The notes: generated from the letters alone by a model not told the origin. 36,976 nucleotides of DNA from an uncultured Lachnospiraceae bacterium (GCA_902790095.1 CADAQV010000001.1:1-36976), one strand, 5' to 3'. Counted from the stretch's first letter, positions 1 to 36,976 are shown. Program-made: numbers and translations.

Positions 1-179
1 ATTTGGACGATGCCCACTTAGCCGGTCTGCCGTCCTGCCGCATTGTACACGGACGCGGCACGGGAGCGTTGAGAAACGCCGTTCATCAGCACCTAAAAAA
101 GCAGAAATACATAAAATCCTTCCGCCTTGGCGAATACGGCGAGGGCGATGCCGGCGTGACTGTCGCGGAATTTAAATAA
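1..179 (+). CDS. mutS2: Endonuclease MutS2, C-terminal Smr domain (5'-truncated by the window edge)
   Basis: Frame 3 reads LDDAHLAGLPSCRIVHGRGTGALRNAVHQHLKKQKYIKSFRLGEYGEGDAGVTVAEFK and ends at TAA 177-179. The HGxGTGxLR...V..HL pattern followed by ..GEGG.GVT.V is the Smr signature found at the MutS2 C-terminus. It is absent from the ORF track because the start lies outside the window. Confidence 0.8.
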   Translation, partial: LDDAHLAGLPSCRIVHGRGTGALRNAVHQHLKKQKYIKSFRLGEYGEGDAGVTVAEFK

Positions 180-222
180 ACCGGGGAACACAAGACCGGA
201 ATCATAAAAAAGGAAAAAGAAA

Positions 223-930
223 ATGGCTGACAAACAAAAGATACTTATTGTAGATGATGATGAAAACATTGCAGAACTAATCTCCCTTTACCTTATAAAG
301 GAATGCTTCGACTGCATGACCGTCTATGACGGACAATCCGCCATAAACGCTTTTGACGTATATTCTCCGGATCTTATCATGCTGGATCTGATGCTTCCGG
401 GAAAGGACGGATATGAGGTCTGCAGAGAGATCCGCAAAAAATCCCGCACTCCCATAATCATGCTGTCGGCAAAGGGCGAGGTATTTGACAAAGTACTTGG
501 CCTTGAGCTTGGCGCGGACGATTATATGATAAAGCCCTTTGACCCCAAAGAGCTTGTGGCAAGGGTAAAAGCAGTTCTAAGAAGAACGGGTGTGCCGTCT
601 GCCCCCGCGGAGGATATGACGCAGCACACTGGTGAATACGTTTCATACCCCGACCTTACGGTCAATCTTTCAAACTATTCTGTTATATACATGGGAAAGC
701 CGCTTGAAATGCCCCCTAAAGAGCTTGAGCTTTTGTATTATCTTGCAAAAACTCCAAACCGCGTGCACACAAGGGAAGAGCTTTTGGACCAGCTTTGGGG
801 ATACGACTACCACGGCGACACCAGAACCGTGGATGTGCACATAAAGCGCCTTAGAGAAAAGATAAAGGATCATGAAAAATGGGCTCTTTCCACCGTATGG
901 GGCGTGGGATACAAATTCGAACTGAAGTAA
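223..930 (+). CDS. OmpR/PhoB-family two-component response regulator
   Basis: 235 aa. Receiver domain (ILIVDDD, DLIMLDLMLPG, YMIKPF) plus C-terminal winged-helix output (RTVDVHIKRLREKI, WGVGYKF). Purine-rich SD upstream of the ATG. Confidence 0.95.
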   Translation: MADKQKILIVDDDENIAELISLYLIKECFDCMTVYDGQSAINAFDVYSPDLIMLDLMLPGKDGYEVCREIRKKSRTPIIMLSAKGEVFDKVLGLELGADDYMIKPFDPKELVARVKAVLRRTGVPSAPAEDMTQHTGEYVSYPDLTVNLSNYSVIYMGKPLEMPPKELELLYYLAKTPNRVHTREELLDQLWGYDYHGDTRTVDVHIKRLREKIKDHEKWALSTVWGVGYKFELK

Positions 931-939
931 GGGCAGGCT

Positions 940-2334
940 ATGAAGCATTCATTATACATAAAATTTCTGCTCGTCTACCTTGGATTTGCCGTTCTGGGTG
1001 TAGTGCTGATCGCCACCTTAGGCGTCGGGCTCAACAAAAGCTACCGCTTGAACCTCATAGAGGAACAGCTGTATGACGAGGCATATTATATCGTGAGCAC
1101 GTTCAAGACGGACCTGCTTTTAGAAGATGCCGTAACCGATCCGAGACTGGACAGCATTCAGGCTCTTGAAAAAAGCCGCGACTGCAGGCTATGGATCTTA
1201 GATCCTTCATCTAAGGTCCTGTATCCACAGACAAATCTTGTCATTACGGATTTTGACCCTGCAAAAAGCAATTCCCATCACGCCTTTACATCAAGGCTTG
1301 CCGACAGCCAGGCAGAGGATCAGATATGTGTCTATGCGCCGATAGTGAGCGGCTTTAAGACCACAGGCTATGTTATAATCTCATATCCGCGCTCATCAGC
1401 CATGGCGCAGATAAATCAGGCGACGAATGTACTTTATGTCATTACCCTCGGGGTCTTTCTGATATCACTTATTCTGCTTTTGTTCATACATATCCTGATA
1501 CTAAAGCCCATTAAGCAGATCACAAAGGCCGCCTCGGAATACGCTTCCGGAAACCTGGAATACAAATATAACTATTCTTCAAATGACGAGATCGGTGTGC
1601 TTTCAAAGACGCAGCTTTTCATGGCATCTGCTCTTGCAAGCACTGCGGAAGACCAGCGCAAATTCATAACGAATGTATCGCACGACTTCCGCTCTCCCCT
1701 TACATCCATCCGAGGCTACCTTGAGGCCATACTGGACGGCACCATCCCTCCCGAGCTTGAAGGGAAATACCTTCGCATCGTAAAGGATGAGACCGACAGA
1801 CTTTCACAGCTGACCCAGAGCATTCTGGATCTTAACACCTTTGGAAAGAGCGGTGTTATTTTAAACATTTCGGATTTCGATATCCACCACGAGATAAAAA
1901 AGATACTTGCGACTTTCGAAGGCCGCTGCAGCGAAAAACATATCGTTTTCGAGCTCACCTTCGCATCCCGCGAACTTTTTGTTCACGCTGACCTTGGCCG
2001 GATCCAGCAGGCTCTCTACAACCTTATCGACAACGCCATAAAGTTCAGCCCGCAAAACTCCACCATCTTCATAGAAACCAGCGAGAACAAGGGCAAGGTC
2101 TATGTTTCCGTAAAAGACCAGGGCCCCGGCATCTCCGCCGAAAACCTCGGCAAGATATGGGACCGTTTCTACAAGGTCGACCCTTCAAGAGGGCGCGACA
2201 AAAAAGGCTCCGGTCTCGGGCTTTCCATCACGCGTGAGATCATTCAGGCCCATGGGGAAAATATAGATGTAATAAGCACCGAAGGAGTCGGGACGGAATT
2301 TATATTCTCGCTTATGCCGACAAAGACTGAATGA
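940..2334 (+). CDS. Sensor histidine kinase (TM-sensor loop-TM-HAMP-HisKA-HATPase_c)
   Basis: 464 aa, starting 10 nt after the regulator stop. Two hydrophobic segments flank a roughly 140-aa loop. H-box VSHDFRSPLTSIRGY, N-box LIDNAIKFS, G1 DQGPGI, G2 GSGLGLSI. Confidence 0.95.
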   Translation: MKHSLYIKFLLVYLGFAVLGVVLIATLGVGLNKSYRLNLIEEQLYDEAYYIVSTFKTDLLLEDAVTDPRLDSIQALEKSRDCRLWILDPSSKVLYPQTNLVITDFDPAKSNSHHAFTSRLADSQAEDQICVYAPIVSGFKTTGYVIISYPRSSAMAQINQATNVLYVITLGVFLISLILLLFIHILILKPIKQITKAASEYASGNLEYKYNYSSNDEIGVLSKTQLFMASALASTAEDQRKFITNVSHDFRSPLTSIRGYLEAILDGTIPPELEGKYLRIVKDETDRLSQLTQSILDLNTFGKSGVILNISDFDIHHEIKKILATFEGRCSEKHIVFELTFASRELFVHADLGRIQQALYNLIDNAIKFSPQNSTIFIETSENKGKVYVSVKDQGPGISAENLGKIWDRFYKVDPSRGRDKKGSGLGLSITREIIQAHGENIDVISTEGVGTEFIFSLMPTKTE

Positions 2335-2360
2335 GGCAACTATAAAAAGAAAAAGAAAAA

Positions 2361-2402
2361 CATACCCCGCAGGCTAAAATACCTGACAGGGTATGTTTTT
2401 TT
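2361..2402 (+). terminator. Intrinsic terminator of the two-component operon (also the first unit of the repeat array)
   Basis: CATACCC(CGCAGG)...(CCTGACA)GGGTATG hairpin followed directly by T7 (2396-2402), 27 nt after the kinase stop. Confidence 0.55.
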
Positions 2403-2834
2403 ACCGTCAGCCAGAATAATGCATACCCTTTAGGACATTTTTCTTGTTTGGGTATGACTGCCGTCAAGGATATTACATACCCTTTAGGACATTTTTCTTG
2501 TTTAGGTATGACTGCCGTCAAGGATATTACATACCCTTTAAGACATTTTTCTTGTTTGGGTATGACTGTCATCAAGGATATTACATACCCTTTAGGGCAT
2601 TTTTCTTGTTTAGGTATGACTGTCATCAAGGATAATGCATACCCTGCAGGACATTTTTCTTGTTTGGGTATGACATGCATTAAGAAAAAAGCATACCCTA
2701 TGGGAAGAATTGCCGGTTAGAGTATGACATAAATGAAAAAAACATCATACCCTGAGAGCAAAATATCCCCTTTGGGTATGACATTCGCCAAAAGCAAGGT
2801 ATACCCTAAAGGGCATTTTGATGCTCAGGGTATG
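2361..2834. repeat. Phased array of nine CATACCC-N21-GGGTATG inverted-repeat units, eight of them at an exact 54-bp period
   Basis: Left half-sites start at 2361, 2422, 2476, 2530, 2584, 2638, 2692, 2746 and 2800. The spacer between half-sites is 21 nt in all nine units. Units 2-5 are near-identical over the full 54 bp. Units 1 and 6-9 share only the half-sites, spacing and phase. Confidence 0.9.
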
Positions 2835-2845
2835 AAAAAAGCAAC

Positions 2846-2876
2846 AAAAAAGGACCGGGGGGGACCAGTCCTTTTT
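2846..2876. terminator. Bidirectional hairpin terminator (probable ftsH terminator, right boundary of the repeat array)
   Basis: AAAAAGGAC-(13-nt loop containing G7)-GTCCTTTTT, so the stem is flanked by a T-run in both orientations. The GC core is only 4 bp, hence moderate confidence. Confidence 0.45.
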
Positions 2877-3033
2877 CGTGTTACAAAAACCATATAATGT
2901 ATTGGGGGGGTTACGTGCGTAATATTAGCATAATTTCCTCCAAAAGTGTGCCCAAACTTCACAAAAATACAAATTTATTTTTGTGCACATTATACAAAAC
3001 GGGCCTTTGTTTGCTTTTTCGACAAAAGAAACA

Positions 3034-4875
3034 TCATGTAAAGAGGGCTTCAAACTCTTCTGTGGTGATCCTTTCCCTTTCCATAAGAAGGGCGGCAGAC
3101 TTGTGCAAAACGTCCATATGCTGCTTTATTATCGCTTCTGCTTTCTTGTAGCAGTCGTCTACTATCTTTCTTACCTCGCGGTCGATAGCTGCGGCCGTAT
3201 CTTCACTGTATTCGTGGGTGTTGCCAACACCGCCGCCGACAAATACCTGACGGTCGTTGTCACCGTAGTGGATCATGCCGAGGGATTCGGTCATGCCGTA
3301 ATCCATGACCATGGATCTTGCGGCTGCCGTAGCATCCTTTATGTCCTGAGAGGCTCCTGTCGTAACGTCGCCAAAGATCAGCGCTTCGGCTATTCTGCCG
3401 CCAAGGCAGACCTGAATATGCTGAAGGATGCGTTCTTTTGAAAGGTACATGCGATCCTTATCGGGAAGGGGCATGGTATAGCCTGCTGCGCCGACTCCTG
3501 TGGGGATGATGGAAATGATCCTTACGGGGTCCATAAGAGGAAGAACTTTAAAGAGTATCGCATGGCCGGATTCGTGGTAGGCCGTGATCCTCTTTTCGTC
3601 CTCGCTTATGATGCGCGACTTCTTTTCCGTTCCTATGCTTACCTTTATGAAGGACTTGTCTATATCTTCCTGCCTGATGAACTTTCTGCCGTCCTTTACG
3701 GCGCTTATAGCTGCTTCGTTCATAAGGTTTTCAAGGTCTGCACCCGTGTAGCCCGCGGTGGTCTGAGCGACCTTTTCAAGGTCGACATCGTCTCCTAAGG
3801 GCTTGTTTGCGGTATGCACCTTTAATATCTCGCTTCTGCCGCCTATATCGGGCCTTCCGACAACGATCTTGCGGTCGAATCTGCCCGCACGAAGAAGCGC
3901 GGGGTCAAGTATATCGACTCTGTTGGTGGCCGCAAGAACGATTATGCCTGAATTGAATTCAAAACCGTCCATTTCCACAAGGAGCTGGTTTAAGGTCTGT
4001 TCTCTTTCGTCGTGGCCGCCTCCGAGGCCGCTGCCTCTTCTTCTTCCCACGGCATCGATCTCGTCTATAAAGATGATGCAGGGTGCGCTTGACTTGGCCT
4101 CGTTAAACATATCCCTTACACGGCTCGCGCCGACGCCGACAAACATTTCGACAAAATCGGAGCCGGAGATCGAAAAGAACGGAACTCCTGCTTCCCCTGC
4201 TATAGCCTTTGCAAGAAGTGTCTTACCTGTTCCTGGCGGGCCCTCAAGGAGTATGCCCTTGGGAACATGTGCGCCCATCTCGTTATATTTTGCGGGGTCT
4301 TTAAGGAAATCGACTATTTCTGTCATTTCCTCTTTTTCTTCTTTTAAGCCTGCGACATCTTTAAAGGTGGTCTTGTTGTCCTTTTCACCCATTTTCCTTG
4401 CACGGCTCTTTCCGAAGGAGAGCATCTTGTCGCCGCTCTTCATGCCGCTTTCCATATATGCGGCATTTCCGATGGAAGAAAACAGAACGAACAAAAATGC
4501 TATGACTACTCCCAGCAGAAGTATGGGCAGCACCGTGGTCTTTATGTAGCTGTCGCGCTGTACGTCCGTGAGCGTAAAGCCCACCTTATTCTCTGCAAGG
4601 AACTTTTGTATCTCGTTTACATCCGATACATAGAATATAAATTTGCCGTCCCCGTATTCAAACACAACATATCCGGCGGGGACTTCCTTTTCCTGCACCA
4701 CCTTTACGGAATTGACGGTCTCGTTTTTGGTGACAAGGCTTTTGAAATAATCGCCCGTAACCGACTGTGAATAGAAGGTGTCCGCATTTTTGTAAATGTA
4801 AAGAAGATAGAGCATAAGCCCAAGCACTATCAGAAAAAACAGGATACCGGATCGGTTCTTCTTTTTTGCCACCAC
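3034..4875 (-). CDS. ftsH: ATP-dependent zinc metalloprotease FtsH
   Basis: 613 aa. N-terminal TM pair, Walker [14 protein letters not shown], Walker [10 protein letters not shown], second region of homology [20 protein letters not shown], zinc site HESGHA. Confidence 0.97.
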
Positions 4876-4878
4876 CTG

Positions 4879-5412
4879 TTATTCCTCCTCGAAGCTTATG
4901 CAGCCGACATAGGGCAGATTTCTGTATTTCTGATCGTAATCAAGTCCCATTCCTACGACAAACTTATCGGGAATCGAAAATCCCAGATAATCCGGTGTTA
5001 CCTTTTTCTGCACACGTCTTGAGGGCTTGTCAAGAAGCGCGCATACGCTGATATCCGATGCGCCGCGGCTTAAAAGAGTGCTTGTAAGAGCCGCAATGGT
5101 GTTGCCTGTGTCTATTATGTCTTCGGCAATAAGAACATGGCAGCCTTCTATGGGCATGTCAAGGTCTTTGACGATGCGTACTTCTCCGCTTGAATATGTT
5201 CCGCTGCCATAGCTTTGTGCCTGCATAAAATCCATGATCACCGGCACCTGTATCCTTTTTGCCAGCTCGCACGCAAACATTGCGCCGCCTTTTAATATCC
5301 CGATAAGTCTTATTTCTTTTCCGTAATAAGCCTTCGAGATCTCGTCTCCGAGTTCATTGATTCGCTTTTTGATCTCTTTTTCGCTTATAAGCTCTGTAAT
5401 GATCTCTTTCAC
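4879..5412 (-). CDS. hpt: Hypoxanthine phosphoribosyltransferase
   Basis: 177 aa. PRPP-binding loop VLIAEDIIDTGNT. GTG start overlaps the tilS stop (GTGA) with GGAGG 7 nt upstream. The tilS-hpt-ftsH order matches Bacillus. Confidence 0.95.
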   Translation of the reverse strand: MKEIITELISEKEIKKRINELGDEISKAYYGKEIRLIGILKGGAMFACELAKRIQVPVIMDFMQAQSYGSGTYSSGEVRIVKDLDMPIEGCHVLIAEDIIDTGNTIAALTSTLLSRGASDISVCALLDKPSRRVQKKVTPDYLGFSIPDKFVVGMGLDYDQKYRNLPYVGCISFEEE

Positions 5413-6800
5413 TGTTCTTCCTCCGTATATAGTCTTATTATCCTTTTACTGCCTTCATCCACTTCAAAGCCGCAGCTGTCGCGGTATCCTGCGACCGCTA
5501 AGATAAGGCTTCCCGCCGCAAAGACAGGAATGGTCTTCCTTTTTTTCTCGTCGATCCTTTGCTGCTTCAAATAAACCGAAAGCTTCTTTTTATGCCCCGC
5601 GCGGTCGATCATAAGATGATCGCCCTCTAACGGCGTCCTGACAAGCAGTTCTCCGCTACCGTGCATAATGATTTTATCATAATCAAACCATTTAGCAAAG
5701 CTGTAATTATCATCTTTTTTTATTTTATCAAGGACTTCTCCGGCCGGCAGATCCGTAAACTCATATTTAAGCTTAACGGCCTTTTCACCGGAGTCCTTTC
5801 CAAAGACGATGTCGTCAAAAGACCTTCTTACCTCGCGGCCCTTTGCGATGCATACCTTTTTGCCGCTTTGGGCGCAGGTAAGTGCAAGCACATCTTCGAC
5901 CTGGGCAAGCGAAACATCCGTAAGCCCGCCCGTTTCTTTTATTGCAAGGCGGATGGCCTCTTTTGCAAGAGCAGGGTGCGCATCACTTAATGCCTCTGCA
6001 TTTATGCGAATCTCCCCGCCCGACCTAGCAGCATTGTTTTCAAGAAACTTTAAGGCCTCACCCGAAAGATAATCGCTCACCTCTCCCATAAGATCGGCAT
6101 ATCTGCCTGCGACCTTAGTAAAGGAAGGGTACAGCTGCTTTATCTGCGGAAGTATCTTCAGCCTTATTGCGTTACGCGTGTATTTGTCTTCGCTGTTTGT
6201 CTCATCCTCGCGCCAGATATGGCCTCTAGCCACCAGCGCTTCAAGAAGCTCCTCGTGGGTGAATAAAAGAAACGGTCTTATTATCTCATATGAAAAACCG
6301 TCTTCCTTTGTTATTACCGCTCTTTCCCTTATTCCGCCCATACCGAGGCTGCCGCTGCCGCGGAAAAGGTTCATAAGCAGCGTCTCTTCGCGGTCGTTTG
6401 CATGGTGCGCAAGAAAAAGCTTCGCATCGGCTTTTTCATCGCCCCGGCGCAGTGCCTCTTCAAAGGCGTCCCTTCTGGCCTTTCTTCCCGCAAGTTCAAG
6501 GCTTATGCCTTCTTTTGCGGCATTTTCGGGAACATTTATTTTTTTTACGGTCAGCGGTGTACCGGTCTCGCCGCAAAGTGCCTTAACGAACCGAAGATCC
6601 TCGTCCGCGCTTTCACCTCTTATCATGTGATGAACATGGACCGCAGTAAGGAAAGCTCCTGTATCTTTGCAGGCGCTTATCAGCGCATAAAAAAGCGCCA
6701 CCGAATCGCCGCCTCCTGAAAGACCTATCACAGCCTTATCGCCCTTTTTCAAAAGGCCCTCGTTTATAAGCCTTAATGCTGTCTTATCTATCGCATCCAT
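5409..6800 (-). CDS. tilS: tRNA(Ile)-lysidine synthetase
   Basis: 463 aa. N-terminal PP-loop GLSGGGDS, and conserved position upstream of hpt-ftsH. Confidence 0.92.
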   Translation of the reverse strand: MDAIDKTALRLINEGLLKKGDKAVIGLSGGGDSVALFYALISACKDTGAFLTAVHVHHMIRGESADEDLRFVKALCGETGTPLTVKKINVPENAAKEGISLELAGRKARRDAFEEALRRGDEKADAKLFLAHHANDREETLLMNLFRGSGSLGMGGIRERAVITKEDGFSYEIIRPFLLFTHEELLEALVARGHIWREDETNSEDKYTRNAIRLKILPQIKQLYPSFTKVAGRYADLMGEVSDYLSGEALKFLENNAARSGGEIRINAEALSDAHPALAKEAIRLAIKETGGLTDVSLAQVEDVLALTCAQSGKKVCIAKGREVRRSFDDIVFGKDSGEKAVKLKYEFTDLPAGEVLDKIKKDDNYSFAKWFDYDKIIMHGSGELLVRTPLEGDHLMIDRAGHKKKLSVYLKQQRIDEKKRKTIPVFAAGSLILAVAGYRDSCGFEVDEGSKRIIRLYTEEEQ

Positions 6801-6861
6801 CTATCCCAAATATCCTTTATATCTCAAAAAAGCAGAGCCCAAAGAGGAAGCTGCTGCCCCT

Positions 6862-7173
6862 TTAGTTCCCTGCTTTAACTGCATACTCGTCTTCGCCGAC
6901 CAGCCCGAACTTTTCTCTGGCGGTCTTTTCTGCAAATTCATCCGACTTTACATATCTTTCGTATTTGTCAAGCTGCTCGCTTCTTTCTTCCTGCGCAGCT
7001 ATGCTTTCTTTTATCTGCGCTTCCTGAGCATTATATTCGGCGTTCTTGCTGTGAAGCCTGCTTCTGCCCCAGAGAAGCGCCGTACCAAGGAGAATACATA
7101 CAGCGACGATTATGAGCACACTGATCTTGTTTGATCTTCCGGCAACTGCCTTCATCCTGCCGTTTGGCTGCAT
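6862..7173 (-). CDS. divIC: Septum formation initiator (FtsB/DivIC family)
   Basis: 103 aa. Single TM (ISVLIIVAVCILLGTALLW), a coiled coil, then a family-typical C-terminus (EKTAREKFGLVGEDEY). GGAGGGGG SD. Synteny with Bacillus yabO...divIC...tilS. Confidence 0.8.
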   Translation of the reverse strand: MQPNGRMKAVAGRSNKISVLIIVAVCILLGTALLWGRSRLHSKNAEYNAQEAQIKESIAAQEERSEQLDKYERYVKSDEFAEKTAREKFGLVGEDEYAVKAGN

Positions 7174-7272
7174 GATCTCCCCCTCCTTTCGTTTGCGGCC
7201 CGGAACTTGTACTTAAAAAAAGCCACAAAACCAATATATATTTTTTCTTCGAATAATGCAAGGGGAAAATAA

Positions 7273-7290
7273 CGTTTTTGCGCAAAAACG
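7273..7290 (-). terminator. Possible terminator after the S4-domain gene
   Basis: Perfect 18-nt palindrome CGTTTTTGCGCAAAAACG one nt after the stop codon, followed on the minus strand by TTATTTT. Confidence 0.4.
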
Positions 7291-7291
7291 A

Positions 7292-7537
7292 TCAAATACT
7301 TTCGTACATTTCGCCCGCCAGCTCTTTTTTGACCGTTTCGGTAACGCTTACGACCCTGACATTAACCTCACGGTTTCCAAAACCTATGCATATCTCATCG
7401 CCCACCTTCACCTCGTAGCCGGCCTTGACCACTTTTCCGTTTACTTTTACTCTGCCCGCATCGCAGGCTTCATTTGCTATTGTGCGCCTTTTGATAAGGC
7501 GGGAAACCTTCAAATATTTGTCGAGTCTCATGACCAT
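7292..7537 (-). CDS. S4-domain RNA-binding protein (YabO/Hsp15-like)
   Basis: 81 aa. S4 motif RLDKYLKVSRLIKRRTIANEACDAGRVKVNG. GGAGG upstream. The start could be the second ATG at 7531 (MRLDKYL). Confidence 0.85.
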   Translation of the reverse strand: MVMRLDKYLKVSRLIKRRTIANEACDAGRVKVNGKVVKAGYEVKVGDEICIGFGNREVNVRVVSVTETVKKELAGEMYESI

Positions 7538-7614
7538 AATACCTCCGATATTTCTTTATAGGAATTATAACAAATGCTGCTCCCATTTACAAGAAAAGTT
7601 TAGTATTTTTTAAC

Positions 7615-7643
7615 TTTACTTAAATGCATAAGACTCATAAAAT
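7615..7643 (+). promoter_or_regulatory. Candidate sigma-A promoter for the hydrolase gene
   Basis: TTTACT (7615-7620), 17-nt spacer, TAAAAT (7638-7643), about 43 nt upstream of the ATG with a GGAGG SD in between. Confidence 0.35.
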
Positions 7644-7686
7644 TATATGTAGATGAATCATCTTTATTCATGGAGGTAAAAGACAT

Positions 7687-8613
7687 ATGAAAAAGATCGC
7701 ACTTGGTATAGGAATAGCCGGCGTAGGCGCGTACGCCGCCGCAATGAAATATTTTTTCGACCTGGGATTTAACGCACGGAAACCAAACGGAGAGTTTCAG
7801 ATGATAGGCGCGGGAACGCCATACGAAGAAAAGGGCAAGGAGGGCGCTGCCTGGCTCAATGATTTTGAATCCGACACGGTATATATTACATCGGTCGACG
7901 GCTTAAAGCTTAAGGGCCACTATTTTGCATGTCCCGGCGCCAAACGAACGGTCATCGCTTTTCACGGCTGGAGGGGCAGATGGTATTCGGATTACGCCTG
8001 CATGGGCAGATGGCTCTATGAAAACGGATGCAATCTTTTGTTCCCCGAACAGCGCTGCCAGAACGGAAGCGAAGGCAAATATATGGGCTTTGGCGTGACG
8101 GAAAGCATGGATGTTCCCGCCTGGGTCGCTTGGCTTGACGAGGCTCACCCCTCATCGCTTCCCGTATATATTATCGGGCGTTCAATGGGCGCCGCGACCG
8201 TTCTTATGGCCTGCGGCAAAAAGCTTCCGGACAATGTAAAGGGCATCATCGCAGACTGCGGCTTTACCTGTCCGTATGAAATGCTTAAGGTCCATGCCAA
8301 GGATGCTTTTAATATCCCCGAACACCCTATGATGGACACTCTCAACGTCATCACCAAAGTTAAAATGGGACTCGACCTTAAGGCCCACTCCACGATCGAT
8401 GCAATGAAACAGGCCGAAAAGCCCATACTTTTTATCACCGGCACGGCAGACACCTTTGTACCAAGCTATATGACCAGGCAGAACTATGAAGCCTGCGTTT
8501 CGGAAAAGAAACTCTTCTTGGTTGAGGGCGCCGACCACTGCATGGCCGACCATGTGGATTTTGAAGGATACACCGGCGAGCTGACCGAGTTTTTCAGTAA
8601 ATATGATGCCTAA
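7687..8613 (+). CDS. Membrane-anchored alpha/beta hydrolase
   Basis: 308 aa. N-terminal hydrophobic segment, nucleophile elbow GRSMG, later acidic (TGTADTFV) and His (GADHC) positions consistent with a Ser-Asp-His triad. Confidence 0.85.
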   Translation: MKKIALGIGIAGVGAYAAAMKYFFDLGFNARKPNGEFQMIGAGTPYEEKGKEGAAWLNDFESDTVYITSVDGLKLKGHYFACPGAKRTVIAFHGWRGRWYSDYACMGRWLYENGCNLLFPEQRCQNGSEGKYMGFGVTESMDVPAWVAWLDEAHPSSLPVYIIGRSMGAATVLMACGKKLPDNVKGIIADCGFTCPYEMLKVHAKDAFNIPEHPMMDTLNVITKVKMGLDLKAHSTIDAMKQAEKPILFITGTADTFVPSYMTRQNYEACVSEKKLFLVEGADHCMADHVDFEGYTGELTEFFSKYDA

Positions 8614-8619
8614 AAAAAC

Positions 8620-8644
8620 CTGCGCCTTGCGGCGCAGATTTTTT
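8620..8644. terminator. Bidirectional intrinsic terminator between convergent genes
   Basis: AAAAAAA-CTGCGCC-TTGC-GGCGCAG-ATTTTTT. Confidence 0.65.
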
Positions 8645-9317
8645 ATACTTCAAACCACTTTATGGTCAGGATGAGACCCGCTACCAACGTGATGAGCGCG
8701 GCGATACCAAGTCCTTTATTTCGCCTGTTTGTGCCCTTTTGCTTTATAATAAACACGATTATACCGGCCGTGACAATATCAAGAATAAAGCCGGTAAGGC
8801 CGATGATGGCTTTTTTCTTTGCCATAAGATCTATGTAATAAACGGAAGAATAATTGTAATCCGCCATTTGACGGCGCTCTATGAAGGTGGCAAAGGCTTT
8901 CTTGACATCATGATCCATCTCCTTTACCTGGCCCGAAGCCTCTATGCCTTCTTTGTTATAAAGATCCTGGAAATAGTCAAGATCCCAGTTTTTAGGAGCT
9001 TTTGCGACCATGCAGTTCCGGTTTTCAATATCCATTATCACATAATAGTATTCCGTCCCTGTGGGGATAAAATCTATGGAATGCTCTATCCTTAAGATCT
9101 CGGGCGAACAGGCATAGACTTTTCCGGATGCAAACTTTACGGTTTTGCCCCCATCTTCCAAAAGCTTGTCCATGGACTCTTCCATGACGCTTTGACCTAT
9201 AAGCGTGTACATGCTGCTGCCGCCGACAAAGGCCAGCGCGGTGATCAGCACCAAGGCGCCGAAAAATATCAAAAGCTTGTCTTTCTTTTCCTGAATTTTT
9301 GTCTTATCTTTTTTCAT
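8643..9317 (-). CDS. Uncharacterised membrane protein (N-terminal TM, extracytoplasmic domain, two C-terminal TMs)
   Basis: The ORF track starts at GTG 9332. ATG 9317 (MKKDKTKIQ) is preferred because GGGAGAG lies just upstream and GTG 9332 lies inside the palindrome. No recognisable catalytic motif. Confidence 0.7.
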   Translation of the reverse strand: MKKDKTKIQEKKDKLLIFFGALVLITALAFVGGSSMYTLIGQSVMEESMDKLLEDGGKTVKFASGKVYACSPEILRIEHSIDFIPTGTEYYYVIMDIENRNCMVAKAPKNWDLDYFQDLYNKEGIEASGQVKEMDHDVKKAFATFIERRQMADYNYSSVYYIDLMAKKKAIIGLTGFILDIVTAGIIVFIIKQKGTNRRNKGLGIAALITLVAGLILTIKWFEV

Positions 9318-9331
9318 TTTCTCTCCCAGCA

Positions 9332-9418
9332 CAAAAAGTGAGACGGGGGGACGGGGTCAGAGTCTCATTTTTGTGGCAAAAATGAGACTCTGACCCCGTC
9401 CCCCCGTCTCACTTTTTG
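9332..9418. repeat. Perfect 87-nt palindrome (two 42-nt arms, 3-nt loop)
   Basis: CAAAAAGTGAGACGGGGGGACGGGGTCAGAGTCTCATTTTTG / TGG / exact reverse complement, with no mismatch. Each arm contains a nested TGAGAC-N17-GTCTCA. Confidence 0.95.
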
Positions 9419-9426
9419 CAATAAGA

Positions 9427-9455
9427 AAGCCGCAGTGCATAGCGCGCTGCGGCTT
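9427..9455 (-). terminator. Probable hup terminator
   Basis: AAGCCGCAG-(11-nt loop)-CTGCGGCTT starts 23 nt after the hup stop and is followed on the minus strand by TCTTATT. Confidence 0.5.
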
Positions 9456-9477
9456 AAAGATACTTTTTTAATACAGA

Positions 9478-9756
9478 TTAGTTAAGGGCATCCTTAAGAG
9501 CCTTTGCAGCCTTGAACTTAGCAGCCTTTGCAGCAGCAACCTTAACCTTGTCACCTGTTCTGGGGTTTCTAACCTCACGTGCAGGCTTGTCAACAACATC
9601 AAAGATTCCGAGGCCGTTTAAAGCAACCTTCTTGCCATCCTTGAGCTCGTCAACTGTAACAGCAACAACTGCATCAACGATCTTCTGAGCGTCGGCCTTT
9701 GTGATCGTAACTCCGCTCTTTGCGATAACTGCATCTGTAAATTCTTTCTTTGTCAT
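9478..9756 (-). CDS. hup: DNA-binding protein HU
   Basis: 92 aa. HU/IHF fold with the arm sequence LGIFDVVDKPAREVRNPRTGDKVKV. GGAGG SD. Confidence 0.95.
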   Translation of the reverse strand: MTKKEFTDAVIAKSGVTITKADAQKIVDAVVAVTVDELKDGKKVALNGLGIFDVVDKPAREVRNPRTGDKVKVAAAKAAKFKAAKALKDALN

Positions 9757-9829
9757 TTTGATCCTCCTGTCAGCGCATTTGCGCTCATGATATTATTTAT
9801 GTCCGGCAGGGCCGGAAACTTACATATTA

Positions 9830-9858
9830 TTTATACTTAGCTTTATGATATTTGTCAA
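9830..9858 (-). promoter_or_regulatory. Near-consensus sigma-A promoter for hup
   Basis: On the minus strand: TTGACA (9858-9853), 17-nt spacer, TATAAA (9835-9830). About 70 nt of leader with two short hairpins precedes the SD. Confidence 0.5.
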
Positions 9859-9872
9859 GTTAATATCCGTTA

Positions 9873-11057
9873 TCAGAGGTACTTTTTAAGCATTTCTGCC
9901 TTATCCGTGCGCTCCCAGGGCAGATCGAGATCGTTTCTTCCAAAGTGGCCGTAAGCCGCGGTCTGCTTGTAGATGGGGCGTCTTAGGTCGAGCATCTTTA
10001 TGATGCCCGCGGGGCGAAGGTCGAAATTCTCTCTTACGGCCTTTTCAAGCACCTCATCCGCTATTTTTCCGGTTCCGAATGTGTCTATCATTACGGAAGT
10101 GGGCGTTGCGACGCCTATGGCATATGAGAGCTGTATCTCGCACTTGTCCGCAAGGCCTGCGGCAACGATATTCTTTGCAACATATCTTGCGGCATAGGCT
10201 GCGGATCTGTCCACTTTTGTGGGATCCTTGCCGGAAAATGCACCGCCGCCGTGACGGGCATAGCCGCCGTATGTATCAACGATTATCTTTCTGCCGGTAA
10301 GACCGCTGTCACCTAAGGGGCCGCCTATTACGAAGCGTCCTGTGGGGTTTACGAAAAACTTGGTCTTATCGTCAACCATGTCTGCGGGAAGGATCACATC
10401 AAAGACATGCTTCTTTATATCTTCCCTTATCTGCTCTGTTGTGACAGAGTCATTATGCTGCGTGGACAAAACAACGGCATCAAACCTCTTTGCCCTGCCT
10501 TCTTCGTCGTATTCGACAGTTACCTGAGTCTTGCCGTCGGGGCGAAGATAGGGAAGCAGCCCTGTCTTTCTGACCTCTGTGAGCCTTCTTGCAAGCTTGT
10601 GAGCGTAATATATAGGAACGGGCATATAGCTGTCGGTCTCGTTTGTTGCATAACCGAACATCATGCCCTGGTCGCCTGCGCCGGTGTTAAGGCTTTCATC
10701 CGACCATTCGCCGTTCTTCTCTTCGTAGCATTCATCAACGCCCATGGCGATATCGGCAGACTGTTCGTCTATTGTGGTTATAACGCCACAGGTCTCGGCA
10801 TCAAAGCCGAATTTTGCCCTTGTATAGCCTATCTCTTTTACTGTATTCCTTACGATCTTCTGTATATCCACATACGCTTTTGTGGTGATCTCGCCCATTA
10901 CCATGACAAGACCTGTGGTGCAGCAGGTCTCGCATGCCACGCGGCTGTACGGATCCTGCTCTAAAAGCGCGTCAAGTATCGCATCGGATATCTGATCGCA
11001 GATTTTGTCGGGATGCCCCTCTGTGACAGACTCAGAGGTAAAAAACCTTTTGCTCAT
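9873..11057 (-). CDS. metK: S-adenosylmethionine synthetase
   Basis: 394 aa. [24 protein letters not shown] and other MetK hallmarks. The ATG is only 12 nt after the murA stop. Confidence 0.98.
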
Positions 11058-11069
11058 ATTTAATTATCC

Positions 11070-12362
11070 TTATCCTACTTTATATTTAAACTTCTGCACC
11101 TCGTCTTCAGAGCTTACTCTTTCGATCTCGGCGCCAAGTTCACGGAGCTTTTCTACAAAGCTCTCATATCCTCTTTCAATGTATGCAACTTCTTCTACCG
11201 TGGTAAAGCCTTCTGCCGCAAGACCGGCTATAACGACGGCCGCGCCCGCGCGAAGGTCCGTGGCAACGACTCTTGCGCCGGAGAGCATGTTTACGCCCTC
11301 TATCATTGCGACATTGCCTTCCACCTTTATGTCTGCGCCCATGCGGACAAGTTCATCGACATACTGGAAACGGTTTTCGAAAATGCTTTCCGTAATGGTG
11401 CTCCTGCCGTCCGCAAGCGCCAAAACAACGGCCATCTGGGACTGCATATCTGTGGGAAAACCCGGGTATGGAAGCGTTTTTATATGTGTTGCGCTCATAT
11501 GATTGCTTCCGATGACCCTTACCGCGTCATCTTCTTCCACTACCTCGCAGCCTATTTCCCTGAGCTTTGAGCTTATGGACTCTAAGTGCTTTGGAATAAC
11601 ATTTTTTAAAACGACATCGCCCCTTGTGGCAGCTGCGGCCATCATAAACGTGCCGGCTTCTATCTGGTCGGGAATGATGGAATATTCACACCCGTGAAGC
11701 TCCGGAACGCCCTTTATCCTGATGACATCCGTTCCCGCGCCTTTGATGTTTGCGCCCATACAGTTGAGCATATTGGCAACATCTACGACATGGGGCTCCT
11801 TTGCGGCATTTTCTATTATGGTCTTGCCCTCGGCAAGAGATGCCGCAAGCATTATATTTATCGTGGCGCCTACAGAGACAACGTCCATGTAGATATGCGT
11901 GCCGACAAGACGGCTCGCGTGGGCAAGGATCATTCCGCCTTTTATCCTCACATCGGCGCCTATTGCCCTGAATCCCTTCAGATGCTGGTCTATAGGTCTT
12001 GAACCTATGTTGCAGCCACCCGGCATATCGACCTCCGCATGATGATATTTTCCAAGCAATGCCCCGACCATGTAATATCCCCCGCGGAGCTTCTGTATGT
12101 AATCATTGTCTACCTGAGTAGTGCGGATGGTAGATGCATTTATAAGTACCTTGTTTCCTTCCTTTCTTTCGACCACGGCTCCGATATCGGCTATGGCGTC
12201 AAGAAGGTATTCCACATCCTGCACTTTGGGCACATTTTCTATTATTACGGTTTCATTGGTCATAACGGCACCTGCCAGTATTCCCAATGCAGCATTCTTT
12301 GCGCCGGCGATGGTTACCTCGCCGCTCAAAGGTGCTCCCCCCTTCATAATATACTGTTCCAT
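11070..12362 (-). CDS. murA: UDP-N-acetylglucosamine 1-carboxyvinyltransferase
   Basis: Active-site loop PGGCNIGSRPID. Start moved from 12422 to ATG 12362 (MEQYIMKGGAPLSGEV), which matches the usual MurA N-terminus and has AAGGTGG upstream. Confidence 0.95.
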   Translation of the reverse strand: MEQYIMKGGAPLSGEVTIAGAKNAALGILAGAVMTNETVIIENVPKVQDVEYLLDAIADIGAVVERKEGNKVLINASTIRTTQVDNDYIQKLRGGYYMVGALLGKYHHAEVDMPGGCNIGSRPIDQHLKGFRAIGADVRIKGGMILAHASRLVGTHIYMDVVSVGATINIMLAASLAEGKTIIENAAKEPHVVDVANMLNCMGANIKGAGTDVIRIKGVPELHGCEYSIIPDQIEAGTFMMAAAATRGDVVLKNVIPKHLESISSKLREIGCEVVEEDDAVRVIGSNHMSATHIKTLPYPGFPTDMQSQMAVVLALADGRSTITESIFENRFQYVDELVRMGADIKVEGNVAMIEGVNMLSGARVVATDLRAGAAVVIAGLAAEGFTTVEEVAYIERGYESFVEKLRELGAEIERVSSEDEVQKFKYKVG

Positions 12363-12451
12363 AATCCACCTTGTATCTATGTGGGCGTTATCCGTACCTA
12401 AAAAAGGGCGCAGTCTGCCCATGCATACTTTTCACATTCTACCCGATTATA

Positions 12452-13042
12452 TCACATTTTGCCTTTTTGTAAAGCATTACTTTTTTTGCACACCGAGAAG
12501 CCGAATCCGCCTATTTTTTTCCCGGTCTCATAATATCCGCCGTGGATATATGATATAAGCCCGGACGAGGCAAGATCGAGCCTGCCTTTTTCGTCTATAT
12601 ATTTCTCGTCCGCATCCACGGAAAGCACCTTTGCAAGGAATATATCATGGCTGCCGGGTTCAAGCACCTGCGTCACTCTGCATTCTATGCTTACGGGGCT
12701 TTCTTTAATGACAGGCACCTTAATAAACTCTGCCTTTTCCCTTGTAAGCCCGGTCTGTGCCCATTTATCGACGTCTCTTCCGCTCTTTACGCCGCAAAGA
12801 TCACATGCGTATGCCATTTCCTTTGTGACCAGGTTTATGGCAAATTCGCCCGTTTCAAGAAGCATGTGATGACTGAACCTGCTCTTTTTTACGGATATGG
12901 ACACCATTGCGGGGTCCGAACATACGGTTCCCGCCCATGCCACCGTTATTATATTGTCATTTCCGTTTTTATCCGCTACCGTGACCATTACGGCCGGAAG
13001 CGGATAGAGCATATTGCCGGGTCTCCAAATGACTTTTGACAT
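12452..13042 (-). CDS. Flavin reductase-like (FMN-binding split-barrel) protein
   Basis: 196 aa. Typical N-terminal PAVMVTV...NIITVAWAGTVCSDPAMVSISV pattern of flavoredoxin/flavin reductase family proteins. Abuts the ppaC stop. Confidence 0.8.
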   Translation of the reverse strand: MSKVIWRPGNMLYPLPAVMVTVADKNGNDNIITVAWAGTVCSDPAMVSISVKKSRFSHHMLLETGEFAINLVTKEMAYACDLCGVKSGRDVDKWAQTGLTREKAEFIKVPVIKESPVSIECRVTQVLEPGSHDIFLAKVLSVDADEKYIDEKGRLDLASSGLISYIHGGYYETGKKIGGFGFSVCKKSNALQKGKM

Positions 13043-14677
13043 TTATAAAACTCCTGTTACAGAAGGTATAAACTGCTTTTTTCTCGACACAAGGCCCTTT
13101 ATAAGGATCTTGTCGGTGCCCGCAGGGATGCCAAAGGCTTTTTCAAGCGCTTCCTGCGCGCCCGCACCCGCCGCAAGGATCTCGGAGTCCTCGTCCGGAA
13201 TGCTTGTCATAATAAAGAACAAAAGGTCTGTGCTTTGCTTCTTTACGGCCGTCGCCATATATTTTTTCATCCTGTCTCTTATGCCGTCAAGTAATTCCCT
13301 GCTCATGCAGTTTATCTGTGCCACGCCAAGAAGATGTTCGCCTGCGGCAAACTCCTTGTAATCCTGGCGGAAGATCTGTTCTGCGCTCTTGCTTGAAAAA
13401 TCAGAGCCTGCTATAAACATTTCGTTCGCATATTTTTCCGGATTGATCTGGGCGATGAGCGCAAGCTTTTCTGCGGCCTGACGATCGTGAATGGTGCATG
13501 TGGGCGACCTGAAAAGCAGTGTATCCGAAATGATGGCCGAACACAAAAGCCCTGCAGTCACCTTGTCTATCGGGATCTTTTCCTCCAAATACATCTGATA
13601 GATTATGGTCGCAGTGCAGCCCACCGGCTGGTTCCGGAAATATATGGGTGAAAACGTGGATATGGTCCCGATCCTGTGATGATCTATTATCTCAAGTATC
13701 TCGGCGTTTTCTATTCCGTCACAAGCCTGCGATTTTTCGTTGTGATCGACCAATATGAGCTGCTTTGGCTTCATACCCAAAAGATTTCGCCTTGACAGCA
13801 TCCCAAGGTAATAGCCGGAATGATCTATTATGGGAAAATACCTGTGCCTCAACCTTGCCATGGTCTCTGCGACCTCTTCCATAAGATCGTCCGGAGTAAA
13901 GGTCACCAGATTTTCCCCCGTCATGATCTGCTCTGCCGGAATGCTCTGATTTATGAGATGCGAAACGGTATATGTATCGTTCTTTGTTCCTATCAGGATA
14001 CAGCCCTTTTCCTCGGCCATCTTTTTGACCGTGGCGGATACAGTCGCACCGCAGCAGGCGATTATCATGCCCGCATTCATCTCAAGGGCGCAAAGCTGCA
14101 CCTCATATCTGTTGCCGACCAGAACTATGTCATTTTTTTCTATGAAGCTTTCCATTACTTCGGGCGCAGAGGCCGCAACAAGCACCTTTCCGTCCGGGCA
14201 GACATCCTTTATGTCTCCTACGATAAGCTTTCCGTCTATTGTTTCTATTATATTTTTAACGGTCGTATGCGCCCTTGCAAGGCCGCGGTTGTCCTCGTCA
14301 AGGTATGCCCCCGCAATGTCTTTCAGCGTGACCAGACCGACAAGCTTTTTCTTTTTTACAACAGGCACCGTTTCAACGCCGACGTCCTGCATCCTCTGCC
14401 ATGCTTTACGGATGCTCGTATCCGTCGTGATGCCTTCCATCCGTCGCCACTCGACATCCTTTACCTGCGTGGAAACATCCTCCACAAGCTCCGGCTCTTC
14501 TGCGCCGAAATATTTAAGGACAAAGGCGGTCTCCTGATTTATCTTTCCGGCCCTTTTGGCCTCAAACCTGTTTCCTTCAAGTTTGTTTTTAAGTGCCGCA
14601 TAGCAGATCGCAGAGCACACGGAGTCCGTATCGGGATTCTTGTGCCCTATGACCCATACCTTTCTGTTGTTGTCCAT
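13043..14677 (-). CDS. ppaC: CBS-domain-containing family II (DHH) inorganic pyrophosphatase
   Basis: 544 aa. DHH motifs GHKNPDTDS, ILVDHNE and IIDHHRIG, an internal CBS-pair/DRTGG-type insert, and a C-terminal DHHA2-like region. Confidence 0.88.
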   Translation of the reverse strand: MDNNRKVWVIGHKNPDTDSVCSAICYAALKNKLEGNRFEAKRAGKINQETAFVLKYFGAEEPELVEDVSTQVKDVEWRRMEGITTDTSIRKAWQRMQDVGVETVPVVKKKKLVGLVTLKDIAGAYLDEDNRGLARAHTTVKNIIETIDGKLIVGDIKDVCPDGKVLVAASAPEVMESFIEKNDIVLVGNRYEVQLCALEMNAGMIIACCGATVSATVKKMAEEKGCILIGTKNDTYTVSHLINQSIPAEQIMTGENLVTFTPDDLMEEVAETMARLRHRYFPIIDHSGYYLGMLSRRNLLGMKPKQLILVDHNEKSQACDGIENAEILEIIDHHRIGTISTFSPIYFRNQPVGCTATIIYQMYLEEKIPIDKVTAGLLCSAIISDTLLFRSPTCTIHDRQAAEKLALIAQINPEKYANEMFIAGSDFSSKSAEQIFRQDYKEFAAGEHLLGVAQINCMSRELLDGIRDRMKKYMATAVKKQSTDLLFFIMTSIPDEDSEILAAGAGAQEALEKAFGIPAGTDKILIKGLVSRKKQFIPSVTGVL

Positions 14678-14700
14678 ATATACCTCATTATATCAAAAAT

Positions 14701-14735
14701 CCCGTTCCCACCTGATCAAAGACGCGGGAACGGGG
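14701..14735 (-). terminator. Intrinsic terminator after the 280-aa coiled-coil gene
   Basis: On the minus strand: CCCCGTTCCC-(16-nt loop)-GGGAACGGG followed by ATTTTTG. GATATAAT plus GAGG then precede the ppaC ATG. Confidence 0.6.
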
Positions 14736-14759
14736 TATATGTCCTGCCGAAAATAAAAA

Positions 14760-15602
14760 CTATGGCAGGAGATTGATGACATTAAAGATTATAAGCGCCG
14801 CAATGATGATTATGTCGAGCCAGATAAGAATTCCCATTATGTTTTTGTGGGATGAGATAACATTTGTAAATTCATCATAGCTTTCATGGAGATCTTCGAT
14901 CTGTTCCTCTGAAGATTTCATCGAACGGTAAAGCTCTGTGACTGTACGGTCGTTGTTGTTCCTCTCACGGTTCAGCTGCTTTCTAAGCTGATCCATGGAC
15001 TGATTGTTCTCCTCAAGAGCGGTCTTGAAGTTGGCAAAATTCTCTCTCATGGCAGCATAGTCTATGGTCATGAGTGCCTGATCCTTTTCCTGAACGTGAG
15101 CAACAAGTTCGGCATTCTTTTCAGTCTGCTTGTCCATGCGGCTCTGAATATCTGCAAGGAATTCCTTGTTCTCTTCGTTTGCCTTGCTGACAGAATTGAT
15201 GACCTCATTCTGCTTTGCAAACTGCTTTGTGATCTCTTCGTAGATCTTGTCTACCTGCTCTTGAATATGGGAATTGTCGGCATTTACGACAGCCGTTCCG
15301 TCTCCGCTTGCTATGCTGATATTGGACATGGCATCCCTGACAGCTTTGCTGACCGCCTCCTGGATCTGTTCATTTACAGCCTGCTGTCCGGCCTGCTGAG
15401 CCATGGCCTCCTTAAGGCTTGAAGCGATGATCTGTCTTAAAGCATCCTCATCCTGTCTGGGAGCTGCCGTAGCCATTGCATCCTGAACATATTCGGACAC
15501 GATATCCTTAACTTTTTCTTCGGAAATACCGCCGGCTGCGGTCTGTCTGTCCGCACGGGTAGCCCTCTGCTGCTTCAAAGCGTTCTCTAATAAGTTTGCC
15601 AT
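14760..15602 (-). CDS. Uncharacterised tail-anchored coiled-coil protein
   Basis: 280 aa. Q/E/K-rich heptad-like sequence over most of the length and a single C-terminal TM (IMGILIWLDIIIIAALIIFNVI). No enzymatic motif. Confidence 0.7.
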   Translation of the reverse strand: MANLLENALKQQRATRADRQTAAGGISEEKVKDIVSEYVQDAMATAAPRQDEDALRQIIASSLKEAMAQQAGQQAVNEQIQEAVSKAVRDAMSNISIASGDGTAVVNADNSHIQEQVDKIYEEITKQFAKQNEVINSVSKANEENKEFLADIQSRMDKQTEKNAELVAHVQEKDQALMTIDYAAMRENFANFKTALEENNQSMDQLRKQLNRERNNNDRTVTELYRSMKSSEEQIEDLHESYDEFTNVISSHKNIMGILIWLDIIIIAALIIFNVINLLP

Positions 15603-15662
15603 CTTTGCATTTCTCCTTTCAAGAGCCCAAACTATTTATTTCCAACATCCGGTCATATGTTT

Positions 15663-15977
15663 TTATGAATTTTCTTCTGTTTCCGGTTCGGTCCCGGTTT
15701 CCTGTTCTGCGGCCTGAGTGGTCTCGTCCTCAAGAGTTAGCCCGCATATGTCGCCGATAAGATAATTTGTGGAAGAATAATCCGGTCTGGAATCAAGATA
15801 AGTACGATATTTCCCGATGCCCCAGAGGCCGACGCCCACCAGCACTCCTGCCACAACGAGAATGCCGACAAGCCTTACGATAAGGGTCGCCGCGGTCTTT
15901 TTGCGCTTCTCTTTTGCCAGGATCTTCTTCTTGTTTTTCTTGTAATCCTTATATTTGTCTACTTTTGCCTGACTCAT
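15663..15977 (-). CDS. Uncharacterised small membrane protein (Lys-rich N-terminus, one TM, acidic C-terminus)
   Basis: 104 aa. KYKDYKKNKKKILAKEKRKK, then LIVRLVGILVVAGVLVGVGLWGI, then an E/T-rich tail. AAGGA SD. Confidence 0.6.
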   Translation of the reverse strand: MSQAKVDKYKDYKKNKKKILAKEKRKKTAATLIVRLVGILVVAGVLVGVGLWGIGKYRTYLDSRPDYSSTNYLIGDICGLTLEDETTQAAEQETGTEPETEENS

Positions 15978-16105
15978 TTTTTTATTCCTTCAAAACGATT
16001 ATATTTCTGTACTTTTATACTATATCACATTTATCGGAAAAAGAGTATATGTTTTTTTACATTTTTTTTATTTTTTTTGTTTTTCCGCTTTTAATGCCGT
16101 AAGTA

Positions 16106-17050
16106 TCAAAGTATCAGCTTTGCGGCCCCGTAGATTCCGGCGTCGTTACCAAGCGTTGCAAGCTTGAATGTCGCTTTTTTATGTATGATATGCGAGAATC
16201 TTTCAAAGTATGAAGATATGCCGTTTGTGAGGATATCCCCTGCCCTTGAAACACCTCCGCCGATAACGAATTCGTCCGGATCCACTGTCATGGCAACGTT
16301 GGCACTTGCAAGCCCGAGATACATGCAAAGTGTATCTACCGCCTTTGCGGCGAGCTCATCCCCTGCCTTTGCCTCGTCAAACACCTGCTTCGCGGTAAGG
16401 TCTGCTATGCCGCGAAGCGAGCTTCCCATATCGGTGGAATTCATAAGCCTTCTCGCCATGCGGACTACACCCGTTGCGGATGCATACTGTTCAAGGCAGC
16501 CGTGATTGCCGCAGTTGCACGCAAGCGGTTCTTCGGGATTTACAACGATATGTCCGAGCTCTCCGCCCGCGCCGTGAACGCCGTCAACGATCTTTCCGCC
16601 TATGATGATGCCGCCGCCAACACCTGTTCCGAGTGTGAGCATAACAACATTGTCAACGCCTGCGGCCGCACCCTTAAAGCTTTCTCCAAGAGCGGCAACG
16701 TTCGCGTCATTTCCCGCCTTTACCTCTATTCCGTCAAGAAGCGCGGAAAGAACTCTGTCCGGATGATAATCCCTCCAGCCGAGATTCGGACAGTGGGGCA
16801 CGAAACCGTCTCCCTGAACAGGTCCGGGAACGCCTACTCCCACTCCTGCAACATCGGACATTTTGATATCATGCGCCGCAAGATTTGCTTCTATGGCTTC
16901 GGCAACATCCTTAAGGATGGTATCCCCGCCGTTCTCTTTTCTTGTGGGTATCTCCCATTTGTCGATAAGTGTACCGTTTTCGTCAAAAAGGCCGTTCTTT
17001 ACGCTGGTCCCGCCTATATCAACACCGACAACATACTTTTTCTTCTGCAT
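16106..17050 (-). CDS. glcK: ROK-family glucokinase
   Basis: 314 aa. N-terminal DIGGTSVK, and the ROK zinc motif CNCGNHGCLEQYAS. Confidence 0.9.
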   Translation of the reverse strand: MQKKKYVVGVDIGGTSVKNGLFDENGTLIDKWEIPTRKENGGDTILKDVAEAIEANLAAHDIKMSDVAGVGVGVPGPVQGDGFVPHCPNLGWRDYHPDRVLSALLDGIEVKAGNDANVAALGESFKGAAAGVDNVVMLTLGTGVGGGIIIGGKIVDGVHGAGGELGHIVVNPEEPLACNCGNHGCLEQYASATGVVRMARRLMNSTDMGSSLRGIADLTAKQVFDEAKAGDELAAKAVDTLCMYLGLASANVAMTVDPDEFVIGGGVSRAGDILTNGISSYFERFSHIIHKKATFKLATLGNDAGIYGAAKLIL

Positions 17051-17065
17051 ATCATTTACCTCCGA

Positions 17066-18082
17066 TCAATCCTTAAATCCGTTCGGATTGTTTTTCTGCC
17101 ATCTCCAGGAATCCTCACACATCTCTTCGATCCCTCTTTCGGCCTTCCAGCCAAGTTCTTTTTCTGCGAGAGACGGATCCGCATAGCATGCATCAATATC
17201 CCCCGGTCTTCTTGGCATTATCTCGTAATTTATCTTTACACCGCTTGCCTTTTCAAACGCCTTTACCACATCAAGAACACTGTAGCCCGTGCCCGTTCCG
17301 AGGTTGCATATGAAAAGTCCGGCTTTTTCTTCTATCTTTTTCAGCGCTTTTACATGGCCGATGGCAAGATCCACAACATGGATATAATCCCTTACACCCG
17401 TTCCGTCATGTGTCTTGTAATCATTTCCGAACACTCCGAGCTTCGGAAGCTTTCCTACAGCAACCTGTGTAATGTAAGGCATGAGGTTGTTCGGAATACC
17501 GTTTGGATCTTCTCCCAAAATGCCGCTCTTATGAGCGCCTATGGGATTGAAATAACGAAGGAGGATTACATTCCATTCGTTATCAGTCTTCTGAATGTCC
17601 GAAAGGATCTGTTCGAGCATGGACTTTGTCCAGCCGTAAGGATTGGTGCACACTCCCTTGGGGCAGCTTTCGGTTATCGGAACAAAAGCCGGGTCTCCGT
17701 AAACTGTCGCGGAAGAAGAAAAAATGATATTCTTGCAGCCGTTATTTCTCATGACATCCACAAGATTCAAGGTGCCCGTTATATTGTTGTTGTAATATTC
17801 CCACGGTTTTCTGACCGATTCGCCAACGGCCTTGAGCCCCGCAAAATGTATAACGGCAGTGATATCTTCTTTCTTGAAAATCTCTTCCATGCCTTGCTTG
17901 TCAAGAAGGTCCACCTGATAAAAGGGAAAGCTCTTTCCCGTCAGCTTTTCCACCCTCTCAAGGCTTTTTTTGCTGGAATTGCAAAGATTGTCCATTACCA
18001 CGATGTCTTTTCCCGCATTAAGCAGCTCGACACAGGTATGACTTCCGATAAATCCGGCTCCGCCGGTCACTAATATTGCCAT
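17066..18082 (-). CDS. galE: UDP-glucose 4-epimerase
   Basis: 338 aa. GGAGFIGSH Rossmann motif, catalytic YGWTK (YxxxK), and full-length GalE-like sequence. Confidence 0.95.
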
Positions 18083-18090
18083 ATCTCCTC

Positions 18091-19335
18091 CTATCCTCTG
18101 AACAGTTTTAAAAATACCGCTCTTGAGTTTGTTATAAATAAAAGCTCGTTGTCCTTGTCCGGATTATTCAGCTTTATTATCTCGCATTCAAGGCTTCCCG
18201 TAAAGAAAGTCTTTCCCTTGTTATTTATGAAGCTTACTGCCGAATCGCCTATAAGATAAAGGCCGTTCTTTGTCCTCAGCATGCTTTTCGCATCAAAATC
18301 CGTAGTGCGTTCAAACAGCGTGTCTCCGTTTATTCCGTAACAGAAAAGTCTGTGTTCACCGGGCTTTTCGCCGCCCGCACAGCATACCGCAAACCCGGAA
18401 GACGAATATGCTACTCCGGTGATCTTTTCATCAAAGTCAATTTCCTTCATTTCTTCGGGTGCAGTCTTGTTTTTCAGGTTATATAAAACGATCTTGCCGT
18501 CGCCGAACGCTATCGCCCGGTCATTGTTTAAAAAAGCGACATCGGCAAAAAGAGTGTCGTCGTATTTCCTGAAAGCTCCGACAACGCCGGTGGTGCTCCT
18601 TTTTTCATCAAAATTGTAAAAGACTATCTGATCCTGAGTTATTCCGCTGTCTATATAGACAAAGGATGCGACCATCATCTGTCCGTCGGGCGAAAAGGCT
18701 ATATCAAGAGGATATCCGCTCTGATTTACAAGGGTATGAATATTTATATCAAGCGTCGCACCGGTATTATTGTAAAAATATATGGTGTTTGAAAGCTCCT
18801 CCTCAAGAAGAAGCGCTGCAACGCCGTAGTCCGACACCGTCGCTTTGGTTATCATTGCCGGTGCGGTCATTTTTCCGGTAAGCCCGGTATCCTTTGAAAG
18901 TATAACGGCCGATTTTGCGCCGCGGTCAAAAATGACTGCATACCCCGAAGAACAGATGGCCTCCGGGTTGTTCATGGAATAGCTTGCCGCCCATGTGGTC
19001 TTGTTTTCGGCGGTATAATAGTTTGCGCCCTGGGTGCCGTACTGCAGTATTCCTCCGGCAAAATCAACATATCTCATGTCTGCGGAAGTTAAGATCTGCT
19101 GTTCCCACTCCACGCCTATGGAGGTGTAGCTCTCCGTCCTTCTTATAACCAGAAGGTATACCATAACACCTATCACGACCAGAAACAAAAGCGAGATGCC
19201 AAGTCTGCTCAATATCTTATGCTTCTTGACCTTCCTGACATATCCGTCGTCTTCGCCGTATCCTTCTGCTCTGTCCCGAAGAGCCGCATCGAAGGATACT
19301 ATTCTGGAATTATTCTTTTTTTTATCGTCTTCCAT
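18091..19335 (-). CDS. Uncharacterised membrane-anchored beta-rich (propeller-like) protein, DUF5711-like
   Basis: 414 aa. Short cytoplasmic N-terminus, one TM ([20 protein letters not shown]), then about 340 aa of repetitive beta-strand-type sequence. The family name is from memory and unverified. Its stop is 8 nt before galE. Confidence 0.7.
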
Positions 19336-19361
19336 CTTTCCTCCGATGAATGTCTTTTATC

Positions 19362-20453
19362 TTAAAAAACGTGACCGTTGTACATATTTACTGCCTCTGC
19401 AAGGGATGACGGATGTTTGTCCTCCGCCACCTTCATGATACCCTCTATCCGGTCGGATGTGAGATTTTCCTCTCCGAGTCTCGGAGCATACTCCTGCAGT
19501 GCCTTTGCATTAAGGCTTTTAACATACTTTTCGGCCTTTAAAAGCACTTCTTTCCGCTCTGAAAGGTTCTCCTCTGTCTTTTCAAGCTCCTCATCATATC
19601 CCATTTTGATCTCGTCGGATATGATACCTGCGGTCACATTGTCAAAGTTTTCAAGGGCTTCGTCCCTTTTTCTTGTTACCTCGTCCCTGTATGCTTCCGC
19701 TTTTGCGATATCGTAATTGAAATCGTCAAGATGGTAGTATTCTTCATTCTCATCCGTCATGATGGCAGACTGAATATTTTTGATCTCCTTGCGATTTTCC
19801 TTGATAGACATTGCCCTGGCATTTATTTCTTCAAGAATGTCTTTCTTTGGAATGCATACTGTCATGTGAACGATCATATATTCGCCCATAAACAAAAGAC
19901 CGGCTATCAGAAATACGATCATCTGAACCACATCCGAAAGATCGTACATGAAATGCATTATGAGAAACGGTATGACGAATACTATCAATGCCATCGAAAG
20001 AAGCACCCACACATAATCAAGTGGCTTTTGCGGCAGAAAAATGTGGTAGAACCAGTTTTTTGCGTAAATACCCGAGACCTGCGCATCCGCAAGCGCCGCC
20101 TTCTGCTCCTTTTCAAGCGATGCGGTCACCTTTCTGAGGCCTGCCGTCTCGCGCATTATCCTTTCTTTTCTTCCCGCATTCCTTGCAGCCTCTTTTTTCT
20201 CCTGAAGGCCTTTAAGTTCTCTGTTTGCTTCCTGTATCCGGCCCTTAAAACCTGCCGCAAGCTCATCGCGTCTCTTTTTTACGCTGATGTTTATTTCGTC
20301 GGTCATTGCCTTTTTCACGGAATTCCTGTGTTTTTCAAGAGCCGTGACTTCGTCTGAAAGCTTCTGCCTTTTTTCTCTCGCCTGTTCAAGCTTGTTTACA
20401 AACTCTGCTGCCGAACCGAGATATTCATAAATATCTACATCCGGATTATCCAT
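19362..20453 (-). CDS. Uncharacterised protein: coiled coil, 3 TM segments, coiled coil
   Basis: Start moved from 20648 to ATG 20453 (MDNPDVDIYEYL), which has GGGGG 5 nt upstream. The upstream extension is Cys/Arg-rich junk. Confidence 0.7.
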   Translation of the reverse strand: MDNPDVDIYEYLGSAAEFVNKLEQAREKRQKLSDEVTALEKHRNSVKKAMTDEINISVKKRRDELAAGFKGRIQEANRELKGLQEKKEAARNAGRKERIMRETAGLRKVTASLEKEQKAALADAQVSGIYAKNWFYHIFLPQKPLDYVWVLLSMALIVFVIPFLIMHFMYDLSDVVQMIVFLIAGLLFMGEYMIVHMTVCIPKKDILEEINARAMSIKENRKEIKNIQSAIMTDENEEYYHLDDFNYDIAKAEAYRDEVTRKRDEALENFDNVTAGIISDEIKMGYDEELEKTEENLSERKEVLLKAEKYVKSLNAKALQEYAPRLGEENLTSDRIEGIMKVAEDKHPSSLAEAVNMYNGHVF

Positions 20454-20564
20454 AATTTCCCCCTCGCGCGAAGCGGCATTATCATTTGGCCGGGCTTTGT
20501 ATACAGCCCTGCGCCACGTTATATCATAGCACAATTTTTGTAATAATAAAACGGAAACTTTTAC

Positions 20565-20594
20565 TTGACCGCATGCATTGCTTACATGTATTAT
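20565..20594 (+). promoter_or_regulatory. Candidate sigma-A promoter for the 88-aa gene
   Basis: TTGACC (20565-20570), 18-nt spacer, TATTAT (20589-20594). Confidence 0.4.
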
Positions 20595-20625
20595 AGCTGA
20601 CATAACGCTCATACGGAGGATGCAC

Positions 20626-20892
20626 ATGTTTCGAATGTGGGGACACACGGTAAAAGACGGTCATACGGTAAAAAGCCTCACCATAGAAGACCCGTCGGAC
20701 AAAAACCGCACAAAAAAAGTCTTTGAGGCGCTTTCGGCAATATGCCTTTCGTTCGATCTCGCGCAGCCCCAGTGGCTCGCAGGCAATATCGCCGAGTTCA
20801 AACGGATCAGCCGCACCCGTTTTACAGCCGATTCGTTTATAGAAGAAATATCTTTCGATTATCTTGAAATACGTATCGTGGAAGAAGACTAA
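20626..20892 (+). CDS. Uncharacterised small cytoplasmic protein
   Basis: 88 aa from ATG 20626 (MFRMWGHTVKDGH), with ACGGAGGA 5-6 nt upstream. The track start at 20578 has no SD. Confidence 0.6.
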   Translation: MFRMWGHTVKDGHTVKSLTIEDPSDKNRTKKVFEALSAICLSFDLAQPQWLAGNIAEFKRISRTRFTADSFIEEISFDYLEIRIVEED

Positions 20893-20896
20893 AAAA

Positions 20897-20923
20897 AGCT
20901 GCGCATTATACGCAGCTTTTTTT
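20897..20923. terminator. Bidirectional intrinsic terminator
   Basis: AAAAAAA-AGCTGCG-CATTATA-CGCAGCT-TTTTTT between convergent genes. The T-run overlaps the GGDEF gene stop. Confidence 0.7.
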
Positions 20924-23900
20924 CAGACCACATCCATCTCCATACTGATCTTTATCTCTTTTTCTTTTCCGTTATCGGCAAGCCATCCGTCAGTGATCTT
21001 TTTCAGCCTGTCCATGCAATCGGAATTCTTCATATCCCTCATCATGACAAATATGCAGCCGGCATAGATGCTTACCACATCGTCTCTCTTAAGCTTTGTA
21101 ACGAGCTCATCGGCGATCGATTCCAAAAGATCGTCTTCGATTCTTTTGCCGCCTGATGCCGGGACAATACGGAAAAACGCGGTGTCATTCCCCTTCATGC
21201 GGTCATCCCTGCTAAGGAAGCGGTATATGACCTGCATTTTTTCGAAGGTTATGCGGTATGCCCCTTTGCCCTCGTTTCTTTCAGAGATGATCTTCTTTAT
21301 CTGCTCTAAGTTATTCTTGTTATCCCAGTCCTTATCATCGTCCTTTTCGCTGCCGCTCTTTTCATAAAAGGCATAGCCGTGCTTTCCGTTCTGTTTTACG
21401 GAATAGAGCGCCTTGTCGGCCTTTCTGAAAAGATCATCGTAATCTCCGCCGGGTCCTGTTATCTTTACGGCTCCAAGGGATGCGCCAAGGGGTATGTTCA
21501 TTCCTTCGCCCATATATTCCTTGGCAGATCTTACTATACCGGCGTTAAGTGCCCTGCAAAGTCTTTCGACCGCCTCTTCATCCAGGGTATCCTTTAAAAA
21601 GGCCATGAACTCATCCCCGCCAAGCCTTCCGGCCATATCTTCCTCGCGAATGTTTTCTTTTATAAGCTCCGCAAAGCGTATAAGCACTTTGTCTCCCATG
21701 TCATGCCCATAGATATCGTTTACAAGCTTGAAGCTGTCAAGGTCTATCATCACGAGCATTCCTGTCTCTTTTTCACAGGCCTCTCCTATCAGTCTATTCG
21801 CTCCCGCTTTGTTTAATATTCCCGTCATGGGGTCTGTGATCATCTCATTTTTAAGCTCTCTTATCGACTTTGCCCTGCTTTGCATGGTGTAGAACAGCCA
21901 GACAAGATAAAAAGCCATATACCCCAGCACAAATATGATATAAGCTCTGAAATACCACAGCTCATACATCTGTGCCAGCTTTTCAACATCTATTATTTCT
22001 TCTTTTATTATCTCCGAAGAATTATCGTCAAGGACTTGGATATGCAGCTTATATTTTCCCTGGGGCAGATTGGTAAATGACAGCGGGAATATCTCATCCT
22101 GCAGACAGAGTATCCCGTCATCCCCCGACCCCTCAAGATAATATCTTATGCGGGGATTTGAGAATGTGTAATTATTCACGGCGATGTTAAAAACGATACG
22201 CCCGGGCACGGCAGGTATCGTCACCTTTCCGTCTTTCGGATACACTGTTCCGCCGTCATAAACTACCTCTTTCAGATGCATCTTAAAATCGGATATCTCG
22301 ACCTTTACATGCTGTCTTTCAAGGGCCCTTGCACCGTCCACGCACGCGAGATAAAAAACTCCGTCCTTATATTCGTTCTTCGCGTTTGCCTTAAGTCTTC
22401 CCGTAAGACCCCAGTCCACATTCATAAGCGTGTAGTTTAGTACATTGTTTTCCAAAAGCTCTTTTTCAGGCAGAGAATAAAGCCCGGCGCTCGATGTGAC
22501 ATATGCGTTTCCCTCCCCGTCAAACAGGATATCATAATTGTCATTATGCGGAAATGTATCTATATTCTTTATTTCATTTCCGTTATCGAAAAACAGCGCA
22601 TTCCCCGTGACATAGATATATCCCTCACTGCACGGCTTTATCTGCAGAATAACGCCCGATGTAAGGCCTTCCGTTTTGCCTATATTTCCTGCGATCTTTC
22701 CGTTTTTGATGATATATATTCCGTCTCCGTCGGAACCTGCAAGAATGCTTCCGTCTTCTCTTTCCGCCGCGCAAAGGATCGTGGTATTGCTCATGCCTTC
22801 TTCTTTGCCTATGACCTGCACTTCCGTATCGCCGTCAAAAAACACAAGTCCTTCTCCGTTGGAGGATACGGCGACCTTTCCGTCGGAAAGTTCAAGCGCG
22901 AACCTGCATTTTCTGTACGTGCCGTCTTTCTGTCTGTTTGACAGATATTTGATCTCTCCGTCAGTGCAGACTTTCATGATGGCATTTGACGAATAGGTCG
23001 ATAACCACAGATTCCCTTTCGAATCCTCCATGACATCCCTTATCCTGTACCCTGATACATCCGTCGTAAGACCGTTCGTCACCGGCTCGTTTGTAAGGGT
23101 GTCGATTATGATAAGCCCTTTGTCGGAAGCCATATAAAGGCGATCATCTTTTTTAATTATGGCATTTACCGTCTGGCTTTCTATACCTGCCGCTTTAAGC
23201 AGATTGAGAAAAGGGGTCCTTGAGCACTTGATGACCCCCTGACTCTTTGACAGCAGCCAGATATTCCCCTGATAATCCATAAGTGCATCTTCTATGGAAA
23301 AATCAAGATTGTTTGCCATAAGGTTTTCTCTTGTATTAAAATCAAGATATCCCACGCCTTCTTTTGAACAGACGATCAGCCCGTTCGCGCCGGACGGATG
23401 TATGAGTTCGACCACATTGTTTATACCAAGGGAAAACCTTCCCCGGCAGGCATAGATGTCTCCCTCTTTTTTATACTGAACGATAAGGTCGCCCGTGGTT
23501 CCGACATATATCTGATCGTCAACTATCTCGAGACTCTTGTACCTTGTTGTCTCATCATCCTCGATATCTATTTCTTCATCAAAAATGAGCATGTCGTTTC
23601 GAATAACAAACAGCATCCCGTTTTCGGTCACTCCGATCACATCTCCTGACGGAGCAGACTTTAATGCTTCTACTGCGGTCACATCCGGCCATTTATCAAA
23701 GATCTTGATCTGTCCGTCCCTCATGATCTTTGCGACTTCTCTGTCGGTGGCGACATAAATATTTCCGTTATTATCCTCGCATATATACCTCACGGCATCG
23801 GACTTAAGTCCTCTTTCCGAGTCAAACAAAGTCCCCTCGCCGGATACAAAATCATAGCATACCACACCGCTGTCATTAGTCCCTATCCACAGCCGCTGTC

Positions 23901-24774
23901 TTGAGTCTACAAACAGTTTTCTTACATTCTTTACCGCCGGATGAAGCTGTATGTTTTCAAATCTTAGTCCATCATAACGAAACAATCCATTATAACTTCC
24001 AAGCCAAATATATCCGTCTTCCGTCTGAATGATATCAGTCACTTCCGAATCGTCAAGACCATGCTCTCTTCCGTAATAGACAATATCAAATTCAGGAAGG
24101 CTGTCCGCCGCTTTTGCTCTGCAAAGAGGAAAGACAAGCGCCGGGAGCAAAATGATGACAAGTGCGGCAGCCGCTTTTTCCTTCTTTTTTCGTCTGTCCG
24201 CTTTTTCAAAAAATTTCATCAGCGTTCCGGCAATAAAAAGAGCGGCAGTTATCGAAACGATCCTGTCCGGAAGGTCGACGAGCGCTTCGCCAAACCATAT
24301 GTTCACATTGGACACATTGACATATATATTCAGCATCTCCACCAATGCATCGCCCCAGGCGTTGCCGATGACACCTTCAAAAAAGATGATATCTATGGGT
24401 GCAGAGAAGGATGCCGCGATAAGACCTTCGAGCATGGCGATGGAAATGACCTCAAGCCTGCTTCCTTTTGGAAGGCGCGGATAGATATATCCCGTCATTA
24501 CGCCCGTTATAAAGCCTATTCCGATGTAATATATGACATTTTTGTCGAGCAGCACCAAAAACAGCGATGTAACAAGCCCGCAGACTCCGCCGAATATAGG
24601 CCCGAGTATTATGCCCGACATCATGGTTCCGATAGTATCGAGCCAGAAAGGCAGCTTAAGAGCTCCAGCAAGATATCTTCCCCCGAAGTTTATGAGTATA
24701 CACGAAAGTATCAGGATTATCTTCCACGAGACCGCTTTGTTCTGCCCCGGATATATGATCGTCTTTTTATTCAT
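20923..24774 (-). CDS. Multidomain diguanylate cyclase (polytopic membrane module, extracytoplasmic beta-propeller/Y_Y_Y sensor, TM, GGDEF, C-terminal extension)
   Basis: 1283 aa. GGDEF signature RLGGDEFMAFL with an RxxD I-site (REED) 5 residues upstream. Long repeat region typical of two-component-regulator propellers (NGNIYVAT, GNLWLST, DGYIWLGS). About 190-aa N-terminal multi-TM module. Confidence 0.9.
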   Translation of the reverse strand: MNKKTIIYPGQNKAVSWKIILILSCILINFGGRYLAGALKLPFWLDTIGTMMSGIILGPIFGGVCGLVTSLFLVLLDKNVIYYIGIGFITGVMTGYIYPRLPKGSRLEVISIAMLEGLIAASFSAPIDIIFFEGVIGNAWGDALVEMLNIYVNVSNVNIWFGEALVDLPDRIVSITAALFIAGTLMKFFEKADRRKKKEKAAAALVIILLPALVFPLCRAKAADSLPEFDIVYYGREHGLDDSEVTDIIQTEDGYIWLGSYNGLFRYDGLRFENIQLHPAVKNVRKLFVDSRQRLWIGTNDSGVVCYDFVSGEGTLFDSERGLKSDAVRYICEDNNGNIYVATDREVAKIMRDGQIKIFDKWPDVTAVEALKSAPSGDVIGVTENGMLFVIRNDMLIFDEEIDIEDDETTRYKSLEIVDDQIYVGTTGDLIVQYKKEGDIYACRGRFSLGINNVVELIHPSGANGLIVCSKEGVGYLDFNTRENLMANNLDFSIEDALMDYQGNIWLLSKSQGVIKCSRTPFLNLLKAAGIESQTVNAIIKKDDRLYMASDKGLIIIDTLTNEPVTNGLTTDVSGYRIRDVMEDSKGNLWLSTYSSNAIMKVCTDGEIKYLSNRQKDGTYRKCRFALELSDGKVAVSSNGEGLVFFDGDTEVQVIGKEEGMSNTTILCAAEREDGSILAGSDGDGIYIIKNGKIAGNIGKTEGLTSGVILQIKPCSEGYIYVTGNALFFDNGNEIKNIDTFPHNDNYDILFDGEGNAYVTSSAGLYSLPEKELLENNVLNYTLMNVDWGLTGRLKANAKNEYKDGVFYLACVDGARALERQHVKVEISDFKMHLKEVVYDGGTVYPKDGKVTIPAVPGRIVFNIAVNNYTFSNPRIRYYLEGSGDDGILCLQDEIFPLSFTNLPQGKYKLHIQVLDDNSSEIIKEEIIDVEKLAQMYELWYFRAYIIFVLGYMAFYLVWLFYTMQSRAKSIRELKNEMITDPMTGILNKAGANRLIGEACEKETGMLVMIDLDSFKLVNDIYGHDMGDKVLIRFAELIKENIREEDMAGRLGGDEFMAFLKDTLDEEAVERLCRALNAGIVRSAKEYMGEGMNIPLGASLGAVKITGPGGDYDDLFRKADKALYSVKQNGKHGYAFYEKSGSEKDDDKDWDNKNNLEQIKKIISERNEGKGAYRITFEKMQVIYRFLSRDDRMKGNDTAFFRIVPASGGKRIEDDLLESIADELVTKLKRDDVVSIYAGCIFVMMRDMKNSDCMDRLKKITDGWLADNGKEKEIKISMEMDVV

Positions 24775-24800
24775 TGCACGTACTTTGCCTATTCTTGTGT

Positions 24801-24841
24801 AAAAAAAGGGCCGCCGAAGCCAATATGCTTTCGGCGGTCCC
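24801..24841 (-). terminator. pgi intrinsic terminator
   Basis: On the minus strand: GGGACCGCCGAA-(loop)-TTCGGCGGCCC followed by T7. Confidence 0.7.
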
Positions 24842-24857
24842 GTTTCAGGTCACTGAT

Positions 24858-26207
24858 CTATCTGAGTCTTCTTAACAAGTGGTCTCTGTCCTGCTCATAT
24901 CCGGGCTTTCCGAGGAGCGCAAACATATTTCTCTTGTAGCTTTCAACACCGGGCTGATTGAAGGGATTTACACCTATCATGTAACCGCTGATGCCGCATG
25001 CGAACATATAGATATAGAAAAGCTCGCCAAGGTAGTATGCAGACTGCTCAGGGATATGCATGATAAAGTTGGCGACGTTACCATCCGTATGTGCGAGGAT
25101 AGTACCCTGCATAGCACTCTTGTTGACAAAATCCATGTCCTTTCCGGCAAGATAGTTGAGACCGTCGAGATCTACGTCTTCTTTTCCGATGGTAACGGTC
25201 TTCTTGGGTTTGTCGATCCAAAGAACCGTTTCGAACATTATCCTGCTTCCGTCCTGGATGAACTGTCCCATGGAATGCAGGTCTGTGGTGAAATCGCATG
25301 CAGCGGGCATAATGCCTCTGTGGTCTTTTCCTTCAGACTCGCCGAAAAGCTGCTTCCACCATTCGGCCACATAGTGAAGAGAAGGCTCATAATTGCATGT
25401 TATCTCGACATTCTTGCCGCGAAGGTTCATTATGAAACGGGCTGCGGCATACTGCATTGCAGAGTTCTGAGGGAACTGCTTCTTAAGACAGATCTCTCTT
25501 GCTGCAGCCGCACCATCCATAAGCTCCTGGATATCAACGCCCGAAACAGCGATGGGAAGAAGACCTACAGCCGTAAGTACGGAGAATCTTCCGCCTACAT
25601 CATCCGGAACAACAAAGGATTCATATCCTTTTTCCTTTGCCAGGTTCTTAAGAGCTCCCTTTGCCTTATCGGTGGTCGCATAAATTCGCTTTGCAGCTTC
25701 TTCTTCACCGTATTTTTCCTCGAGCATCTTCTTAAATACTCTGAAGGCAATTGCCGGTTCTGTTGTGGTTCCCGACTTTGAGATAACGTTTACGGAAAAA
25801 TCTCTGTCGCCGATAAGCTCGACAAGGTCTGAAAGATAGTTGCCGCTTATGCTGTTGCCTGCGAAATATATCTCGGGTGTTTTTCTCTGTTCTTTAGTGA
25901 GATTGTTGTAGAATGTATGATTTAAGAATTCGATGGCTGCCCTTGCGCCAAGGTATGAGCCTCCTATACCGATGACTACGAGTACATCGGAATCCGACTG
26001 GATCTTTGCAGCTGCCTTTTTAATGCGCTCAAATTCATCCTTGTCATAGTTAACGGGAAGGTCCACCCATCCGAGGAAATCACTTCCTGCACCCATCTTT
26101 GAAAGCAGAGTCGTTTTAGCGGTCTCTGTCAGCAGCATCATGTTTGTCATCTCTGTGTCGCTGACATACCTGCCTGCTTTGGAATAATCAAAATATACGT
26201 CCTTCAT
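24858..26207 (-). CDS. pgi: Glucose-6-phosphate isomerase
   Basis: Start moved to ATG 26207 ([11 protein letters not shown]), which has AAAGGGG upstream. About 449 aa, Firmicute-type PGI with [13 protein letters not shown]. Confidence 0.95.
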
Positions 26208-26290
26208 TTTATGCCCCTTTCTTACTTTGCATATAAAAGCATTATATAACAAAAAGGTGCTGATTTTCAACAGTTTTTTCCCGTGTCATA

Positions 26291-26319
26291 TTGACATTCT
26301 GCTAATAGTTTTATAAAAT
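26291..26319 (+). promoter_or_regulatory. Candidate sigma-A promoter for murG
   Basis: TTGACA (26291-26296), 17-nt spacer, TAAAAT (26314-26319), 36 nt upstream of the ATG. Confidence 0.5.
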
Positions 26320-26354
26320 ATTGTGAGTTTTATTCAGTCAAAAAGGACATTGCC

Positions 26355-27434
26355 ATGAAGAAAATAATCCTGACAGGCGGAGGTACCGCAGGTCATGTCA
26401 CGCCGAATCTGGCACTCATACCGCATCTTAGAAAAGCCGGATATGACATCTTATACATCGGCTCATACGAAGGGATAGAAAAAAAGCTTCTTTGGGAGGC
26501 CGGAGTTAACTATAAGGGTATCTCCACCGGCAAATTCAGAAGGTATCTTTCCTTAAAGAACCTTTCGGATCCTTTCCGTGTCCTAAAGGGAAAGCGCCAG
26601 GCAAAAAAGATAATAAAGGAATACAGGCCGGATGTTTTGTTTTCCAAGGGCGGTTTTGTTGCCGTGCCCGTTGTAAGGGCCGCAAAAAAGTATCATGTTC
26701 CGATAATCATACATGAGTCCGACATGACGCCCGGCCTTGCAAACAAACTCTGCTATTCGGCCGCACAGAAGGTATGCTGCAATTTCCCCGAGACTCTTAA
26801 GTCTCTTCCCGAAAAGAAGGCCGTCTTAAGCGGCTCGCCGATAAGAGATGAGCTTCTTACAGGAAGCAGGGAAAAAGGACTAGCGTTCACCGGCCTTACA
26901 GGCAATAAGCCTGTTATAATGATGATGGGCGGAAGCCTCGGCTCTCGTATAATAAACGAAAACTTAAGAAAAGCCCTACCTCTTCTTTTGCCGGATTTTG
27001 ACATCGTGCATCTTTGCGGCAAGGGAAATCTTGATGAATCATTAAAAAGCACGCCCGGTTATGTTCAGTTTGAATATGTAAGTGCGGGCCTTAACGATCT
27101 TTTTGCCCTTGCGGACATAGTCCTTTCAAGGGCGGGTGCAAACTCTATCTGCGAGCTTTTGTCTTTAAGGCTTCCGAATCTTTTGGTGCCGCTTTCGGCC
27201 CAGGTGAGCCGCGGAGACCAGATACTCAATGCCGACTCATTTAAAAAGCAGGGCTTTTCGGCCGTTCTTTGCGAAGAGGACATGACTCCCGAAACATTAA
27301 ACGCTGCCCTTAGGGATCTTTATTCAAACCGTCAGGCATACATAAAGGCAATGGAAGGCAGCGATCTCGGAAACGGCGTTAAGACCGTTATGGGACTTAT
27401 CAATTCACTTTCCGGCGCAGGCCGCGCCGATTAA
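26355..27434 (+). CDS. murG: Undecaprenyldiphospho-muramoylpentapeptide beta-N-acetylglucosaminyltransferase
   Basis: 359 aa. N-terminal GGGTAGHVTPNLAL loop and C-terminal SRAGANSICE typical of MurG. Confidence 0.95.
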   Translation: MKKIILTGGGTAGHVTPNLALIPHLRKAGYDILYIGSYEGIEKKLLWEAGVNYKGISTGKFRRYLSLKNLSDPFRVLKGKRQAKKIIKEYRPDVLFSKGGFVAVPVVRAAKKYHVPIIIHESDMTPGLANKLCYSAAQKVCCNFPETLKSLPEKKAVLSGSPIRDELLTGSREKGLAFTGLTGNKPVIMMMGGSLGSRIINENLRKALPLLLPDFDIVHLCGKGNLDESLKSTPGYVQFEYVSAGLNDLFALADIVLSRAGANSICELLSLRLPNLLVPLSAQVSRGDQILNADSFKKQGFSAVLCEEDMTPETLNAALRDLYSNRQAYIKAMEGSDLGNGVKTVMGLINSLSGAGRAD

Positions 27435-27443
27435 GGAGAACAA

Positions 27444-27719
27444 ATGGATCTTATAAAAAAAGCTTTATGTATCATAGCATGTCTTACACTTGCATTTGCC
27501 CCGCTGCTCGCCGCGTCAAATACCGCTTATGCAGCACCTGACTCTGCTCAGGCCACCACAGAGGCCGTTTCCGAAGCCGAAACGACCGGTGAGGAGGACG
27601 GCGGCTTTAACCTTACGATCTTTATGGTCGCCGTGATCCTTTTGATCATCGTTGTTGTGGCTATAGTTGCCGCAGTGGTCACTACGACCACTCTCCCGAT
27701 CATCGAATATTTCGAATAG
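27444..27719 (+). CDS. Uncharacterised small exported/membrane protein
   Basis: 91 aa. AAGGAGAA SD 9 nt after the murG stop. Signal peptide ending AYA-AP, an acidic T/E-rich linker, and a C-terminal TM (IFMVAVILLIIVVVAIVAAVV). Confidence 0.6.
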   Translation: MDLIKKALCIIACLTLAFAPLLAASNTAYAAPDSAQATTEAVSEAETTGEEDGGFNLTIFMVAVILLIIVVVAIVAAVVTTTTLPIIEYFE

Positions 27720-27722
27720 GAT

Positions 27723-29084
27723 CTAAAGCCCCTTCAGCACGGGAAACATCACTATCGCCATTATCATGCACATGAGCATGAAAGATGGTATCATGAGTTT
27801 TCCGTTTGCTTTCTGGCCCATGATCCTTGCGTTTTCCTTTCTCATTTCAAATGCAGTATCGGATTCTTTACTCAGTCGGTCCCCCATAAGGACCGACCCT
27901 TTTTTTAAGCTCTGCAGCAGACTTGCGGAAAGCCTCCTGTAGTCGCGGTCATCGCATCTTGCGGCCATGCACATAAAAGCATCCTCTATCTGACCGGTAT
28001 TTTCCAGTTTTTTTACGGACAACAGTACTTCATCATAGCCTGCGCTCTTTTTTCCTCCTGCGTTAAGAGCAGCCTCATATTCGCTCCCTATCCTTTTCCA
28101 TGCCGCCGTAACGGGCATGCCGGATGCCAAAAGCACCGAAAGCCTTGAAACTATGCCGGGGTAGTCTCTTTTCAGTTCGCCCTGTCTTTTCTTTATCTGC
28201 CTGTCCTTTCTTCCCGATGACAAAAGCCATATAAGAACGGCCGCAAATGCGCTGAGCACGGCAGAGGTCTCATATCCTTTTCCCTCCCTTGTAAAAAAGG
28301 CCAGTTTTTTATCGTTATATTCATCCGGAAGCGATAAATATTCATCGTCATATACCGCTACATCGTTTATATACTGTGTCAGCCTTTGGGAAGCGGTCTG
28401 CTTTTTTTCCTTTGGAAACACTGCTATGTGCATATCAAAGGACTCTTCATACGCTCCGTAACAGACCGTGACTGTCAGTTTTACGTCCGTTCCTTCCTCC
28501 GGTATGCCATCTCTTATCTTTCCCGACGAGCTCATAACGGCAAGCGGATGGATCTCCCATTTAAGCTCTGCTCCGTTTGATGTCCGGCTTGGAAGCGACA
28601 GATCAAGCTTTACTTCATCTGCGGATATATTTCCCGAGAGTGCTTTTTCAAAGGCCTCCTTTGCGGCCGCCTTCATAAACTCATCAAGTGCCTCATCATC
28701 CGCATCCCGCTCTTTCACCTTCATATCTACCTTTACGGTCTCGCTGCCGGACACCGCATCAAGGGCAATGCTTTTTGCTCCGCTTCCAAAGGCCGGTCTT
28801 TCGATAAGCCCTACTTCCTTAGGCTCCTTTGCCGAAAAAAACAGCAGGCCGGTGATCAATGCCCCGGCAAAAAGCGCTGCGCATACCGCCGAAAGCCTTG
28901 TCAGAAACTCTTTTTTGATCACATCCTCGGTGCTGCTGCGCACCGCAAGCATACGATATTTTTCGGTACTTTCCGGCGAGATCTTTTTAATATATTCTTT
29001 TACAAGCCTGCATCTTATCTGCGGCATTATCAGACAGATCGATAAGACTGCCGCCACCGCGGATATTATTACAATACATAACAT
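27723..29084 (-). CDS. TadC-like type II secretion system F-family membrane protein with a large extracytoplasmic insert
   Basis: 453 aa. The C-terminal roughly 150 aa form a T2SSF-type domain (YPGIVSRLSVLLASGMPVTAAW...) followed by a final TM. Residues ~85-275 between TM2 and TM3 are an extra soluble domain. Confidence 0.8.
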   Translation of the reverse strand: MLCIVIISAVAAVLSICLIMPQIRCRLVKEYIKKISPESTEKYRMLAVRSSTEDVIKKEFLTRLSAVCAALFAGALITGLLFFSAKEPKEVGLIERPAFGSGAKSIALDAVSGSETVKVDMKVKERDADDEALDEFMKAAAKEAFEKALSGNISADEVKLDLSLPSRTSNGAELKWEIHPLAVMSSSGKIRDGIPEEGTDVKLTVTVCYGAYEESFDMHIAVFPKEKKQTASQRLTQYINDVAVYDDEYLSLPDEYNDKKLAFFTREGKGYETSAVLSAFAAVLIWLLSSGRKDRQIKKRQGELKRDYPGIVSRLSVLLASGMPVTAAWKRIGSEYEAALNAGGKKSAGYDEVLLSVKKLENTGQIEDAFMCMAARCDDRDYRRLSASLLQSLKKGSVLMGDRLSKESDTAFEMRKENARIMGQKANGKLMIPSFMLMCMIMAIVMFPVLKGL

Positions 29085-29086
29085 AT

Positions 29087-29887
29087 TTACACTGTTATCC
29101 TCATATATTTTTCACCGAGGCCAAATGCTACGCCGTATACCAAAAGGCAGACAGTCATAAATGCTCTTCCTTCATGCGCTTCATACAAAGGCCCCACCCA
29201 TTCATATGATGTGAGGTTAAGATATGCAAGTATCAACAGAGGCAAAAGAAGCATCATGTTCTTTTCCATGCGCTTTTCGGTCAGCTCCGCTCTTACGGCC
29301 CGTTCCACACCTATTTTCTGCTCGAGCTGAGATGCAAATGTTCCCATGAGCCCCGAAAGACCTCCGCCGGTCCTGCGGGCATAGTCTGTAAGCTCGGCAA
29401 GCTCTGTAAGCTCGCGGAGCTTACTTCCTGCGGCCATCTCTCCAAAAGCCTTAACGGCCGGTTCTTTGACCGCAATCCTTTTGTTCATCCTGCTCCATAA
29501 AAAAAGCAGGCTGCTTCCGCCTCCCCACAGCCTCCTAAGCTCGTCTTCGGCATATAAAAACGCGCTTTCAAGCGCGCTGCCGGCGCGAAGGGCGGTCTCA
29601 GCTGCAAGCACGGCATCCAAAAGCTCCCTTATAAGGCGGTCCTTTTTATTTGCCTCGTCTCTTTTTCTAAGGCTTATATACACTGTCACCGCAGCCGGAA
29701 AGGTTGCCGCAAGGCCTGCTAAGCTCCGGTAAAAGAGCATTGCCAGAATAAGACTTGTCAAAATCCCGCAAAGGGCAGGCAATATATGATCCTTCAAGCA
29801 AAAGCATTTTCCCCGCCCTTGAAAGCTTTTCCCTTTTTCTAAGCTTTTTACCTGTGTATACAAGGCCTCCCCCGATCTTTCCCTCAT
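29087..29887 (-). CDS. TadB-like type II secretion system F-family membrane protein (start uncertain)
   Basis: T2SSF domain (LLDAVLAAETALRAGSALESAF...YARRTGGGLSGLM...) flanked by TM segments. The ORF is open to ATG 29938. ATG 29887 is preferred because GAGGAGGG lies 5 nt upstream. TTG 29797 is another option. All candidate starts lie inside the cpaF ORF. Confidence 0.7.
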   Translation of the reverse strand: MRERSGEALYTQVKSLEKGKSFQGRGKCFCLKDHILPALCGILTSLILAMLFYRSLAGLAATFPAAVTVYISLRKRDEANKKDRLIRELLDAVLAAETALRAGSALESAFLYAEDELRRLWGGGSSLLFLWSRMNKRIAVKEPAVKAFGEMAAGSKLRELTELAELTDYARRTGGGLSGLMGTFASQLEQKIGVERAVRAELTEKRMEKNMMLLLPLLILAYLNLTSYEWVGPLYEAHEGRAFMTVCLLVYGVAFGLGEKYMRITV

Positions 29888-31010
29888 CCGTTCCCTCCTC
29901 GGAATATTCAAACAAAGTCTGAAGCGGGATCTCTCCATCCTCTAAAGGCAGTACCTCTTCTATGGATACCACTTTCCTGCTTCCGTCCCTAATCCTTGCC
30001 ACCTGAACTATTATGTCAAGCGCCGAAGCGATCTGTCCTCTTACAGCGGCAAGAGGCATATCCATGCCCATAAGTACCATCGTCTCTATCCTGCTGAGCA
30101 TATCCTTTGGACTGTTTGAGTGCCCCGTGCTTAGACTTCCGTCATGACCGGTGTTCATGGCGGATAACATATCTATAGCCTCCGCACCGCGGATCTCTCC
30201 CACTATCAGCCTGTCGGGCCTCATACGAAGGGCGTTTCTTATAAGCTCTCTTATGGGTATTTCCTCTGCCCCTTCTGCAGAGCGTGCCCTTGTCTCAAGA
30301 CGCACCAGATCGTCGCAGCCCGATATCTGAAGCTCGGCGGAATCTTCTATGGTTATGACCCTTTCATCACCTGCTATATATTCTGACAGGCTGTTTAAAA
30401 GGGTGGTCTTTCCGGACCCGGTTCCGCCGGAAATAAATATGTTATACTTTGCCTCAACCAGTGTCTTTAAGTATTCCGCCGCCTCCTTACTGATGCTTCC
30501 GTTTGCGATCAGTCCTTCCATGGTAAACCTTTTCTGGCAGAACTTTCTGATGGTGAGGACGGGGCCGTCAAGAGCCACCGGGTACATGATGCAGTGCACC
30601 CTGCTGCCGTCTGAAAGCCTGGCATCGGCTATGGGCCTTGCTTCGTTTATGTGCCGGTTCACTCCCGAAACGATATTTGTGACAAGGTTTTCAAGCGCTG
30701 TTCTGCTTGAAAAGCTCTTTTCATAGCGGAAGACCCTTCCGCCCTTTTCATAGAATATCTTTTCGGGGCCGTTTACCATCACTTCGGTGACATCCGGATC
30801 ATCCAAAAGGTCGCTTATGACATCAAAGCGCCTGAAGCCGTCAAACAGCTCTTTTTTTATTTCTATCTTTTCTTTTAAAGGCAGTCTTTTGGCTTCTGAC
30901 TCTATGCAGCCGTCTATTATCTTTGATATCTTCCTGTCATCAAGCCCCTGCATGCCTCCTATCTCGCCAAGTATCCTTTTGCGCAGGCTTTCCCTGATCT
31001 CTTCTGTCAT
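29667..31010 (-). CDS. cpaF: CpaF/TadA-family secretion ATPase
   Basis: 447 aa. Walker A GGTGSGKTT, RVITIEDSAEL, and a His box NTGHDGSLSTGHSN. Family-like sequence ends near ...KLSRAGK. The last roughly 46 aa (Cys/Pro/Gly-rich) overlap tadB out of frame. Confidence 0.9.
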   Translation of the reverse strand: MTEEIRESLRKRILGEIGGMQGLDDRKISKIIDGCIESEAKRLPLKEKIEIKKELFDGFRRFDVISDLLDDPDVTEVMVNGPEKIFYEKGGRVFRYEKSFSSRTALENLVTNIVSGVNRHINEARPIADARLSDGSRVHCIMYPVALDGPVLTIRKFCQKRFTMEGLIANGSISKEAAEYLKTLVEAKYNIFISGGTGSGKTTLLNSLSEYIAGDERVITIEDSAELQISGCDDLVRLETRARSAEGAEEIPIRELIRNALRMRPDRLIVGEIRGAEAIDMLSAMNTGHDGSLSTGHSNSPKDMLSRIETMVLMGMDMPLAAVRGQIASALDIIVQVARIRDGSRKVVSIEEVLPLEDGEIPLQTLFEYSEEGTDEGKIGGGLVYTGKKLRKREKLSRAGKMLLLEGSYIACPLRDFDKSYSGNALLPELSRPCGNLSGCGDSVYKP

Positions 31011-31026
31011 ATATCTGCCCTCTTTT

Positions 31027-31983
31027 CTACAGATATTTTCTTATATATTCTTCATACTCGGCCGAAAAGGTGATCTCGCCTGCCACCGGCCAGGCGGCAA
31101 AGGGCGGGCGGACCTCTTCATGGCTCTGCAGGGATATTCCGGCCGTAGAAAGATGTCTGTAAAAAGCTCTGAGCTTTTCCTCTTCTCCCCTGCCCTCCAA
31201 AACGGGGATCATTACTTTGTCAAAGCAGGCGAGCGCGTCTGCGGGAATCAGGCTTCCCATATCGACTATCACGGCCGCATAGCCGCTTTCTTCCAAAAAG
31301 TATCTGACAAGGGAATTTATCTCTTCCCCCGAAAGGCTTTTTATGTCTTCCGGCAGTTCCGGCGGGCAAAGAAAGTCAAACCTTCCCGCGCTTGCCACGA
31401 TCTCACGCTCTTTTTCCTTCAGAAAGCCCTGCGCATTGTAATAAACAGCGTCCGCAACGCTCCCCTCACTGTCCGGGCAAAAATATGTTTTTAACGGCGA
31501 ATATTCCTCAAGGCTTATAAGCAACGTGGGCACTCTCTCCCCCATGATGCGGGAAAGCGCAACGGAAAACAGCGTAGCGCCGCATCTGTGGACAGGCGAA
31601 TATACCGCGATGCTCTTTTTTTCGTTTATGCCTAATGAGGGGTCATCCCTTCCCCTTATCTCTAAGAGAAGCTCCGTAAGTGTTCTGTATTTATATATCA
31701 GCCTGACCCCTGCCTCCCCGGCGGCCGCAGCCTCCTCTTTGGAAGGTCTTTCCTCGCACAGACCGATGACCTCGCCCACATTTATCCCTTTCATGTCCGG
31801 CGAAAACTCGTCCCATGCTATAAGAAGGGTCCTTAAGTAATGTTTTTTTGTAAAGAGCGCCACATTTTCCGCCTTTGTAAATTCGACTGTAAGGTGACTC
31901 TCTCCCATTCTCTTTACGATCCCTTCCATAAGCCTTCTGGCATACACTGGATCGCGATCGTAGATACCGATATAGTTTTCCAT
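31027..31983 (-). CDS. TadZ/CpaE-like protein (receiver-like N-domain plus degenerate ParA/MinD-like domain)
   Basis: Start moved to ATG 31983 (MENYIGIYDRD), with GGAGG 7 nt upstream. SIAVYSPVHRCGATLFSVAL aligns by eye to the CpaE/TadZ P-loop region (I.V...KGGvGaTT.A.NLA) but lacks the KGG. Positioned directly upstream of cpaF. Confidence 0.6.
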   Translation of the reverse strand: MENYIGIYDRDPVYARRLMEGIVKRMGESHLTVEFTKAENVALFTKKHYLRTLLIAWDEFSPDMKGINVGEVIGLCEERPSKEEAAAAGEAGVRLIYKYRTLTELLLEIRGRDDPSLGINEKKSIAVYSPVHRCGATLFSVALSRIMGERVPTLLISLEEYSPLKTYFCPDSEGSVADAVYYNAQGFLKEKEREIVASAGRFDFLCPPELPEDIKSLSGEEINSLVRYFLEESGYAAVIVDMGSLIPADALACFDKVMIPVLEGRGEEEKLRAFYRHLSTAGISLQSHEEVRPPFAAWPVAGEITFSAEYEEYIRKYL

Positions 31984-32015
31984 AATTTGCCTCCCGAAAG
32001 CATTATCCATCACCT

Positions 32016-32053
32016 AAAAAAAAAGTCAAGGGCAGCGATGATGGCCGCTGCCC
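32016..32053 (-). terminator. Second intrinsic terminator-like hairpin, 33 nt upstream of the tadZ-like start
   Basis: On the minus strand: GGGCAGCG-GCCATCAT-CGCTGCCC followed by TTGAC and T9. Confidence 0.55.
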
Positions 32054-32148
32054 CCGTTTAATTATATCGGTACCTGATTTTTTACTGCATTTTACGCAAT
32101 TCTGTAAAAAATTTTACGCCTCTAAAGTGCATTTCTCCCATTTCGTGC

Positions 32149-32173
32149 AAAAACGGGGCCCGATATGGGCCCC
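32149..32173 (-). terminator. atp operon intrinsic terminator
   Basis: On the minus strand: GGGGCCC-ATATC-GGGCCCC followed by GTTTTT, 22 nt after the atpC stop. Confidence 0.7.
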
Positions 32174-32194
32174 ATTTTAATATTTCGTAGAATT

Positions 32195-32599
32195 TTACTT
32201 TTTTCCTGCTATGTCTATCCTGACAAGCGCTCTTTGAAGAGCAAGCTCTGCTCTCATAAGGTTCATGTCCGAATGGTATCTTGCAAGCTGCCTCTGGGCA
32301 TGTTCCTTTGCTTTGTTGGCCCTTTCGACATCTATCTCTTCCGGCCACTCGACGATCTCCGCAAGCACGCGTACCTCGCTTGGGCTTATCTCCAAAAAGC
32401 CGGAATGAAGGGCTGCCATTTTTGTCCCTTCCTTTTCGTGGATCACAAGCTTGCCGGGCTGGAGTATACAGGTCTCTGCCACATGACCGGGATATACGCC
32501 TCTGTATCCGTCAGTAGAGCGAAATTCCACCATGGTCACATCGCCTTCATAAAATATCCTGTCAGGTGCTATTATGCTTAAATGCATCGTATCTGCCAT
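32195..32599 (-). CDS. atpC: F0F1 ATP synthase subunit epsilon
   Basis: Start taken as ATG 32599 (MADTMHLSIIAPDRIFYEGDV), with GGAGG 5 nt upstream. Typical epsilon N-terminal beta-sandwich plus a helical C-terminus. Confidence 0.93.
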   Translation of the reverse strand: MADTMHLSIIAPDRIFYEGDVTMVEFRSTDGYRGVYPGHVAETCILQPGKLVIHEKEGTKMAALHSGFLEISPSEVRVLAEIVEWPEEIDVERANKAKEHAQRQLARYHSDMNLMRAELALQRALVRIDIAGKK

Positions 32600-32624
32600 G
32601 GCTGCCTCCAATCAAATATACTCT

Positions 32625-34028
<1,404 letters not shown>

Positions 34029-34047
34029 TTACTCTTCAAAAGCCCTG

Positions 34048-34905
34048 TCATGAGATCGCATTTGCTCCTGCTATTATCTCTGTCAGCTCCTGGGTTATCG
34101 AGTCCTGTCTTACTCTGTTATATTCAAGCTCAAGGTCCTCTATCATTTCCTCTGCATTTGATGTCGCGTTATCCATTGCCTGCATACGCGCGCCGTTCTC
34201 GCTTGCGAGGGCTTCACTTAAGGCACCGTATATGAGGCTTGCGATGTACTTCGGAACGATCTCCTCAAGCGCCTCCTGCTCTTCCATCTCGTAGTTCATA
34301 AGGGTGTTTGCATCCACATCTCCCGTATGCTGCTTCGGATCCACCGGAAGAAGCTGAAGGCTTCTCGGTTCCTGGGTCACCGTGTTTACAAACCTGCTGT
34401 AAACAAGATGGATCTCGCCGATCTTTTCCTCTCGGTAATCGTTTATAAGCATCTTTGTTATCAAATAAGCATCCGCATATATGGGCGCGGAAATGGAATC
34501 CGAAAAATCCATTCCCATCTCATACCCTTTGTGCATAAGGAGCTCTTTGCCCTTTCTGCCCACCGGGTAGATAACAACATCTTTTTTGTCAAGGGAGGGA
34601 TCCTCCGTGACCTTCCTTACGATGTTGGAATTATAGCCCCCCGCAAGGCCTCTGTTTGATGTTATTACAACGACCGCTTTCTTTTTGCATCCGTTGCCGC
34701 ATGTGAAGGGGTGCCTGATCTCCTCGCTCAGCTTAAGGATGGATGTGGTCGTGTCGTACATAAAGTCAAAGTACGGCTTGCTGTCTTCGGCCTTTTGTCT
34801 GGCCTTCTGAAGCTTTACCGTCGAAACGAGCTTCATGGCCTTTGTTATCTGACCGGTGCTTTCGATACTGCTTTTTCTTTTTTTAAGGTCTGTCATTGAA
34901 GCCAT
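34048..34905 (-). CDS. atpG: F0F1 ATP synthase subunit gamma
   Basis: 285 aa. N-terminal IESTGQITKAMKLVSTVKLQKA and C-terminal ITQELTEIIAGANA helices typical of gamma. Confidence 0.95.
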   Translation of the reverse strand: MASMTDLKKRKSSIESTGQITKAMKLVSTVKLQKARQKAEDSKPYFDFMYDTTTSILKLSEEIRHPFTCGNGCKKKAVVVITSNRGLAGGYNSNIVRKVTEDPSLDKKDVVIYPVGRKGKELLMHKGYEMGMDFSDSISAPIYADAYLITKMLINDYREEKIGEIHLVYSRFVNTVTQEPRSLQLLPVDPKQHTGDVDANTLMNYEMEEQEALEEIVPKYIASLIYGALSEALASENGARMQAMDNATSNAEEMIEDLELEYNRVRQDSITQELTEIIAGANAIS

Positions 34906-34920
34906 GAAATATCACTTCCT

Positions 34921-36441
34921 TTATTCGGCTTTCGTTTCCTTAAGCTCTTCCTTATACTCTGTAATGCTCTTTTTGATAAGCTCTTCGATCTCGTCGTCAA
35001 GTTCTCCCTTTTCCCTGATAAGCGCGGGAAGATCGGGATATCTGGTGTCGATAAACGCAAAGAGACCTTCTTCAAACGATCTTATTGCCGATGTCTCGAC
35101 ATCAAGAAGATACTTTCTTGTACAAGCATAGATGATGATGATCTGATATTCTACAGGCAGGGGCTTGTACTGATCCTGCTTTAATATCTCTCTGATCCTC
35201 TCGCCCTGCGCAAGCTTCTGTCTGGTATCCTCGTCGAGCTCAGAACCAAACTGGGCAAAGGCAGCCAGCTCTCTGTACTGTGCAAGCTCCACACGGATGG
35301 GCGCGGCGATCTTTTTCATTGCCTTTATCTGCGCAGCGCCGCCTACTCTCGATACCGAAAGACCGGCATTTACCGCAGGTCTGAAACCTGAATTGAACAT
35401 TTCGGTCTCAAGATAGATCTGTCCGTCCGTGATCGAAATAACATTTGTCGGGATATATGCCGAAACATCGCCCGCCTGTGTCTCGATTATAGGCAGAGCC
35501 GTAAGCGAACCGCCGCCGTATTCGGGCGCAAGTCTTGCCGCACGCTCAAGAAGCCTTGAGTGAAGATAGAATACGTCACCCGGGTAAGCCTCACGGCCCG
35601 GAGGTCTCTTAAGAAGAAGCGAAAGCGTTCTGTATGCGGCCGCATGCTTGCTGAGATCGTCATACACTATAAGAACGTCCTTGCCGTTTTCCATCCACTC
35701 TTCGCCTATTGCGCAGCCCGCATAAGGAGCAATGTACTGCAAAGGCGCAAGCTCGCTGGCAGTGGACGCAACGATGCAGGTGTAATCCATTGCGCCGTAT
35801 TCATCAAGAGTCTTAACTATATTTGCAACGGTCGATGCCTTCTGTCCGATGGCAACATAGATGCAGAGAACACCCTTGCCCTTCTGATTTATTATTGTAT
35901 CTATTGCTATTGCGGTCTTTCCGGTCTGACGGTCACCTATTATAAGCTCTCTCTGTCCTCTTCCGATGGGCACCATCGCGTCGATGGCCTTGATACCGGT
36001 CTGAAGCGGAACGGATACGGATTTTCTGGTGATAACGCCCGGAGCGACTCTCTCTATCCGGCGTGTCTTTGTCGTATGGATCGGTCCCTTGTCGTCGATG
36101 GGTTGACCGAGTGAGTTTACGACTCTTCCTATCATGGCATCGCCTACCGGAACGGATACGACCTTTCCTGTCGTCTTTACGGTATCGCCTTCGCGGATGC
36201 TCCTGCCGTCGCCCATAAGTATAACGCCGACATTATCTTCCTCGAGGTTTTGCACCATGCCGTAAACTTCGCCGGGAAATTCAAGAAGCTCGCCCTGCAT
36301 CGCCGTTTCAAGGCCGTGAACTCTGGCTATGCCGTCCGCAACCTGAATAACGGTGCCGACATTTGAAACTTCAAGCTTGCCGGCAAAGCGCGCTATCTCT
36401 TCTTTGATCACAGAACTGATCTCTTCTGATTTCAGATTCAT
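34921..36441 (-). CDS. atpA: F0F1 ATP synthase subunit alpha
   Basis: 506 aa. Walker A GDRQTGKT, and alpha-type sequence throughout. Confidence 0.98.
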
Positions 36442-36462
36442 GTGAATTCCTACCTTTCATTC

Positions 36463-36976
36463 TTATTTGATCTGTAACATTTTAAGCTGTCTCGTCATGT
36501 TTTTCAGTCTCGTCGCCGCCGAGCTGTCCACCACACGGTCCCCTATACGAATGACCATTCCGGAAAGAAGCGATTCATCGATCTCAAAATGAAATTCGAG
36601 CGATGTATACTTCGTATCCGCAAGCAGCTTTTTCTTTAGTGCCTCTTTCTGTGAAGCCTTCATTTCGATGGGAGTTTTTACATATACCTCCCCTATGCCC
36701 TTTGCCTCTTTGCAAAGGGATATGATTCCCGAAAGAATATCTTCAATATGTCCGATCCTGCCTTTTTCAAGGAGAAGCAGCATAAGACCGTAGAGCTCGT
36801 CCATGACTCTGCCCTTAAAGATCCTCTCTATAACGCCTTCCTTTTCCTCGATCTGAATATCAGGATGCACGAGTATCCTTAACAGATCGGGATTATCGGA
36901 CAGCAGCTCATACATCTTGCCGGACTGCGCGTAAAGCTCCTCAAGTTTTCCGGCAGAATACGCGCTGTCAAAAACG
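36463..36976 (-). CDS. atpH: F0F1 ATP synthase subunit delta (5' end beyond the window)
   Basis: The reading frame stays open to the window edge (..FDSAYSAGKLEELYAQSGKMYELL..). OSCP/delta-like C-terminus (GMVIRIGDRVVDSSAATRLKNM) and position upstream of atpA. Confidence 0.9.
   Translation of the reverse strand, partial: VFDSAYSAGKLEELYAQSGKMYELLSDNPDLLRILVHPDIQIEEKEGVIERIFKGRVMDELYGLMLLLLEKGRIGHIEDILSGIISLCKEAKGIGEVYVKTPIEMKASQKEALKKKLLADTKYTSLEFHFEIDESLLSGMVIRIGDRVVDSSAATRLKNMTRQLKMLQIK

Follow-up and report, generated by a model that had tools for sequence, protein, structure and literature searches.

A phased array of inverted half-sites between a two-component operon and ftsH: one locus of an apparently undescribed Lachnospiraceae repeat family

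The spacer between a two-component operon and the convergent ftsH gene of an uncultured Lachnospiraceae bacterium contains nine inverted heptamer pairs of the form CATACCC-N21-GGGTATG, eight of them in strict phase. The locus raises the question of whether such an array serves the adjacent genes, for instance as a binding platform for the response regulator encoded next to it, or represents a repeat of a more general kind. A sequence-only reading of the window (the entire stretch of DNA analyzed here, a metagenome scaffold of 36,976 nucleotides) offered three roles for the array. A REP/BIME-like element turned out to be the nearest of these, and a multi-hairpin RNA is compatible with it; a platform for the adjacent regulator is not supported by the results described below.

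The array at the kinase/ftsH locus

On the plus strand of the window, the genes for an OmpR-type response regulator (223–930) and a histidine kinase (940–2334; the nearest homologues come from named Lachnospiraceae) converge with ftsH (3034–4875), hprT and tilS on the minus strand. The features between the kinase and ftsH are listed below, with the strand where one applies.

2344–2360: A-rich tract (AAAAAG, 2.8 copies) that abuts unit 1 upstream; on the minus strand, the U-tract of the unit 1 hairpin
2361–2402: unit 1 and a T7 run; the most stable hairpin of the array, putative bidirectional intrinsic terminator of the kinase operon
2422–2691: units 2–6, the phased 54-bp "young" block; units 2–5 are near-identical, unit 6 has the same spacer and a diverged linker
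2692–2745: unit 7, with a spacer and linker unlike those of other units and the right half-site GAGTATG; window strain only
2746–2799: unit 8, with a 35-nt core that is approximately the reverse complement of unit 9; window strain only
2800–2834: unit 9 (TATACCC-N21-GGGTATG), the distal anchor, kept in all strains
2844–2879, minus strand: G+C-rich hairpin between A and T runs, the ftsH terminator; not a repeat unit

The left half-sites start at positions 2361, 2422, 2476, 2530, 2584, 2638, 2692, 2746 and 2800. The initial description of the array (2361–2834) as nine inverted half-site pairs is accurate with respect to these positions, the inner spacer (21 nt in nine of nine units) and the phase: from unit 2 on, the period is exactly 54 bp, with zero indels, and unit 1 is out of phase, at 61 bp from unit 2. 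However, only five units are exact, the other four each containing a half-site with one mismatch, namely AGGTATG (units 3 and 5), GAGTATG (unit 7) or TATACCC (unit 9). A search for the exact pattern yields five matches in the window and none in 100 shuffled sequences; with up to two mismatches, there are nine matches against a shuffle mean of 0.07, and none was found outside the array in the remainder of the 37-kb window, and a single array is visible in these 37 kb of the genome. Tandem Repeats Finder identifies a period of 54 with 4.7 copies and 92% matches at 2422–2674. The spacers and linkers of units 1 and 6–9 had all been described as unrelated; for unit 6, this holds for the linker, but its spacer is identical to that of the young units in 19 of 21 positions. 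Similarly, the extension of the right half-site to GGGTATGAC, reported for seven copies, is exact in four and reaches seven only when half-sites with one mismatch are admitted. A feature absent from the initial description is that unit 8 closely matches the reverse complement of unit 9 across all 35 nt, so that these two units can fold into one long hairpin.

Unit 1 is flanked by the A-rich tract and by the previously noted T7 run, which is indeed present at 2396–2402. The energy of its hairpin is –15.5 kcal/mol on the plus strand and –21.5 kcal/mol on the minus strand, and the unit is kept in all four strains compared below and in the more distant L064. Judging from these features, unit 1 looks like a bidirectional terminator of the kinase operon; it is not listed by the consensus terminator scan because its loop exceeds the 8-nt limit of the tool. 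The scan does report the ftsH terminator, a 15-pair stem followed by TTTTTTGT; this hairpin has the layout of a terminator on the plus strand as well, and it is conserved in array-free sister species. Given the A and T runs next to both hairpins, the phased array lies between two apparently bidirectional terminators. A second A-rich tract follows unit 9 (2835–2851), and the array-free sister species has one A-tract at the corresponding place.

The block that separates the ftsH stop codon from the terminator (2880–3033, minus strand) is likewise conserved in array-free sisters (L091, 5455–5560; L093, 5490–5560; L094, 5490–5570). On the minus strand, it consists of a TATAAT-like box, GGAGGAAATT-ATG CTA ATA TTA CGC ACG TAA (encoding the peptide MLILRT, which is identical in L091), a C7 run and the terminator. 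No Rfam match was found for this block, which, from its layout, may be a small RNA or a mini-ORF unit.

Four relatives with kinases 56–70% identical to that of the window retain the convergent synteny mutS2-RR-HK/ftsH-hprT-tilS, the ftsH-side terminator and the adjoining conserved block, but no half-site pair was found in their 41–295-bp kinase/ftsH spacers. Thus, the array is a lineage-specific gain. Three other assemblies, 97–98% identical to the window, have an array at this locus that differs in composition.

Window: unit 1, four young units, unit 6, units 7, 8 and 9; 9 units
L046: unit 1, five young units, unit 9; 7 units
L069: unit 1, five young units, unit 9; 7 units
L053: unit 1, two young units, unit 9; 4 units

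Because the same locus with the same unit types is seen in four independent assemblies, the array is not an assembly artifact; the counts of the near-identical young units (4–5 in the window, 5 in L046, 5 in L069 and 2 in L053) could be distorted by short-read assembly. Conservation at the orthologous locus extends to close strains, with 4, 7, 7 and 9 units, and not to sister species, which have none. Units 1 and 9 are fixed anchors, and turnover occurs in the middle of the array, including, in L069, a chimera of unit 9 and a young unit that fits unequal recombination. Across 17 young units, one of the 14 half-site columns is variable (G/A at the first base of GGGTATG) compared with 11 of the 40 other columns; this contrast within the locus is weak, and it is the old units and the other loci that provide the strong evidence of constraint. 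The element would have entered, or arisen in, the convergent spacer after the split from the nearest sampled relatives, with later expansion and contraction through unequal recombination or slippage. At the kinase/ftsH locus, the array is a recent, strain-variable insertion between terminators and not a control site for the neighboring genes. The sole likely local contribution would be that of unit 1 as the terminator of the kinase operon, and the rest is probably a parked, nearly neutral copy. The message for the window itself is modest: the array is no part of two-component or ftsH regulation.

The window also contains a second repeat of about 38 nt, AAAAGTGAGACGGGGGGACGGGGTCAGAGTCTCATTTT, in the form of a perfect inverted doublet (a REPIN-like long hairpin) at 9334–9416. 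A single copy of this repeat is located between array unit 9 and the ftsH terminator in L046 (6435–6472) and L053 (4814–4849) and is missing from that place in the window and L069, an insertion polymorphism of another small palindromic element.

A repeat family in gut and rumen Lachnospiraceae

A scan of one genome per species (185,579 species) with the pattern CATACCC-N18-24-GGGTATG-N16-22-CATACCC identifies 32 loci, of which 18 belong to 12 Lachnospiraceae MAGs labeled Roseburia, Acetatifactor or uncultured, several per genome and at most three per MAG. The other 14 loci compare with about 13 expected by chance, as calculated from the pattern and the size of the collection, and are consistent with chance. 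The exception to chance among these consists of four loci that represent one betaproteobacterial ortholog (L014, 760–844; L017, 6430–6514; L020, 6887–6965; L007, 3934–3992), where a conserved 356-aa gene (MGYA..PLYR..) is preceded, at about 40 nt, by two dyads in tandem, ATACCCCAT-N10-ATGGGGTAT. From their sequence and placement, these dyads resemble a paired operator whose half-site is almost that of the Lachnospiraceae arrays, but they are a different thing from these arrays.

A scan of metagenome contigs with a narrower pattern detects 57 loci, about 48 of which are arrays. After the removal of orthologous duplicates, there are 41 non-redundant arrays of 2–19 units each, with 532 half-sites. 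In these 41 arrays, the start-to-start distance from GGGTAT to ATACCC is 27–28 bp in 228 of 235 cases (97%), and the distances from ATACCC to GGGTAT are 24 bp (183 cases), 25 bp (12), 27 bp (11) and 54 bp (5). The periods are 51, 52 or 54 bp, and mixed 51/52-bp arrays occur. The array in the window belongs to the class with 27 bp from ATACCC to GGGTAT; the N21 spacer is particular to this minority 54-bp class, and the tightest distance across the family is the one from GGGTAT to ATACCC, that is, the part originally designated the linker. The 6-mers GGGTAT and ATACCC are common to the arrays, the seventh base being less constant, and outside arrays, half-sites occur at chance density (0.41 per kb). 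The sequence between half-sites is locus-specific (e.g., it is unrelated among L043, L044, L051 and L058 of one sample series); at least six arrays are found on contigs from one sample series. A weak common loop consensus, with G at position 1 and AAA at positions 10–12, suggests common descent of the arrays. A search of related genomes, as proposed in the sequence-only reading, thus finds the same half-sites and geometry in Lachnospiraceae MAGs and metagenomes.

Several loci depart from the common layout. In one Roseburia MAG, a fixed composite, unit-N48-unit-N18-unit-N48-unit, is present at three loci (L004, 5102–5353; L008, 3549–3798; L027, 4607–4882); the outer units are near-identical direct repeats at L004 and L027 and differ between loci. 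This composite form might be a footprint of how units get added. A variant array at L045 (14104–14355) has a 110-bp period and two alternating kinds of ATACCC...GGGTAT hairpins, one with an inner CGCCC-TTTA-GGGCG stem and the other with the near-perfect 11-bp palindrome ATACCCGCCAT-TC-ATGGCGGGTAT.

The arrays are not coding repeats, given that 52-bp and mixed periods are common, in addition to the 51-bp period, and that stop codons are present in units 1 and 7. In the window, where the 54-bp period is divisible by 3 and leaves some frames open, no plus-strand frame remains open beyond unit 7; a 122-aa ORF on the minus strand spans the near-identical units only, and its Pfam match is below the threshold. 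The scan of viral contigs for the array pattern gave 0 matches, and no match was found in a BLAST search of phage and plasmid collections, which argues against a phage or plasmid origin. Rfam 15 yields no match at the gathering score over the whole window and only chance-level hits (E >= 0.39) in 2250–3050; no tRNA or tmRNA was found in the window either. A literature search by motif sequence and by topic found no description of a GGGTAT/ATACCC array family, so the initial impression that this is not a described family still stands. All members found come from MAGs or metagenome contigs, with no cultured isolate that bears a name among the sources, which may account for the absence of a description. 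The array in the window is one locus of a lineage-restricted, apparently undescribed family of Lachnospiraceae from the gut and rumen.

Hairpins, strand bias and alternative explanations

In the family unit, inverted 6–7-mers, GGGTAT(G) and (C)ATACCC, alternate about every 26 bp, and each half-site can pair with either neighbor, giving a string of short hairpins. The arms are 6–7 bp long, rarely up to 11 (e.g., the perfect 11-bp stem ATACCCGCCAT..ATGGCGGGTAT in L045), and the loops are 10–22 nt. Pairing beyond the 6-mers exceeds that in shuffled loops in both registers, with 26 versus 8.3 and 33 versus 9.2 extra pairs, counts that are reached by 0 of 5000 shuffles. Covariation is seen at the closing pairs of the ATACCC...GGGTAT register (nine A-T and six C-G) and in longer extensions such as CGC/GCG, CGCC/GGCG, ACA/TGT and AAA/TTT. 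The 6-mer stems themselves show no covariation, which suggests that the 6-mer sequence, and not pairing alone, is read. Both spacers are constrained in length over unrelated loci, a property that a simple RNA hairpin model does not require.

Most arrays are 60–70% purine on one strand; of the 18 arrays located between co-directional genes, 15 have a sense strand with a purine content of at least 60%. Arrays between convergent genes show no consistent purine skew, and the value for the window is 0.49, so the family-level strand argument says little about the copy in the window. Furthermore, most genes in Firmicutes are co-oriented with replication, so the purine bias could instead track the replication strand. 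Among half-site transitions, 6 are compatible and 17 incompatible with G-U pairing on the sense strand; these variants are few, and their direction is opposite to the purine skew. In the pyrimidine-rich (antisense) orientation, the arrays present small terminator-like hairpins followed by T-rich runs, which would explain selection for orientation inside transcription units.

Some arrays begin 6–30 nt past a stop codon; others follow an upstream terminator and occupy the following gene's leader. For the arrays in 5' leaders, no upstream promoter could be assigned with confidence. One human-gut locus has an array immediately upstream of an ABC-transporter ATPase gene, with 48 nt between the array and the start codon and with 4–11 units among samples (orthologous loci L037, L062, L065, L071, L074, L075, L076, L084, L085 and L087). 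The L074 variant of this locus, a natural variable-number leader, has A+T-richer loops. Around the arrays, 66 non-redundant flanking proteins, mostly of central metabolism and chaperones, match 83 Pfam families, and no family occurs in more than two of them; among the 25 of the 83 families that were listed, there is no regulator or transposase. Thus, no recurrent neighbor gene of either kind accompanies the arrays. The recurrent motif AGAAAG prompted an analysis of the loops as Shine-Dalgarno-like sequences, which was negative: the predicted duplexes of the loops with the anti-Shine-Dalgarno sequence are no more stable than those of shuffles matched in composition (P = 0.42), and those of the linkers are less stable than with shuffles.

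On balance, we favor, with moderate confidence, the explanation that the arrays are an interspersed hairpin repeat family similar to STAR or REP/BIME, probably forming transcribed RNA hairpins. The arrays would act as transcribed RNA in 5' leaders, between cistrons and in 3' regions. The purine-rich strand would be the sense strand, leaving the loops unpaired and U-poor, so that hairpins could form without termination of transcription, and the invariant stem bases would imply recognition by a sequence-specific factor. The most likely mechanism is that of hairpin modules read at the RNA level by some factor; this part of the proposal, for which strand composition is the pointer to RNA, is about evenly balanced between right and wrong. 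A more far-reaching version, in which the arrays are the cis-element of an undiscovered hairpin-recognition system, with a protein reading the stem base on RNA or single-stranded DNA and the number of units in a leader tuning the fate of the mRNA, appears unlikely. If true, the strain-variable unit number (4–11 before the ABC-transporter gene) would amount to contingency-type regulatory loci in abundant gut and rumen commensals.

The presence of arrays at dozens of unrelated housekeeping loci and their lineage-specific presence between the kinase and ftsH would also be expected of a selfish mobile hairpin of the REP/REPIN or PATE type, with single-stranded DNA dyads moved by an HUH/Y1 (RAYT-like) or other transposase. 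The arrays would then grow locally, and the strand bias would reflect the replication strand; this account overlaps in part with the explanation that we favor. The combination of invariant stem bases and a covarying inner stem is expected of protein-recognized hairpins, unit 8 repeats unit 9 in inverted form, A-rich tracts flank the array on both sides compared with one tract in the empty site, and another small palindromic element of the species is polymorphic for insertion next to the array. However, loci of one genome have wholly different loops, in contrast to the uniform REP populations that an active RAYT maintains; a GTAG-type foot is missing, and the arms are just 6–7 bp and enclose long loops; virtually no single units occur outside arrays. 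A tblastn search with an approximate IS608 TnpA query detected no Y1 homologue in about 570 kb of fetched loci, which is a weak negative because the query sequence is approximate. We regard mobility of this kind as a possible explanation, on the doubtful side.

The invariance of the 6-mers, with no covariation inside them, and the tight length of both spacers over unrelated loci would also fit a multi-site platform on double-stranded DNA for a GGGTAT-binding protein (nucleoid-associated, iteron-like or decoy), phased by the 51–54-bp period, which is close to 5 x 10.4 bp, or about five helical turns. Proteins reading such a motif are plausible given the betaproteobacterial tandem dyads (ATACCCCAT..ATGGGGTAT), which have nearly the same half-site and an operator-like position upstream of a gene. 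Against this, a double-stranded site would have no use for a strong purine asymmetry that follows gene direction, the covariation of the inner stem extensions implies folding, the center distances of 24 and 27–28 bp (2.3 and 2.6 turns) leave paired half-sites facing different sides of the helix, an awkward arrangement for a simple dimer, and no regulator gene is recurrent beside the arrays. Such a platform is therefore quite improbable.

Neutral tandem duplication of a terminator hairpin, a minisatellite without family or constraint, would account for the near-identity of units 2–5, the strain-variable copy number and the only modestly lower variability of the half-site columns in the 17 young units (1/14 versus 11/40). 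It is already contradicted by the cross-genome comparison, in which 41 independent arrays over genera have the same half-sites and geometry with unrelated loops, and by units 1, 7, 8 and 9, which keep the half-sites while all else differs; we consider it very improbable, and the original argument for constraint on half-sites and geometry is borne out. Growth of the array out of the kinase terminator, suggested in the sequence-only reading, is not upheld either, the motif being family-wide and older than the locus.

Finally, the idea that the array is a set of operators for the neighboring OmpR-type response regulator, or an RNA that titrates CsrA, has in its favor the nearness to the two-component operon and the GGA motifs of the young units, and nothing else, and can be dismissed almost entirely: relatives with the same operon have no array, the genes next to arrays elsewhere are unrelated (83 Pfam families, none recurring), the array is located 3' of the kinase between terminators, OmpR-family regulators bind direct repeats with a period of about 10–11 bp, and GGA is conserved neither between units nor between arrays, the loops being generally purine-rich.

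Comparison with known repeat systems

REP/BIME, BOX and STAR repeats shape mRNA stability, termination and genome plasticity, and are known mainly from cultured pathogens and model organisms. In the hairpin repeat family that we favor, near-invariant 6-mer dyads conserved over genera, strict spacing and free loops with a transcription-linked purine bias would point to a specific reader, either a protein or an RNA-structure requirement. In practical terms, work on gut and rumen metagenomes could be affected, in that the arrays may mislead CRISPR callers, assemblers and strain typing; they could also serve as natural variable-number markers.

The arrays resemble CRISPR in having regularly spaced, short, partly palindromic repeats, and a "false-CRISPR" class of miscalled repeat arrays has been recognized (PMC5294841). 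They are not CRISPR arrays, in which identical repeats alternate with unique spacers of at least about 26 nt, usually close to cas genes: the 51–54-bp period is too short, the spacers recur within an array, the neighbors are housekeeping and not cas genes, and there are dozens of loci per clade.

The BOX elements of Streptococcus pneumoniae consist of boxA, boxB and boxC modules that are conserved over their whole 45–59 bp. Similarly to BOX, the Lachnospiraceae arrays are a modular, probably transcribed intergenic repeat of Firmicutes in which an internal module is amplified in tandem and folding is predicted to be strong; unlike BOX, they have no terminal modules, and only the dyad is conserved.

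REP/BIME elements of Proteobacteria can act as terminators or stabilizers of mRNA 3' ends. REPs are near-complete palindromes of 20–40 nt with a GTAG/GTGG foot, are homogeneous within a genome and are tied to a RAYT gene. The arrays share with REP/BIME the extragenic location of alternating palindromic motifs in tandem clusters, between convergent as well as co-directional genes, polymorphic copy number and dispersal of many intergenic copies (several loci per MAG); in addition, units 8 and 9 form an inverted doublet as in REPINs. In contrast to REPs, only arms of 6–7 bp are shared, the 10–22-nt loops are locus-specific, so that neither loops nor linkers are homogeneous across the loci of one sample series, and there is no GTAG-type tetranucleotide. 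The tblastn search of the fetched loci with the approximate IS608 TnpA query found no RAYT homologue, which is a weak negative.

The STAR repeats of Staphylococcus aureus consist of a short motif that recurs every ~50–56 bp, with spacers that are alike within a locus and distinct between loci; they expand and contract from strain to strain, have distinct anchor units at the ends and are found in mRNA leaders and 3' UTRs, and both their function and the mechanism of their spreading are unknown (PMC3532100; PMC5294841). The arrays described here are likewise interspersed intergenic repeats of a Firmicute, with a motif interval of about 50 bp, locus-specific recurring spacers, distinct end anchors, locations in leaders and 3' regions, and expansion and contraction between strains. 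However, the STAR motif is a 14-nt G+C-rich direct repeat, T(G/A/T)TGTTG(G/T)GGCCC(C/A), a signature that is absent from the arrays, where the conserved motif is the inverted GGGTAT/ATACCC hairpin pair of 6–7-mers; the Lachnospiraceae arrays are also much stricter in geometry and belong to another host clade. Because the defining features of both STAR and REP/BIME fail, the arrays are members of neither family; in behavior, they are nearest to STAR and, in form, to REP/BIME clusters.
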